From NCBI GenBank assembly GCA_944383335.1, contig CALWPD010000003.1, positions 3,498 to 67,497 on the forward strand: a stretch of 64,000 nucleotides of DNA. Reading direction: 5' to 3'. Position 1 is the stretch's first letter. Every line of letters begins with the position of its first letter. Both the position numbers and the translations under genes were made by a program. The stretch is from an uncultured Clostridia bacterium. GTDB lineage: Bacteria; Bacillota; Clostridia; Christensenellales; UBA1242. Below, piece after piece: positions 1-64,000 of the stretch. The notes under the pieces are model-generated. The model was not told the origin of the DNA and made no database searches. It worked only from the letters and a program-made list of their open reading frames with translations.

Positions 1-698
1 ACACAAAAGAAGATTTTGAAATAGTAGGAAGCACAGATGATGGACAAAAAGCCTTGCTTGACATATGCGCACTTAAGCCAGATATCGTACTTATGGAGTG
101 TGTTTTGCCAAACCTTGACGGCTTTGTGATCATGGAAAAACTCACCGAAAAAATGGGGATAAATAAACCAAAAATCATTATCATATCTTCATTATCTCAT
201 GAAGGGTTTATTGCAAAGGCGATGAGCCAAGGGGCGTCGTACTTTTTGTGTAAGCCAATCGGACTAGATATAGTTGAAAGCAGAATTAATGATGTTTTTG
301 GGCTTGAAAATTCTCCACAAATAACAAAAGCAAAACCTCGCAATCGTGCACTTGAAGAAAAAATTTCTAATATATTTATCACTGTTGGAATTCCAGCGCA
401 CATCAAAGGTTACCAATTTTTGCGCGAAGCAATAAAAATGGCAATAGACCAGCCGGAAATAATAAATTCAATCACCAAAAAACTTTATCCGGCAATAGCA
501 CAAAAATTTGGTACAAGTGCCAGTAAAGTTGAGCGTGCAATAAGACATGCTATTGAGGTTGCTTGGAACAGGGGAAAGATTGAGAACATAAATTCAATCT
601 TTGGACTTAAAGTTTATACTTCAAATGATAAACCAACAAACGGAGAATTTATAGCACTTGTTGCCGATAAAATGATAATTGAAGGTGAAGGTGCTTAG
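1..698 (+). CDS. spo0A: Spo0A sporulation response regulator, 5' end cut by window edge
   Basis: Frame stays open back to base 3 ([19 protein letters not shown]...). Receiver-domain segment ([15 protein letters not shown]) is followed by the Spo0A-type C-terminal signature ([12 protein letters not shown]...[18 protein letters not shown]). The listed start at 54 is an internal TTG. Confidence 0.9.
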
Positions 699-723
699 CA
701 AAAAAGATGCCCAAGAGCATCTC

Positions 724-752
724 AGACTGTAGACAAACTGCAGTCTTTTTTT
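724..752 (+). terminator. Rho-independent terminator after spo0A
   Basis: Stem GACTGTAG/CTGCAGTC (one G-U pair), loop ACAAA, then T7. A second small hairpin GATGC/GCATC lies at 706-721. Confidence 0.75.
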
Positions 753-1099
753 GTATAAGTATTTTGGAAAAATAATGTTTTATTTGCCTACAGTCTGGCA
801 ACTTGTATTTTTAGTTATTTTTATACTTCCTGAATTTTGATTCTAATAATTTAAAATCAACAACACAATCCAAATATTTACTATGTTCAGAAACTTTGTA
901 CTTTCCTATTTTTTGATTTGTATATTATGTTTGCTTTTCTTACTATTTCTTTTCTATTTTAGTAATAAAGTCTAATTCCTTAATTATTAAGGTTCTGTAA
1001 TTTAAATCTTTTTCTTCGTTTAGATTAATTTTTGTTAATGTTTTTTTAAATCATGTCCTATTGGGACTTGTAAGAAACCCATAATGCTCGACAAAAATC

Positions 1100-1227
1100 A
1101 ATCTAGCGTGTCTGCCCATCGTCAAAACCTGCGCCAACGGCCTAAAATTGCCAAGGCAATTTGTGAGGCTTTTTGCTTGGTTTTGCCTCTCCCCAAAAAG
1201 TTTCCATAGGTACTTTATTGGGGGCCC
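1100..1227 (-). repeat. About 130-nt structured repeat element, copy 1 (inverted relative to copy at 50302-50431)
   Basis: The reverse complement aligns by eye with 50302-50431: about 38/42 identical over the first block, looser after. Both carry hairpins CCAA(T)AAAGT...ACTTTTTGG and AAATTGCC/GGCAATTT. It lies just 3' of tRNA-Leu on the same strand. Confidence 0.6.
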
Positions 1228-1258
1228 CGTGAAACGGCAGCCACATTATTCTTATTAT

Positions 1259-1343
1259 TGGTGCTGATGAGGAGATTTGAACTCCTACGCCTTTTGGGCA
1301 CTAGAACCTGAATCTAGCGTGTCTGCCGTTTCACCACATCAGC
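1259..1343 (-). tRNA. tRNA-Leu (anticodon CAG), encoded CCA
   Basis: Reverse complement is GCTGATGTGGTGAAACGGCAGACACGCTAGATTCAGGTTCTAGTGCCCAAAAGGCGTAGGAGTTCAAATCTCCTCATCAGCACCA. It has a 7-bp acceptor stem, anticodon stem CTAGA/TCTAG with loop TTCAGGT, a long variable arm and a GTTCAAATC T-loop. Confidence 0.92.
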
Positions 1344-1352
1344 ATACATTTT

Positions 1353-1381
1353 AGTATACATCAAGGTAGTAATATTTTCAA
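1353..1381 (-). promoter_or_regulatory. Sigma-A-type promoter for tRNA-Leu(CAG)
   Basis: On the minus strand, TTGAAA-17 nt-TATACT ends about 10 nt before the mature tRNA 5' end. Confidence 0.55.
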
Positions 1382-1439
1382 GTTTTGTTGCAATAAATTT
1401 GAATATTATTTTTATTTCTGCAATAAATATGATATTATA

Positions 1440-2327
1440 ATGAGTATGAAAAAAGGTATTTTAACATTATTTATTTGTGTATTATCGATTTTTTTGTGCG
1501 GTTGTGCGGACGCTCCGACATATTCGTTGGCACAGAACCCAGACGGGACTGTAACGCAAGTTCTTTATGTCCCATTCGTGAGTAGTGAATTGACTGACCT
1601 TGGCGTTGATATTGACACTGTTTCACAAATCAAAGATTCAATGGAAACAAGGTTAAACACTTATTTTTGGAATTTACAACAAAACTTTTTAACTAGAGTA
1701 CAATCCGATGAAGCGCTGACAGAACAAGATAGACTTTTCCTTATTGCAGGTTGCCCAACCGCCACTATTTTGCCAGCACAGTCCGAAGGTGGCATTTTGT
1801 ACACATTAAATTTTTCTTCTGCAATTCATTATTATTATTTTAATTCTGATAAGATGTACACAGAATTGATTGAGATATTAAGCCAAGATACAAGTGTTGT
1901 CAAAAATGGTTTTTTCACAAATAGAATTATGAGTACTGGAACCACAGTTTATGGAATAAACACACCATACGCTGAAAACCAAACACTTGCCGAATATATC
2001 ACATCGTATGCAACAAAACTTCTCGATGATAACACCAACCTGAGCGCTGAACAAATTGCTTCAGTGGTTCCGACCAATTTCATTTATAGTTACGGTACAA
2101 CATCTTCAAAACTTCATAGTGATGCGGACAGGATCTATCATTACACAAATGGAATGTACTATCATGAGTGGGATATCTCCACAAATAATAGCAATCGTCA
2201 AATTTCCACTTGGACGATTGAAGTAAACAACAACGTTTGGTATGTAGTAATACTTTGTGCTGGTTTTATACTTTTGGGTGTGTTGTTTCTAATTGACTAC
2301 TTAAAAAGGAAGAAAGCTGTGGAGTAA
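1440..2327 (+). CDS. Putative lipoprotein with C-terminal membrane anchor, unknown function
   Basis: N-terminal signal peptide with lipobox-like FLCGC, and a C-terminal hydrophobic helix (VWYVVILCAGFILLGVLFLI) followed by KRKK. No recognisable catalytic motif. Confidence 0.6.
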   Translation: MSMKKGILTLFICVLSIFLCGCADAPTYSLAQNPDGTVTQVLYVPFVSSELTDLGVDIDTVSQIKDSMETRLNTYFWNLQQNFLTRVQSDEALTEQDRLFLIAGCPTATILPAQSEGGILYTLNFSSAIHYYYFNSDKMYTELIEILSQDTSVVKNGFFTNRIMSTGTTVYGINTPYAENQTLAEYITSYATKLLDDNTNLSAEQIASVVPTNFIYSYGTTSSKLHSDADRIYHYTNGMYYHEWDISTNNSNRQISTWTIEVNNNVWYVVILCAGFILLGVLFLIDYLKRKKAVE

Positions 2328-2331
2328 CACA

Positions 2332-2673
2332 ATGGATTATGTGGAATTAAATTTAAAAGAAAATTCGCCTTCAGTAAGTGAAGCCATTGCCATTTTAGAT
2401 ATAAATCTTGAAATATATCAAAGTTCTGGCATAAAAGTCGTCAAAATAATTCATGGATATGGTTCACATGGTGTGGGTGGTGCGATTTGTCTTGAACTTA
2501 GAAGATATTTGGCACAACTTAAAAAACATAACAAAATAAAAGATTATTTATATGGCGATGAATGGGATATATCAAATGAAAAATGTTTTCAAATATTAAA
2601 AACCCTTTCAAATCATTATTTGGATAAAGATCTAAACCATAGAAATCCGGGGATTACGATTGTTGTTTTATAG
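2332..2673 (+). CDS. Smr-domain protein
   Basis: KVVKIIHGYGSHGVGG and C-terminal NPGITIVVL match the Smr/MutS2 C-terminal domain pattern (IIHGkG...G.t.V.L). Confidence 0.6.
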   Translation: MDYVELNLKENSPSVSEAIAILDINLEIYQSSGIKVVKIIHGYGSHGVGGAICLELRRYLAQLKKHNKIKDYLYGDEWDISNEKCFQILKTLSNHYLDKDLNHRNPGITIVVL

Positions 2674-2731
2674 TAACAAAACAACAATTTTTTTCATATA
2701 AATCGTTGTTAGATAATTTGGTGAAATTTAA

Positions 2732-3598
2732 ATGAGTGTTATTGGCGATTGTGATTATGAAATGTTGCATCAAAACCTTCAAAAATTAAAAGAAGATAAA
2801 ACCATTGACTGTTTTTTATATGGCAAATCTTTATATGGGAATGATCTAATTGCATTTCATAAGGGCGATTATGGCGGAAAGCAATTTTTAATAACTGGGG
2901 GAATTCATGCACGCGAATATATTTCATGTTTTGTTGTAATAAAATTAATTCAAGAATATGACTTGTCATGCGGTTGTTTTTTTATTCCATTGTTAAATCC
3001 AGACGGAGTGGATATATGTTTGAATGGTTTAAAGAATGTGCCAAACGATTATGTCGAATTGCTATTAAGATTGAATAACTATTCAACCGACTTTTCCATG
3101 TGGAAAGCAAATGGTAGAGGTGTGGATTTAAATGTAAATTTTGATGCATTGTGGGGAAAAGGAAAATTTAACAAGTGGTTACCTGGATCTGAAAATTTTG
3201 TTGGAGAATGTCCTTGCAGCGAAGTGGAAAACATTGCGCTTTTAAAATTAATTAAGCGTTTTGATTTATTTTTGTCGCTTGCGTATCATTCAAAAGGAGA
3301 AGTAATCTATCATGGCTTTAGCGGTGCAAATAAAGATGTAAAGCACAAAATTAAGGTTTTTGCACGGTTTTTTGCTAAATTAACAGGTTATAAACGGTTA
3401 ATTTCTAAAAATTCGGTTGGCGGGCTTAGTGATTATCTTAGTTTGCATGGTATACCAAGTTTGACGGTTGAAGTTGGCAATGATGCACTTTCTCATCCAA
3501 TAAGTTACAAGTTTTTAAACGATATATATTCAAAACATTATCAGTCAGTAAAAAAACTATTTAATTTTGTGAGGGAATATGATAGATCTTCACAATGA
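2732..3598 (+). CDS. M14 zinc carboxypeptidase family (gamma-D-Glu-meso-DAP peptidase-like)
   Basis: Motifs GGIHAREY, LLNPDGVD, GRGVDLNVNF and AYHSKGE are typical of the M14 family. Confidence 0.8.
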   Translation: MSVIGDCDYEMLHQNLQKLKEDKTIDCFLYGKSLYGNDLIAFHKGDYGGKQFLITGGIHAREYISCFVVIKLIQEYDLSCGCFFIPLLNPDGVDICLNGLKNVPNDYVELLLRLNNYSTDFSMWKANGRGVDLNVNFDALWGKGKFNKWLPGSENFVGECPCSEVENIALLKLIKRFDLFLSLAYHSKGEVIYHGFSGANKDVKHKIKVFARFFAKLTGYKRLISKNSVGGLSDYLSLHGIPSLTVEVGNDALSHPISYKFLNDIYSKHYQSVKKLFNFVREYDRSSQ

Positions 3599-4385
3599 TT
3601 TTTTGACTAAACTAAATGATGATGATATTGTGAAATACTTAGAAACCAATCAAAACCTATTAGATTTAATTTGTTGTCCTGTATTCACAACAGAATTGAA
3701 AAATCCATTAAAATTCATAAAAAATGCGAAAAAAACAATAAAAAATTATAATTTTTGCAAAATTTCTATTGAAGATATCGGTTTTTTAAAACAAAAAAAT
3801 TTTTTTGAGATACTTAAAATCAAGCCTATTTACATTAGTTTAACTTGGAACTACAAAAATAAATTTGCTGGTGGGGCTTATAGTGATGGAAGATTGACCG
3901 AATATGGTAAAGTTATGATCAGAAAGTGTGAAGAAAATAATATTTTGATTGATTGTGCGCATTTAAACTATCGTTCTTTTTCTGATATTTTGGATATTTC
4001 AAAACGGCCAGTAATATGTTCACACACGGGTTTTTGTGATATTGTTTGGGATAAACGAAATTTAACAAGACATCAAATAAAGGATTTAATTGATAACAAA
4101 GGTATAATTGGTTTGTATTTTGTTGGAAAGTATATATCAAAAGAAAGGATAAATGCTTATGATATAATAAAAAATATTGATTATTTTGTGCAAAATTTTG
4201 GAGTTGATAATTTATGCTTTGGCACCGATTTTTTTGGAACAGATGATTTACCTAAAAAAATCACTCAGTATAAAGATATGGAATTAATCAAAAGATTATT
4301 GGTTAAATGTGGATATACACACTTGGATATCAATAAAATATTTAAAACTAACGCTGAAAGGTTTTTTCAAAAATATTCATATTGA
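3579..4385 (+). CDS. M19 membrane-dipeptidase family protein
   Basis: IDLHNDFL at the N-terminus, then CAHLNYRSF, ICSHTG and FGTDFFG. The start overlaps the upstream peptidase gene by 20 nt, with GAGGGA as RBS. Confidence 0.72.
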   Translation: MIDLHNDFLTKLNDDDIVKYLETNQNLLDLICCPVFTTELKNPLKFIKNAKKTIKNYNFCKISIEDIGFLKQKNFFEILKIKPIYISLTWNYKNKFAGGAYSDGRLTEYGKVMIRKCEENNILIDCAHLNYRSFSDILDISKRPVICSHTGFCDIVWDKRNLTRHQIKDLIDNKGIIGLYFVGKYISKERINAYDIIKNIDYFVQNFGVDNLCFGTDFFGTDDLPKKITQYKDMELIKRLLVKCGYTHLDINKIFKTNAERFFQKYSY

Positions 4386-4410
4386 CAATATTTGGATAAT
4401 ATGATATTCT
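4382..4410 (+). promoter_or_regulatory. Promoter of paralog 1
   Basis: TTGACA-17 nt-TATTCT with a TG extension. RBS GAAGGAG precedes the ATG at 4431. Confidence 0.6.
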
Positions 4411-4430
4411 CATGCTGAAGGAGTAAATTA

Positions 4431-4979
4431 ATGAATATATTAGATTTGTTTAGGTTTGTTAGAAAACCAAAAGATCAAACTGAGAGAACTCACTTGACTA
4501 AAAACTTGTATATTGCAAAACTTTATAGTGCAACTCACTTTGGTGGAGATTACGACTATGATACGCCTATGTCTGCTAGTTTAACGTCTGATCACTATGT
4601 TTTGTTGGTCGAATCAAATGGAAAATATTATGTTATTCCAGAGACAGATAACCAAAAAGCAATAGAAGTATCAGATATCAATCAAGTTCAAAGAGAACAT
4701 GAATTGTTAATTCAGCCTGATTCAAACAAGCGATTTAAGCCATTTACATACTACGCACCATCATCAGAGTATGGATTTGTAACTTCATATGAATTAAGAA
4801 AAATTGCAAAATTTATTCATTACTATTTCATCAAAGGTGATGATCATGCTCACAGAAGAGATCTTGACGTTTATTACAAATTTCTCAGAGACATTGAACT
4901 TACTGCAGAAGAAAAAGAAAGGCTTTTATCTTTAGAAGATTTTGCAAAAACACAAACTAAAGAAGATTTGAATAGATAA
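4431..4979 (+). CDS. Hypothetical protein, tandem paralog 1 (182 aa)
   Basis: Shares long blocks with the next gene: KNLYIAK.YSA, GKYY..P, KAIEV.DI, QP, YAPS.E.G.VTS.ELRK.A.FI..YF.KG..HAHRRDLDVYY. I recognise no family. Confidence 0.75.
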   Translation: MNILDLFRFVRKPKDQTERTHLTKNLYIAKLYSATHFGGDYDYDTPMSASLTSDHYVLLVESNGKYYVIPETDNQKAIEVSDINQVQREHELLIQPDSNKRFKPFTYYAPSSEYGFVTSYELRKIAKFIHYYFIKGDDHAHRRDLDVYYKFLRDIELTAEEKERLLSLEDFAKTQTKEDLNR

Positions 4980-5033
4980 TTTTTTCTTGTGTCTAATTTC
5001 GACAAAAAATTTTCAAAAAAATCAAATTTTTGT

Positions 5034-5062
5034 TTGACAAATTTTGCATAATATGGTACTCT
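5034..5062 (+). promoter_or_regulatory. Promoter of paralog 2
   Basis: TTGACA-17 nt-TACTCT with a TGg extension. RBS AAGGAGG precedes the ATG at 5085. Confidence 0.6.
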
Positions 5063-5084
5063 CTCCGCCGGCAAGGAGGTAGAA

Positions 5085-5609
5085 ATGAGTATTTTATTTA
5101 AAGTGCCAAACATCTCAGTAGATGAAGATCCAACGGAAAAAACATTGCAGGCAAAAAATCTTTATATTGCTAAGGTTTATTCTGCAAATAATGGTAATGA
5201 CCGTACCGATTTGGCGTCCAAACACTATGCATTAGTTGTAGGCATTGGTGGAAAATATTATATTGTTCCAACAAATAATTATAACAAAGCAATAGAAGTC
5301 GAAGACATTGATGAAGTTAAGGATTCTCATGGGCTTATGGTTCAGCCTAGTTTGGAAAATAGTTTCAAATCATTTTCTCACTATGCACCATCTGCAGAAG
5401 TTGGAGTTGTTACATCTGATGAATTAAGAAAACTGGCACAGTTCATTTATCTTTATTTTGTCAAAGGTGAGCATGCTCATAGACGAGATCTTGATGTTTA
5501 TTATAGATATCTCAAGGGCGCAGCGCTTTCTAATGATGATAAAAAGATACTTTTATCGCTTAAAAATTCAGCAAATAGCAAATATGTTTCTGATGAATTA
5601 AGTAGATAA
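5085..5609 (+). CDS. Hypothetical protein, tandem paralog 2 (174 aa)
   Basis: By eye, about half of the residues are identical to the 4431-4979 product across the full length. Confidence 0.75.
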   Translation: MSILFKVPNISVDEDPTEKTLQAKNLYIAKVYSANNGNDRTDLASKHYALVVGIGGKYYIVPTNNYNKAIEVEDIDEVKDSHGLMVQPSLENSFKSFSHYAPSAEVGVVTSDELRKLAQFIYLYFVKGEHAHRRDLDVYYRYLKGAALSNDDKKILLSLKNSANSKYVSDELSR

Positions 5610-5617
5610 TGATTTAC

Positions 5618-5648
5618 CAGATTGTAGAGCACTACAATCTGTTTTTTT
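5618..5648 (+). terminator. Rho-independent terminator after paralog 2
   Basis: Stem CAGATTGTAG/CTACAATCTG, loop AGCA, then T7. Confidence 0.85.
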
Positions 5649-5750
5649 AATTATTTTTTAGAGTTTTCAAGAGAAAAAATTGATATGCATTAAGTTTACT
5701 TTGTTTTAGAAAAATGTTATCATAATAAAGTATAATTTATAGGAGAATGT

Positions 5751-7175
5751 ATGAAAAACAAAGCGATAACATCACGAGATTTAGATTTTGCCAAATGGTA
5801 TACAGATATTGTTAGATGCGCAAAACTCGCTGAATATTCAAACACAAAAGGGTGTGTAATTTTGGAGCCAAATGGCTATGCACTTTGGGAAAAGATGCAA
5901 AGCGTACTTGATAAAATTTTTAAACAAACAGGGCATCAGAATGTTTCAATGCCATTATTAATTCCTGAAGGACTATTGAGAAAAGAGGGTGAACTTGTAA
6001 AAGGTTTTGCGCCAGAGTGTGCTTGGGTAACAGTTGGCGGTCAAAATACCCTTGATGAAAGACTTGCAATTCGCCCAACCAGCGAAACACTATTTTCAGA
6101 TTATTATAGTTTAAAGATAAAGTCTTATCGAGATTTGCCAAAACTTTACAATCAGTGGTGCAATGTTATGCGTTGGGAAAAGGAAACTAGACCTTTTCTT
6201 CGAACTCGTGAGTTTTTGTGGCAAGAAGGACACACTGTGCACGCAACCAAAGAAGAAGCAGAAGAAGAAACATTAAAAATGTTGAATGTCTATAAAGATT
6301 TTTTTGAAAAATATCTTGCAATCCCTGTTATTTGTGGCAAAAAAACTGAAAAAGAAAAATTTGCTGGTGCAGAATATACGTTTACAGTTGAAGCGCTTAT
6401 GTACAACGGTGTTAGCCTCCAAAGTGCAACATCTCACTATTTTGGGCAAAAATTTGCAAAAGCGTATGACATTAAATTTTTAAACAAAAACAACGAATGG
6501 GAATATGCATATCAAACTTCATGGGGATGTTCAACTCGTATGATTGGCGGGCTTATTATGGTCCATAGTGATGATAACGGGCTTGTACTTCCACCTAGGA
6601 TAGCACCAAGACAAGTTGTGATAGTCCCAATAGGTGATAGCGAAGAAGTAAACAAGCTTGCAGATAAATATTTAAAACTACTTACAGATGCTGGAATATC
6701 AGTATTTTGCGACAATTCCGATCGTTCGCCAGGTTTTAAATTTGCAGAACATGAAGTAAATGGAATACCTGTTAGGATAGAGATTGGTGCTAGAGACCTT
6801 GCTAATGGTGAAATTACTCTTTCTAGGCGTGATACACGAGAAAAAATAAATAAAAAAATAGATTGTGATATTGTTTTTGAAGTTAAAAAACTTATGGATG
6901 ACATTCAAAGTAATTTATATGCGCGTGCACTAAAGCGTAGAAACTTACTCACCTATAGGACTGATGATATAAAAGAAGTGGAAAATATAATCAAAACCAA
7001 ACCAGGATTCATTTATGCACATTGGTGTGGAGATGAGGCTTGTGAACTCAAGATGAAAGAACTTGGCGGAATAAAATCTAGGTGTATAACAGATGAACCT
7101 GTTGGTGATGGTGATAGATGTTTAGTATGCCAAAAACAGGCTAAATATATGGTGGTTTGGGGAACTCAGTATTGA
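5751..7175 (+). CDS. proS: Prolyl-tRNA synthetase (short, archaeal/eukaryote-like class II type)
   Basis: 474 aa. N-terminal FAKWYTDIV...AEYS..KGC.ILEPNGYALWE and class II core motifs. Lacks the large bacterial insertion domain. Confidence 0.9.
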   Translation: MKNKAITSRDLDFAKWYTDIVRCAKLAEYSNTKGCVILEPNGYALWEKMQSVLDKIFKQTGHQNVSMPLLIPEGLLRKEGELVKGFAPECAWVTVGGQNTLDERLAIRPTSETLFSDYYSLKIKSYRDLPKLYNQWCNVMRWEKETRPFLRTREFLWQEGHTVHATKEEAEEETLKMLNVYKDFFEKYLAIPVICGKKTEKEKFAGAEYTFTVEALMYNGVSLQSATSHYFGQKFAKAYDIKFLNKNNEWEYAYQTSWGCSTRMIGGLIMVHSDDNGLVLPPRIAPRQVVIVPIGDSEEVNKLADKYLKLLTDAGISVFCDNSDRSPGFKFAEHEVNGIPVRIEIGARDLANGEITLSRRDTREKINKKIDCDIVFEVKKLMDDIQSNLYARALKRRNLLTYRTDDIKEVENIIKTKPGFIYAHWCGDEACELKMKELGGIKSRCITDEPVGDGDRCLVCQKQAKYMVVWGTQY

Positions 7176-7215
7176 CATTTTTTGACATTATGTTACACTT
7201 TAATAAGGAGTTAAT

Positions 7216-8499
7216 ATGAAATTTGCCATTGAACTGAAGAACCTTGATAAATTACCCATATACTTAAAAAATCAAAACCAAAAAACACAAAAAAAACATT
7301 TACTTTATGTGCGATGTCCAATGGACATAGCACCTATTTATGAAGATATTTATCAAGAAATTTTACACAAAACAAAAGATCTTAATATAGATATCAATAT
7401 AGTGTTTGTTGTGAATAGTTATAATGTTGATGTTAAACTTCTAAAAGCCTTAAAAGCCTTTTCTGAGCAGAAAAATATAGGACTCTTTATCGAAGATGAG
7501 TTTGAGGTTATCAATTATTATAATGATAATGATTATATAACACTAGACACGGCAATTTCTGCCATTGAAAAATTAGACAAGATTGTGAATGTGGCAAAGA
7601 AAAATAATTTTTCTCCCTTTGAAGCATTGCTATACGCATATCTTTATGTAACTAAAAGACCTTATGTAGAAGAAGATATGGATGAATGCTGGGGATTATC
7701 TCGTTCAGTATTTCATGTTTTAACTGGAAATAAAATTGTTTGCTCAGGCTATTGCAATGTTATTCGAGCCTTTGTTGACAAATATAATGATCCAAATCTT
7801 TTGGCTTTTGAAAATAGCACTTTATATAAAGAAGAAGATTCTCATGAACTGCATTCTACACTAATCACATATGTAAAAGACAATAAATATTCTATAAACA
7901 CATACTCTTATCAAGATCCAACTGCTGACGCAGAGCGTGAAAATGTTAAATTAGTTAAGAATAGAGAATTCCTTTTAAGTGGATTCATGGTGCCAATAAG
8001 TGATATAGCACATTTGTTATCAAAGCCATTCGATGTGGAGTTTCCAGACCTGTACTCCGAAGATTCATTTTTGACAGATAAAGAGTATATTGAATACATG
8101 GAAGGCCCAGGATACAATAGTTTTGCGTCTAATTGTATTAAATTTGATGACAAATTTCAAAAATCATTAAATGATAATATTAATATTATAGACTATTATA
8201 GTAAAAAGTATCAATCTCTTAAAAGCAAATATCCCAGCATGATAGAGCAGACCAAACAAGACCCAGAGTTTTTAACTGAAGATTTACATAAATTTAGCAA
8301 TCCAGTTTCGTTAAACAAGATAAAAAGTGCATTATATCGCGTTCTTGAAAAAACTACGAACATTCCAAGAAAACGACTCCATGCTTTTATAAAACGAATA
8401 ATTGACGATAATATAAAGACTATATCAGATATTTATGATAGTAAAGCCATGAACTCGTTTTCAAAACAAAAAGTCGAACAGGATTATGAAAAACAATAA
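7216..8499 (+). CDS. Hypothetical protein (427 aa), possible Cys-His-Asp papain/transglutaminase-like core
   Basis: Ordered candidate triad: IVCSGYCNVIRAF ... ELHSTLITYV ... YQDPTADA. No family recognised with certainty. Confidence 0.5.
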   Translation: MKFAIELKNLDKLPIYLKNQNQKTQKKHLLYVRCPMDIAPIYEDIYQEILHKTKDLNIDINIVFVVNSYNVDVKLLKALKAFSEQKNIGLFIEDEFEVINYYNDNDYITLDTAISAIEKLDKIVNVAKKNNFSPFEALLYAYLYVTKRPYVEEDMDECWGLSRSVFHVLTGNKIVCSGYCNVIRAFVDKYNDPNLLAFENSTLYKEEDSHELHSTLITYVKDNKYSINTYSYQDPTADAERENVKLVKNREFLLSGFMVPISDIAHLLSKPFDVEFPDLYSEDSFLTDKEYIEYMEGPGYNSFASNCIKFDDKFQKSLNDNINIIDYYSKKYQSLKSKYPSMIEQTKQDPEFLTEDLHKFSNPVSLNKIKSALYRVLEKTTNIPRKRLHAFIKRIIDDNIKTISDIYDSKAMNSFSKQKVEQDYEKQ

Positions 8500-8540
8500 A
8501 AATATTTGTAAAAATTTTAAAATGAGAGTACTATAACCAT

Positions 8541-10328
8541 ATGAAACATTTAACAAGTGAACAATTAAGGTCGATGTACATTAATTTTTTTGTCGACCAT
8601 GGACATGTACAAATTCCATCTGCATCGGTGATTCCAGAGAATGATCCAACGGTGCTTTTTACAACTGCAGGTATGCATCCGCTAGTGCCATATCTTCTTG
8701 GAGAAAAACACCCAGCGGGAAAAAGATTGACAGATTATCAAAAATGTATAAGAACAGGAGATATTGATGATGTTGGTGATTCTTCGCATTGTACATTTTT
8801 TGAGATGCTTGGAAACTGGAGCCTTGGCGATTATTTCAAAGAGCAAATGATTGCTTGGAGTTATGAATTTTTGACCAGCCCAAAATATCTTGGCATAAAT
8901 AAAGACAAAATTGCTGTTTCTGTGTTTGCTGGAGATGACGAAATGCCTCGCGACGAAGAAAGTGCATCTCTTTGGGAGAAAGCGGGAATAAAAAAAGAAG
9001 ATATTTATTATCTTTCTCGTGAGCATAACTTTTGGGGACCGGCAGGTACAACAGGACCTTGTGGAACCGACACCGAGATGTTCATAAAAGTCAAAGAAAA
9101 ATGCTCAGAAAATTGTTCTCCAGCTTGTTCTTGTGGTGCTTTTTTGGAAATTTGGAACGATGTCTTTATGGCATATAATAAAAATGCTGATGGATCATAT
9201 TCCCCACTCAAACAAAGAAATGTTGACACAGGCATGGGACTTGAAAGAACACTTTGCGTTTTAAATAATATGGAGTCAGTTTATGATACCGACTTGTTTG
9301 AAAATGCTCGCAAAAAACTTGAAAATTTAACAAGTTTAAAGTATGGCGAAAATGAAAAAATCACAAAGTCTTTTCGTGTAATTTTGGACCATATCCGAAC
9401 TGCTGTGTTCATGCTTGGCGATCAAAATGGAATTGTTCCAAGCAATGTGGATCAAGGATATATTTTACGAAGGATTTTGCGTGGAGCAATTCGACATGCA
9501 CGCACTGTAGGGCTTAAAGAAGATGGTCTCAATCAAATTGCAAAAGAATATGTTGAAAAATATAAAGATGTATATCCGGAGCTTGAGGAAAACCGCCAAA
9601 AAATTGATGAAGAGATAACAAAAGAATATAAAAAATTCATGCGCACACTTGAAAGCGGATTAAAAGAGTTTGAACGCACAGTCAAAAAACTTGACGGCGA
9701 CACCATTGATGGATTAACTGCTTTTCATCTTTTTGATACATTTGGTTTTCCGCTTGAAATGACTGTTGAACTTGCTAAAGAAAATGGTTTGAAAGTTGAT
9801 ATTGATGGGTATAAAGAAGCCTTTAAGAAACATCAAGAAATTTCCCGTGCTGGCAGTGAACAAAAGTTTGCTTGTGGACTGGCAGATAATCAAGAGGCGA
9901 CAACACACCTTCATACCGCAACACATCTTTTGCACGCAGCATTAAAAAAAGTAATTTCGACAGATATAAACCAAAAGGGTAGTAACATAACGGCAGAAAG
10001 ACTCCGCTTTGATTTTAATTTGGAGCGTCCTTGCACCAAAGAGGAACTTCAAAAAATTGAAGATTTGGTGAACGATGTCATAAAGCAAAATATTCCAGTA
10101 GTAATGGAAGAGATGACAGTAGAAGAAGCCAAAAATGGTGGTTTCATAGGATTATTTACAAACAAGTATGGCGATAAGGTTAAAACTTATAGGATAGGCG
10201 ATTTTTCCAAAGAAATTTGTGGGGGTCCGCATGCGAATAGCACTGGCGAACTTGGACATTTTAAAATTGTAAAAGAGCAGTCATGCAGTGCTGGAGTTAG
10301 AAGAATAAAAGCAATACTTGAAAAATAA
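8541..10328 (+). CDS. alaS: Alanyl-tRNA synthetase, compact form lacking the C-Ala domain
   Basis: FTTAGMHP, TFFEMLGNWSLGDYFK, editing-site HTATHLLH and CGGPH. The protein ends at 595 aa, shortly after the CxxxH motif. Confidence 0.85.
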   Translation: MKHLTSEQLRSMYINFFVDHGHVQIPSASVIPENDPTVLFTTAGMHPLVPYLLGEKHPAGKRLTDYQKCIRTGDIDDVGDSSHCTFFEMLGNWSLGDYFKEQMIAWSYEFLTSPKYLGINKDKIAVSVFAGDDEMPRDEESASLWEKAGIKKEDIYYLSREHNFWGPAGTTGPCGTDTEMFIKVKEKCSENCSPACSCGAFLEIWNDVFMAYNKNADGSYSPLKQRNVDTGMGLERTLCVLNNMESVYDTDLFENARKKLENLTSLKYGENEKITKSFRVILDHIRTAVFMLGDQNGIVPSNVDQGYILRRILRGAIRHARTVGLKEDGLNQIAKEYVEKYKDVYPELEENRQKIDEEITKEYKKFMRTLESGLKEFERTVKKLDGDTIDGLTAFHLFDTFGFPLEMTVELAKENGLKVDIDGYKEAFKKHQEISRAGSEQKFACGLADNQEATTHLHTATHLLHAALKKVISTDINQKGSNITAERLRFDFNLERPCTKEELQKIEDLVNDVIKQNIPVVMEEMTVEEAKNGGFIGLFTNKYGDKVKTYRIGDFSKEICGGPHANSTGELGHFKIVKEQSCSAGVRRIKAILEK

Positions 10329-10353
10329 CTTCACATAGTTGTGAGGTTTTTTT
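10328..10353 (+). terminator. Rho-independent terminator after alaS
   Basis: Stem ACTTCACA/TGTGAGGT, loop TAGT, then a T-run. Confidence 0.75.
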
Positions 10354-10412
10354 CTTAAACATTGGTTTTTTTACACGGATATGTTAATATATTAGTCAGT
10401 AGAGAGTGGATT

Positions 10413-11282
10413 ATGAAGTTTGATTTAAATAAAATTTTTGCAAAACGAAAAGCAAAAGTTGGAATTGCATTTGGTGGCGGTGGAGCAAGAGGATTTGCTC
10501 ATCTTGGCGTCATTAAAGCATTTGAAGAATATGGTATAAAGGCAAGTGATTTTGCTTTTATTTGCGGTACAAGCGCTGGTAGTATTATTGGCGCATTTTA
10601 TGCTGCAGGTTACACTTTTAGCCAAATGATGAAAATAGCAAAGAGCATTAAAGAAGAAGATATCCGCACAAACAAAATACCATTTATGCCATCTAAAACT
10701 GATGGGATAATTGACATTATGACCAAAAATCTTGGAGATTTAAACATAGAAGATTTACCATATCCATATGCATGCGTAGCATGTGATATAAAGTCTACAA
10801 AAGAGATAATCATAAAAAAAGGCAACCTTGCTAAAGCCGTTGCTGGAAGTTGCTGTGTTCCAGGTGTTTTTGTGCCTGTTGTGTTTGAAAAATATCATCT
10901 TTGTGATGGCGGGCTTAAAAACACTATTCCAACCAATGTACCCAAAAAATTTGGGTGTGATTATTGTATTGGTGTGGATGTAAACAAACATCGTACATAT
11001 GGTACAGATAGTTTAAAACTTGTGGATGTTGTGTCATGTTCTATACGGATTTTAATGGAAAATACAGCACTTCGTGGATACCTTAGTGCCGATGTGATGA
11101 TCGGTCCGGAAACCAAGCGGTTCTCTGCATCCAAGACCGAAGGTATGATGGATATGGTGGACGAGGGTTATAAAGAAGCTATTGACAAAATGCCTGAAAT
11201 TTTGGCATTACTTAGTAAAAAACCACCAAAAGGCAAATATAAAGAAAAATTCAGTCGAGAGGAAGCAGAGGTTAATGGCTAA
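10413..11282 (+). CDS. Patatin-like phospholipase
   Basis: GGGGARGFAHLGV (oxyanion), GTSAGS (nucleophile elbow) and DGG (Asp). ATG at 10413 with an upstream GAGAGTGGA is preferred over the TTG at 10362. Confidence 0.85.
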   Translation: MKFDLNKIFAKRKAKVGIAFGGGGARGFAHLGVIKAFEEYGIKASDFAFICGTSAGSIIGAFYAAGYTFSQMMKIAKSIKEEDIRTNKIPFMPSKTDGIIDIMTKNLGDLNIEDLPYPYACVACDIKSTKEIIIKKGNLAKAVAGSCCVPGVFVPVVFEKYHLCDGGLKNTIPTNVPKKFGCDYCIGVDVNKHRTYGTDSLKLVDVVSCSIRILMENTALRGYLSADVMIGPETKRFSASKTEGMMDMVDEGYKEAIDKMPEILALLSKKPPKGKYKEKFSREEAEVNG

Positions 11283-12426
11283 AGCAAAGCAAAAGAGAAA
11301 TTTGAAATTAAGATTATTGATATTTATCGCTATTTCTGTAATAGTTTGTTCTACATTTTTCTTTAATGATATTTTGGAAGTTTGGGTAAATGAACTAATC
11401 AATCCACCAATTTCAGAAGATGTCGAAAACTGCGAACTTAAGTTACACATAATTGATGTTGGTCAAGGTGATAGTATACTTGTAGAATTTCCAGATAATA
11501 AAGTTATGCTTGTGGATTCTGGAGACAATTCAAACGAAGATGATCTTTTGAAATATTTAAACCAAATTTTTGCCACAAGATCAGATAGAGATATTGATTA
11601 TTTTATAGCAACACATCAGGATCGAGACCATGTTGGCGGTGCTGATGTTGTGTTTGATAATTTTAATGTACTTACATTTTTTAGACCAAATGTTTATACT
11701 GATGATGAAATGAAGGAATTGGGATATGTTTCTTCTCAAGTAAATACTTGCAACACTGATTGCTATACAACAATGATTGAAAAAGCCAATTTGGAAAAAT
11801 GTAAAATGTATGTCTCTCAAACAATGATAAACCCATTATCTCTAAAAAGTGATTGTGAATACGAGGTTCAATTCTTATCCCCATCAAAGTCAAAGTATAC
11901 CGATGCAAACAACTATTCTCCAATTATTCTCATTGAATATAAATATCGTAAAATATTACTTACCGGAGATGCTGAAACATTGGTAGAAAATGAGGTTTTA
12001 GAAAATTATGGAGACATTCCAAACTTTTTGGATTGTGATATTTTAAAGTTAGGTCATCATGGCAGCAATACATCTACATCACAAGAATTTTTGGAAGCAG
12101 TAAATCCAAGTTATGCAGTAATCTCAGTTGGCGAGGGAAATGGTTACAAACATCCAAGTGATGAAGTGGTGGCCCGTGTTGCGAGTCTGATAGGTGAACA
12201 AAATATCTTTCGTACCGACACTATGGGGAATGTGGTGTTTGGAATAGATGCCGATAGTTTGACGGCGGGTAAGGGTGAAATTTTGATAACAACATTAAAA
12301 GGAGTAGTGTTTAATATACATATTGAATGGTGGTGCGTAGTGCTTGGCATAGAGTGTTTACTTTTTGTGATAGGTTCTTGCACCAAAGAAAAAATTACGA
12401 GAATAATATTGCCTTATTTTAACTAA
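11275..12426 (+). CDS. ComEC/Rec2-related MBL-fold hydrolase (membrane-anchored, MBL domain only)
   Basis: N-terminal TM helix, then IIDVGQGDSILVEF, ATHQDRDHVGG and LKLGHHGS. ATG at 11275 overlaps the patatin stop, with RBS GAGG. Confidence 0.7.
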   Translation: MAKAKQKRNLKLRLLIFIAISVIVCSTFFFNDILEVWVNELINPPISEDVENCELKLHIIDVGQGDSILVEFPDNKVMLVDSGDNSNEDDLLKYLNQIFATRSDRDIDYFIATHQDRDHVGGADVVFDNFNVLTFFRPNVYTDDEMKELGYVSSQVNTCNTDCYTTMIEKANLEKCKMYVSQTMINPLSLKSDCEYEVQFLSPSKSKYTDANNYSPIILIEYKYRKILLTGDAETLVENEVLENYGDIPNFLDCDILKLGHHGSNTSTSQEFLEAVNPSYAVISVGEGNGYKHPSDEVVARVASLIGEQNIFRTDTMGNVVFGIDADSLTAGKGEILITTLKGVVFNIHIEWWCVVLGIECLLFVIGSCTKEKITRIILPYFN

Positions 12427-12497
12427 TTTCTCACCTTCATACTTTTTGATAGTTGTAAGGTCATTAGTTTGCTGATAGGTATGATTTGCTAATTTAG

Positions 12498-12530
12498 AAA
12501 TCCAAATCTTATAAAAGGTTTGGATTTTTA
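12498..12530 (+). terminator. Rho-independent terminator
   Basis: Stem AAATCCAAA/TTTGGATTT with a 12-nt loop and a T-rich tail. Confidence 0.65.
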
Positions 12531-12603
12531 AATTTATAAAGCTTCAATTTGACATCATTATGATGATTATGTTACACTTGATTGTTTAAAAAGGACAAGA
12601 AAT

Positions 12604-15600
12604 ATGAAAAAAGAGCAAGGCTTACCAAATTTTGTAAGATTAGAAAAAGACATATTAGATTTTTGGGATAAGGAACATTGTTTTGAAAAAATGCGAGACC
12701 AAAATTCCAAAACAGGCAAATGGTATCCTTTTTTGGATGGACCGATAACTGCCAACAACGAAATGAAACTTCACCATGTGTGGAATCGTGCATTAAAAGA
12801 TATTATGCTGCGTTATAAAAGCATGCAAGGCTATGATAGTTGTTTCCAAAATGGTTTTGATGCACAAGGGCTTTGGGTTGAAGTAAATGTTGAAAAAGAA
12901 CTTGGACTCAAGGGTAAACCTGACATCCTTTCATATGGTATGGACAAGTTTGTTGAAAAGTGTATGGAAAGGGTAAAATATTATTCGTCTATAATTTCTA
13001 ACCAGTCAAAAAGACTTGGGCAGTGGATGGACTGGGATAATTCATATTACACTAATACAGATGAGAACATAACATCAATATGGTATTTTCTTAAAAAATG
13101 TTATGAAAAAGGTTGGCTTATTGAAAAGCATAGGCCAATGCCTTGGTGTAGCCATTGTGGCACATCATTAAGCGAGCACGAAGTTGCGGATAATTACCAA
13201 GATATGGAGCACTTGGCTGTATTTTTTAAGTTGCCAATCAAAGATTCAGATTTGTCCATCGTGGTCTGGACAACAACTCCATGGACTCTTTCATCCAATG
13301 TGGCAGTGGCTGTAAATCCTGAACTTGATTATATCATCTGTAAAGTAAAAAGCACAAATAGAAAATTAATAGTTTGTAGTGATGCAAAAAAATGTTTGAA
13401 AGATGACCTTTTGAGCATTGAAAAAACTGTTAAAGGCAGTGAACTTGTTGGTCTTGAATATGAAACTTGTTTTCCACAGTTTAAACAACAACATTTTGTG
13501 CACAAAATAGTGGCTTGGGATATGGTTGACGCAACCGAAGGCTCTGGTGCCGTTCATATTGCACCTGGTTGTGGACAAGAGGACTTTGAGCTTGGTGAAA
13601 AGTTGGGACTTGAAAAAGTTTGCCCAGTTGATGAGAATGGTGTATTCTATTCAGATTTTGGATTTTTGGCGGGTAAAAAGACAACTGAAGTCGTTGATAT
13701 TGTGTTTGATGAACTAAAGAAACAGGACAAACTTTATTATACACACAAGCACAAACACCGCTATCCAATATGTTGGCGTTGTAAAAATCCACTTATATTT
13801 AGATTAAGTAAAGAGTGGTATTTAAGTGCGGATGAAATCCGTCCAGAACTTATAAAGGCAATAGACACAGTAGAATGGCAACCGGCATTCATAAAAAAAC
13901 GTATGCTTGATTGGCTAACAAATATGGGAGATTGGAATATATCTCGAAAGCGTTTTTATGGTTTGCCATTACCATTTTATAGATGCGAACATTGTGGAGA
14001 ATTGACTGTAGTTGGTTCACTTGATGAGTTAAAAAAATTGTCTAGCAATGCAGAAGTTGAAAGTTTGCCACATTTGCACCGCCCATACATCGACAAGATT
14101 GAGATAACTTGTCCAAAATGTCATCATAAAGTAAAGCGTGTATCCGAAGTTGGCGATTGTTGGTTGGATGCTGGAATAACTCCATTTAGCACAAAAAAGT
14201 ATTTCACAGATAGAAAATATTGGGAAAAAGACTTTCCCGCTGAGTGCGTAATTGAAATGAAAGAACAGATAAGGCTTTGGTTTTATTCACTGCTATTTAT
14301 GAGCGTTGCTTTGGAACATCGCGCACCATACAAAAAGGTTATTGGATTTGCGATGCTTGTTGCTGAAGATGGTTCCAAATTTAGCAAATCAGGTCCAAAC
14401 AACATAAGTTTTGATGAAGTTGTAGATAAATACGGTGCAGATGTTTTAAGATATATTTTTGCATCCAATAATATGCAAAATGACACTCGTTTTGGGTTTA
14501 ATATTTGCGATGAAACACGACGAAAAATTCTAGGGCTTTGGAATGCATATGTATTCTTTAACACATATTATGTTTTGGACAATCCAGATATAACAAAATT
14601 CAAGTCTGAAAAGTTGGATATTGTTGATAAGTGGCTAATCATCTCGGTTAACAAATTTGTTCATGATAGCATTGATAACTATGAAAATCAAAGGTACTTT
14701 AATGTTGTTAAGGACTTTGAAACTTTGATAGACAATGTCTCAAATTGGTATATTCGCACAAGTCGTAGAAGATTTTGGAAGAGCGAAGGAGATGATAAGC
14801 TTTGTGCATATTTTTCGCTTTATTATGCGCTTAAAAATATCACAAAAGTTATGGCACCAATTATGCCATTTATGTGCGAATATATCTATCAAAATCTCGT
14901 AAGATGTATAAATAAAAATTCTAAATTATCAATATTTATGGATGGCTTTGCTGATACAAGTTATGAGATAGATAATAATGACATAATTTATCAAACACAG
15001 GTTGCAAGGAATGTTATTAACTTAGCACAACGTCTCAGAAATGAAAATCAATTAAAAATCAAACAACCATTAAAAACAATGTATGTAACTGTTGACGAAA
15101 AGGCTCAAAAAGCAATACTTGCATATGAAAATATAATAAAAGATGAGTTGAATATAAAAAATATCGTCTTTGAAAACGATGCAACCAACTTTAATGATGA
15201 ATATTTGCAAGTAAACTTTAAAAAAGCGGGAGCAGTCCTAAAAGGTGATGTTCAAAAGGCAAAGGCAGAACTTTTGGAGGCTTCGGCTGACGCAATGCAA
15301 AACCTAGTTAAAGGTTATAAAAATGACAGCGTAAACCTACTTGGACAAAATTTTTCGAGTGATTTGTTTACACTTTGTTTGAAACCTAAAAAAGACTACG
15401 TTATTGCAAGCGAAAATGGTATAACTGTTGTACTTGACATAACTCTTGATGAAGACCTTATGCTTGAAGGCTTACTTCGTGAACTTGTCCGTGCAATTCA
15501 GGTACTTCGTAAAGAGAGTGGACTTAAAATTGAACAAAGAATCGAACTTGAAATCGATTCAGACGATGAAAGTATAAACAAAGTTGTAAATAAGTTTATG

Positions 15601-15714
15601 GATAAGATAATAAGCGAAGTATTAGTTACAAAATTTGGTGATGTACAAAATGCAAACATTGTGCAAACAATAATCGTTGGTGGCGAAGAAGTAGTTATAA
15701 AAATTAAGGGCTAA
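12604..15714 (+). CDS. ileS: Isoleucyl-tRNA synthetase (long form, 1036 aa)
   Basis: Class Ia architecture with KFSKS (KMSKS motif), a CP1 editing insertion and Zn-knuckle CxxC pairs. The HIGH position reads KLHH. Confidence 0.88.
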   Translation: MKKEQGLPNFVRLEKDILDFWDKEHCFEKMRDQNSKTGKWYPFLDGPITANNEMKLHHVWNRALKDIMLRYKSMQGYDSCFQNGFDAQGLWVEVNVEKELGLKGKPDILSYGMDKFVEKCMERVKYYSSIISNQSKRLGQWMDWDNSYYTNTDENITSIWYFLKKCYEKGWLIEKHRPMPWCSHCGTSLSEHEVADNYQDMEHLAVFFKLPIKDSDLSIVVWTTTPWTLSSNVAVAVNPELDYIICKVKSTNRKLIVCSDAKKCLKDDLLSIEKTVKGSELVGLEYETCFPQFKQQHFVHKIVAWDMVDATEGSGAVHIAPGCGQEDFELGEKLGLEKVCPVDENGVFYSDFGFLAGKKTTEVVDIVFDELKKQDKLYYTHKHKHRYPICWRCKNPLIFRLSKEWYLSADEIRPELIKAIDTVEWQPAFIKKRMLDWLTNMGDWNISRKRFYGLPLPFYRCEHCGELTVVGSLDELKKLSSNAEVESLPHLHRPYIDKIEITCPKCHHKVKRVSEVGDCWLDAGITPFSTKKYFTDRKYWEKDFPAECVIEMKEQIRLWFYSLLFMSVALEHRAPYKKVIGFAMLVAEDGSKFSKSGPNNISFDEVVDKYGADVLRYIFASNNMQNDTRFGFNICDETRRKILGLWNAYVFFNTYYVLDNPDITKFKSEKLDIVDKWLIISVNKFVHDSIDNYENQRYFNVVKDFETLIDNVSNWYIRTSRRRFWKSEGDDKLCAYFSLYYALKNITKVMAPIMPFMCEYIYQNLVRCINKNSKLSIFMDGFADTSYEIDNNDIIYQTQVARNVINLAQRLRNENQLKIKQPLKTMYVTVDEKAQKAILAYENIIKDELNIKNIVFENDATNFNDEYLQVNFKKAGAVLKGDVQKAKAELLEASADAMQNLVKGYKNDSVNLLGQNFSSDLFTLCLKPKKDYVIASENGITVVLDITLDEDLMLEGLLRELVRAIQVLRKESGLKIEQRIELEIDSDDESINKVVNKFMDKIISEVLVTKFGDVQNANIVQTIIVGGEEVVIKIKG

Positions 15715-15716
15715 TT

Positions 15717-16568
15717 ATGAGATATAACGAAGAATGGCAAGATTTTGAGGTAATTTCAACCTCAAAAGGTGAAAAGTTAGAGCGCTGGGGAAATGTTTAT
15801 CTTTTGCGCCCCGATCCGCAAGTTATTTGGAACACAGAAAAATCTTTAAAAATTCCAGAACTTTGTGCACATTATCACCGTAGTAAATCAGGTGGTGGCA
15901 AGTGGGAATATTTAAAAAAAATTCCGGCAGAGTGGGTGGTTTCTTGGCGTGATTTAAAATTCTTAATTAAACCGATGGGCTTTAAGCACACCGGTCTTTT
16001 TCCAGAGCAAGCAACGAATTGGGATATGATGATTTCTTTAATAAAAAATGCAAATCGTGAAATAAAAGTTTTGAATCTTTTTGGTTACACAGGTGGTGCA
16101 ACTGTTGCTTGCACAAGCGCAGGTGCCATTGTTACGCATGTTGACGCAAGTAAAAATATGGTTGAAAGATGTAAGGAAAATATTAAACTTTCCAACCTTG
16201 AAACAAAACCAATAAGGTATATTGTGGATGATTGTAAAAAGTTTGTCGAACGCGAAATAAGGCGTGGCAATCACTATGATGCCATTATTATGGATCCACC
16301 AAGTTATGGACGTGGACCAAGTGGAGAAATGTGGAAACTTGAGGACAACTTATTTGACTTTGTCAAACTTTGCAAAAATGTGCTTTCAAAAAGTCCACTT
16401 TTTGTGCTTATAAATTCTTATACAACTGGGCTTCAGCCACTTGTTTTGAACAATATATTAAAACTCGTGTTTGCAGATGGCAATATTTTATCATACGAGG
16501 TTGGTATAAAGTGTCGTGATGGGCTTATTCTCCCATGTGGCGCAAGTGGAGTAAAGGTATGGAAATAG
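15717..16568 (+). CDS. Class I SAM-dependent (RlmI/RlmK-like) RNA methyltransferase
   Basis: LNLFGYTGGATVA (SAM motif I), HVDASK, and IIMDPPSYGRGP (DPP motif). Confidence 0.7.
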   Translation: MRYNEEWQDFEVISTSKGEKLERWGNVYLLRPDPQVIWNTEKSLKIPELCAHYHRSKSGGGKWEYLKKIPAEWVVSWRDLKFLIKPMGFKHTGLFPEQATNWDMMISLIKNANREIKVLNLFGYTGGATVACTSAGAIVTHVDASKNMVERCKENIKLSNLETKPIRYIVDDCKKFVEREIRRGNHYDAIIMDPPSYGRGPSGEMWKLEDNLFDFVKLCKNVLSKSPLFVLINSYTTGLQPLVLNNILKLVFADGNILSYEVGIKCRDGLILPCGASGVKVWK

Positions 16569-17242
16569 CTATTGTTTATGAAGATAACCAAATTTTGGTA
16601 TGCATAAAACCACAAAATGTGCCATCACAAGCTGATAGTAGTAAAGATATGGATATGTTAACGCTAGTTAAACAACATATTAAACAAAGGTATCACAAGT
16701 TGGGTAATGTGTATGTTGGGCTTGTGCATAGGCTTGACAGGGTAACGGGCGGACTTATGGTGTTTGCAAAAACTTCTAAAGCAGCCAAAAGACTGAGTGA
16801 ACAAATTGCAAGACATGAGATGCAAAAGTCTTACCTTGCTATTTGTAAAGGTGTATTAAAAGATGATAAAGGAAAATTAATTGACTATTTAAAAAAAGAT
16901 AATAAAACTAACCTTGTTAAAATTGTATCTAAAACAACACCTTTTTCAAAACGTGCAGAACTTGACTATGTTGTTTTGTCCAAGAAAAATTATCTAAACT
17001 TAGTAGAAATAAATTTGCATACGGGACGAAGTCATCAAATAAGAGTTCAATTAAAAAACGCAGGTGCACCAATTTTTGGCGACCATAGATATGCAGGTGC
17101 AAAAGAAGGTAATCTCGTACTTTGGGCATATAAACTTTGTTTTATTCATCCAACCAAAAAAGAAAAAATGACATTTATTTACTTTCCACCAAATGATAAA
17201 CCTTGGAATTATTTTCAAAAAGAAATAGATAATAAAAAATAG
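16559..17242 (+). CDS. RluA-family pseudouridine synthase
   Basis: HRLDRVTGGLMVFAKT (catalytic Asp) and GRSHQIRVQL. ATG at 16559 overlaps the upstream gene end. Confidence 0.85.
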   Translation: MEIAIVYEDNQILVCIKPQNVPSQADSSKDMDMLTLVKQHIKQRYHKLGNVYVGLVHRLDRVTGGLMVFAKTSKAAKRLSEQIARHEMQKSYLAICKGVLKDDKGKLIDYLKKDNKTNLVKIVSKTTPFSKRAELDYVVLSKKNYLNLVEINLHTGRSHQIRVQLKNAGAPIFGDHRYAGAKEGNLVLWAYKLCFIHPTKKEKMTFIYFPPNDKPWNYFQKEIDNKK

Positions 17243-17250
17243 GAGTTATA

Positions 17251-19026
17251 ATGGAAAGAGAAAAAATTGAAGAAAAATATAAATGGGATTTAACAGAATA
17301 TTTCAAGGATTTATCCGCTTGGGAAGATATGTATAATTATGTGCAAAATAATTATAAAGAAATAATTAAATTTGAGCATAAATTAAATAATAAATATGAT
17401 ATTTTATCTTGCCTTACAAAAGAGAGTGAGATATCTAGTAAACTTGGTCTTTTATATGTGTTTGCGAGCCTTAAAACAAAAGAGAATTCAAAAAATTCAA
17501 TTTATCAAAACATATTGAATAAAATAGAAAAATTGTCTGTTGAAATAAGCGAAGCTTATTCATTTATCGATAGTGAATTAAATGATTTAAGTGATGAATA
17601 CTTAAAGGAATTATCTCAAGATATTGATTTTAAAAATTATGATTTATATTTTTTAGATATAATAAAAAATAAAAAACATATGCTGTCAAAAGCTGAAGAA
17701 AAATTGCTTGCAAAAACAGGACTTTTCTCAGGACAATTTTCTTCCATATTTGATAAAATTGACACCGCTGACATAAAGTTTGATGATATAGAAGATTGCA
17801 ATGGTAAAAAATATAAAATGAACAATTCAGTGTACAACCGCTATAGTCAATCTTCTGACAGAACTCTTCGAAAAAATGCTTTTAGATCAATGAATGGTGC
17901 CTACGGAAAATTAAACCAAACCATTACGCAGGTGTATCTTGGAAATATAAAGTCAGATTGCTTTTATAGTCAAGTACGAAATTTTCCAACTTGTTTAGAT
18001 GCTTCAATGTTTGCTGAAGATGTAAACAAAAATGTTTACATTACACTTGTTGAATGTGTAAATGCTAACCTTGATGTATTTCATCGTTATTTTGAACTTA
18101 AAAGAAAAATACTGGGATTGGACAAAATTGCAATTTACGATATGCGTGCACCTTCTTGTGATAGTCTTGAAAAATCATATTCATACGAGCAGGCCTATGA
18201 TGCCGTTTTAGATGCTTTAAAAGTGCTTGGAAATGATTATATAGATATTCTTAAAACTGCCAAAGAACAGCGTTGGATAGATGTTTTTACAAATGATGGC
18301 AAGGACACGGGGGCATTTTCTTGGGGTGCATACAAAAAGCATCCTGTTGTGCTTCTGAATTTTGAAAATACAATAAATGATGTATTCACTTTGGCACACG
18401 AACTTGGACACAGCATGCACACATATTTTTCAAATTTATACCAAGTTGAGCAAAAAGCGGGGTATGAAATATTTGTGGCCGAAGTTGCATCCACAGTAAA
18501 CGAGATGCTATTAGTTAATTATTTTATGTCAAAAGCAAAAGATAATCAGGAAAAATTATATTATCTTGATTATCTTTTCAAAATGTTTTATTCAACAATA
18601 TTCCGTCAAACGCTTTTTGCTGAATTTGAAGAATATGCTCATAGTGCCTATGAAAAGGGCAACGATACAACCGCTGAAGCACTTAATTCATATTACTACA
18701 ATTTGAATAAAAAATATTTTGGTGAGAACGTTACACTTATTGATGAAATAAAATATGAGTGGTCGCGGATTCCGCATTTCTACACATCATTTTATGTTTA
18801 TAAATATGCAACAGGATTAATTTCTGCATTTTATATTGCCAACAAAATATCAAGTAAAGATAGTGAAGTGCTACAAGGTTATAGAAAGTTTCTAACACTT
18901 GGTTCAACCCTTGATCCTATTTCACTTTTAAAAGTTGCAAAAGTAGATTTATCGCAAAAGTCAACTTTCGACTATGTATTTGCCGAAATGAGAAAATTAC
19001 TCAAAACCTACGAATCACTTATCTAA
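17251..19026 (+). CDS. pepF: Oligoendopeptidase F (M3B)
   Basis: HELGHSMH zinc motif, about 590 aa, typical PepF length and C-terminal conservation. Confidence 0.88.
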   Translation: MEREKIEEKYKWDLTEYFKDLSAWEDMYNYVQNNYKEIIKFEHKLNNKYDILSCLTKESEISSKLGLLYVFASLKTKENSKNSIYQNILNKIEKLSVEISEAYSFIDSELNDLSDEYLKELSQDIDFKNYDLYFLDIIKNKKHMLSKAEEKLLAKTGLFSGQFSSIFDKIDTADIKFDDIEDCNGKKYKMNNSVYNRYSQSSDRTLRKNAFRSMNGAYGKLNQTITQVYLGNIKSDCFYSQVRNFPTCLDASMFAEDVNKNVYITLVECVNANLDVFHRYFELKRKILGLDKIAIYDMRAPSCDSLEKSYSYEQAYDAVLDALKVLGNDYIDILKTAKEQRWIDVFTNDGKDTGAFSWGAYKKHPVVLLNFENTINDVFTLAHELGHSMHTYFSNLYQVEQKAGYEIFVAEVASTVNEMLLVNYFMSKAKDNQEKLYYLDYLFKMFYSTIFRQTLFAEFEEYAHSAYEKGNDTTAEALNSYYYNLNKKYFGENVTLIDEIKYEWSRIPHFYTSFYVYKYATGLISAFYIANKISSKDSEVLQGYRKFLTLGSTLDPISLLKVAKVDLSQKSTFDYVFAEMRKLLKTYESLI

Positions 19027-19269
19027 CCTTTGACCAATACCTATACCAATCATAAGCCACATTAAATCATCGCAAGAATTTATTGGTTTGCATTTAGAGC
19101 GATGTGGTGAGCATTGTGGTGGGCAAGGTTGTTGACAAAAATCTGGAAAATTTGGAAAATTTGGTGAATGGCAGTGATTGTTACAAGGATCACAGCCACA
19201 CCCACAACGCATATCAAAGTGTGGATATTCTTTATATACTCTATAGTCTCTTGTCATAAGTTCCTCCAC
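19015..19269 (-). CDS. Small Cys/Pro/His-rich protein (84 aa) with hydrophobic C-terminal segment
   Basis: Strong RBS GGAGGAA. Sequence is CGCGCDPCNNHCHSPNFPNFPDFCQQPCPPQCSPHRSKCKPINSC followed by LMWLMIGIGIG. The 3' end overlaps the pepF 3' end by 12 nt. Confidence 0.6.
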   Translation of the reverse strand: MEELMTRDYRVYKEYPHFDMRCGCGCDPCNNHCHSPNFPNFPDFCQQPCPPQCSPHRSKCKPINSCDDLMWLMIGIGIGQRLDK

Positions 19270-19283
19270 ACCATTATATGTAT

Positions 19284-19562
19284 TTAATTGATTTTAGTGA
19301 GATGTGATAAATCAATTTTATCACTCTCAATTTTTTTTATATTTTTTTCACTTTTTTGCACACTACTCAATGCATTAGCAAGCATAGGATTGACATTTTT
19401 AATATTTGTTAGTGATGGCAAAATTTCATTAAAATTTTTGCCTGATAAAATAAGTGGCAAAATTTTTTGAATAAGTGGTGTGGTGTTTGAGTTATTTTGC
19501 TCTTGATTTGAATTATTCGAATCATTATTTAAGTTTGCATATATATTAAAATTATTTTCCAT
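19284..19562 (-). CDS. Small Asn/Ser-rich hypothetical protein (92 aa from internal ATG)
   Basis: ORF on the same strand, directly upstream of the Cys-rich gene. The longer N-terminal extension in the track overlaps the divergent gene and looks non-coding. Weak RBS. Confidence 0.4.
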   Translation of the reverse strand: MENNFNIYANLNNDSNNSNQEQNNSNTTPLIQKILPLILSGKNFNEILPSLTNIKNVNPMLANALSSVQKSEKNIKKIESDKIDLSHLTKIN

Positions 19563-19616
19563 CACTAAATATATTATGCAAGCATATAATGTTTTAGTGA
19601 AAAAAGGAAAATTTTT

Positions 19617-19904
19617 ATGAAATTTAGTGAGTTTAAATCTACACAAAAAAAAGAAGTTAAAAATCAAACGGCAAACACTGAAACACAGAACAGTCAAACC
19701 GAAGATGTGGAAAAACTTTTTGAAAAATACAAGGATATGGATTCAAATTCGCTTATGGGCGAACTTTTAAAAAACGTTGACAGGCAAAAAAATGATGGAA
19801 GTTTTGATTTTGAAAAACTGCAAAGCCAGATTAACCAAATTTTACCATACTTAACAGATGAACAGCAAAAATATTTAATGACAATTTTATCACAACTTAA
19901 ATAA
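19617..19904 (+). CDS. Small acidic hypothetical protein (95 aa)
   Basis: RBS AAAGGAAA and a TATAAT box upstream. Sits immediately upstream of the subtilase gene. Confidence 0.55.
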   Translation: MKFSEFKSTQKKEVKNQTANTETQNSQTEDVEKLFEKYKDMDSNSLMGELLKNVDRQKNDGSFDFEKLQSQINQILPYLTDEQQKYLMTILSQLK

Positions 19905-19912
19905 TATGATAT

Positions 19913-21043
19913 ATGAGAAAAATAGATACAAATTTAGAAAATGTTTTTATGTTGACCGACTCCAAACCCAAGCAAATATGCTTAGTTGAAGTTTTTGATT
20001 TTCCAAAAGCAAGAAGGTACTTTGAAAAACGTAATGTTAAAATACTTAAAGAATATCAATTTCTTAACTTATTTTGTTTGGACGCAACCCTTAATGATGT
20101 ATATGATTTTGCTCGAATGCCATTTGTTAAATACATAGCGCATTCTAGTAAAGTGCAGTCATTTTGTAATGTTGCACGTAAGATCATGGGAGTGGATGAT
20201 ATTGAGTACGCTGGCGATAACATTACTGTGGCAATAATTGATACAGGAATTTGTCCACATCTTGATTTTACACTTGGAAAAAACAGAATAAAAAAATTTG
20301 TTGATTTTGTACATAAGCAGAAAATGCCATATGATGATAATGGGCATGGTACCTTTGTTACGGGGGTGCTTTGTGGTAGTGGAATAATGTCATTTGGCAA
20401 ATATAGTGGCTTTGCAAAAAATGCTGATATAATTTCTATAAAGGCGCTCGATCAAAATGGTGAGGCTTCGGCAACCACAATTTTGGACGCAGTTGAATGG
20501 GTGTACAAAAATCAAAGGAAATATGACATTCGCGTTGTGTGTATGAGTTTTGGTAGTGAGCCACTGGGGCATAATGACCCAATTATGCGTGGGGCAGAGA
20601 AACTTTGGAATAGTGGGATTGTTGTTGTTGCCGCGGCGGGCAACAGTGGTCCTGAATATTACACAATAAAAAGTCCGGGAATTTCATCAAAGATAATCAC
20701 AGTTGGAGGCTTTGATGACAACAGAATAGGCGACACATTTAACGAGAATTTTTTTGAAATTGCACCTTTTTCATCTCGTGGGCCTGCTTTTTCAAGAATA
20801 AAACCTGATGTTGTTGCGCCAAGTGTAGACATTGTGTCGTGTGGACGGCACAGTGATTATGTAACACTTTCGGGAACAAGTGTTTCTGCTCCAATGATTG
20901 CAGGCATATGTGCACTAATCTTGCAAAAATATCCACATCTTAAACCTGATCAAGTAAAAAGGGTGTTGCTTCAAAGTTCAAAAGGTATTACACACAACAG
21001 AAATATAGAAGGTATGGGATATCCAGTGTTGAAAAAAAAATAG
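19913..21043 (+). CDS. S8 subtilisin-like serine protease
   Basis: Catalytic triad motifs AIIDTGI (Asp), NGHGTFV (His) and SGTSVSAPM (Ser). Confidence 0.88.
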   Translation: MRKIDTNLENVFMLTDSKPKQICLVEVFDFPKARRYFEKRNVKILKEYQFLNLFCLDATLNDVYDFARMPFVKYIAHSSKVQSFCNVARKIMGVDDIEYAGDNITVAIIDTGICPHLDFTLGKNRIKKFVDFVHKQKMPYDDNGHGTFVTGVLCGSGIMSFGKYSGFAKNADIISIKALDQNGEASATTILDAVEWVYKNQRKYDIRVVCMSFGSEPLGHNDPIMRGAEKLWNSGIVVVAAAGNSGPEYYTIKSPGISSKIITVGGFDDNRIGDTFNENFFEIAPFSSRGPAFSRIKPDVVAPSVDIVSCGRHSDYVTLSGTSVSAPMIAGICALILQKYPHLKPDQVKRVLLQSSKGITHNRNIEGMGYPVLKKK

Positions 21044-21085
21044 GATTTATAATCCTGCTACGCTGTTAAAAACGGCGTGATAATC

Positions 21086-21655
21086 CTACTCTTTAATTTG
21101 TGTTTGTTTTTGTTTATATGTCCTTCGTTTGTAAAAAAACACATACACTGCAATAATTATGGCTCCAATAAAGTCGCAAATAAGGTCAAACATGGTGTCA
21201 TTAAGTGCGTCTCTGCCAACAAAGCCTTGCCATTTTTGCGTATTTTGTCCAGGGATGATTCCATCAAGTGAAAATTCGATTATTTCCCACACTCCACCTA
21301 TCATCATTGCAAATGAAAAAATGAAAAGGCATAACCAAAAAGGACTAAGTTGTGTTTTACTAAGTTTTGTATAGATATCATAAAATAAAAGACCAAACAA
21401 TATTCCGCTACAAATATGAATAATTTTATCCAGGGGAGTAAAAATTGAATAAACGTTCCATGCAGTACCTATGATGGTGGTGGCAAACAAAAATAATTCA
21501 ATTAAAATAATAAGTATCAAGTTGAGATTGGTTTTAAAAATTATTTCAAACAACAAAGGCAACCAAACTAAAATTATGAACAATATGTGCATCAAATATG
21601 TTTCAATATTTGCAGAAAAATAGCCCAAGCCATCAAGTGTAATTATTAAAACCAA
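21086..21655 (-). CDS. Polytopic membrane protein, unknown function
   Basis: Several hydrophobic helices. The annotated start is TTG, so the start is uncertain. Confidence 0.5.
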   Translation of the reverse strand: MVLIITLDGLGYFSANIETYLMHILFIILVWLPLLFEIIFKTNLNLILIILIELFLFATTIIGTAWNVYSIFTPLDKIIHICSGILFGLLFYDIYTKLSKTQLSPFWLCLFIFSFAMMIGGVWEIIEFSLDGIIPGQNTQKWQGFVGRDALNDTMFDLICDFIGAIIIAVYVFFYKRRTYKQKQTQIKE

Positions 21656-21732
21656 ACTTATTATTCCAATGATATCAGAAATTATTGACGTCCATATAAC
21701 ATGTTTTCGTATTTAATTCTCCGTTACTGTAA

Positions 21733-22932
21733 TTATTGATTTTCAATTTTTTTGTTTTGTATTTCTTTTTGTTTTCTTTTTTCTTCTCGTTGTTTTCTTT
21801 CGATTATTGTTTCGCGTTCATTCTTGATTTGTTTTGCCACAACAAGTCCAAAAATCAAATTGCCGATCAGTGAGATTGTTATAATTTTTTTGGCTTCATG
21901 ATTTCCTTTGTCAAATACACTCTCGTCGTCAAGTTCTGCCTGTTTTTCCATTTCATATGCAGTCCAAACACAAAACATCGTCATAATAAGTGGCACTAGG
22001 CAAAAAAGGCCAAAATAACTACCTATTGGGTTCCGTGTTATAGTACCTAAAATAATTAGTACCAAAAGTCCTTGCATGGAACATAGTGATTTTGTCGCAA
22101 AACAATATAAATCAAAAAATTCATTTCGGTGCTTATATTCCAAAGTTACTGGGTCATGCGTTATCTTTTTGTATGCAAGTGTTACAATATAGTAAACGAC
22201 AAAGCAAATAATTAAAAATGCGGGTATGGATACAAGTAGATGCCAAGGGAAGTCAATATCTATACCAAGTTTAATAAGCGAATTGGAGTAAGTCATTTCA
22301 GCGATATTTCCGTTTACAGTTACAATAGATAAAGACATACATAAACATGCAATCATTGTGTATCCTGATATGGCAAGCCAAAATTTTTGAAGCCTTGGTC
22401 TAAGTTCACCAATTTTTAAGAAGTAAATTGGAACAAATAACAAAAGTATAGTAAATAAAATTGAGATAATGTTGAGAATGTGATAGACATTGTCGATTGG
22501 ATTAATTACAAGGTCAATTCTAAATAACTGAATTATTCCAAGTGGTAAGCCAATCCCCAAAAGTGTATGTTTGCAAAAGTCAACTATATTATTGTTTGTT
22601 TTTGAAAAAGCACTGATAAAAAGTGCAATCATTGCAACATACATTAAAAGTGTAGTTACAGCGTAATCGCCATTTATACCAAGTGAAAGTAAGAAAAATG
22701 AGAAAGAGTAACTATTGCTAAGATGCACCGCTCTAACAATCCAAAAACAAAGCCGTATCAAAAGAAGAAGTGCGATTAAACTTGCCATAATAATTTTGGT
22801 GATCTTTTTTGCCTTGTCAGAATTTGAAAATAATGCAAAATATAAACACAAAACCACAGAGACAATTCCAATAGGTAACAAAATTTTTAAAAGTAATGAT
22901 ATACTTATTCTTGAATATTCTAAATTAAACAT
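21733..22932 (-). CDS. Polytopic membrane protein (399 aa) with charged C-terminal tail
   Basis: About 10 hydrophobic segments and a C-terminal ERKQREEKRKQKEIQNKK tail. No recognised motif. Confidence 0.6.
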   Translation of the reverse strand: MFNLEYSRISISLLLKILLPIGIVSVVLCLYFALFSNSDKAKKITKIIMASLIALLLLIRLCFWIVRAVHLSNSYSFSFFLLSLGINGDYAVTTLLMYVAMIALFISAFSKTNNNIVDFCKHTLLGIGLPLGIIQLFRIDLVINPIDNVYHILNIISILFTILLLFVPIYFLKIGELRPRLQKFWLAISGYTMIACLCMSLSIVTVNGNIAEMTYSNSLIKLGIDIDFPWHLLVSIPAFLIICFVVYYIVTLAYKKITHDPVTLEYKHRNEFFDLYCFATKSLCSMQGLLVLIILGTITRNPIGSYFGLFCLVPLIMTMFCVWTAYEMEKQAELDDESVFDKGNHEAKKIITISLIGNLIFGLVVAKQIKNERETIIERKQREEKRKQKEIQNKKIENQ

Positions 22933-22995
22933 AAAAAAATCCTTAAAATGTTTTGTGTATAGCGTATCACAATTTTAAGGAATTATCAAATAATT

Positions 22996-25080
22996 TTATA
23001 AATATTTATCACAACTCAAATTTGCGTGCTTGTCAAAGTCGCACAAAGCAGTTATCTCACGCTTTGTTCTATCCGCCTTTTTAATGACTACCGGTATTGT
23101 GTCGGTTATCTTTAACGCTTTATTATCAAACCTTAATAAACATTGTCTGCTTTTATCAAACCTATAGCCGTTGGAAGATAAATTTTGCATTGGGATAACA
23201 AATGTTAAAAGTCCATACTGAACAATTACACGAGAAGGTTCAATATTAAAAATTTTTGCATCAAATTTCTCACCAATATGATTTTCTGCCCAAATTGCAT
23301 TCATTAAATTATTGCTTTCAATTTCTGCATTTTTGGCGTCAAGTTCTTTTTTGCTTAAGTGCAGGCCCATTGCATCAAGTTCTTCATAAGTTGGTGAATA
23401 TGTTTTGTCTGTGAAGTAACTGCTTAAGATTCTGTGTGCCACAAGGTCGGGATATCGTCTTATTGGTGAAGTGAATTGAATATAATCTTTTGAAGCCAAG
23501 CCAAAATGCCCTTCGTTTAAAGGCGAATATATTGCTTTTTGCAAACTTCGCAGAACATTGTATGTTATGTACTCTTCGTATGGTTTATTTTTTATCATAT
23601 TTAATACATGCTGGAAACTTTTTACATCACTATTCACTGGTGGTAAGTTATATTTTTTTAATACTAAATTCAATTCGTCTATTTGCGAATTAAGTGGCGA
23701 AAAATGTATTCTACGAAGCGTTAAAAGGTTATTCTTTACAAAAAAATCGCCAATAGCTTCATTGATTGCGAGCATAAACGCTTCGATAATTTTTGTAGAG
23801 AGCAGAGCAGAGTGATCTTCAACGCCTTCAACAAATGTTTTAGTTTCGTCCAAAACATAATCAGGTTCTTTTGAATTTATCATTATTGCGCCACGCTGTT
23901 TGCGTTCTTTATCCAAAACTTTATAAAGGTCAAACATCAAATTAATTTGGCCACTAATATCAGCGTACTTGTTATGCATATTGTTTTGTTTCAAATATAT
24001 TTGATCAACAACATCATAACTTAATTTATGCTTGCTTTTTATAACCGCTGGCTTGATTGAATATCTTATTCGATTGCCATCATTGTCAAAGTCTATGGCT
24101 ATGCTTATAGCAAGCCTATCAACATTTTCATTTAGTGAACATATTTCGTTTGAAAGTTTCTCAGGAAGCATAGGGTAAACACCATCTCCAAGATAGCAAC
24201 TTGTGCCACGTTTATAAGCTTCTTTATCGAGGTTACTTCCAGGTATTACATAGTGGCTAACGTCTGCAATGGCACCGACAAGCCTAAACCCATCCTTTAT
24301 TTTTTCAACATAGACTGCATCATCCATATCTTTGCAAGTTTTAGGATCTATGGTTATTATGTTTAGTTTTCTTAAATCAACTCTATTCAAAGTCTCTTCT
24401 CGTGTAACTTTGCTTGGGATTGAATCAAGTTCTTTTATTACATCCTTGTTAAAATCTTTTTTAAACCCATGTTTTTCTGCAATTACAATATTTTCAACGA
24501 TTGGATCATTAGCGTTACCATATACTTTATATATGGAACCAACTGGGATATGTCCCTCTTGTTTTGATTCGATTTTCACGCAAACACTTTTGCCAATGCA
24601 TTTTTGTGTCAATTCATCGTTGGGTAAAAGAATCGTCTTATTATTTTCATCAATCATAATTATTGCATTTGATTTCAACTTGACAACTCTGCCATAACAA
24701 AATTCATTTTGCTTTTGCAAAATAGAAACAACAACTGCTGTTTCTTTTAAGTTATCGTTTATTATATATGCAGATATTATATCTCCATCTTTTGCACCAT
24801 TGGGGTTTGTGATAGGGACAAATTTGTTTTGTGTTTTTATTTCTAAATAACATTTATTTTTGTTACCATGCAAAATTCCGGTTGTAGATTCCAAACCACA
24901 AAAATATCGTTTGTTTTTTAATTTAATTTTTTTCTCTTGTATAAGTTCATTTATTGCAAAAGTCAGCAATTTATCATTGACATGCAAAGTTTTTGAAATC
25001 TTGTTAAACACCGAAGCATAATTTTTTCCAAACAGATTTTGTATAACAAACTGTTCAAAAATCTTATTTTTTAATTCCAT
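22996..25080 (-). CDS. rnr: Ribonuclease R
   Basis: RNB-domain motifs DPKTCKDMDDAVYVEK, GTSCYLGDGVYPMLPEKLSNEICSL and HFGLASKDYIQFTSPIRRYPDLVAHR, plus a C-terminal S1-like region. Confidence 0.9.
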   Translation of the reverse strand: MELKNKIFEQFVIQNLFGKNYASVFNKISKTLHVNDKLLTFAINELIQEKKIKLKNKRYFCGLESTTGILHGNKNKCYLEIKTQNKFVPITNPNGAKDGDIISAYIINDNLKETAVVVSILQKQNEFCYGRVVKLKSNAIIMIDENNKTILLPNDELTQKCIGKSVCVKIESKQEGHIPVGSIYKVYGNANDPIVENIVIAEKHGFKKDFNKDVIKELDSIPSKVTREETLNRVDLRKLNIITIDPKTCKDMDDAVYVEKIKDGFRLVGAIADVSHYVIPGSNLDKEAYKRGTSCYLGDGVYPMLPEKLSNEICSLNENVDRLAISIAIDFDNDGNRIRYSIKPAVIKSKHKLSYDVVDQIYLKQNNMHNKYADISGQINLMFDLYKVLDKERKQRGAIMINSKEPDYVLDETKTFVEGVEDHSALLSTKIIEAFMLAINEAIGDFFVKNNLLTLRRIHFSPLNSQIDELNLVLKKYNLPPVNSDVKSFQHVLNMIKNKPYEEYITYNVLRSLQKAIYSPLNEGHFGLASKDYIQFTSPIRRYPDLVAHRILSSYFTDKTYSPTYEELDAMGLHLSKKELDAKNAEIESNNLMNAIWAENHIGEKFDAKIFNIEPSRVIVQYGLLTFVIPMQNLSSNGYRFDKSRQCLLRFDNKALKITDTIPVVIKKADRTKREITALCDFDKHANLSCDKYL

Positions 25081-25140
25081 GGTACCAACCTTGTTATACT
25101 ATACCATAATATGCACATATTTGCAAGTGTGATTTTTTTG

Positions 25141-25692
25141 CTATTTATCAATCATACTAAAATTCTCATGACTAAGATAGGCAATGAAAGGGCTTTCGAT
25201 GTTTTCTATATTGCCTTTGTAGAAAAATTTTGCACTTTGCTCGCCCTTATTTTTGTCAAGATTGATAAATGTTATATCATAGAAATTATAACCCAATATG
25301 TTTAAAAAAGGATTGATATAAAATAGGTCATTTTTAACATAAACTATGCCGATAAAAATAATAACCAGTACAAAAACCACAAACATACTAACTTTTTCGA
25401 GTTCGTAACTTAGTGCAAATAGTACAAAAAGTGAGAAATAGCCCAAAAAATATTTTTCTGTGATATTTGTGGCTGTAACTATTTTTATCTTAGATTTCGG
25501 AGTTGTTTCATGCTTTATTGCCATATATGCACCATAACATCCCATAAAAATCAAAATAGAAAATAATATTATTGTGAAAGTGTTTAAAAAATTAAAAGAA
25601 AGATTAAAAAATATGATATCTATGAGTATCTTGATTATCACAAGCATATATAAAGGCACAAAAGCACTTAAATATAGTAATATTTTTTTCAT
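25141..25692 (-). CDS. Membrane protein, unknown function
   Basis: Start taken at MKKILLYL (25692). The longer track ORF would run into the Fic operon promoter. Five or more hydrophobic helices. Confidence 0.55.
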   Translation of the reverse strand: MKKILLYLSAFVPLYMLVIIKILIDIIFFNLSFNFLNTFTIILFSILIFMGCYGAYMAIKHETTPKSKIKIVTATNITEKYFLGYFSLFVLFALSYELEKVSMFVVFVLVIIFIGIVYVKNDLFYINPFLNILGYNFYDITFINLDKNKGEQSAKFFYKGNIENIESPFIAYLSHENFSMIDK

Positions 25693-25728
25693 ACTGTTAT
25701 ATTGTGTAAATTTTGATAATATATAACA

Positions 25729-25757
25729 TTGACGGTACACCACTTTGGTGATACAAT
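25729..25757 (+). promoter_or_regulatory. Promoter of the Fic operon
   Basis: TTGACG-17 nt-TACAAT, followed by RBS GAGGTG and a GTG start at 25776. Confidence 0.6.
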
Positions 25758-25775
25758 AAATTTTGAGGTGTAATA

Positions 25776-25958
25776 GTGAATAAGTTATCTATACAAAAAA
25801 TTAAAAATATCGAACAAGTGTTAAATATTTGGAGTAGTGAAGGTTATATTCTTTCAAATGAAGATAAATTGGATCTTGAAAAAACGGCATTGTCAGGTAC
25901 AGCAACAAATCAAATAAAAAAAATCTTACAACAAAGGAATAGAAAAGAGAAATGTTAA
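25776..25958 (+). CDS. VbhA-like small antitoxin/inhibitor of Fic (60 aa)
   Basis: Small helical ORF whose stop overlaps the Fic ATG (ATGTTAA). It contains an S-S-E-G segment at the position of the inhibitory (S/T)xxxE(G/N) helix, but the canonical S/T spacing is not met. Confidence 0.5.
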   Translation: MNKLSIQKIKNIEQVLNIWSSEGYILSNEDKLDLEKTALSGTATNQIKKILQQRNRKEKC

Positions 25959-26869
25959 AATACGATACAGCGAACGATGAACAAAAGAAAAGCTTACCCT
26001 ATCTTGATAATAAACTTGGCATTGTTGATATTAAAGATTGTAAAGAAAAAGAAAGTAAAATTTCTGCTCAGCGGGCCTTGGAATTACTTGAGAGTGGAAA
26101 ACTTAAAAATATGCCATTAAATGCTAAAACGCTTTGCTACATACACAAAATTCTTTTTCAAGACATCTATCCTTGGGCGGGAGAATACAGGACAACGAAT
26201 ATAACGAAAGGCGAAACATTGTTTTTCAATGTTGAATTTTTGCGCTATGGAAGCGATGAATTATTTAATAACCTTGCCAAAGATAAATTTTTGACAAAAC
26301 TTTCCAAAATGGAATTTGTTGAGTTGTTTAGTTACTATGCTAACGAACTAAATTTTCTTCATCCGTTTAGAGAAGGTAACGGCAGAACAAAAAAAATTTT
26401 TCTATCCGAACTGGCAAGAAGGGCGGGTTTTGAGATAGATTTTAAAAATATAACTCATGACCAACTAAAGTTGGCAGAAGTCAGTGCGATTGGTGTTGGT
26501 GTGCCAAAAGTTCAAAATATGGCTATATTAAAAAACTTATATAATGAAAACATTGTAGATAAAAGAAGTGAGCCATACAAACCGAAAGTAAAAACAGTTG
26601 AGCAAATAATCAATCGAATTCTTTGGATATATGATCGTGAAAGTACAGTGAATTGGATGTCAAACTTTAATAGTTTAATAGAAGGTGAGAATGCAGTGAA
26701 ACAAAAACTCGCCTTAAAGAGTGGAAAAGAAGAACTTTGTCAATTCTTAAGAAGAAGCAAAAAAGGTGCAAAGCCAACGAAAATTTTGAAAGTCATAGAT
26801 ACACTTATTAAGCAAATTTCACAAGCGAATGAAAATATTTTAGAAGATACAAAAAACATAGAATATTAA
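25952..26869 (+). CDS. Fic-domain protein (AMPylase-type toxin) with uncharacterised C-terminal region
   Basis: Fic motif HPFREGNGRTKK (HxFx[DE]GNGRxxR with a terminal K), upstream IHKILFQDIYPWAGEYR. Confidence 0.85.
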   Translation: MLKYDTANDEQKKSLPYLDNKLGIVDIKDCKEKESKISAQRALELLESGKLKNMPLNAKTLCYIHKILFQDIYPWAGEYRTTNITKGETLFFNVEFLRYGSDELFNNLAKDKFLTKLSKMEFVELFSYYANELNFLHPFREGNGRTKKIFLSELARRAGFEIDFKNITHDQLKLAEVSAIGVGVPKVQNMAILKNLYNENIVDKRSEPYKPKVKTVEQIINRILWIYDRESTVNWMSNFNSLIEGENAVKQKLALKSGKEELCQFLRRSKKGAKPTKILKVIDTLIKQISQANENILEDTKNIEY

Positions 26870-26916
26870 AAAAAATAGGGTAAATGAAGGAAATTTTCTT
26901 CAAAAACCCTATTTTT
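26870..26916. terminator. Bidirectional terminator between fic and the DUF378 gene
   Basis: Stem ATAGGGT/ACCCTAT with an inner GAAG/CTTC hairpin, flanked by an A-run and a T-run. Confidence 0.6.
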
Positions 26917-26926
26917 ATTGCAATTT

Positions 26927-27145
26927 TTATAAGTTTCTAAACAAAATGTAGCCATTGCTATAAATGATGGAGAATATAAGCCAAAGCATAGCAATAAATA
27001 CTAGAATATAGATTATTCTGTTTCCGATGGTTCTTTCAGAGCCAAAAATTGCACTAACTAAGTTAAAATTGAATAGCCCAATAAGGCCCCAGTTTAATCC
27101 ACCGATAGCTAACAGTATAAAGGCAATATAATTTACAACTATCAT
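26927..27145 (-). CDS. DUF378 small membrane protein
   Basis: The GGLNWGLIGLFNFNLVSAIFG signature is typical of DUF378. Confidence 0.8.
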   Translation of the reverse strand: MIVVNYIAFILLAIGGLNWGLIGLFNFNLVSAIFGSERTIGNRIIYILVFIAMLWLIFSIIYSNGYILFRNL

Positions 27146-27203
27146 TTTTTCATCTCCTTTTACACTTATTTTGTGAAAAAAATTTTTTAATATTCAAAAT
27201 TTA

Positions 27204-27252
27204 TTGACTTTTTATTTACAATCAAATAAAATGTAGTTGAATTTTCATTCAA
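27204..27252 (+). promoter_or_regulatory. arsR-family gene promoter plus palindromic operator
   Basis: TTGACT-17 nt-TAAAAT (27204-27232), followed at about the transcription start by the perfect inverted repeat TTGAAT-TTTC-ATTCAA (27237-27252). Confidence 0.55.
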
Positions 27253-27269
27253 TTAAAGGAGTATATAAG

Positions 27270-27632
27270 ATGGGGAAAGCGGAGAAAGGTTGTGATTGCA
27301 GAGTTTTACATGAAGACGTGGTAAAGTTGTTTAAAAGGGGATTTAATCAAAACCCATTACTTTTAAAGCTTGCCAACTTTTTTCATATTCTTAGCGATAA
27401 TACAAGAATTAGTATACTTAGTGTGCTTGACCAAAATGAAATTTGTGTCAGCGACTTATCTTCCATTATGAATATGACCAAAAGTGCGATTTCTCATCAG
27501 CTAAGAGTGTTAAAAGATGCTGGTTTTGTAAAATCTGAAAAAAAAGGCAAGGAAATTTTTTATTCCTATGCCAGTGATGAGGTAAGGGATATTTTTGAGA
27601 TTGCCCTCAATTATATAAGTAAAGACCTATAA
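27270..27632 (+). CDS. ArsR/SmtB-family metalloregulator
   Basis: LSDNTRISILSVL, ICVSDLSSIMNMTKSAISHQLRVLKDAGFV (winged HTH) and an N-terminal GCDC. ATG at 27270 with RBS AAAGGAG is preferred over the TTG at 27237. Confidence 0.82.
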   Translation: MGKAEKGCDCRVLHEDVVKLFKRGFNQNPLLLKLANFFHILSDNTRISILSVLDQNEICVSDLSSIMNMTKSAISHQLRVLKDAGFVKSEKKGKEIFYSYASDEVRDIFEIALNYISKDL

Positions 27633-27681
27633 TATTGACTTGTTTTGTTAAATATGATAAAATTAAATTTAGGGAGTGATT

Positions 27682-27906
27682 ATGGAAAAGTTCTTTAATG
27701 ACATAATTACGGGCATAGCAACCATGAACAACGCTTTGAAAATTACCATTGTGGCATTGCTTGCAATAATTGACATGTTTATTGTAATGGAATTTATAAA
27801 AAATATTTCAAATAAAAGCAATAAACCCAAAATAAAGTTCGTAAATGTTTTGCTTTTTATAATCGTTTCGGGTATTATATTATTGTTTAGTATATATGGA
27901 TTTTAA
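27682..27906 (+). CDS. Small two-helix membrane protein (74 aa)
   Basis: RBS GGGAG and two hydrophobic helices. Function unknown. Confidence 0.45.
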   Translation: MEKFFNDIITGIATMNNALKITIVALLAIIDMFIVMEFIKNISNKSNKPKIKFVNVLLFIIVSGIILLFSIYGF

Positions 27907-27919
27907 TAAAGGAGACAAA

Positions 27920-28237
27920 ATGAAACACTTATCACAAATTTTAACTTCACTTGTACCATATTGGGTTGAGTCATCATTTCCCATTGTAAGAATAGTGCTT
28001 ATTAGCATCACTGTGCTTTGTGCTATAATGCTAATAGTTACAACACTGCTTCAGTCCAATTCAAATGAAGATGGCAGCAATGCTTTAAGTGGGGCTGTGG
28101 GACAGGAAAGTTACTATGCACAAAACAAAGGTGAATCTCGAAATGTAAGACTTTCTCGTGCAACAGTTACACTTATTTCAATAATGGCAATTTGCATTAT
28201 ATTATATTTTGTAAGTTTAATCATTTATCAAGGTTAG
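27920..28237 (+). CDS. secG: Preprotein translocase subunit SecG
   Basis: Two TM helices flank the LLQSNSNEDGSNALSGAVG segment (SecG LLQ.gkg..lsgafg pattern). RBS AAAGGAG. Confidence 0.65.
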   Translation: MKHLSQILTSLVPYWVESSFPIVRIVLISITVLCAIMLIVTTLLQSNSNEDGSNALSGAVGQESYYAQNKGESRNVRLSRATVTLISIMAICIILYFVSLIIYQG

Positions 28238-28455
28238 TTTAAAAGTTATGTTTTCTATTATAGAAAGCTGTTCAAAAACAAGTAAGACGAGGCTGGAAAA
28301 TGCTCAAAAGCGGGAGTTTAGTTCCTTAAATAACTGCTTTTGGGCGTTTTGTAGATAAAAATAAAAAAATTTTGTAAAAATTTTCGGTTGCGAAAGGTTT
28401 TGACAATTTGGGATATGCACTTTGCATATTTTTTGATTGTAATTTGGAGAGTAAG

Positions 28456-30096
28456 ATGAAAAATATTTTTATTGGTGGCGCATGGCCATATGCTAACAAT
28501 TCGTTGCACATAGGACACTTGGCAGCATTGCTTCCGGGTGATGTTATTGCTCGTTTTTTTAGGATGGAAGGCAAAAATGTCATATATGTTTCGGGTTCAG
28601 ATTGCCACGGTACACCTATAACACAAAGAGCTCAAAGTTTGGGAATTTCGCCGGAAGTAATTGCGAAACACTACCATGATGAATTTTTAAAAAATTTTAG
28701 TGATCTTATGTTTACTTATGATGTCTATTCAAACACGATGACACAAAGGCATAAAGAAAATGTTGAAAATATTTTAAAAATAATAAATAGCAAAGGTCTT
28801 TTATATGAAAAGACTGAACTTAATGACTATTGTCCCCATTGTCAGAAGTTTGTTGTTGATAGAGAGATCAGGGGAATTTGTCCGGTGTGTGGAAGTGAGG
28901 CAAATGGCGACCAGTGCGACAAATGTTTAACATCTCTTACGCCTGAAATGCTTAAAGATAAGACCTGTAAAATTTGCGGGACAAAAACTATTTTAAAAGA
29001 AGATACAAATCTATACTTTAAATTATCTGCATTTGAGGATATTATCTTAAAATATTTAAACAAAAACAAACATTCTTGGCGTCCGACAGCGATAAATGAA
29101 ACACAAAAATATTTGAAGCAAGGCCTTGTAGACAGGGCAATAACACGTGCACTTAATTGGGGAATTGAACTTCCTTTTGAGGGCTATCAAGATAAGCGTG
29201 TATATGTTTGGATAGATGCTGTTTTGGGATATCTCACAACTTGTGAGATGGCTTGTGAGAAAAAGGGCATAAAATATCCGCTCTTTTTGCAGTCAAATGA
29301 CACCATTTCATACTATGTTCACGGCAAAGATAATATAGTGTTCCATACCATCATTTTGCCAGCACTTTTGGATGCTATTGATAAGGATTTGAATAAGCCC
29401 GAGATGATAGTTTCATGTGAGTATGTGAATCTCAACAATGATAAAATGAGTAAAAGCAAGGGAAATCTTATCACAGTCAATACACTTCTTGCAAACTTCG
29501 ATTCGGACAGTATAAGATATTTCTTTATACTTAATAATCCAGAAAAAAAAGATTGTTCCTTTAGTTTGGAAGATTTTATACTCATTCACAACAAACATAT
29601 AGTTGGTGGTTTTGGAAATTTTGCTAACCGAAATCTTGCGTTTTTGGAGAAGAAATTTGAAGGAAAATTACCAAAAATAGATTTAGATGATGAAATTGTA
29701 AAATATGTTAACGACACATATGTTGAAATTGGAAAATTGTTTGAATCAGGCGAGCTTAAAACTGCTTGCACAAAACTTTATGATTATATTCAGTTCGCAA
29801 ATAAGTATTATGATACAAACACTCCTTGGACTTATGCTAAAACCGATATTGAAAAGTTTGATAAAATAACTTCTAATTGTCTATATTTAATGGCAAATAT
29901 GGCAAATCTTTACAGTCCAATTATGCCAAAGGGTTGTCAAAAACTTAAAGATATACTTGGAGTGGCGCAAAGCACATGGAATCCGGTTTGTTATGATGAA
30001 AACAAACTGTTGGAAAATATTCAAGTACTTTATCAAAGACTCAAATTTGAAGATATAGATATGACAAAGGGCGCTCAAGATACACTAAATATATAA
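28456..30096 (+). CDS. metG: Methionyl-tRNA synthetase (short form)
   Basis: AWPYANNSLHIGH (HIGH), zinc knuckles CPHC...CPVCG...CDKC...CKICG, and KMSKSKGN. Confidence 0.92.
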   Translation: MKNIFIGGAWPYANNSLHIGHLAALLPGDVIARFFRMEGKNVIYVSGSDCHGTPITQRAQSLGISPEVIAKHYHDEFLKNFSDLMFTYDVYSNTMTQRHKENVENILKIINSKGLLYEKTELNDYCPHCQKFVVDREIRGICPVCGSEANGDQCDKCLTSLTPEMLKDKTCKICGTKTILKEDTNLYFKLSAFEDIILKYLNKNKHSWRPTAINETQKYLKQGLVDRAITRALNWGIELPFEGYQDKRVYVWIDAVLGYLTTCEMACEKKGIKYPLFLQSNDTISYYVHGKDNIVFHTIILPALLDAIDKDLNKPEMIVSCEYVNLNNDKMSKSKGNLITVNTLLANFDSDSIRYFFILNNPEKKDCSFSLEDFILIHNKHIVGGFGNFANRNLAFLEKKFEGKLPKIDLDDEIVKYVNDTYVEIGKLFESGELKTACTKLYDYIQFANKYYDTNTPWTYAKTDIEKFDKITSNCLYLMANMANLYSPIMPKGCQKLKDILGVAQSTWNPVCYDENKLLENIQVLYQRLKFEDIDMTKGAQDTLNI

Positions 30097-30118
30097 AACA
30101 GGGTACTCCTGTTTTTTT
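30097..30118 (+). terminator. Rho-independent terminator after metG
   Basis: Stem ACAGG/CCTGT, loop GTACT, then T7. Confidence 0.65.
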
Positions 30119-30154
30119 ATTGCGATAGTGTATATGATATGATATATTATTTAC

Positions 30155-31405
30155 ATGATAGTCAATATATTGAGATATGGAAATAATGGTGAAGGAATTG
30201 CGCAAAAAGACGGCAAGATTATTTTTATTGATGGTGCATTACAAAGCGAGATTGTGGATATAACCATAACACAGGAAAATGTAAGTTTTTGTAAAGCAAA
30301 AATAAATAAGGTAATAATGCCGAGTCCAAACCGAGTAAAGCCACCATGTCCTTATTTTGGAAAGTGTGGTGGCTGTCAATTACAGCATATAAACTATTTA
30401 GAACAATTAAGATTAAAATCAATAAAAATCAGAGGAAACTTAAAAAAATATGCCAATTTTGATGGAGATTGCGAAATAAAATCAAGTAATTTTCAATATA
30501 ATTATAGAAATCATATGCGTTTTGCTGTTGTAGACAATAAACTTTGTTTGCATAAAAATAAGAGTAAAGAGTGTGTGATTGTTAACTATTGCCACATTGC
30601 TTGTGATGCTATAAATTGTTGTATTGAGCCAATTAATGAATTTTTATCAATTAATAAATTGGAGATAGATGAAGTAGATATAAAATCAATAAAAAACCAA
30701 ATAATTATTACGTTTATTTCAAAAACTGATGTAAAGCACATAAAAATTTCATATTTAGAAGATATTTTAAGTCCATTTTTTACTTATGGATTTTACATAT
30801 TTAATAAACAAACTAATCAATTAAATCATCTTAAAGGAATAAAGAAAATTGAATATCAAGACGAAATTACATGTTTTATAAGTCCTTTGAGTTTTTTGCA
30901 AGTCAATAATGAAGTTGCAAGAATGTTGTATAACGATGTTCGCGACATTGTACAAAATGAAGTTGTAGTCGATGCTTTTTGTGGTAGAGGTACACTTAGT
31001 TGTAAACTTGCAAAAAAAGCAAAAAAAGTATATGGGATTGAAATAGAGAAATCTTCAGTTTCGGATGCAATGGATATCCAGAGAATTAATAATATTCAAA
31101 ATGTGCAGTTTATTTTGGGAGATTCTGGCGAAGTGCTATCAAACCTTTATGAAAAGTTTGATTGTCTTGTACTTGATCCGCCTAGAGGTGGAGTGCAAAG
31201 ATCGGTTATTTCAAATATATTAAATATAAAACCTAAAAAAATAGTTTATATTTCTTGTGCATCCAATACGCTTGCTAGGGATTTAAAAGAGTTATTGAAT
31301 ATTTATACGATTAAGAACATTAAAGCTTATGATATGTTTCCACAAACTGATGAAGTGGAAACTGTGGTAATTATGGAGAAAATAGATGAAAAAAATTCAA
31401 AATGA
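30155..31405 (+). CDS. 23S rRNA (uracil-5)-methyltransferase RumA/RlmD family
   Basis: N-terminal TRAM-like segment, 4Fe-4S Cys cluster CPYFGKCGGCQLQH, LDPPRGG, and catalytic ISCASNTLARD. Confidence 0.85.
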   Translation: MIVNILRYGNNGEGIAQKDGKIIFIDGALQSEIVDITITQENVSFCKAKINKVIMPSPNRVKPPCPYFGKCGGCQLQHINYLEQLRLKSIKIRGNLKKYANFDGDCEIKSSNFQYNYRNHMRFAVVDNKLCLHKNKSKECVIVNYCHIACDAINCCIEPINEFLSINKLEIDEVDIKSIKNQIIITFISKTDVKHIKISYLEDILSPFFTYGFYIFNKQTNQLNHLKGIKKIEYQDEITCFISPLSFLQVNNEVARMLYNDVRDIVQNEVVVDAFCGRGTLSCKLAKKAKKVYGIEIEKSSVSDAMDIQRINNIQNVQFILGDSGEVLSNLYEKFDCLVLDPPRGGVQRSVISNILNIKPKKIVYISCASNTLARDLKELLNIYTIKNIKAYDMFPQTDEVETVVIMEKIDEKNSK

Positions 31406-31547
31406 TAAAAAAAACAATAAAAAATTTAAAGAGTTGTATTATTCTTATTATGACGATATTAAAGACAATTCAAAATATAGCCGAGAAGACTGGTAAATAA
31501 ATATAAATTTTAATGCATATTTATTCATATTTAATAGTGGAGAATAT

Positions 31548-32231
31548 ATGGAAGAGTTTAAAAAGTTGATAAACCTTATAGGGGAAGAAAGTTTCAATAA
31601 AATGCAAAATATGAGTGTAATAGTTTTTGGTATTGGTGGAGTAGGTGGATATGTTGCTGAAGCACTTGCAAGATCTGGTATAGGGAAATTGACACTGGTT
31701 GATTTTGATAAAATTGAAAAAAGTAATATTAATCGTCAAATTATTGCACTAAATAGCACAGTTGGAAAATATAAAGTGGATATAATGGAAAAAAGAATTA
31801 GTGATATAAATCCAAATTGTTATGTTGAAACATTATGCAAAAGAATAGACGACACCAATGTAGATGAAATAGATTTTAAAAAATACGATTATGTTGTAGA
31901 CGCTATAGATATGGTTTCGTCAAAATTGGCAATAATTAGAAAATCAAAAAAGTCTAACGTTGAGATTATTTCTTGTATGGGAACCGGAAATAAATTGGAT
32001 CCTTCAAAGTTGGAGATTGCTGATATTGCAAATACTTCTGTTTGTCCACTTGCTCGTGTTATGCGCAAACTTTTAAAAGAAGAGGGAATTAAAAATGTAA
32101 AAGTTATTTATTCAAAAGAAATTCCTAAAGCGAACGTAATAGAACATAAACCACAAAGTGCCATATTTGTTCCAGCAGTGGCTGGACTTATGATCGCTAA
32201 TTATATTTTTAGAATATTAATGGAGAAATGA
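31548..32231 (+). CDS. tcdA: ThiF/HesA-family tRNA threonylcarbamoyladenosine dehydratase (TcdA-like)
   Basis: VFGIGGVGGYVAEALARSGIGKLTLVDFDKIEKSNINRQ (E1-like nucleotide-binding fold). Confidence 0.75.
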   Translation: MEEFKKLINLIGEESFNKMQNMSVIVFGIGGVGGYVAEALARSGIGKLTLVDFDKIEKSNINRQIIALNSTVGKYKVDIMEKRISDINPNCYVETLCKRIDDTNVDEIDFKKYDYVVDAIDMVSSKLAIIRKSKKSNVEIISCMGTGNKLDPSKLEIADIANTSVCPLARVMRKLLKEEGIKNVKVIYSKEIPKANVIEHKPQSAIFVPAVAGLMIANYIFRILMEK

Positions 32232-33043
32232 TGAAAGATGATGAAATTATGCACAGCATAACAAAAAAATTTAAAAAAACTATATATAAACGGTTTATTC
32301 ATGCAGTTGATCGGTATAAACTCATTCAGGAAGGAGATAAAATTGCTATTTGCATCTCTGGTGGAAAGGATAGTTTTTTGCTTGCGAAATGTATGCAACT
32401 TTTAAAAATTCACTGGAATAAACATTTTGAAATAAAATTCATTTGTATGGATCCAGGCTATTTGCCAGAGAACAAAAAATTAATTGTAGAAAATGCCAAA
32501 AATATGGGTATAGACTTGCAAATTTTTGAAAGTCCAATTTTTGAAGTTGTAAAAGATGTAGAAAAATCAGCTTGTTATCTTTGTGCAAGGATGAGAAGGG
32601 GATATCTATACGAATTTGCCAAAAGTCTTGGTTGTAATAAAATTGCGCTTGGACATCATTTTGATGATGCCATAGAAACGACACTTTTAAGTATGTTTTA
32701 TGGTGGACAATTCAAAACTATGATGCCAAAACTCAAAAGTACAAACCACAAAGGTATGGAACTTATTCGTCCGCTTTATATGGTTCGTGAAGAAGATATA
32801 ATACATTGGGTCAATTACAATAATCTTAAATTTTTAAACTGTGCTTGCAAACTGACACAAGGCGTAAGTGTTGGAAAACTTAGTTCAAAACGAAAAGAGA
32901 TTAAGGCTTTAATATCCACTTTAAAACAAACAATTCCTGCAGTGGACAATAACATTTTTAAAAGCTTGGACGCCGTCTGTCTTGACACCATTATTGGCTA
33001 CATAAAAGGTCAAGAATATCATAGTTTTTTGGATGAATACTAA
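32228..33043 (+). CDS. ttcA: PP-loop ATPase, TtcA-like tRNA 2-thiocytidine synthetase
   Basis: SGGKDS PP-loop, CYLCARMRRG and LGHHFDD. Confidence 0.8.
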   Translation: MMKDDEIMHSITKKFKKTIYKRFIHAVDRYKLIQEGDKIAICISGGKDSFLLAKCMQLLKIHWNKHFEIKFICMDPGYLPENKKLIVENAKNMGIDLQIFESPIFEVVKDVEKSACYLCARMRRGYLYEFAKSLGCNKIALGHHFDDAIETTLLSMFYGGQFKTMMPKLKSTNHKGMELIRPLYMVREEDIIHWVNYNNLKFLNCACKLTQGVSVGKLSSKRKEIKALISTLKQTIPAVDNNIFKSLDAVCLDTIIGYIKGQEYHSFLDEY

Positions 33044-33564
33044 AATTTTATACTCAATTTTAAAAATAGATAATCGTTCAATATTTCGTTCAGCATCTTA
33101 AGTTTTTCCTCTTCAGTACCTTTGTTTTCAAACAAAATATGAGATGCACCATATATAAAAAATGATATATAAAGTTGTTTTTTTGTTGTATTTATTGTAC
33201 TTTCGTATTCTTTAAAGAGTTTTTTTTCACATTTATTTATAAGGATATCAAATCGATTTTTAAAAAGGATGATAATTTCTTTACAATTAAATGAATTATA
33301 TATTTGATAAATTAGTTGCTGTGAATTTAACAGTGCTCCACTATATTTTGGCAATATTTTAAATTTTTCTTCTATAATCTTATTTTCAAGATAGTCTGAA
33401 AGGGCATAGATATCAGGGAAATAATTGTAAAAAGTTGTTTTGTTTATCATTGCTTTTTCGCATAAAGTTTTTACTTTAATTTGTTCTAGTTGATTTGTGG
33501 CTCTGAGTTCATAAAAAGCCTTTTCAATCGACATTAAAGTCCTTTTAACTCTTAAATCTTTCAT
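33040..33564 (-). CDS. TetR-family transcriptional regulator
   Basis: N-terminal HTH (IKVKTLCEKAMINKTTFYNYF). Divergent from the ABC transporter genes. Confidence 0.8.
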   Translation of the reverse strand: MKDLRVKRTLMSIEKAFYELRATNQLEQIKVKTLCEKAMINKTTFYNYFPDIYALSDYLENKIIEEKFKILPKYSGALLNSQQLIYQIYNSFNCKEIIILFKNRFDILINKCEKKLFKEYESTINTTKKQLYISFFIYGASHILFENKGTEEEKLKMLNEILNDYLFLKLSIKF

Positions 33565-33639
33565 AATATTTTCTCCTTTTTCAACTATTTTTTAACATAG
33601 TTGCAAAACCAACGCATACAAATAACTGTGGTTGTTTAT

Positions 33640-33668
33640 TTGACACAAGTTTGATATAAATATATTAT
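33640..33668 (+). promoter_or_regulatory. Promoter of the ABC transporter operon
   Basis: TTGACA-17 nt-TATTAT in the TetR/ABC divergent region. Confidence 0.55.
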
Positions 33669-33708
33669 CATAACCAAAATTTATTTTGCAACAAAAGGAG
33701 AGCAAACT

Positions 33709-34410
33709 ATGAGTTTTTTAAAACTTGAACATGTAAAAAAAATTTATACTTCAGAAGCGGGAAATTTTTGTGCACTTGATGATATAAATTTTGAGTTAGA
33801 AAAAGGCAAATTCGTTGTAATACTTGGCCCGAGCGGTGCTGGTAAGACCACACTATTAAATCTTCTTGGTGGAATGGACAACGCAACCGAAGGTGAGATA
33901 TTTGTAAACAACAAAGATATAGCTAGATACGACAAAAAACAGCTTACGCTATATAGGCGTGAAGATGTTGGTTTTGTATTTCAGTTTTATAATCTTATGC
34001 CAAACCTAACAGCACTTGAAAATGTTGAACTTGCAACTGAGATATGCAAAAATGCTTTGAATCCACAAAAAGTGCTTGAGTCTGTGGGATTGGGTGAAAG
34101 ATTAAAATATTTTCCTGCACAACTTAGTGGGGGAGAACAACAACGCGTTTCCATAGCAAGAGCAATAGCAAAAAATGCTCAAATTTTGCTTTGTGATGAG
34201 CCAACTGGTGCATTAGATTATAATACGGGGAAAAATGTTTTAAAATTACTGTATGAAGTATCTAAATCTCAAAATAAACTTGTGATAGTTGTTACACATA
34301 ATCAAGCATTAAAGGATATGGCCGATGAGGTAATAAGTATAAAAAATGGCAAGATAGAAAACATTGTCGAGAACAAAAACCCAAAGCCAATTATGGAGAT
34401 TGAATGGTAA
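33709..34410 (+). CDS. ABC transporter ATP-binding protein (MacB/LolD-like)
   Basis: Walker A GPSGAGKTT, signature LSGGEQQR and Walker B ILLCDEP. Confidence 0.92.
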   Translation: MSFLKLEHVKKIYTSEAGNFCALDDINFELEKGKFVVILGPSGAGKTTLLNLLGGMDNATEGEIFVNNKDIARYDKKQLTLYRREDVGFVFQFYNLMPNLTALENVELATEICKNALNPQKVLESVGLGERLKYFPAQLSGGEQQRVSIARAIAKNAQILLCDEPTGALDYNTGKNVLKLLYEVSKSQNKLVIVVTHNQALKDMADEVISIKNGKIENIVENKNPKPIMEIEW

Positions 34411-36173
34411 TGAAAAAATATGATAAAACCATATTGAGACTTTTCAAAAGCCAAATAACTCGCTTTTTGACACTTGTTCTAATGTTATTTATAAGTGTCA
34501 GTTTTATGACGGGTATAGGAGAGAGTCAAAGCAAAATTCAACGCTCCGTTACGCAGTATTATCAAACTCAAAATATTCCAGATTTAATTTTAAAAAGCCA
34601 TAGCCAAACGGGATTTACTCAAGAACAAATAAATTTATTAAAGTCTACATATGGTGATGAAAATGTGATGCCTCTTTTTAGTTTGGATTTGCAGTTTGAT
34701 GAGAATGTTTATAGAGTTTACCAATATGATATTAAAAATTCTGACATAAATACGTTAGATATTATAGATGGACATTATCCACAAAGCGCAACCGAAATTA
34801 TGGTTGAAAGGGGAAAAGATAAATTAAAATCATATAATGTTGGCGACACTGTACAATTATTTGGTCAAACTTTTACGATTAGTGGAGTTGTTCAAAACCC
34901 ATTGCTTATAAACAAATATGCTGAACCAAGTACTATTTTGAACGAAAGTCTTGACTATGTTGTGTATTTCTCTCAACTTACAGCATTGCCATTTGTAAAC
35001 ACTGATATTTACATCACAATAACAGACAGAGACCTTTTTAACCACTACTCTAGAAATTATGAAAATTATATAAACGAACAGGTAACACTTCTTGAAAACG
35101 AAAACATCACAGTATTAACGCTATACCAAAACTATGGGCTTTATTCTTTAAATGAATATGCAATAAAAGTTGGCAACATTGGTGCTATATTTTCTGTGTT
35201 CTTTATGCTTGTAACTGTGCTTGTTGTTTTCTCTACTATGACACGACTATTTGATGAAGAGCGTTCGCAAATAGCATGCCTTAAAACTCTTGGATATTCA
35301 AATTTTAAAATCATAAGCAAATATGTTCTTTTTGTTTTTCTTGCTACAGTGATAGGTGGGCTTTGTGCTTTTGGAATTGGAACCTGGCTTACTGATGTAT
35401 TATATTCAACTTTCAGCATTCAGTTTGTTATGCCACCAAGCATTCAAGGGGCAACCTTTATTAGATATATAATAATAATTGCAATTTATATTATTGCCAC
35501 ACTTTTAGTTACTATTTTAACGGGACTTCATATTACCAAAAACAAACCTGCAACTTTGCTTTTGCCTAAGTCGCCACCACCTGGAAGGCGAACAATTCTT
35601 GAAAGAATACCATTTATTTGGAATAAGCTTAGTTTTAAATATAAATCGAGTTTTAGAAATGTATTTTTGTTTAGAAGTAGATTTTTTATGACACTAATTT
35701 CAATTATAGGTGCCACAATTTTGGTTTTTGCCGGACTTGGACTTCTAGATTGTGCTATTGCACAGGGAGAACTTGGTTCAATTATATACATTTCAGTGTT
35801 CTTGATTGTGTTTGCCGCGCTGCTGTGCGCTTTAGTAATATACAATCTTTCAAATATAAACATAAGTGAAAGGCGTAGAGAGATTGCTACATTAATGGTG
35901 CTAGGTTATACAAATCGTGAAGTTACGGGATACATTTTTCGTGAGATTTATATACTTAGCATAATATCGGCAATACTTGGTGTTCCACTTGGCGTTGGAT
36001 TTTTATATTTTCTTTTTAGTTATATTTCATTTGGCTCAATTACAACAGTTAACTGGTGGTCATATATTTTAGCACCGCTTGCAACTATTTTCTTTACATT
36101 TTTATCTACTTTGCTGTTAAGACGAAAAATTACTAAAACAGATATGAATGCTTCACTTAAATCTGTGGAATAA
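34410..36173 (+). CDS. FtsX-family ABC permease (two FtsX-like halves)
   Basis: TAATG stop/start overlap with the ATPase gene. 588 aa with repeated 4-TM FtsX-type blocks. Confidence 0.82.
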   Translation: MKKYDKTILRLFKSQITRFLTLVLMLFISVSFMTGIGESQSKIQRSVTQYYQTQNIPDLILKSHSQTGFTQEQINLLKSTYGDENVMPLFSLDLQFDENVYRVYQYDIKNSDINTLDIIDGHYPQSATEIMVERGKDKLKSYNVGDTVQLFGQTFTISGVVQNPLLINKYAEPSTILNESLDYVVYFSQLTALPFVNTDIYITITDRDLFNHYSRNYENYINEQVTLLENENITVLTLYQNYGLYSLNEYAIKVGNIGAIFSVFFMLVTVLVVFSTMTRLFDEERSQIACLKTLGYSNFKIISKYVLFVFLATVIGGLCAFGIGTWLTDVLYSTFSIQFVMPPSIQGATFIRYIIIIAIYIIATLLVTILTGLHITKNKPATLLLPKSPPPGRRTILERIPFIWNKLSFKYKSSFRNVFLFRSRFFMTLISIIGATILVFAGLGLLDCAIAQGELGSIIYISVFLIVFAALLCALVIYNLSNINISERRREIATLMVLGYTNREVTGYIFREIYILSIISAILGVPLGVGFLYFLFSYISFGSITTVNWWSYILAPLATIFFTFLSTLLLRRKITKTDMNASLKSVE

Positions 36174-36220
36174 CTTGACTTTTTGTTGATAGAATTGTAA
36201 TGTATATTTTAGGAGATAAA

Positions 36221-37216
36221 ATGAAGAGAATACTTACTGGAGTGAAACCAACAGGAATTGCACATCTTGGCAACTATTTTGGAGCAATAAAACCTGCAAT
36301 AGAATTAAGCAAAAATAAAGATTATGAATGTTATTATTTTATTGCAGACTATCATGCTTTAACAACGGTACAAAACAAAGAAGATCTTTACGAATATACT
36401 TATCATATTGCATGTACATGGCTTGCTTGTGGACTTGATCCAAACCATGTAGTGATGTATAAACAGTCCGATGTTCCCGAAACTTTTGAGCTTTCTACGA
36501 TACTTTCAAATCTCACACCAAAGGGGCTTATGAATAGGGCACATGCATACAAAGCAAAAGTTGAAGCAAATGAAAAAATAGGTGAAGATAAAGATTTTGG
36601 CGTAAATATGGGGTTATATTGTTATCCAATTCTTATGACAGCGGACATACTTCTTCTTGATTCTGACTATGTACCAGTTGGAATTGATCAAAAACAGCAC
36701 ATAGAAATTGCTCGCGATGTTGCATCATATTTTAATAAAAAATATGGGGATACATTTGCATTGCCACAGGAATTAATTTCTGAAAATGTTGGTGCGCTTG
36801 TTGGGCTTGATGGAAGAAAAATGAGTAAAAGTTATGGTAATACCATCCCCATTTTTGCTGATGAAACAAAATTAAAAAAGCTAGTTAATAAGATAGTTAC
36901 TGACAGCACTTTACCAAATGAACCGAAAAGTTTAGATAATACAATATTTAAACTCTATAAACTTTTTGGCACAGAAGAACAAACACAACAGTTTGCACAA
37001 AAACTCAAAACGGGCATATCTTGGGGAGAAGCCAAATCAGAACTTTTCACACTTATGAATAATTATTTGTCGCCAATGCGAGAAAGATATAACTATCTTC
37101 AAAGTCATAGGAAAGTGGTTGATGAAATTTTAAGAAATGGTGCAATTAAAGCACGGAACTTGGCAAAGCAAACCATGCAAAGAGTTCGCAATGCAATAGG
37201 TGTTGTTAAGATATAA
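36221..37216 (+). CDS. trpS: Tryptophanyl-tRNA synthetase
   Basis: GVKPTGIAHLGNY (HIGH-type) and KMSKS. RBS AGGAG precedes the ATG at 36221. Confidence 0.93.
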   Translation: MKRILTGVKPTGIAHLGNYFGAIKPAIELSKNKDYECYYFIADYHALTTVQNKEDLYEYTYHIACTWLACGLDPNHVVMYKQSDVPETFELSTILSNLTPKGLMNRAHAYKAKVEANEKIGEDKDFGVNMGLYCYPILMTADILLLDSDYVPVGIDQKQHIEIARDVASYFNKKYGDTFALPQELISENVGALVGLDGRKMSKSYGNTIPIFADETKLKKLVNKIVTDSTLPNEPKSLDNTIFKLYKLFGTEEQTQQFAQKLKTGISWGEAKSELFTLMNNYLSPMRERYNYLQSHRKVVDEILRNGAIKARNLAKQTMQRVRNAIGVVKI

Positions 37217-37254
37217 AAAAATCTAAAAACGATTTTCGTTTTTAGATTTTTTTA
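37216..37254. terminator. Bidirectional terminator shared by trpS and the MPE operon
   Basis: 13-bp stem AAATCTAAAAACG/CGTTTTTAGATTT with loop ATTTT, an A-run on one side and a T-run on the other. Confidence 0.85.
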
Positions 37255-37255
37255 A

Positions 37256-37465
37256 TTAAGACAATTTGTTTGTTAATTGATCTAAAATTTTAAGTGTAGC
37301 TTCATCATTGACCGCTTTTGTCAAGGCAACAACAAGTTTTAGTTGTGCTTTTTTTTCTTTGTTATGCTCAACTTGTTTACCTTTTTCTGTTAATGGTTCA
37401 GAACAATATGGGCAAAAATTGAAATCATCTTCTATTTCAAGATTACAATATGGACATTTTTCCAT
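37256..37465 (-). CDS. Zinc-ribbon small protein (69 aa), third gene of the MPE operon
   Basis: CPYC-x10-CPYC at the N-terminus with a helical Lys/Glu-rich tail. RBS AAGGAG. The ATG lies 2 nt after the upstream stop. Confidence 0.7.
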   Translation of the reverse strand: MEKCPYCNLEIEDDFNFCPYCSEPLTEKGKQVEHNKEKKAQLKLVVALTKAVNDEATLKILDQLTNKLS

Positions 37466-37467
37466 AG

Positions 37468-38652
37468 TTATTCTCCTTTTTCTTTTTCCAATAGTTTTCT
37501 ATAGTTAGGTTGGGCTTGATACATCTTCGCCAATTTTTCTTCAATCTCTTTTTTCGCAATGTCTGCAAGAATTTTTAATTCTTGTTGTTGTTTTGCAATT
37601 CGCTTTTCAATGGCATAAGTTTTTGGATCAATAAAGTTAGTTGTGCGAGCTATCTCCATTTTGTGATTGGCATCGCCAAGGACAAGGGTAAAAGAGTTGT
37701 AACCTTTTGTTGAAATGGTTGGTACATAACTTTTTGTTGAATCCTTGTACCTAGCAAGTCCAGATGAAAACACAACATTAGAGTAACTGCCAACTGCATT
37801 TTCAGAAGGGACAAAGATATAATCGGCTTCAGCCAAATCGCCATGTTGGTTCTGTGCTGCTCGCTTATTACCTTGCATTGTCCTAGATGTAGTCTTAAGA
37901 TTTGTATGTATTGAAATATCATAATAATATGTTTTGTCAGGAGTTACGCGCCTTATATTAAACACTTTTTTTACGCCTGGTACATATGAAATTTTTACTT
38001 TTTTTGTTTGGCCATTAACTTTTTCTACTGCATAGTTTAAAAGGACATTGTTATAGGCGTCAATAAGTGCATCTTCCAAAATATCTCGATTAAGTTTTCG
38101 CTTTGCTTGATGTTCATCACGACCATTCATAAGAATTATTTCGTCAGCACCGTTTTTGGCAACGTATTCAAGGTAGTCAATAAGTTTGCTAATTCTCTTT
38201 TGTAAACCCCAAAAAAGTATTTTTTTCTTTTCAATAGATGCATTTTGCAAACTTGATATATTAAACTCTTTTCCTATAATATCTCCGCTGAAAAATACTA
38301 AAGTTTTATCACTAGGGTTTTTGTTTGTCAGTGCTGATTTTATTGCCTTAAACGAAGTCATATCCTCAACACCTTTTTGTGGGTTGGACATATCATAAAG
38401 ATTAAAGTCATGCAAAAACACAATATGCAAATTTTTGTTACCACGAACGATAATATCATTTTTCCAAACAAGTGGAATATCTTTGTGTTTTACTTGTTGA
38501 ATATACTCACGAGTGCCACTAGGTGAAGCATTTGCGACTTCATCATTGGTTTCAAGGTTAACTTTCCCAAATTTATCACCTGTAAGTTTATACCATAAAT
38601 CAACAATATCATTTTGTTTTTGTGCATTATTTTTTGGATTTAAGTCCTGCAT
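37468..38652 (-). CDS. Degenerate metallophosphoesterase-like protein with C-terminal coiled coil (394 aa)
   Basis: Motif-like blocks in MPE order but with altered ligands (FLHDFN, FSGDIIG, MNGRDEH, ISIHTN). The last 50 aa or so are heptad-rich (QQQELKILADIAKKEIEEKLAKM). The ATG abuts the stop of the upstream gene. Confidence 0.6.
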   Translation of the reverse strand: MQDLNPKNNAQKQNDIVDLWYKLTGDKFGKVNLETNDEVANASPSGTREYIQQVKHKDIPLVWKNDIIVRGNKNLHIVFLHDFNLYDMSNPQKGVEDMTSFKAIKSALTNKNPSDKTLVFFSGDIIGKEFNISSLQNASIEKKKILFWGLQKRISKLIDYLEYVAKNGADEIILMNGRDEHQAKRKLNRDILEDALIDAYNNVLLNYAVEKVNGQTKKVKISYVPGVKKVFNIRRVTPDKTYYYDISIHTNLKTTSRTMQGNKRAAQNQHGDLAEADYIFVPSENAVGSYSNVVFSSGLARYKDSTKSYVPTISTKGYNSFTLVLGDANHKMEIARTTNFIDPKTYAIEKRIAKQQQELKILADIAKKEIEEKLAKMYQAQPNYRKLLEKEKGE

Positions 38653-39792
38653 TTACATAATCCTCCCGTCATCTAAATCTTTGGTTTTTCTTGTTATTTC
38701 AGATGCGACCTTTTTAAGAGATTTTTTTGACCAGCTGTCTTCATAATCTTTACCACAATTAAGTGCATACTTCTTTTGATACATCTTAAGTAACATACTT
38801 GGCTCATCTGCGTTTTGATCAAGAGCATTGAATGCATTTATGCATGGTTTATACTTTGGTTCTTCTGTTGAATTTTCACGCGTATGATATGGGTTTAACT
38901 GCCAACTTATATCGTAAACTCTCAAATTTGTCTTTTGCCCAAACATCTTTTGAGAACCATAAATAGTGGAACCATTTTGAAATGAATATCCCATCCCGAT
39001 AAATACTTCATGGTTTTTGTCGCCAAGCCGTTTGCCAACTTTATCGTAAACTGGAACAGGTACTGTATAAAGGGCTTCTTGTGCTTGGTGGAGGTGTTCA
39101 ATCATAATTCCATCCAAAAGTAGTCCCGTTTCTTCTTTGACGACATTCACAAGCCTAAGTGCCTTATCTAAATTGCCTGCATCGTGGATGAATAAATAGT
39201 TTTGGTATTTTACAATATGAGTATCAGGAGTGAGAAGGGGAAGGCTATAAATCAGTCCATAAGGTACATAGTCCACACCAAGTGTATCTGCAATATGGCG
39301 AGAAAGAGAAACATCGTTTTGTTTGTTTCTGTTGCCATATTCTGCATCGTGATTTCCACCTAAAATAGCTATAATTTTAGATTTCACATCTTTGTCATGA
39401 AGTAAATCAAAGATGATTTCTGGTGATTCACTGGGTCTAACACGATTGCCAAAACTATTAGTTGCACAGTTGGGATTGTTATTGGCATTATCTACACTGT
39501 CTCCGCCAATGTAGATGTGTGCATTAAAACATTTTGCAACTTCATTAATTGCCAATTTACATCTTTTTGCATCAAAACCTTGACCTCCAGCATGGATATC
39601 AGTTACTGATGCAAGTAGTATGTGTGAATTTACATTTATCGCTTGTTTTTTAATAAATCTTATCTCATCAGAGCGTGAATCTTGGCTTCGCTCTATTATG
39701 TAATCCTTCTTTGCGTCAAGTTCAGTTCTATCAGTCATAAGATTAGGATTATTAGCATCCTGAGTAAAATTTGCAGTTTTCTTAAAAGCCAT
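38653..39792 (-). CDS. Calcineurin-like metallophosphoesterase (379 aa), first gene of operon
   Basis: All five MPE motifs in order: TDIHAG, GGDSVDN, GGNHDAE, FIHDAG, EHLHQ. RBS AAGGAG. Confidence 0.8.
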   Translation of the reverse strand: MAFKKTANFTQDANNPNLMTDRTELDAKKDYIIERSQDSRSDEIRFIKKQAINVNSHILLASVTDIHAGGQGFDAKRCKLAINEVAKCFNAHIYIGGDSVDNANNNPNCATNSFGNRVRPSESPEIIFDLLHDKDVKSKIIAILGGNHDAEYGNRNKQNDVSLSRHIADTLGVDYVPYGLIYSLPLLTPDTHIVKYQNYLFIHDAGNLDKALRLVNVVKEETGLLLDGIMIEHLHQAQEALYTVPVPVYDKVGKRLGDKNHEVFIGMGYSFQNGSTIYGSQKMFGQKTNLRVYDISWQLNPYHTRENSTEEPKYKPCINAFNALDQNADEPSMLLKMYQKKYALNCGKDYEDSWSKKSLKKVASEITRKTKDLDDGRIM

Positions 39793-39817
39793 TTTTTCTC
39801 CTTTTAATTCTGCCTAA

Positions 39818-39846
39818 AGTCTATCAAAAAATTGCATTTGTGTCAA
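39818..39846 (-). promoter_or_regulatory. Promoter of the MPE operon
   Basis: Minus strand TTGACA-17 nt-TAGACT, about 25 nt upstream of the RBS. Confidence 0.6.
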
Positions 39847-39989
39847 TATACTATATGTTGCAAAGATGTATAAAAAAGACCAATATGTGGAGCGATATAA
39901 GTTTGTTTTATGAAAGTTTTAATTATTTCTGCAATTATCTTGACTTTTTTAAAATAATTTGTTAACCTTTAAAGGTTGACACAAAATAG

Positions 39990-40064
39990 TGGGGTATCGC
40001 CAAGCGGTAAGGCATTGGACTCTGACTCCAACATCCGTAGGTTCGAATCCTACTACCCCAGCCA
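39990..40064 (+). tRNA. tRNA-Gln (anticodon CTG)
   Basis: TGGGGTA/TACCCCA acceptor stem, anticodon stem TTGGA/TCCAA with loop CTCTGAC, GTTCGAATC T-loop, encoded CCA. Confidence 0.9.
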
Positions 40065-40151
40065 AATTTTGGGTAAAAATGAAATTTTGTAAAATTTGTC
40101 AAAAAAGTTCTTTACTTTTTTATGGAAGTTTTATATAATAGACAAAGTTAT

Positions 40152-40226
40152 TGGGGTGTAGCCAAGTGGTAAGGCACGAGACTTTGACTCTCGCATGCGT
40201 AGGTTCAAATCCTGCCACCCCAGCCA
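40152..40226 (+). tRNA. tRNA-Gln (anticodon TTG)
   Basis: TGGGGTG/CACCCCA acceptor stem, anticodon stem CGAGA/TCTCG with loop CTTTGAC, GTTCAAATC T-loop, encoded CCA. Confidence 0.9.
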
Positions 40227-40231
40227 AATAT

Positions 40232-40307
40232 GGTTCACTAGCTCAGTCGGTAGAGCACTTGACTTTTAATCAAGGGGTCCCGGGTTCGAATCCCGGGTGA
40301 GCCACCA
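40232..40307 (+). tRNA. tRNA-Lys (anticodon TTT)
   Basis: AGCTCAGTCGGTAGAGC D-arm, anticodon stem CTTGA/TCAAG with loop CTTTTAA, GGTTCGAATCC T-arm, encoded CCA. Confidence 0.92.
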
Positions 40308-40335
40308 TCTAAACTCCTTTATTTATAAGTCTTTC

Positions 40336-40363
40336 AAGGCGATTTGTCGCTTTGATTTTTTTT
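40336..40363 (+). terminator. Terminator of the Gln-Gln-Lys tRNA operon
   Basis: Stem AAGGCGA/TCGCTTT, loop TTTG, then T8. Confidence 0.7.
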
Positions 40364-40386
40364 GTTAAAATTTTGCTATTTTTAAA

Positions 40387-40424
40387 AAAACTGTGTCAAA
40401 AACTGTGTCAATTTTTTAAACTGT
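40387..40424 (+). repeat. Short direct repeats AAAACTGTGTCA x2 plus a partial third (AAACTGT)
   Basis: Exact 12-nt tandem copies at 40387-40398 and 40399-40410, with AAACTGT again at 40418-40424. They lie between two convergent tRNA terminators. Confidence 0.8.
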
Positions 40425-40472
40425 TATTATGTAATAATAATCGCCATATAATCTTAATAGTTTTTCTTATAC

Positions 40473-40500
40473 AAAAAAAACCTCGCCACAAGGCTTGGTT
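40473..40500 (-). terminator. Terminator after tRNA-Leu(TAG)
   Basis: Minus strand AACCAAGCC-TTGT-GGCGAGGTT imperfect stem, followed by T8. Confidence 0.6.
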
Positions 40501-40501
40501 T

Positions 40502-40584
40502 TGGTGCGGATGAAAGGACTTGAACCTTCACGGTTGCCCACAGGATCCTAAGTCCTGCGCGTCTGCCAATTTCGCCACATCCGC
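40502..40584 (-). tRNA. tRNA-Leu (anticodon TAG), encoded CCA
   Basis: Reverse complement is GCGGATGTGGCGAAATTGGCAGACGCGCAGGACTTAGGATCCTGTGGGCAACCGTGAAGGTTCAAGTCCTTTCATCCGCACCA, with a long variable arm. Its own TTGACA-17-TAACAT promoter lies upstream. Confidence 0.92.
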
Positions 40585-40774
40585 ATATTTAACTTAGTTA
40601 TGTTATCAAAATTCTTTTTTTTTGTCAACATTTCATTAAATAATTTCATTTGCATATTTAAAATGTAGGATGGGTCGGTCGATAAGTTACCGCTTAACTA
40701 CAAATAAAATGAATATGGTTTGACAAACTCCTATGTTGTATTGTAATATTTACTAAGTATCTAATAGAGGATGT

Positions 40775-42517
40775 ATGGAACTATTAAATAGAAAGTTAAA
40801 ACAAATTATCTTAAAAGCCTTTTGTGATGCTGGCTACATGGAAGAAGATATTAATATTGGAGATTGTGCCATACCAAAGTTCGGTGATTTTTCATGTCAA
40901 TCACCTCTATTTCTTGCAAAGAAATATCATAAAGCACCTTTTGTTATTGCTAGTGATGTGCTGTTGCATTTGCAAAAAAATGAAATTATAGTTAATGCAA
41001 GCGTGGCAAATCCGGGTTACATAAACTTTTTTATCGACAATAATTATCTTGCTGAGTACTTAAAAAAATATTTGGAGTATGTTAAAAACCCATTAATCTC
41101 CAAAAACAAAAAAGTGCTTATTGACTATGGTGGTGCAAATTGTGCAAAACCACTTCACGTTGGTCATCTTCGTTCGGCGGACATTGGAGAGGCAATAAAG
41201 CGCATTTGTGTGTATATGGGCGATGATTGTGTAGGCGATGCACATCTTGGCGACTGGGGGCTTCAAATGGGTATGGTTATTTATGCAGTGTGGGAAAAAA
41301 ATCCTGAACTTGTGTATTTTGACGATAACTACGCCGGTGAGTATCCAAAGGAGCCACCATTTACGATAGACGAACTAAAAGTTATGTACCCAAGCATTAG
41401 CAAGCGTGCGAAACAAGATGCGGGATTGTATGAAAAAGTTAAAAGCATAACTCATGACCTTCAATCTGGAAGAAGGGGATATATCGCACTTTGGAAACAT
41501 ATTGTTGATGTGTCAAAAAAATTAATAAAAGCAGATTATGATAAACTAAATATACACTTTGACCTATATTTAGGCGAAAGTGATAGCAAAAAATATCAAG
41601 ATGAAGTGATAGATTATGTGATAAGAAATGGTTATTCTCGCATAAGTGATGGAGCAACGATTGTAGATGTGTCCATGCCAGATGATAAAACTGAAATTCC
41701 GCCTTTTATGCTTTTAAATTCTGCAGGTTCGGCGCTTTATAGCACCACCGAACTTGCCACCATAGTTCAGCGCGAGCGTGAGTTTAATGTGGATCAAATT
41801 TTATATGTAGTTGACAACCGGCAAGAGTTGCATTTTATTCAGGCTTTTAGATGCGTTAAAAAAATAAACATATTAAAAAAAGATGTAGATTTAAAGTTTA
41901 TTGGTTTTGGTACCATGAATGGTACTGATGGCAAGCCATATAAAACTCGTGATGGAAATGCAATGCAGCTTAAAGAACTTATGGATATGGTTAAAAACAA
42001 AGCTTTGGAAAAAGTTAAAGAAACTAAGGCAAATTATTCCCAAGACGAAATTGAAAATATCTCTGATGTTGTAGCAATTTCAGCACTTAAATTTGCAGAT
42101 CTGAGCGTGTTTAGGTCAAAAGACCTTGTGTTTGATGTAGACAAGTTTTGTTCGTTTGAAGGGAAAACTGGTCCATATATTTTGTACACAATCACAAGAG
42201 CAAACTCAATATTATCAAAAGTTCCAAATATAGAAGGAAATTTTACTTTGTCTGATGAGGACAGAAAACTGGCACTATGTTTAATAAAATTCACAGATTC
42301 AATACAATCTGCATACGAAAAGTTTGCACCATCGTATTTATGCGATTATGCTTATAGCCTTGCCAATGAATTCAATGCATTTTATGGAAAATCAAGCATA
42401 ATTCATGAAGAAAATATAGATAAACAGTATTCGAAATTATTACTTACAAATTATACAAAAGATATGTTAAAAAAATGTATGGATTTGCTTGCAATAAATA
42501 CACTTGAAAAAATGTAA
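40775..42517 (+). CDS. argS: Arginyl-tRNA synthetase
   Basis: ANCAKPLHVGHLRS (HIGH), class Ia core and a C-terminal anticodon-binding DALR-type region. 580 aa. Confidence 0.9.
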   Translation: MELLNRKLKQIILKAFCDAGYMEEDINIGDCAIPKFGDFSCQSPLFLAKKYHKAPFVIASDVLLHLQKNEIIVNASVANPGYINFFIDNNYLAEYLKKYLEYVKNPLISKNKKVLIDYGGANCAKPLHVGHLRSADIGEAIKRICVYMGDDCVGDAHLGDWGLQMGMVIYAVWEKNPELVYFDDNYAGEYPKEPPFTIDELKVMYPSISKRAKQDAGLYEKVKSITHDLQSGRRGYIALWKHIVDVSKKLIKADYDKLNIHFDLYLGESDSKKYQDEVIDYVIRNGYSRISDGATIVDVSMPDDKTEIPPFMLLNSAGSALYSTTELATIVQREREFNVDQILYVVDNRQELHFIQAFRCVKKINILKKDVDLKFIGFGTMNGTDGKPYKTRDGNAMQLKELMDMVKNKALEKVKETKANYSQDEIENISDVVAISALKFADLSVFRSKDLVFDVDKFCSFEGKTGPYILYTITRANSILSKVPNIEGNFTLSDEDRKLALCLIKFTDSIQSAYEKFAPSYLCDYAYSLANEFNAFYGKSSIIHEENIDKQYSKLLLTNYTKDMLKKCMDLLAINTLEKM

Positions 42518-42532
42518 TAACATGGAGAAAAA

Positions 42533-42943
42533 ATGTTAAATTCAAAAAAAATATGTGATATATTTTTAACTTATAGAAAAATATTTAAAAATTTAAATGA
42601 AGAAATAAATATCGTATTAAAACCTTTTAAAATAACAGTCCAACATGCCGTCTATCTAATGGCGTTAAAAGCAAAAGGGCCACTTACAATAAAAGATTTA
42701 AATTTGATTATTGATAATGACAAAGCGATTACAACTCGTGTTATAAAAACATTAAAAAAAAATGAATATGTAAAAAAAATCGGAAGTCGAATAAAAAAAT
42801 ATAAAGTTTCAATAACAATAAATGGCGAAAAGGTTTTTAAAGTAATTTTAGGTGTAATAAATAAATTTAAAAAAGAAAAATTAAAAGATTTAACAGCAGA
42901 AGAAATAATGGCACTTTCGCATATATCAGAGAAATTAATTTAG
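42533..42943 (+). CDS. MarR-family transcriptional regulator
   Basis: Winged-HTH pattern (ITVQHAVYLMALKAKGPLTIKDLNLIIDNDKAITTRVIKTLKKNEYVKK). Confidence 0.72.
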   Translation: MLNSKKICDIFLTYRKIFKNLNEEINIVLKPFKITVQHAVYLMALKAKGPLTIKDLNLIIDNDKAITTRVIKTLKKNEYVKKIGSRIKKYKVSITINGEKVFKVILGVINKFKKEKLKDLTAEEIMALSHISEKLI

Positions 42944-42953
42944 TGAGGATTAA

Positions 42954-43313
42954 ATGGGATTTTTAAATGGACTTTTCAAAACGCTCGGTTTTGAAAGTGA
43001 AAAAAAGAAAAATAATAATGAAAATGTTATAAAGCCACAATTAAAACAAAAAAATCAACCTATGGCTGAGTATGATTTAAAGAATATGCAACAGGCACCA
43101 ACGCTTTATGAACCAAAGTCGCAGATTGATGTACAAAACTTGGTGGATAGGTTTAAAGACGGCGAAGATATTTTGGTGGATATTAAAGACATAGACGCAA
43201 AAGAAAGGACTCGTTCACTTGATTTTTTCTGTGGTGCGACATATGCTTTGGGTGGTAAAATTAAACAAAGTGATGCAACTACATTTTTATTTTGTCATAT
43301 GGAGCGTGAATGA
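42954..43313 (+). CDS. sepF: Cell division protein SepF
   Basis: C-terminal DUF552 pattern: YEPKSQIDVQNLVDRFKDGEDILVDIKDIDAKERTRSLDFFCGATYALGGKI. Confidence 0.7.
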   Translation: MGFLNGLFKTLGFESEKKKNNNENVIKPQLKQKNQPMAEYDLKNMQQAPTLYEPKSQIDVQNLVDRFKDGEDILVDIKDIDAKERTRSLDFFCGATYALGGKIKQSDATTFLFCHMERE

Positions 43314-43822
43314 AATTTTTAGATAAACCATTTTTTTATAGAATTCGTTATGGAATAATCACAAGCCTTGTTGTGTTTGTGTGTCTTTTTTGGGATTTAT
43401 TTTTTAAAATAATAACAGATGGTTTTGATATTACAATAATTGAAGGTTTTTTGTGGTTTTCTTCAATACACAACAATGGTGCAGCATATGGAATTTTGGG
43501 AGGACAAACAGTGCTTTTGATCGTTGTATCAATCATAATGATTGCACTAATTTTACTCTATAATTATTTCCACAAAAACAAGAGTATATATTATTCAATA
43601 TCTCTTGGTCTAATTTTGGGTGGGGCTTTTGGCAATTTGATTGATAGAATTTTTTTAGGTTATGTTCGCGATTTTATAAAGTTTAGTTTTTTTAATTTTA
43701 CATTCAATTTGGCAGATGCTTTTTTAACTGTTGGAGTAGTACTGTTTTTAATATACCTTATATTCTTTGATGATTTTTTGGGGTTTAAGAAAATAAAAAC
43801 TAGAAAAGGTGGCAAAAAGTGA
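43310..43822 (+). CDS. lspA: Lipoprotein signal peptidase II
   Basis: IHNNGAAYG, GGAFGNLIDR, VRDFI and FNLADAF. Confidence 0.9.
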   Translation: MKFLDKPFFYRIRYGIITSLVVFVCLFWDLFFKIITDGFDITIIEGFLWFSSIHNNGAAYGILGGQTVLLIVVSIIMIALILLYNYFHKNKSIYYSISLGLILGGAFGNLIDRIFLGYVRDFIKFSFFNFTFNLADAFLTVGVVLFLIYLIFFDDFLGFKKIKTRKGGKK

Positions 43823-43823
43823 T

Positions 43824-44744
43824 ATGATAGAGCATGTGGATATAAAAGATTCGCGTTTAGATCTTTTTTTACAGCAAAAATTAAAACAATATTCTCGCTC
43901 GCATATAAAAAAAATGATTGATGGACAACTTGTACGAGTCAATGGAAAGATAATAACAAAATCGGGCTACAAAGTTGCTGTTGGAGATGAAATTGAATTT
44001 CAAGATCTTCCAATAAAACAACTTGACACCAGCGCGGAGAATATAGACATTGACATAGTATATGAAGATGATGATTTGGTTGTAATAAACAAACCGCAGG
44101 GGCTTGTGGTGCATCCTGCGTGTGGGAATGAAAGCCACACCCTAGTCAACGCACTTTTGTACCATATAAAAAATCTTAGCACCATAAATGGCGTAATTCG
44201 TCCGGGAATTGTGCATAGGCTTGACAAAAACACGTCTGGACTTTTGGTTATTGCCAAAAACGATAAAGCACATATATCACTTTCAAAACAAATTCAAAAC
44301 AAGACCTGCAAACGCTGCTACCTTGCACTTTGTGATGGGATTTTTAAACAAGATTGTGGAACAATCACTACACATATTGCGAGAAGCAAAAAAGATAGAA
44401 AAAAAATGGCTGTATGCTCGGACACAGAAGGTAAACTTGCCATAACCAATTACAAAGTCTTAAAAAGATACAACTTTTATACACTTTTGGAATTTGATTT
44501 AAAGACGGGCAGAACTCATCAAATTCGTGTTCACGCAAGTTATGTTCATCATCCTGTTGTTGGCGACGAAGTGTATGGAAACAAGTCAAAGTTCAAATTG
44601 AATGGGCAACTACTTCATGCCTACAAACTTGAATTTACTCAGCCAACGACAAAAGAACATATAGTTGTAACTTGCGAACTTCCTGATTATTTTAAAAATG
44701 TGCTTGAAATTTTGGAAAAACAAAAAAATAGTTGCAAAATATAG
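43824..44744 (+). CDS. rluD: RluD-type 23S rRNA pseudouridine synthase (S4 domain + RluA core)
   Basis: S4-like N-terminus (RLDLFLQQKL...SRSHIKKMI), HRLDKNTSGLLVIAKN and GRTHQIRVH. The start is ambiguous: ATG 43824 or GTG 43809. Confidence 0.88.
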   Translation: MIEHVDIKDSRLDLFLQQKLKQYSRSHIKKMIDGQLVRVNGKIITKSGYKVAVGDEIEFQDLPIKQLDTSAENIDIDIVYEDDDLVVINKPQGLVVHPACGNESHTLVNALLYHIKNLSTINGVIRPGIVHRLDKNTSGLLVIAKNDKAHISLSKQIQNKTCKRCYLALCDGIFKQDCGTITTHIARSKKDRKKMAVCSDTEGKLAITNYKVLKRYNFYTLLEFDLKTGRTHQIRVHASYVHHPVVGDEVYGNKSKFKLNGQLLHAYKLEFTQPTTKEHIVVTCELPDYFKNVLEILEKQKNSCKI

Positions 44745-44783
44745 TTAAAATAAATATACTATATGGAGTAAAAAGGAGACATT

Positions 44784-45041
44784 ATGAAAAAGTTTATGAA
44801 TATGCTTGCCTTCATTGGTATAGTAGTCGTAGCAGTCGCACTTTTAATTGCTAAAATATTGGCTTTGGTTGATGTAAGCGCTGGTGCAGTAACTGCTCTT
44901 CAAATGGTTGGTGAGTGCATAGCATACATTGTTACAATGGTTTATGCTTTCTACTTTGTGAAAAACAAACGCAATGTTTGGTGGTGGATCGCATATGTTG
45001 CTGCTGCTGTAATCGTTGTATTGCTCGTCATTCTTAGGTAA
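44784..45041 (+). CDS. Small membrane protein (85 aa)
   Basis: RBS AAAGGAG and three hydrophobic helices. Function unknown. Confidence 0.6.
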   Translation: MKKFMNMLAFIGIVVVAVALLIAKILALVDVSAGAVTALQMVGECIAYIVTMVYAFYFVKNKRNVWWWIAYVAAAVIVVLLVILR

Positions 45042-45064
45042 TAGGCAATGACATTTAAAGAATT

Positions 45065-45095
45065 GCACAAGTTAGCCATACTTGTGCTTTTCTTT
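45065..45095 (+). terminator. Rho-independent terminator
   Basis: Stem GCACAAGT/ACTTGTGC with a 7-nt loop and a T-rich tail. Confidence 0.75.
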
Positions 45096-45241
45096 ATAAG
45101 CACACAAAATAAAACAAAGTTAGACATATTGTTTATGTTAAATATTTTTTTTGTGTGATAAAATAATTTGGTGCAAAAATTTGAGATTATTTGCACTATA
45201 TGGTATAATTGCCTGTAAAAACATTAAGGAGAAAATTAAAA

Positions 45242-46522
45242 ATGTACACAATTAAAAAATTAGAAAATAACAAATATCAAATTACAATCTCTGCGGATAA
45301 ACAAACTTGGGAAAAGTATGTTGATCACGCATATGAAGAAAACAAAGAAAAATTCAATATTGAAGGTTTTCGTAAGGGCAAAGCGCCAAGAGCGATTATA
45401 GAGAAAAATTATGGTGCGTCAGTGTTTTATGATGATGCTCTTGACCATCTCTTTGCACATGAATATACAGAAGCACTTGCAAGTGATAAGGATATTGAAC
45501 CAGTGTCTAACCCTGAAATTAAAATTGATAAATTTGATGATGATGGCATTGTTCTAATCGCAGAAGTGCAATCTATGCCAGAAGTTAAACTCGGTCAGTA
45601 TAAAGGCTTAACTCTAAAAAAAGCGACAGGCACTGTAAGTGATGAAGATGTGGAAAAAGAATTAAATCAATCTCGTGAGCGTCAAGCAAGATATGTTGAA
45701 GTTGAGCGTGAAAGTCGCGATGGAGATTATGTAGTTATTGATTTCACAGGTTACACCGACCAAAAAGCATTTGAAGGAGGCTCAGCACAAGATTATAGGC
45801 TAAAACTCGGTTCACACACATTTATCGAAGGATTTGAAGAGCAGCTTGTAGGACTTAAAAAGGGTGATAAAAAGGATGTTAAAGTAACTTTCCCTGTGGA
45901 TTATTTCAGTGAGGAACTTAAGGGTAAAGATGCAATTTTTGATGTAACTGTCAAAAAAGTTGAAGAAAAAACTCTTCCACCACTTGATGATGAATTTGCT
46001 TCAAATGTTTCTGAGTTTGAAACTCTTGCCGACTATAGATCTGACATAAAAAAACACCTTGAAGAAAATTTGCAAGCCAAATTAAAGCGTGAAGATGAAA
46101 ATAACTTAATTGAAACAATAGTTAAATCCAGTGAAGTCAATATTCCAGATGTGCTTATTGAGCGTCAACTTGACAGTTTTATAGAAGATTTTTCAATGCG
46201 TTTGAGCTATCAGGGCTTTAAACTTGAAGATTACTTGAAACAAGCAAATGTTACAGAAGAAGATCTTCGTAAAGAGCGCCGTGAACAGGCTAAAGAAGTT
46301 GTAAAGACTAGACTTGTTCTTGAAACTATTGTAAAACAAGAAAATCTTGATGTTACAGAAAAAGAACTTGATGAAAAACTCGCTGAAACAGCACAAAAGT
46401 ATGGTAAGAGTTTGGAAGAATACAAGAAAAATCTTGGAGATAGAAACATTGCATATATTCAAAATGACATCTTAATGCAAAAGCTTTTATCACTTCTCAC
46501 AAATTCAAACACATTAAACTAA
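45242..46522 (+). CDS. tig: Trigger factor
   Basis: GFRKGKAPR signature, a central FKBP-type PPIase segment, and RBS AAGGAG before the ATG at 45242. TTGAGA-17-TATAAT promoter upstream. Confidence 0.95.
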   Translation: MYTIKKLENNKYQITISADKQTWEKYVDHAYEENKEKFNIEGFRKGKAPRAIIEKNYGASVFYDDALDHLFAHEYTEALASDKDIEPVSNPEIKIDKFDDDGIVLIAEVQSMPEVKLGQYKGLTLKKATGTVSDEDVEKELNQSRERQARYVEVERESRDGDYVVIDFTGYTDQKAFEGGSAQDYRLKLGSHTFIEGFEEQLVGLKKGDKKDVKVTFPVDYFSEELKGKDAIFDVTVKKVEEKTLPPLDDEFASNVSEFETLADYRSDIKKHLEENLQAKLKREDENNLIETIVKSSEVNIPDVLIERQLDSFIEDFSMRLSYQGFKLEDYLKQANVTEEDLRKERREQAKEVVKTRLVLETIVKQENLDVTEKELDEKLAETAQKYGKSLEEYKKNLGDRNIAYIQNDILMQKLLSLLTNSNTLN

Positions 46523-46543
46523 ATAGTATAAAGGAGAAACAAA

Positions 46544-47128
46544 ATGCTAATACCAATGGTGGTAGACCAAACAACGAGAGGAGAAAGGTCTTATGATATT
46601 TATTCAAGATTGCTCGAGGATAGAATAATATTTGTAACAGGCGAAATAACAGATGATACTGCGAATGTTGTTGTTGCTCAACTTATCTATCTTGAAGGTA
46701 AGGACCCTAAAAAAGATATCTCAATGTATATAAATAGTCCAGGTGGTTCTATTTCTGCGGGCATGGCAATACTTGATACAATGAGATATATCAGTTGCGA
46801 TATTTCAACAATTTGTATAGGGTGTTGTGCATCAATGGCTGCAGTGTTGCTTGCCTGTGGAACAAAGGGAAAGCGATTTTCGCTCCCAAATGGTGAAATT
46901 ATGATTCATCAACCATTAACCACTGGTATGCAAGGACAGGCAACAGATATAGAAATTGCATCCAAGCATTTACAAAAATTAAAACTTAAAATGCAAGAGA
47001 TATTAAGTGAAGCCACTTCACAAAGCGTTGAAAAAATTGCAAAAGATTGTGAAAGAGATAACTACATGTCATCTTTCGAAGCGAAAGATTATGGGCTAAT
47101 TGACCAAGTGATAGAAAAACGACAATAA
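46544..47128 (+). CDS. clpP: ATP-dependent Clp protease proteolytic subunit
   Basis: YINSPGGS, catalytic CASMAA (Ser) and MIHQP (His). Confidence 0.96.
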
Positions 47129-47177
47129 AATATGATATAAAGTTTCTTTTTAACTCTATAAAAATAGGAGGGATATT

Positions 47178-48449
47178 ATGAAAGACAATGAAGATATGGT
47201 GTGTTCATTTTGTGGAAAATCTCAACGCGTAGCAAAAAAACTTATAGCCAATCCAACGGGCGATTGTTATATTTGTGATGAATGCGTTGAAATTTGTCGC
47301 GAAATAATAAAAGATTCAGTGAAATCAAGCGATTTTGAACCTATTGAACTTCCAACTCCACAAGAGATAAAAGACCAACTCGACCAATATATTGTGGGGC
47401 AAGATGAAGCAAAAAAAGTGCTTTCAGTTGCAGTCTACAACCATTACAAACGGATAAATTATTTGTCCGACCAAAACAATGCTAAAAAAGATGATTTTAT
47501 AGAACTTGACAAATCAAATATATTAATGGTTGGACCAACTGGTTGTGGAAAAACTTTACTTGCCAAAACGCTGGCAAAGATTTTAAAAGTTCCTTTTGCA
47601 ACGGCGGATGCAACCACACTTACACAGGCAGGTTATGTCGGTGAAGATGTTGAAAATATATTATTAAAACTCATCCAAAATGCCGACTATGACATTAAAA
47701 AAGCCGAACGTGGAATTGTGTATGTTGATGAAATCGATAAAATCGCCAAAAAAGGCGAGAATGTTTCAATAACACGTGATGTTTCTGGCGAAGGTGTTCA
47801 GCAGGCACTTTTAAAAATATTAGAAAGTACTGTTGCTTCTGTTCCGCCACAGGGAGGAAGAAAGCATCCACAACAAGAGAACATTCAAATTGATACAACA
47901 AATATACTTTTCATTTGTGGTGGAGCATTTGTTGGTCTTGACAAAGTTGTGGAATCTAGATTGAATCAGTCATCACTTGGCTTTAATGCTAAGGTTACGA
48001 AATTTTCAGAAGATTCCACAAAACTTATCCATGAGCTTCAACCACAGGACCTTATCCAGTATGGGTTGATTCCTGAGTTTGTTGGCAGGCTTCCAGTTGT
48101 GGTTGGTCTAAATGATCTTAATGAGCAAGCACTTGTTGACATTATGACAAAGCCAAAAAATGCAATCATCAAACAGTACAAAAAGTTGTTTGATATTGAA
48201 CATATTGATCTTGAGATTAAACCGGCAGCAATTCGAGCAGTATCCAAAAAAGCACTTGAATTAAAAACCGGGGCAAGAGGTCTAAGAACCATAATGGAAG
48301 GTAAAATGCTTGAACTTATGTATAGTGCGCCAAATGACAAAAAAATCTCAAAAATTATCATTGATGAAGATGTCATAAACAACAATGCGAAACCAATCAT
48401 TGTTCATGAAGAAGAACAACCTGAGAAAAAAGTTGTTGGGCAGGAATAA
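47178..48449 (+). CDS. clpX: ATP-dependent Clp protease ATP-binding subunit ClpX
   Basis: N-terminal zinc finger CSFCGK...CYICDEC, Walker A GPTGCGKT, and IVYVDEIDK. Confidence 0.96.
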
Positions 48450-48468
48450 CTGAATAATTTAATATCAA

Positions 48469-48504
48469 AACTCACTTTGAAGCACTTATCAAAGTGAGTT
48501 TTTA
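48469..48504 (+). terminator. Rho-independent terminator after clpX
   Basis: 12-bp stem AACTCACTTTGA/TCAAAGTGAGTT, an 8-nt loop, and a short T-run. Confidence 0.8.
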
Positions 48505-48506
48505 TG

Positions 48507-48598
48507 TCAGGCGGACTCACTCCAAGGTGCTGTGCAAGTTCTACTTGCCCAACACCTTTTTCTTGTCTAAGAAGTTTTAAATTGTTTTTAAACTTATT
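48507..48598 (-). pseudogene. Remnant of an XRE-family HTH gene
   Basis: The minus strand reads NKFKNNLKLLRQEKGVGQVELAQHLGVSPPD, a typical Cro/C1 HTH N-terminus. There is an in-frame stop just upstream, no ATG, and the frame runs into the clpX terminator. Confidence 0.5.
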
Positions 48599-48849
48599 TT
48601 ATAGAACACATTATCCAACTACAGGTGGCATCTATCACCCTTAATATGTGTTAAATATGAACCACTTAGCAATATTGCGAAAGTGTAGTTTTCTACTTAT
48701 TGTTTACGCCTTATTGGTTACGCAGTCCTGTAGGTGAAAGTGATGAGAACTTTACAATATTTGAAGATGGAGAGTTACAGGTTGATGATGTATATACCTG
48801 ACCAATTTGCCGCTCGTGCTGCTTTTCTTTTAGAATTATAAAAATTTTA

Positions 48850-48879
48850 AAAAAATTGCTCATTTTTGGGCAATTTTTT
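48850..48879. terminator. Bidirectional terminator downstream of the DUF1858 gene
   Basis: Stem AATTGCTC/GGGCAATT (one G-U pair) flanked by an A-run and a T-run. Confidence 0.65.
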
Positions 48880-48887
48880 ATGTTGTT

Positions 48888-49085
48888 TTATTTATTTTCT
48901 TCATTTAGTTTTTTTAAAACAAAGTCCAAGTCAAGGCCGTGTGCCATGCAGGCCTCTTCAAGTGTTTCCATTTGACTAAGTGGACATGTGAAACAGTGCA
49001 TACCAAAGCCTGCCAAAACATCTAGCAAATCATCATTGTAGTTTGCAATGTCAAGTATTGTCCAATCTTTTGTTATTTCTTCCAT
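48888..49085 (-). CDS. DUF1858 (hybrid-cluster-protein-associated redox disulfide) small protein
   Basis: GMHCFTCPLSQMETLEEACMAHGLD pattern, 65 aa, RBS AAAGGAG. Confidence 0.72.
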   Translation of the reverse strand: MEEITKDWTILDIANYNDDLLDVLAGFGMHCFTCPLSQMETLEEACMAHGLDLDFVLKKLNEENK

Positions 49086-49147
49086 ATTTTTTCTCCTTTT
49101 TTAATGATTATTTGTTTATATAAATTTTGTGTCTTTATTCATAAAAT

Positions 49148-49311
49148 GACATTCTTTATGTCATCCCAAGCCATGCCTTAATGCGTCGGCTTTTTATGTC
49201 ATTCTGAGACGGCCGTCAACACATCGACCTTTTTCGTCATTCTGAGCGAAGCGAAGAATCTCAACTTTATACTGTCATTCCGAGTAGTGCGGCATGTCAG
49301 AGCAACCGGTT
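49148..49311 (+). repeat. Phased array of four 38-nt units, each opening with GTCAT(T/C)C(T/C)(G/A)AG
   Basis: Unit starts at 49160, 49198, 49236 and 49274, exactly 38 nt apart, with a partial GACATTC at 49148. Unit 3 is the canonical hairpin GTCATTCTGAGCGAAGCGAAGAATCTC. Units 1 and 2 end in T5. Confidence 0.8.
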
Positions 49312-49323
49312 GGGTGGTGGGCA

Positions 49324-49917
49324 TTAACTTATTGTTTCATCAAGAAATGTTGCCATATTATCAGCAATATGAGTCAAAAACGCATTTGGATATTTGTAAT
49401 AAATATCATTCAAACTAATTCCGCCTTTAACTCGCATGTCATACTCTCCCATATGCCAGTTGATACACATCGCTTCTTCTCTGGTTAGTCGAATAAAACC
49501 ATTTAAGATATACACAGATTTTTCACCATGACCATAGGGTAATTTGTCCTGTGTTGTATAATATGGTACTTGCACCCAAACCCCATTTTGTTTAACATTT
49601 TTGGTGTCCACAACATATGTATCAACTTTACAAATATCATGAAACAATGCCACAATAGTTGCACTTTCAAGCGAAAAATATTGTTGCCATTGTTCGCCAT
49701 ATTGCATTTTTAAAAGTTTAACAAGTCTTTCAAAAACATTAAGGGAATGTTTACAAAGCCCACCAGCGCAATTTGAGTGATATCTTGTTGATGCTGGTGC
49801 TACAAAAAAGTCAGTTTTTTGTAAATATTCAATAAGTGTATTAATACCTTCACGTTTTATGTTGTCTTTAACCAAACTTAAAAAAATATTTTTGTTGTCT
49901 TCAATAACATTATCCAT
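49324..49917 (-). CDS. HD-domain hydrolase (YhaM-like HD domain, no OB fold)
   Basis: STRYHSNCAGGLCKHSLNV and ALFHDICK (H...HD). Start taken at MDNVIEDNK (49917) with RBS GGAGAA. The upstream extension in the track is repeat-rich and probably non-coding. Confidence 0.72.
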   Translation of the reverse strand: MDNVIEDNKNIFLSLVKDNIKREGINTLIEYLQKTDFFVAPASTRYHSNCAGGLCKHSLNVFERLVKLLKMQYGEQWQQYFSLESATIVALFHDICKVDTYVVDTKNVKQNGVWVQVPYYTTQDKLPYGHGEKSVYILNGFIRLTREEAMCINWHMGEYDMRVKGGISLNDIYYKYPNAFLTHIADNMATFLDETIS

Positions 49918-49934
49918 TAATTTTCTCCGAACAC

Positions 49935-49963
49935 ATTTTAGCATAAAAACAATCAATAAACAA
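49935..49963 (-). promoter_or_regulatory. Candidate promoter of the HD-hydrolase gene
   Basis: Minus strand TTGTTT-17 nt-TAAAAT with a TG extension, about 17 nt before the ATG. Confidence 0.45.
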
Positions 49964-50143
49964 CATTTTGGCATATAAATAATACATATGGAAAATAATA
50001 ATGTGGAAAATATAATATCGCTTGCAACAATTTTTTCCACATCACTTTCGAAAAACAGTACAAAAGAACAACTGTTAGAATATAAAATATTTTTTCAAAC
50101 TGTAACAAATAATTTAAATTCAATACTCTCAAGCAAAAAGTAA

Positions 50144-50300
50144 GAGATTTTTCACTGACGCCACTTTTCGTCTTCTTGAGCGTTTCAGTCTGTCATTTTG
50201 AGTTTGAATTTCGTCATTTTGAGTGTGTATTCCGTCATTCTGGGCGTTTTAGCCTGTCATTCTGAGCCCGCTCCAACGCGTCGACCCACGAAGAATCTCA
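50144..50300 (+). repeat. Tandem 21-22-nt array of the GTCATTYTGAG family (five units) plus one inverted partial copy
   Basis: Unit starts at 50170, 50192, 50213, 50234 and 50256 (spacing 22, 21, 21, 22). An inverted partial copy GAGATTTTTCACTGAC lies at 50144-50159. The last unit is a long form, GTCATTCTGAG-22 nt-CGAAGAATCTC. Confidence 0.8.
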
Positions 50301-50301
50301 T

Positions 50302-50431
50302 GGGCACCAAAAAGTACCTACGGAAACTTTTTGGCGAGAGGAGAAACGGAGCGTAAAGTAAAAATTTGCGAATAGCAAATTGAAGCCCTAAGCGACAGTT
50401 TTGACGAGAGACGGAGCCGCAGAGCTCACGA
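50302..50431 (+). repeat. About 130-nt structured repeat element, copy 2
   Basis: Aligns with the reverse complement of 1100-1227. Hairpins CCAAAAAGT/ACTTTTTGG and AATTTGC/GCAAATT. Followed by another CGAAGAATCT half-site (50429-50438). Confidence 0.6.
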
Positions 50432-50437
50432 AGAATC

Positions 50438-51355
50438 TTATTTTTTTAATCGCAAATCGCTATTCTCAACATTGATAACAAGTGAAGATGCTTGGCTTAA
50501 AAGTCTTGAAAACACTCTGTCGCCATAAAAGTCTTGAATTTGCTGTAAGGATAGGTTAGTAGATATGACCGTTTTTTTATTGTTTCTCATTCTCTCAGAA
50601 AGCACATTATATATCCCTTCAATCGTAACATTTTTTAATATAGGTTCTGTTCCAAGGTCATCAATAAAAAGGTAATCGGGTTCCATTAACATATGCAAAT
50701 ATTGACCCTTAGTTTCATCAAAAGTTGTGTGATATTTTAATAAATTTTGATTAAGCTCAAAAGCGGAAGTAAAGTATACAAGTACTTCTTTATTAATAAG
50801 GTCATTTGCCATACATTCCATTACATATGTTTTGCCAGCGCCGGTTTTACCAATCAAAAGCACATTATTATAGGGGTTTTTCTTATCACACCAGTTTTTT
50901 AAGATTTCATATAATTTTTGTGTTTTTTTGGGGTCATCAAAGATTTTAAAATCGCAATTTTCGAAACTTTTTTTGTCCTTGCTAAGTCCGCTTTTTTCAA
51001 ATAAAATTAAATTAATTTCGCGTTTTAGACAAGAACATATCTCACCATTAACATAGCCTGTATCATTACATTTTGCACAAGTGTAGTGTGGTGAAATGGC
51101 TTTTTTGTCAATTTCTAATTTTTTCAAAATGTCATCTTGAATTTTAAGAAGATTTGTTAGGTCATATTTTGGCTTTTCCCCATAAACTTCAGATTTAGCA
51201 TTTTGAATTTCTGCTTGTTTAATTTCTTTAAAATTCTTTTTAAATTCTTCATTTGCCATCGCTTTTTCAAAAAAACTGTATGCCAGTGCTTCAGCATTTA
51301 CACGCCTTGCTTTGATTTTGTTTAGCGCTGATTCAATTATTTGTTTGTTTAACAT
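50438..51355 (-). CDS. dnaI: Helicase loader DnaI/DnaC-like AAA+ protein
   Basis: N-terminal Cys cluster CAKCNDTGYVNGEICSC, Walker A GKTGAGKTY and Walker B LFIDDLGTE. Confidence 0.8.
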   Translation of the reverse strand: MLNKQIIESALNKIKARRVNAEALAYSFFEKAMANEEFKKNFKEIKQAEIQNAKSEVYGEKPKYDLTNLLKIQDDILKKLEIDKKAISPHYTCAKCNDTGYVNGEICSCLKREINLILFEKSGLSKDKKSFENCDFKIFDDPKKTQKLYEILKNWCDKKNPYNNVLLIGKTGAGKTYVMECMANDLINKEVLVYFTSAFELNQNLLKYHTTFDETKGQYLHMLMEPDYLFIDDLGTEPILKNVTIEGIYNVLSERMRNNKKTVISTNLSLQQIQDFYGDRVFSRLLSQASSLVINVENSDLRLKK

Positions 51356-51357
51356 AG

Positions 51358-52800
51358 TTATATCTCCACTTCATCAAGATTTGTAAACAGCGAATTTATT
51401 TCTGCTGGTGTGTATTCATGGTTGTCATAGTTTCTTTTAGGTGAAACATCTTTTACTTGTTTTGGAGAATTGTTTTTTGCTTGTTCTATGGTTTTTATAC
51501 CATTCTGATTCCATGAAAGTATAAGTTTGTTTGCAAATGCCATTGCTTTTGGTTTGTTTTTTGCAATTTCACAGGCATAATCAATAAGATCCTGACCAAT
51601 GTTTAGTTTTGTCCAATTAGAATAAATTTCACGATCTATATTGTTCACATTTCTATCATTTCCAAGTTTTTGCAAAATTTGTTTAATTTTTTCTTCGGTG
51701 TCTAAAATCTCTTTAAAGTATTCGTCCAAAGAACTTGTGGTAACAATTCCAAGTTTAAAAAATTTTAAAATTTGCTTGTCCATATATTCAAGCGTACGAA
51801 CTGAGTTTTTAAAACAGTAGTTACTTATGGTTAGTAAAGTGTCATCGTCAAAACCCATATTCTCCCAAACGCTTACATAATTTTCAACAACAGGTTCAAC
51901 ATTTTCGTAATACACGCCTAGATTTTTACATATATTTTTTGCAAGTTCATAAAGCCTTGTTTTTGTGTTTTCATACTGTTCAATATCCAAAATATCAAAA
52001 AGACGCATTGAAAAATATTTTTCAAAAATAGCATCCAAATATCTAAAATTAACTGAATTTTTTGATTTTTTCTGTAATTTTGCCACATAATTTATAACAT
52101 TTGGTAAAAATCCCATATCTAGCCACTTTTTGTAAAGGTCTTTTTCAAAAGTGTCAAGTGCGCGTTTAATTCCCATACTTTTTGCAACGATGGCAATACT
52201 TTCACTATCTTTTTGATAACCAAGCAGTTTTTCTTCCATTGCCTTGGCTGTGGTTATGCCTTCTTGTGCCCAATTTTTTGCAACTGTAATTATGTAAGCA
52301 TATCCCACGTTATCACCTTTAAGGTCAACGCAATATTTGATTATCATAATTAGCGCACTTGGTTCAATTTTTAAACTTTCCATAAGAGCATAATATTCAT
52401 AGTATTCATTAGGAGTTATCATTCTGCCCGTTATAATCTCTTGTGCTTGCAAATTGAATGAGTTATATTTTCCGTCTTTAATTTTTGGATGTTTAATGTT
52501 TACATTTTTAACAGGCAAAAACCTTACTTCATAAGGAATTGTATCCAAGATTTGCACGAGACCTTTGTCCTGCCAATACACGAATGCACTTTCTATGTCT
52601 TCATGCGACATATTTAAGGTTTTTGAAAATTCTTCAATGGAGTTATGTATTGGACTTGCCACACTACAAGCAAAAAGTCCATACAAATAGACCTTTACAC
52701 ATTCCGCTGGGGCAGATGGCATAAATGAAGTGATGAACAAATTGTCCACCGTCGTCTGATTATCAACAATTAATTGTGATGAAAAACTACAGAAACTCAT
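51358..52800 (-). CDS. Replication initiation/membrane attachment protein (Bacillus DnaB-like, DnaD-domain)
   Basis: About 480 aa with repeated DnaD-like segments (YWQDKGLV..., AKNWAQEGITT, ILSWNQNGIKTIEQA). The stop is 2 nt from the dnaI ATG. Start at 52800 with RBS GAGG. Confidence 0.7.
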   Translation of the reverse strand: MSFCSFSSQLIVDNQTTVDNLFITSFMPSAPAECVKVYLYGLFACSVASPIHNSIEEFSKTLNMSHEDIESAFVYWQDKGLVQILDTIPYEVRFLPVKNVNIKHPKIKDGKYNSFNLQAQEIITGRMITPNEYYEYYALMESLKIEPSALIMIIKYCVDLKGDNVGYAYIITVAKNWAQEGITTAKAMEEKLLGYQKDSESIAIVAKSMGIKRALDTFEKDLYKKWLDMGFLPNVINYVAKLQKKSKNSVNFRYLDAIFEKYFSMRLFDILDIEQYENTKTRLYELAKNICKNLGVYYENVEPVVENYVSVWENMGFDDDTLLTISNYCFKNSVRTLEYMDKQILKFFKLGIVTTSSLDEYFKEILDTEEKIKQILQKLGNDRNVNNIDREIYSNWTKLNIGQDLIDYACEIAKNKPKAMAFANKLILSWNQNGIKTIEQAKNNSPKQVKDVSPKRNYDNHEYTPAEINSLFTNLDEVEI

Positions 52801-52933
52801 ATTAACCTCGTGGCTAACTATAACACAAAATTTTGATTTTATCAACAATAGGTTAATCATTTTATTATGAATCTTAAATGTGTCTATTCATAGTTTTGTT
52901 CTTGCGACATAGATATATTTTAGTGAGGGAAAT

Positions 52934-54403
52934 ATGAAGAAGATTGCATTTTTACTTATTTTTGTACTTTGTTGTTTCACGTTTTCGGGCTGTGGTAGTT
53001 TATATAATTATACAAAAGACTTAACATCCTATGATATGGACATACTTTACGACGAAACAAAGCATGCGCTTACAATTCAGCAGACAACAGATTATGTAAA
53101 TACTTCAAACAACATACTTTCGTACATCAAATTTCATTTATATCCAAATGCTTTTCGTGAAGGGGCAAAGGCAAAAGTTGTCAGCGTACAAAATAGCGAC
53201 CTGGCGTATCCAAATGGCGAAAGTTATGGGGATATTAAAATTCAAAGCGTTGAAACCTCTGGAGAAAGTGCAGATTTTGAAGTTGGAGGCGAAGATGAGA
53301 ACATTTTAACTGTCAACCTTAAAAATGAACTCTATCCAAATGATAGGGCAATAATTTATATTGAATACGAAGTAACTCTTGCTAACATAAATCATAGGTT
53401 GGGTTATGGTGAAAACGCCGTAAACTTATGCAATTTTTATCCAGTTGTATGTATGTACGAAAGTGATGATTTTGTATGCGACCTATATAATTCTAATGGT
53501 GATCCATTTTATAGTGCGGTTTCTGACTATGATGTAACAATTACTTATCCAAATTCTTACATTTTGGCAAGCACAGGCAATCAAAAAACTCAAAATTTTG
53601 AACTTGTCAAAAAAACAAATATTCTAGCACAATGCGTGCGTGATTTTGGAATGGTACTTTCAAAAGAATTTCAGCAAAAGTCCGGAGTAATAGATGATGA
53701 TTTGACGGTAAATTATTATTATTACAATGACGAAAATTGCGACCAAACTCTTGAATTTGTTAAGAAAGTTATGACTTTTTTTGAAGAAAAAATTGGCAAA
53801 TATCCATATTCGCAAATAAGTGTTGTCAAAACCAACTTTGTGCATGGAGGAATGGAATATCCAAATATGGTACTTATATCTGACAATATTATAGACGATG
53901 AAACATATGAACTTGTTATTGTCCACGAACTTTTGCACCAATGGTGGTATTGTGTAGTTGGAAACAATCAGTTTGATTATGGTTGGATAGATGAAGGACT
54001 GACTGAGTTTTGTACAGTATATTTTTATGAAAAACATCCGGACTATAACAGAACAATGTCCGAGATGATTTCAAGTGCCACAAAAAGTTACAAAACTTTT
54101 GCAAAAGTCTATGAGTCTGTGCAAGGAAGCGTTGATACCAGCATGAATCGTCCGCTTGATGAATTCGCAACTGAGCCCGAGTATGTTTATAACACATATG
54201 TTAAGGGCACACTTATGTTTTCTACCATTTATGATTTAGTTGGAGAAAAAAGATTTGTTAATGCTTTGAAATATTATTATGAGAATAATTTATATAAAAT
54301 AGCAACACCAAGCACAGTTATTCAATGTTTTTCACGTGGCACCGGAAAAAATCTTGAAGATATTTTCACAAGTTTTCTTGACGGAAAAGTTGTAATAAAA
54401 TAG
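52934..54403 (+). CDS. M1-family zinc metallopeptidase, lipoprotein
   Basis: Signal peptide with lipobox FSGC, and the HELLHQWW...18 residues...EGLTEF motif (HExxH-x18-E). Confidence 0.82.
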   Translation: MKKIAFLLIFVLCCFTFSGCGSLYNYTKDLTSYDMDILYDETKHALTIQQTTDYVNTSNNILSYIKFHLYPNAFREGAKAKVVSVQNSDLAYPNGESYGDIKIQSVETSGESADFEVGGEDENILTVNLKNELYPNDRAIIYIEYEVTLANINHRLGYGENAVNLCNFYPVVCMYESDDFVCDLYNSNGDPFYSAVSDYDVTITYPNSYILASTGNQKTQNFELVKKTNILAQCVRDFGMVLSKEFQQKSGVIDDDLTVNYYYYNDENCDQTLEFVKKVMTFFEEKIGKYPYSQISVVKTNFVHGGMEYPNMVLISDNIIDDETYELVIVHELLHQWWYCVVGNNQFDYGWIDEGLTEFCTVYFYEKHPDYNRTMSEMISSATKSYKTFAKVYESVQGSVDTSMNRPLDEFATEPEYVYNTYVKGTLMFSTIYDLVGEKRFVNALKYYYENNLYKIATPSTVIQCFSRGTGKNLEDIFTSFLDGKVVIK

Positions 54404-54437
54404 AACCTATATTTATAGTTTTTTGTTATTAAAAAAT

Positions 54438-54468
54438 GGACATCAAAGGTCCACTCACGAAAAATCTC
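54438..54468 (+). repeat. Degenerate copy of the hairpin repeat family (long-form right arm CCACTCACGAAAAATCTC)
   Basis: The right half resembles CCCACGAAGAATCTC at 50286-50300. The left half is diverged (GGACATCAAAGG). Confidence 0.35.
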
Positions 54469-54509
54469 AACATTTAGTGCCATTTAAGGTCGTTCGACCG
54501 TGAAAATTT

Positions 54510-54968
54510 TTAATACACAGCGTCAGGAGTTGAATATTCTTCAACCAAAAAAGTGCCAGGTCCATCGGCAGTCATTTCAATTTCCATATGTGTGCGAAAT
54601 ACGCCAGTTTTGGTTGTAACATATTTATTAAGTTCTTCTACTAAAGCATTATAAATTTTTTCAGCAAGTTCGGGTTTTGCCGAGTGCGTAAAGTCAGGGC
54701 GATTTGCACCTTTTGTTCTACCATAAAGAGTGAAATTACTTACAAGCATAATTTCTCCACCAACTTTTTGAATATCTAAATTCATTTTATCATTTTCATC
54801 ACGAAAGACACGCAGTTTAAGTAGCCTTTTGGCAAAGTGTGGGACCATTTCTAAGTTGTCGGTCTCATGCACTCCAAAAAGTATCAAGAAACCGCCGTCT
54901 ATATGGCTATAAAGTTTATTTTCACTGTACAATGTGCAATTTTTAACTTTTTCAACAATGGCTCTCAT
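54510..54968 (-). CDS. dtd: D-aminoacyl-tRNA deacylase
   Basis: MRAIVEKV N-terminus, VSNFTLYG and DGPGTFLVE. Confidence 0.88.
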   Translation of the reverse strand: MRAIVEKVKNCTLYSENKLYSHIDGGFLILFGVHETDNLEMVPHFAKRLLKLRVFRDENDKMNLDIQKVGGEIMLVSNFTLYGRTKGANRPDFTHSAKPELAEKIYNALVEELNKYVTTKTGVFRTHMEIEMTADGPGTFLVEEYSTPDAVY

Positions 54969-55357
54969 CTCATATCTCCTGCATCAAAATTATTTGGCAG
55001 GAGATTTTTTAACGAGTACACCTTAAAACTTTTTTCATCTTTTGCCAAAACAATTTCCATATCTTTAAACTCACTTAAAACTTGCCTACAAATACCGCAA
55101 GGTGGTGTAAAGTCGCCACTACTTGAAACAATGGCGATTGCCATAAACTCAGTTTCACCTTGCGACACCGCACAGGCGATGGCACTGCGTTCTGCGCAAA
55201 TGGATGCACCATAACTTGCATTTTCAATGTTTGTACCAACATAGTAGTTGCCACTTTTTGTTAAAATGCAAGCTCCGACTTTGAAGTGAGAATATGGCGA
55301 ATAAGAATGTTGCATACACGCCAAGGCTAAATTTATCATTTTTTTATAATCAATCAT
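54965..55357 (-). CDS. cdd: Cytidine deaminase
   Basis: CAERSAI and PCGICRQ zinc motifs. Start chosen at MIDYKK by alignment to the typical 130-aa length. The track start at 55408 is a TTG inside the tyrS promoter region. Confidence 0.85.
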   Translation of the reverse strand: MIDYKKMINLALACMQHSYSPYSHFKVGACILTKSGNYYVGTNIENASYGASICAERSAIACAVSQGETEFMAIAIVSSSGDFTPPCGICRQVLSEFKDMEIVLAKDEKSFKVYSLKNLLPNNFDAGDMR

Positions 55358-55454
55358 GCCATAATTGTACACCATCTGGTACTTTTTAACAACTGTTTTG
55401 CTTGACAAACTTTTTTTAGTATAATACTATGTCTTTACATTTAGGAGCATAGTT

Positions 55455-56705
55455 ATGGTAGATAAAACATTATTTCAAACATTAAAAAAACGGGGTCTTT
55501 TATATCAGTGTACAGACGAAGAATCACTTAAAAATCTTCTTGAAAGTGGCAAGCCTGTAACGCTCTATGAAGGCACTGATCCAACGGCAGATAGTTTGCA
55601 TATAGGCCATTGTGTACCATACTGCATATTAAGGCGTTTTCAAAAAGCAGGGCACAAAGTTATACTTTTAATGGGTGGAGCAACTGCACAAATTGGCGAT
55701 CCGAGCGGAAAGAGTGAACTTAGAAAAGTTATGGACGGTGATACAATTAACAATAATATTGAAAAAATAAAAAATTCACTTAAGATATTTTTGGACTTTG
55801 ATGGTGAAAACCCAGCAATAATTGTCAATAATTTCGATTGGTTTAAAGGGCTAAGTTATATAGATTTTATGCGAGAGGTAGGCATACATTTTAATGTCAA
55901 CAAGATGCTTTCAAGTGAAATTTATGACAATAGATTAAATGAAGGTGGTCTAACATTCTTTGAAATGGGGTATATGCCAATGCAGGCGTATGACTTTATT
56001 GAATTAAATAGAAAATATGGTTGCACACTTCAATATGGTGGTGCAGATCAGTGGGGGAATATTGTTGCAGGCGTTGAGCTTCAAAGAAAACTTAATTTCC
56101 AAAATGGTACAGATGTAAATCTAATTGGAGCAACAAACCCACTATTATTAACGCCAGACGGCAAAAAGATGGGCAAGACGGAAAGAGGTGCGATTTGGAT
56201 AGACCGAGATAAAATTTCTGCCTATGATTTCTATCAAGGTGTTTATCAAACTCCGGATGAGTGCACACGCATGATGTTTGCACTTTTCACTGATGTAGAT
56301 ATGGATGAAGTGGACAAACTCATAAAAGAAGATATTGTAAATGCGAAAAAAGTTATGGCATACGAGATAACAAAATTTGTTCGTGGAGAACAAGACGCAG
56401 TTGAAGCACAAAATGCTACAAAGGCTTTATTTGAAAATAAAGGCAGTTTAGACAATGTTCCTACTTTTAAAATAGAAAGGTCCACACTTGATAATGGTTT
56501 GGATGTTGCCACATTGTTTACGCTTTGCGGCTTATGTTCATCAAAAGGTGAAGCAAGAAGGTTGTGCATTCAGGGTGGAATTATGGTCGGTGAAAAAAAG
56601 ATTATGGATGCCAGCGCCATAGTTACAACTCAAGATTTGTCCAAGGATGGATATTTGCTCCTTAAAAAAGGGAAGAAAACATTTATAAAGTTAGAAATAA
56701 AATGA
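55455..56705 (+). CDS. tyrS: Tyrosyl-tRNA synthetase
   Basis: DPTADSLHIGH (HIGH), KMGKT (KMSKS) and a C-terminal S4-like domain. Confidence 0.95.
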   Translation: MVDKTLFQTLKKRGLLYQCTDEESLKNLLESGKPVTLYEGTDPTADSLHIGHCVPYCILRRFQKAGHKVILLMGGATAQIGDPSGKSELRKVMDGDTINNNIEKIKNSLKIFLDFDGENPAIIVNNFDWFKGLSYIDFMREVGIHFNVNKMLSSEIYDNRLNEGGLTFFEMGYMPMQAYDFIELNRKYGCTLQYGGADQWGNIVAGVELQRKLNFQNGTDVNLIGATNPLLLTPDGKKMGKTERGAIWIDRDKISAYDFYQGVYQTPDECTRMMFALFTDVDMDEVDKLIKEDIVNAKKVMAYEITKFVRGEQDAVEAQNATKALFENKGSLDNVPTFKIERSTLDNGLDVATLFTLCGLCSSKGEARRLCIQGGIMVGEKKIMDASAIVTTQDLSKDGYLLLKKGKKTFIKLEIK

Positions 56706-57049
56706 ACGTTTTAGAGATACAAAAATCAAAGTTTATTGGCTTTGCCTATAGTGTAAGTGATGTAAAGAGTGTTGAAAATATTTTAACTAAACTGAAACGG
56801 GAATACAAAAAAGCGACACATGTTTGTTTTGCTTACAAAATAAATTGTGGTGTGGAAATTGTTAAATTTTCAGATGACGGCGAACCACAAGGTACAGCGG
56901 GTAGGCCAATTTATTCAGTTATTGAAAAGAAAAAAATAGAAAATGTTTTGGTAGTTGTTATAAGATTTTTTGGTGGAATAAAACTTGGCGCAGGCGGTCT
57001 TGTCAGAGCATACACCAAAACGGCAAGTTTGGCACTAGGAGAGTTATGA
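56702..57049 (+). CDS. IMPACT/YigZ-family N-terminal domain protein
   Basis: ATHVCFAY...DDGEPQGTAGRPI...VIRFFGGIKLGAGGLVRAY. Confidence 0.8.
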   Translation: MNVLEIQKSKFIGFAYSVSDVKSVENILTKLKREYKKATHVCFAYKINCGVEIVKFSDDGEPQGTAGRPIYSVIEKKKIENVLVVVIRFFGGIKLGAGGLVRAYTKTASLALGEL

Positions 57050-57660
57050 GAATAACAAAAATAGAACAAAAAGGCAAAAGTGAAGTTTATAGAATATTTG
57101 TTGACGAAACTTTTTATTGTCTTTTGATGGCGGAAACTATTGTAAAAAATAAATTAAAAATAAATCAGGAACTGGAAGAAGAAGAATTAATAGTTTTAAA
57201 AAAACAAAGCGATAAACTTTTGGCACGGGAAATGGCGTTAAAATACGTTGAAAAAGGACTAAAAACTCAAAAGCAAGTTTATGAAAATTTAAAGAAAAAA
57301 AATATTGATGATGAAGCCATTTTTGACGCAGTCAAGTTCTTGAAAAGTTATGGGTATATCAATGATTTAACCTATGCAAAAGAGTACATTTCTTCCAAAA
57401 AGTCAAATGGAAAAAATTACTTAAAGCAAGCACTATTTGCAAAAGGCATTGATAAACAAATTATTGATGAAGTTTTGAAAGAATATCAAATTGATGAAGA
57501 TACATTAAATTTGCTAGTAAAAAAATTTATAAAAAATAAACCACAAGACGAGAAATTAAGACAAAAGGCATATAGATATATCTTGTCAAAAGGTTACACA
57601 TTTAATGAAGCAAAATTAGCAGTTGAGAAAGTTCTTGGAGAAAATAATGATTGGAATTGA
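57046..57660 (+). CDS. recX: Recombination regulator RecX
   Basis: Three-repeat helical pattern with ALKYVEKGLKTQKQVYENLKKK, SYGYINDLTYAKEY and LFAKGID. Confidence 0.78.
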   Translation: MRITKIEQKGKSEVYRIFVDETFYCLLMAETIVKNKLKINQELEEEELIVLKKQSDKLLAREMALKYVEKGLKTQKQVYENLKKKNIDDEAIFDAVKFLKSYGYINDLTYAKEYISSKKSNGKNYLKQALFAKGIDKQIIDEVLKEYQIDEDTLNLLVKKFIKNKPQDEKLRQKAYRYILSKGYTFNEAKLAVEKVLGENNDWN

Positions 57661-57982
57661 TATTTTAGAAATTGAAAGAATAAAAATTCTTGCAGATGAT
57701 GAAAATAAATTAAAAAAAATATTTACTGAAAATGAGATAAATTATTTTAATAATTTTAAAAACAAATATGAACATATTTGTGGTTTTTTTTGTGCAAAGG
57801 AAGCGGTAAAAAAAGCGCTTGATTGCCCCAACAATTTGTCTTTTTTGGATATTGAAATCTTGCACTCAAATAGTAAGAAGCCATATGTAAAAATAAATAA
57901 AAAATATGAAATAAAAAAACAAATAAAAATTTCTATCTCACATTCAAAAACATTTGCTACGGCAGTTTGCTTAATTATTTAA
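57647..57982 (+). CDS. acpS: Holo-ACP synthase
   Basis: MIGIDILEIERI N-terminus, FCAKEAVKKAL and ISISHSKTFATA. Confidence 0.88.
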   Translation: MIGIDILEIERIKILADDENKLKKIFTENEINYFNNFKNKYEHICGFFCAKEAVKKALDCPNNLSFLDIEILHSNSKKPYVKINKKYEIKKQIKISISHSKTFATAVCLII

Positions 57983-58042
57983 AGAACTATTTTTCACCTT
58001 AAGCCATCATACTTGTTATTTTGTTTTATTCAACTCCCACTT

Positions 58043-58076
58043 GTCATTTCGAGCGTCAGCGAGAAATCTCTTTTTT
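58043..58076 (+). repeat. Hairpin repeat copy (GTCATTTCGAGCGTCAGCGAGAAATCTC) followed by T6; probably doubles as the acpS terminator
   Basis: Stem ATTTC/GAAAT with inner CG-TCAG-CG, and a T-run at 58071-58076. Confidence 0.75.
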
Positions 58077-58125
58077 AAGAATATATTTTTTTGTTTTTCG
58101 CAACATATGTTTAGAAGTTTAAAAT

Positions 58126-58380
58126 ATGGAGATAAATTATATGGAAATAAATTACGATAAAATCAAAGAAGTTTTACAGAAAAATGTCGATGATTTTGAA
58201 AAGAAAAACGGCAAGGACTATTCATTTTATCTAAGTCAAAATGATGAACTTGTGCATAGTATGAAAGTGAAGGGAATGTTGTTTTCAAAACTTGATCTTG
58301 ATAGAGAATTTGAAAATGCTGACCTTTTAGACTATTTAGGGTATGAAAGGATTATATCGTGCAAGAAAGACCACAAATAA
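58126..58380 (+). CDS. Putative antitoxin of the MazF module, not RHH/MazE-like in sequence
   Basis: Overlaps the mazF start by 22 nt. Acidic/aromatic C-terminus ([18 protein letters not shown]). Begins with a 15-nt tandem duplication ([10 protein letters not shown]). The second ATG (58141) has GGAG 9 nt upstream and may be the real start. Confidence 0.55.
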
Positions 58381-58718
58381 CAAGAGGTGATATATATTAC
58401 GCAGACCTAAGTCCTGTTGTTGGAAGCGAGCAGGGTGGACAAAGGCCTGTTTTGGTAATACAAAATAATGTAGGAAATAAATATTCACCAACTATAATTG
58501 TTGCAGCGATAACAAGTCAGCTTACAAAAGCAAAAATTCCAACACACATTGAACTTTCTTCTTCTAAATATAATTTGCCAAAGGATAGTGTTATTTTACT
58601 TGAACAAATTCGTACCATAGACAAACGTAGACTAGGCGATAAAGTATGCAAAATAGATATGGTAAAAATGAAAGAAGTCGACAAAGCAATCTTAATCAGT
58701 TTAGGTTTTTATGAATAA
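58359..58718 (+). CDS. mazF: MazF/EndoA (PemK-family) mRNA interferase toxin
   Basis: [32 protein letters not shown]...[10 protein letters not shown]...PTHIEL...[16 protein letters not shown] is near-colinear with Bacillus EndoA. GTG start with RBS GAAAGGA. Confidence 0.92.
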
Positions 58719-58753
58719 TGAATTTTAACACTAATTTTCAATTTTGCTTCACT

Positions 58754-58781
58754 GTCGTGGCTAGCGTTAGCGAAAAATCTC
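58754..58781 (+). repeat. Degenerate hairpin repeat copy (GTCGTGGCTAGCGTTAGCGAAAAATCTC)
   Basis: Same length and outer/inner landmarks as the 58043 copy, but the stem arms no longer pair. Confidence 0.55.
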
Positions 58782-58782
58782 T

Positions 58783-58816
58783 AAATTATACTTTTCATTG
58801 AGTATAATTTTTTTTA
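58783..58816 (+). terminator. Rho-independent terminator after mazF
   Basis: Stem AAATTATACT/AGTATAATTT, an 8-nt loop, then a T-run. Confidence 0.8.
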
Positions 58817-58870
58817 TTATCTAGAATTTTTTGTCAGTCATAGTTTCCTTAAAATTAGGTTGGTAAAAAG

Positions 58871-60797
<1,927 letters not shown>

Positions 60798-60818
60798 AAT
60801 ATTTGCATATAATACTCT

Positions 60819-61691
60819 ATGGGTATTATAGATATAAAAAATTTAAAAATAAATGTGCCATTGTCCAAATTCACAACTATGAGAGTTGGTGGAAACGCAC
60901 ATTTTTTTGTTGAACCAAAAAGTATAAATGAATTAATTAAAATAATTAAACTTTGTCAAAAACAAAAAATCAAATATTTCATTTTAGGCAATGGAAGTAA
61001 TGTTATTTTTTCTGACATAGGATATAATGGAATCATTATTTGTACAAAAAAATTAAATAAAACAAAAATAAAAAATAATTGTTTAATATGTGAATGCGGT
61101 ACAAATTTATATGTTTTAAATAAGCTATTAATAAATCATGGGCTTTCAGGTATGGAATTTACATATGGCATCCCGGGCACCATAGGTGGTGCAACCTTTA
61201 TGAATGCAGGCGCCTACGGTTTTGAAATGAAGGATGTCGTTCGAAAAGTTATGTTTTTTAATGGAAAAAAGATTAACATATCAAAAAATAAAAATTTAGA
61301 TTTTTCATATAGAAATTCTATATTTAAAAAGAGTAATTTTATTGTGCTAAAAGTATGGTTAAAATTAAAGAAAAAGAATATATTAGATGTCCAAGACCTT
61401 TGCATGCAAAATTTAAAAAAAAGACAAGTTTCTCAACCTTTTGAGTTTGCAAACAGCGGAAGTATTTTCAAAAAAGTAAATGGCATCAGTGCAGGAAAAA
61501 TACTTGATGAACTAAACCTTAAAGGTAAACGTGTTGGCGGGGCAGAAGTTTCAAATCTTCACGCTAATTTCATAATAAATAAAGGTAATGCAACGTCAAA
61601 TGATATAAAACAACTTGTCCAAGAAATAAAACAAGAAGTAAAAACAAAAAAAGGTATAACTTTGGAAGAAGAAGTTATATTTATTCCTTAA
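60819..61691 (+). CDS. murB: UDP-N-acetylenolpyruvoylglucosamine reductase
   Basis: FTTMRVGGNA, ILGNGSNV, GIPGTIGGA and GSIFK. Confidence 0.9.
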   Translation: MGIIDIKNLKINVPLSKFTTMRVGGNAHFFVEPKSINELIKIIKLCQKQKIKYFILGNGSNVIFSDIGYNGIIICTKKLNKTKIKNNCLICECGTNLYVLNKLLINHGLSGMEFTYGIPGTIGGATFMNAGAYGFEMKDVVRKVMFFNGKKINISKNKNLDFSYRNSIFKKSNFIVLKVWLKLKKKNILDVQDLCMQNLKKRQVSQPFEFANSGSIFKKVNGISAGKILDELNLKGKRVGGAEVSNLHANFIINKGNATSNDIKQLVQEIKQEVKTKKGITLEEEVIFIP

Positions 61692-61998
61692 AATAAGTTA
61701 CACACAAAGGCTTGCCTTTAAGTTTATTTATCGTAATTCCATTTGCTTCACACGTTTGTTCGTTTCTAAATATGCAATTTGCTTGGCAATGTATGCAACC
61801 TTTTTTAGATTCACGATGGGCGTGATATTTTGGGGGTGTTGTTCCAAAAATTTCACGCGAAGTGTCTTCCAAATTTTTTAGGTTTGGATTTTTTTCGTAA
61901 TCAGTACAATTTATTTTGTCGCCAATTAAAATTTTTCGTTTTGAGCACGAAAAACCTTTGTTATATACGCAAGTGCGTTCTCTACAAATAATATCCAT
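61681..61998 (-). CDS. DUF1540 Cys-rich protein
   Basis: Two DUF1540-type repeats: CRERTCVYNKGFSC...INCTDY and CQANCIFRNEQTCEANGITI. Confidence 0.7.
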   Translation of the reverse strand: MDIICRERTCVYNKGFSCSKRKILIGDKINCTDYEKNPNLKNLEDTSREIFGTTPPKYHAHRESKKGCIHCQANCIFRNEQTCEANGITINKLKGKPLCVTYFKE

Positions 61999-62073
61999 AT
62001 TTTTTCCTTTTACTTAAAAAGTATTGACTTATTGCACTTTATTAAACTAAAATAATTGTAAAAGGAGAAAATG

Positions 62074-62514
62074 ATGAAAGTAATTTTGCAAAAAGATGTA
62101 AAAGGCACCGGGAAAAAAGGTGATGTAGTAAATGTTGCAGATGGTTTTGCAAAAAATTTTCTTTTAAAAAATGGCTATGCAGTGCTTGCAAATAGTTCAA
62201 ATTTAAATGATACCTTAAATCAAAAAGTGGCAAAAGACTACCATAAGGAGCAGGAAAGACTTTCTGCCAAAGCGCTTGCTGACAAAATTGAAGGCAAGGT
62301 GGTAATGCTAAATATAAAAAGCGGAGAAAATGGCAAGATTTTTGGTTCCATAACGTCAAAAGAGATTGCCGATGAACTTGCAAAACTTGGTCTTATTGTG
62401 GATAAACGCAAAATTGAAATTAAAGAACCGATAAAATATACTGGAGACTATAAATTAAAAGTAAGACTTTATGAAGGTATTTCGGCAAATTTTACAGTAA
62501 AGGTTATGGCATAA
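62074..62514 (+). CDS. rplI: Ribosomal protein L9
   Basis: [30 protein letters not shown]. Tandem ATGs at 62071 and 62074 follow RBS AAAGGAG. Confidence 0.93.
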
Positions 62515-62515
62515 A

Positions 62516-63304
62516 ATGAGAGTTTGTAATCTTTCATCTGGTAGCGACGGAAATTGCACCTATGTTGAAACTTCTCAGGCTAAGGTACTTGTGGACATTG
62601 GGCTTAGTGCAACTGAAATTACTAAACGATTACGCATTTTGGGTATTGACGCTAAAGATATTGACGCTATTTTAATTTCTCATGAACATAGCGACCATAT
62701 AAAAGGTTTGGATGTTTTTGCAACCAAATATAAAACAAAGGTTTATGTTCATTCCAGTGGTGTTGGTGCCGTATACATAAAAATGAAAAAACTTCCAGCA
62801 AGTCAAATATATAGTTTCGATGATTTACCTTTTACAATAAAAGATTTAACGGTAGATACAGTTTGTTTACCACATGATGCAGTGCATTGCAGTGGCTTTA
62901 TTTTGTCGCAGGGTTCAAGAAAAATTAGTATAATAACAGATTTGGGACATACTAACGATGTAATTCTTAATAAAATATGTGGCAGTACATTAGTTTATTT
63001 AGAAAGTAATCACGATGTTGATATGTTAAAAAATAATCCACATTATCCGCAACAATTAAAGGCACGAATTCTTGGAAAAAATGGACATCTATCAAATATA
63101 GATTGTGCAAAGGCGGTGGAGTATTTGGCAAAAACTGGAACAAAACAAATTATGCTTTCTCACATTTCAAGACATAACAACACCCAAAGTCTGGCATATA
63201 CATCTGTATGCAAATATTTGTCCACAGTTGGAATTGTCGAGGGGCGAGATATAAAGATTTCCACAACCAGCATAAACATGAGCACAATTTTTAAACTAAA
63301 CTAA
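62516..63304 (+). CDS. MBL-fold metallo-hydrolase (YycJ/WalJ-like)
   Basis: ISHEHSDHIKG motif, 262 aa, position between rplI and an HtrA-like protease. Confidence 0.8.
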   Translation: MRVCNLSSGSDGNCTYVETSQAKVLVDIGLSATEITKRLRILGIDAKDIDAILISHEHSDHIKGLDVFATKYKTKVYVHSSGVGAVYIKMKKLPASQIYSFDDLPFTIKDLTVDTVCLPHDAVHCSGFILSQGSRKISIITDLGHTNDVILNKICGSTLVYLESNHDVDMLKNNPHYPQQLKARILGKNGHLSNIDCAKAVEYLAKTGTKQIMLSHISRHNNTQSLAYTSVCKYLSTVGIVEGRDIKISTTSINMSTIFKLN

Positions 63305-63327
63305 ATAACTGCCCAAAAAGGAGTGAT

Positions 63328-64000
63328 ATGAAAAAGGCAGTTATTTTTTTGTGTTTTATTTTTACATTCACATTTTCTGGTTGTTTATTCAATGCAAATG
63401 TAGATACATATGACGAAAATATTGACATGACGCCACGGCAAATTCAAGTGGGCGATAAAACATCACTTGTTGATGTTATATCAAGCGTAAAAGGCGCAGT
63501 TGTGGGCGTTTTGGCGGTAACAAGTAGAGGCTATAGCATAGGCAGTGGTGTTGCAATAAGTGATGGGGGATACATTGTAACAAATCATCATGTCATAGAA
63601 AATTCTAGTGCCATAACGGTGTATTTGGCCGATCAAACAACTTCATCAGCAAAACTTTTGTATAGTGATAGTGCAATGGATATAGCGGTAATAAAGTCCG
63701 AAAAAAACTTACCACATCTTGTGTGTAGTACTGGTGCATTAAATGTCGGCGAAGATGTAATTGCCATAGGAACACCACTTTCACTTGATTTTAAAAATAC
63801 AGTTACGAAGGGAATAGTCAGTGCATTAAATCGCACAGTTGGAGTTTCAAATTTGGGCGGTTACACAACATATATGCAAAACCTAATTCAGCATGATGCC
63901 AGTATAAACCCAGGTAACAGTGGAGGCCCACTGCTTAGAACAAACGGTGAAGTGGTTGGCATAAACACTTTAAAGGCAAGTGATGCTGAGGGCATAGGGT
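63328..64000 (+). CDS. HtrA-like S1C serine protease, 3' end beyond window
   Basis: Not in the ORF track because there is no stop in the window. RBS AAAGGAG, signal/lipobox FSGC, then TNHHV (His), MDIAVIK (Asp) and GNSGGPL (Ser). Confidence 0.85.
   Translation, partial: MKKAVIFLCFIFTFTFSGCLFNANVDTYDENIDMTPRQIQVGDKTSLVDVISSVKGAVVGVLAVTSRGYSIGSGVAISDGGYIVTNHHVIENSSAITVYLADQTTSSAKLLYSDSAMDIAVIKSEKNLPHLVCSTGALNVGEDVIAIGTPLSLDFKNTVTKGIVSALNRTVGVSNLGGYTTYMQNLIQHDASINPGNSGGPLLRTNGEVVGINTLKASDAEGIG

Follow-up and report, generated by a model that had tools for sequence, protein, structure and literature searches.

Hairpin repeats in a Clostridia contig resemble the NTS/SRM hairpins of the Ssn system and adjoin small GIY-YIG genes in other genomes

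The DNA analysed here (the window) is a stretch of 64,000 nucleotides from an uncultured Clostridia bacterium. It is Clostridia-like: it contains DnaD/DnaI-type genes, and homologues of its Nth carry the names Clostridia or Christensenellales. Short hairpin repeats, together with partial and degenerate copies of them, are found in two arrays that flank an HD-like gene (at about 49160-49318 and 50144-50299), after acpS, after mazF, and at one further position. The features are as follows.

49160..49197, + strand: first 38-nt unit of the left array, in which the 5' motif GTCATCCC is degenerate; a small hairpin unrelated to the family (AAGCC..GGCTT) and a T-rich tail are also present
49198..49235, + strand: second 38-nt unit, with an exact 5' half-site GTCATTCTGAG, no 3' arm to pair with it, and no stable fold
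49236..49262, + strand: intact canonical hairpin, composed of CGTC, ATTCT, GA, GC-GAA-GC, GA, AGAAT and CTC
49274..49318, + strand: 5' half-site GTCATTCCGAG with a GC-rich tail (49% GC, against 32.5% for the window)
50166..50255, + strand: array of four 5' half-site units, at 50170 (degenerate), 50192, 50213 and 50234, with a period of 21-22 nt
50256..50299, + strand: long-form hairpin, with outer arms ATTCT/AGAAT and a 22-nt insert in the same frame
50300..50441, + strand: GC-richer filler, with an orphan 3' half CACGAAGAATCTT at its end
54438..54468, + strand: degenerate copy with the 3' half CACGAAAAATCTC retained; on the 5' side there is a GGAC..GTCC hairpin unrelated to the family
58043..58076, + strand: intact hairpin with the compensated stem ATTTC/GAAAT, the loop GTCA and a T6 run, 61 nt past the acpS stop codon; probable terminator
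58754..58781, + strand: degenerate copy after mazF, GTCGTGGCTAGCGTTAGCGAAAAATCTC, with the outer stem unpaired

The HD-like ORF (49324-50040, - strand) has only weak HD-domain matches (MobH, YhaM and HDIG models, E about 0.004-0.01), and its true start is probably an ATG giving a protein of ~197 aa, as in the relative L169 described below. The orphan 3' half at the end of the filler (50427-50441) abuts the stop codon of a dnaI-like gene (50438-50440, - strand). The window also contains a cluster of four tRNAs at 39990-40584, namely Gln-CTG, Gln-TTG, Lys-TTT (+) and Leu-TAG (-), which is unrelated to the repeats.

Read directly, the hairpin at 49236-49262 is GTC ATTCT GAGCGAAGCGA AGAAT CTC, and that at 58043-58070 is GTC ATTTC GAGCGTCAGCGA GAAAT CTC, followed by T6 at 58071-58076. 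The long form at 50256-50299 is GTC ATTCT GAG-(22 nt)-CGA AGAAT CTC. All three are as described in an earlier reading of the window made from the sequence only. The architecture consists of an outer stem of 5 bp, a tandem G.A/A.G mismatch, a GC stem of 2 bp, and a loop of either GAA or GTCA. Between the first two copies the 5' arm changes from C-T to T-C and the 3' arm from G-A to A-G, such that C-G/T-A is replaced by T-A/C-G and pairing is therefore kept; the compensatory change at two stem positions that had been claimed is thus matched on both arms. The inner GCGAAGC was also correctly recognised as being of the d(GCGNAGC) mini-hairpin type. The DNA mini-hairpins d(GCGAAGC) and d(GCGNAGC) were reportedly found by Hirao and colleagues to be extraordinarily stable, and the innermost 7 nt of the repeat match this type exactly, except that here the mini-hairpin is the tip of a longer, putatively protein-recognised hairpin, in which longer stem-loops can take its place.

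An exhaustive search of the window for GTC-stem-CTC hairpins gives only three intact copies, with lengths of 27, 28 and 44 nt. The motif GTCATTYYGAG exceeds chance, with seven exact matches, all on the + strand, where 0.13 ± 0.34 are expected (100 shuffles), and 12 matches with one mismatch allowed, against 3.3 expected; CGARRAATCTC occurs nine times, against 2.5 expected. To the left of the HD-like gene the GTCATTYYGAG sites lie at 49198, 49236 and 49274, with a period of 38 nt, and to the right they lie at 50192, 50213, 50234 (one mismatch) and 50256, with a period of 21-22 nt. The copies at 54438-54468 and 58754-58781 are both degenerate, with the 3' half (CGAAAAATCTC) retained and the 5' arm unpaired; the first of these had already been listed as a degenerate copy, and is found as such with its 3' half kept. 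The (Y)GTC flank reads CGTC at 49235-49238 and TGTC at both 58042-58045 and 50255-50258, and every intact window copy has a C directly 3' of the palindrome (AGAAT-C or GAAAT-C). All the window copies share the G-rich strand, the template for lagging-strand synthesis, a bias that is not significant because there are just five independent loci.

Predicted nearest-neighbour folding energies are weak, at about -2.9 kcal/mol as DNA with z near 0 (the unit at 49160..49197 has a fold of -4.3 kcal/mol, z -1.8), and the case for a structure is therefore one of covariation and not of stability. Two or three intact window copies are too few for this purpose, and covariation was established from copies collected elsewhere with the stem left free. 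The frame pattern GTCA-NNNN-GAGCGAAGCGA-NNNN-TCTC was scanned in public viral and cellular contig collections. It matched 46 viral contigs, which range from 37 to 71% GC, and gave at least 120 matches in cellular contigs (one genome per species), making at least 192 copies in more than 160 loci. The free 4-bp stem is fully Watson-Crick in approximately 168 of the 192 listed copies and occurs in at least 11 variants, which include TTCT/AGAA and TTTC/GAAA, the two found in the window. Among 123 independent copies, pairing holds in 98.1% of cells, all four free pairs have changed on both sides, and there are 94 double-sided changes compared to 22.5 in shuffles, with none of 500 shuffles reaching as high a value. 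In shifted registers the pairing drops to 13-49%. Most of the 123 copies have Y ahead of GTC; the C on the 3' side of the palindrome was fixed by the search pattern and is not an independent test in these copies.

The commonest stem variant is a 27-mer identical to 49236-49262, which makes up 66 of the 192 listed matches and is found in contigs of many phyla, viral as well as cellular. Hosts among the matches listed include Acidobacteriota, Chloroflexota, Nitrospirales, Bacteroidia, Verrucomicrobiota and lineages of the candidate phyla radiation (CPR), together with Saccharimonadales, Roizmanbacteria, Clostridia, Cyanobacteria (Calothrix) and Helicobacter marmotae. In a second scan the outer frame was fixed and the middle was left free (GTCATTCTGA-N3-33-GAAGAATCTC). 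The inserts found, 82 different ones with lengths of 7-33 nt, nearly all have complementary closing ends (GC..GC, AC..GT, GCC..GGC, GGGCC..GGCCC), such that the inner stem also covaries. GNA triloops predominate among the inserts, and all four GNA types were found. The copies collected elsewhere thus show that the claim of covariation is valid far beyond the two copies for which it was made, and that the long form is one of the usual states of the repeat. Elsewhere, roughly one copy in two belongs to an inverted doublet whose arms are 16-40 nt apart.

Searches against Rfam at the gathering threshold, using the window and 18 repeat-rich loci, returned tRNAs only, and at E<=10 the region 49100-50450 gave no match to the repeat. 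An exact-sequence literature search for 24-mers and 13-mers of the repeat found nothing relevant. An integron attC site was considered and dropped, as the repeats have no RYYYAAC/GTTRRRY core, differ in geometry and have no integrase. A hammerhead or other ribozyme was likewise dropped: CUGAGCG is unlike CUGANGA, and there was no Rfam match.

The sequence-only reading had proposed that the repeats bracket accessory modules, namely the HD-hydrolase gene and the mazF module. The comparison with two relatives contradicts this. In L169 (Nth 85% identical) the gene order is the same and both the HD-like gene and mazEF are present. Three of the four bracketing repeat loci, namely the two arrays beside the HD-like gene and the copy at 58754, are missing there, as is the copy at 54438; the hairpin after acpS is present. 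Relative to L169, the unit at 49160..49197 is missing there, the segment at 49274..49318 closes an insertion of ~160 nt, the filler at 50300..50441 belongs to an insertion of ~290 nt, and the intergenic gap corresponding to the 54438 copy is only a few nt long. In L170 (Nth 81% identical) mazEF is present and there is no SRM-like hairpin at all (the SRM motif is described below). The window arrays have 46-49% GC, compared to 32.5% for the window and 18-34% for five other sampled intergenic stretches. It follows from the comparison with L169 and L170 that the repeats are variable while the genes are conserved, and that the repeats are lineage-specific intergenic insertions. They are recent insertions and not markers of accessory cassettes. 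In other genomes, the neighbours of 126 dispersed copies are common housekeeping genes of various kinds, and no gene family recurs among them. The HD-like ORF (49324-50040, - strand) was considered as a partner enzyme and rejected, on the grounds of its weak HD matches, the lack of a PDB match and its retention in L169 without the repeats. A 14-kb metagenome contig of the same strain (L001, Logan) ends inside the region of the 50256 long-form hairpin, which occupies its positions 1-164, and a contig break at an array suggests that the repeat is multi-copy in that genome or sample.

The hairpin after acpS has a history of its own. At the orthologous position L169 has GTCATTTCGAGCCGAAAGGCGAGAAATCTC followed by T8, with the same outer stem and a different inner stem-loop, GCC-GAAA-GGC, which is still paired. 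At the same spot L170 has a plain AT hairpin, TTATTGCA..TGCAATAA, followed by T9 and located upstream of the conserved AAGAATATATTTTT. This placement indicates that the SRM-like hairpin sits at the stem position of an intrinsic terminator. As RNA, the 58043 hairpin folds with -7.4 kcal/mol; it was not called by a scan for consensus terminators, and no window copy other than this one is followed by a T-run. The earlier suggestion of an acpS terminator is thus plausible for this copy alone, on the strength of the T8 and T9 hairpins in the relatives, although the scan did not bear it out. From its sequence context, the 58043 hairpin probably serves as the transcription terminator of acpS.

The genes that are flanked by the hairpin in other genomes identify a likely partner. 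In every such locus the flanked gene encodes a single-domain GIY-YIG protein (a putative nuclease) of 94-103 aa, which matches Pfam PF01541 only; searches of NCBIfam and PDB with a flanked protein gave no match. Genes of this type adjoin hairpins in loci L044, L078, L151, L274 and L276/L280, and have them on both sides wherever both flanks can be read (L151 ends at the locus edge). One such locus is L044, where a gene of ~100 aa lies between two hairpins. Among the closest 120 homologues of the L044 protein (P0001-P0120; L044 10844-11188), 57 end with ...RDSSLRSE*, a translation of the inverted hairpin that stops at the TGA in its terminal TGAC, and approximately 28 end with VSF* or LSF*, where the direct hairpin is translated as far as the TGA in GTCATTCTGA. 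The stop codon is therefore inside the hairpin in about 85 of the 120. Homologues longer than the core have VILSEAKNL or HSERSEES upstream and/or another hairpin translation downstream. Many of the GIY-YIG homologues are on contigs shorter than 2 kb, suggesting assembly breaks induced by the repeats.

A profile search with this clade in 1.3 Mb of DNA found three genes only, all of them beside hairpins. The same pattern is seen in the DNA around genes of a second, more distant GIY-YIG clade, which occurs in Anaerolineales MAGs and in a genome of 4.26 Mb, with hairpin doublets on both sides of the gene. A regular-expression search for GIY-YIG genes found too few to quantify and was replaced by the HMM search and by the evidence of protein read-through. 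No GIY-YIG gene was found in the 64-kb window by HMM search. Clustering of the ORFs within 500 nt of the 192 listed copies gave only phage gene families common to related contigs. In L044 (9714-11907) the hairpin-flanked gene is located between a Fic/DOC-type gene and a HicB/HicA-like pair, and similar hairpins (GCACCCTT..AAGGGTGC) are found on both outer sides of the unit, possibly representing a duplicated target.

An association of this kind was described by Chenal et al. (2025, Nat Commun, PMC11893778), who reported that in Neisseria the NTS, CGTCATTCCCGCGMAVGCGGGAATCYRG, and the broader Ssn-related motifs (SRM) flank ssnA. SsnA is a 94-aa single-domain GIY-YIG protein, which binds the hairpin as ssDNA only, and on one strand only, and cleaves a few nt upstream of it; the C after the palindrome is the most important feature for binding, and the three nt before the palindrome are most important for cleavage (PMC11893778). 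The hairpin loop can be removed or extended, and the published Ssn is inactive on RNA (PMC11893778). SRM hairpins are intergenic and scattered, as well as flanking the nuclease gene, and are defined as imperfect palindromes of 20-50 nt with (H)GTC directly before them (PMC11893778). An SRM is found near 71% of ssnA homologues, and among genomes in which SRM repeats exceed 200, 81% have an SsnA homologue, a figure that makes no statement on repeat-poor genomes; Ssn was reported mostly from Gram-negative lineages (PMC11893778). No later literature on SsnA or SRM was found.

The hairpins described here match the frame of the Neisseria NTS (CGTCATTCC..GGAATC), with GTC before the palindrome and a C directly after it. 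The window repeats and NTS/SRM are both oriented, with a (C/T)GTCA 5' flank, a TTC-type palindrome and a 3' C. The family as a whole and NTS/SRM are both multi-copy, intergenic and clustered, and both flank small single-domain GIY-YIG genes on either side. A variable, extendable loop is likewise common to both, and the free loop length of 7-33 nt fits the published finding that the loop is dispensable and extendable (PMC11893778). The hairpin-flanked proteins of 94-96 aa have Tyr17 and Glu64 at the residue numbers that were mutated in N. meningitidis SsnA. There are also differences. In the repeat family the stem includes a tandem G.A/A.G mismatch, which is conserved, and a mini-hairpin of the GCGNAGC type, whereas the SRM stem is continuous and GC-rich, and the host here is a low-GC Clostridia-like genome, whereas Ssn occurs mostly in Gram-negative lineages (PMC11893778). 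The published SRM pattern, HGTCWYN(0-2)YYVSBRHN(0-5)WNVSBRGN(0-2)RNCYNB, has no match in the window, although the NTS control matches, and none beside the GIY-YIG genes of L274/L276/L280. This variant misses the pattern because the GA mismatch breaks the 'VSBR' positions.

On the basis of motif and gene linkage, we consider it likely that the window repeats are a member or variant of the SRM kind, as non-autonomous SRM/NTS-like hairpin copies. Given that the family is present across bacterial phyla and flanks small GIY-YIG genes in other genomes, it is not a new system, and the match to NTS/SRM-Ssn implies that the associated enzyme is a GIY-YIG nuclease and not a RAYT. In this respect the sequence-only reading, which had suggested a REP-like element with a dedicated enzyme, identified the right kind of element but looked for a RAYT/TnpA(REP) partner, where the flanked genes elsewhere are GIY-YIG. 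Such a copy is an oriented DNA hairpin in which (Y)GTC and C(TC) are fixed and enclose an outer stem of 5 bp, the G.A/A.G mismatch and an inner stem-loop that varies. By analogy with the published system, a small GIY-YIG nuclease (Ssn) would bind the folded ssDNA hairpin and cut a few nt upstream. The window copies may then be present or past substrates of a cognate Ssn that is encoded outside the window, or that acted before it was lost, and they may have spread in the way that REPs do with RAYTs.

A different reading takes the window copies as orphan relics, that is, SRM-like DNA acquired horizontally, in a genome that has no nuclease, and without function apart from occasional reuse as a terminator. 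This is unlikely, but deserves serious consideration. It would account for the lack of a GIY-YIG gene in the 64-kb window, for the mostly degenerate or half-site state of the units, and for the foreign base composition of the repeats, and it is compatible with the published 81%, which covers only genomes with more than 200 SRM repeats (PMC11893778). Against it, two of the hairpins are perfectly intact, and the one at 58043 has been conserved with compensating changes in the inner stem since the split from L169. The break of the same-strain metagenome contig at an array also points to many copies.

Other readings would place the repeats outside the Ssn system altogether. Plain intrinsic terminators, or stabilisers of mRNA 3' ends, of local origin are improbable: they suit the 58043 hairpin, given its T6 just after acpS, its RNA folding energy of -7.4 kcal/mol and the T-tailed hairpins at the same place in L169 and L170, but even this copy is not called by the consensus scan, the remaining window copies have no T-runs, and half-site arrays are unable to form terminators. 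Local origin also gives no account of an oriented 27-mer in dozens of phyla or of the GIY-YIG linkage, and the published Ssn is inactive on RNA (PMC11893778). REP or REPIN-type elements mobilised by a RAYT (an IS200/IS605-like Y1 HUH transposase) are very improbable. The family has much in common with REP/REPIN-RAYT and IS200/IS605 ends: ssDNA hairpins with a short conserved flank, inverted doublets (about half of the copies elsewhere, with a REPIN-like spacer of 16-40 nt), an enzyme gene set between copies of its own repeat, and a strand bias, in that the window copies are all on the G-rich, lagging-strand template strand. However, the enzyme there is a Y1 HUH transposase and here a predicted GIY-YIG hydrolytic nuclease; the hairpin-flanked gene is always GIY-YIG and never a Y1 transposase, and there is no recurrent transposase family near the 126 dispersed copies. 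The conserved flank is GTC(A) and not GTAG, the outer stem in the window is AT-rich, and the 27-mer is common to different phyla, whereas REPs are lineage-specific. A structured regulatory RNA or small RNA is the least probable reading and hardly worth entertaining. The covariation is formally compatible with RNA pairing, but there is no Rfam match at gathering or at E<=10, the copies run both with and against the genes next to them, the tandem GA with a GNA triloop is a classic DNA mini-hairpin, and the gene linkage indicates a DNA nuclease. A further comparison is provided by the dRS3 elements of Neisseria, short inverted repeats (ATTCCC-N8-GGGAAT) that form intergenic arrays and bracket short mosaic segments. 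The dRS3 arrays are Neisseria-specific and alternate with RS segments of 50-150 bp, whereas the window arrays consist of 21- or 38-nt units with the 5' arm only.

The SRM-like reading leaves the arrays to be considered. Tandem arrays of the 5' arm only (GTCAYYCTGAGC and about 9 nt), with a modal period of 20-21 nt, are found ahead of an intact hairpin in unrelated phyla; examples are L022 (12012-12080), L047, L043, L049 and positions 50192-50256 of the window. In some arrays adjacent units are identical, a sign that they were duplicated in tandem recently. This family differs from NTS/SRM in the prominence of its half-site arrays and inverted doublets, and the main text of the published description makes no mention of either (PMC11893778). 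The GA-mismatch variant, which is outside the published search pattern, and the half-site arrays of ~21 nt are thus what goes beyond that paper. Our guesses as to the origin of the arrays are that re-priming slipped at the hairpin base, or that cleavage a little upstream of the hairpin was followed by repair. A wider proposal, which is speculative and which we rate as unlikely, is that the GA-mismatch hairpins and the genes for GIY-YIG proteins of ~95 aa form a distinct Ssn subfamily of many phyla that is self-propagating, a GIY-YIG counterpart of REPIN/RAYT, with the ~21-nt arrays as footprints of propagation or of nuclease-induced repair. Such a footprint might arise, for example, if the lagging-strand template were cut repeatedly a little upstream of the hairpin and re-priming then slipped. 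If this were true, the mechanism by which Ssn-associated repeats spread would be readable from sequence.

Characterisation of the Ssn nuclease family dates from no earlier than 2025 and is limited to Neisseria and Wolbachia. A very abundant variant, found from CPR bacteria to Cyanobacteria, in gut Clostridia and on phage contigs, escapes the search motif that was published, and the published counts, both of such motifs and of enzyme/site pairs, are therefore probably too low. For the window, the assignment replaces an unknown REP-like repeat for which a RAYT should be sought with putative substrates of an ssDNA-specific GIY-YIG nuclease. It is also of use in annotation, as the hairpins explain many spurious peptides (VILSEAKNL, SFRAKRGIS, RDSSLRSE) and contig breaks. 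Hairpins or doublets are found inside long ORF predictions on phage contigs (L007, L020, L012, L008/L048), where they are read as VILSEAKNL or EIPRFARND; either the repeats have been inserted in frame into structural genes, or the ORFs have been called too long. In a Bacteroidaceae MAG (L052, 3563-4219) there is a satellite-like tandem repeat of 105 nt, with at least seven units and one hairpin, GTCATGTTGAGCGAAGCGAAACATCTC, in each unit.
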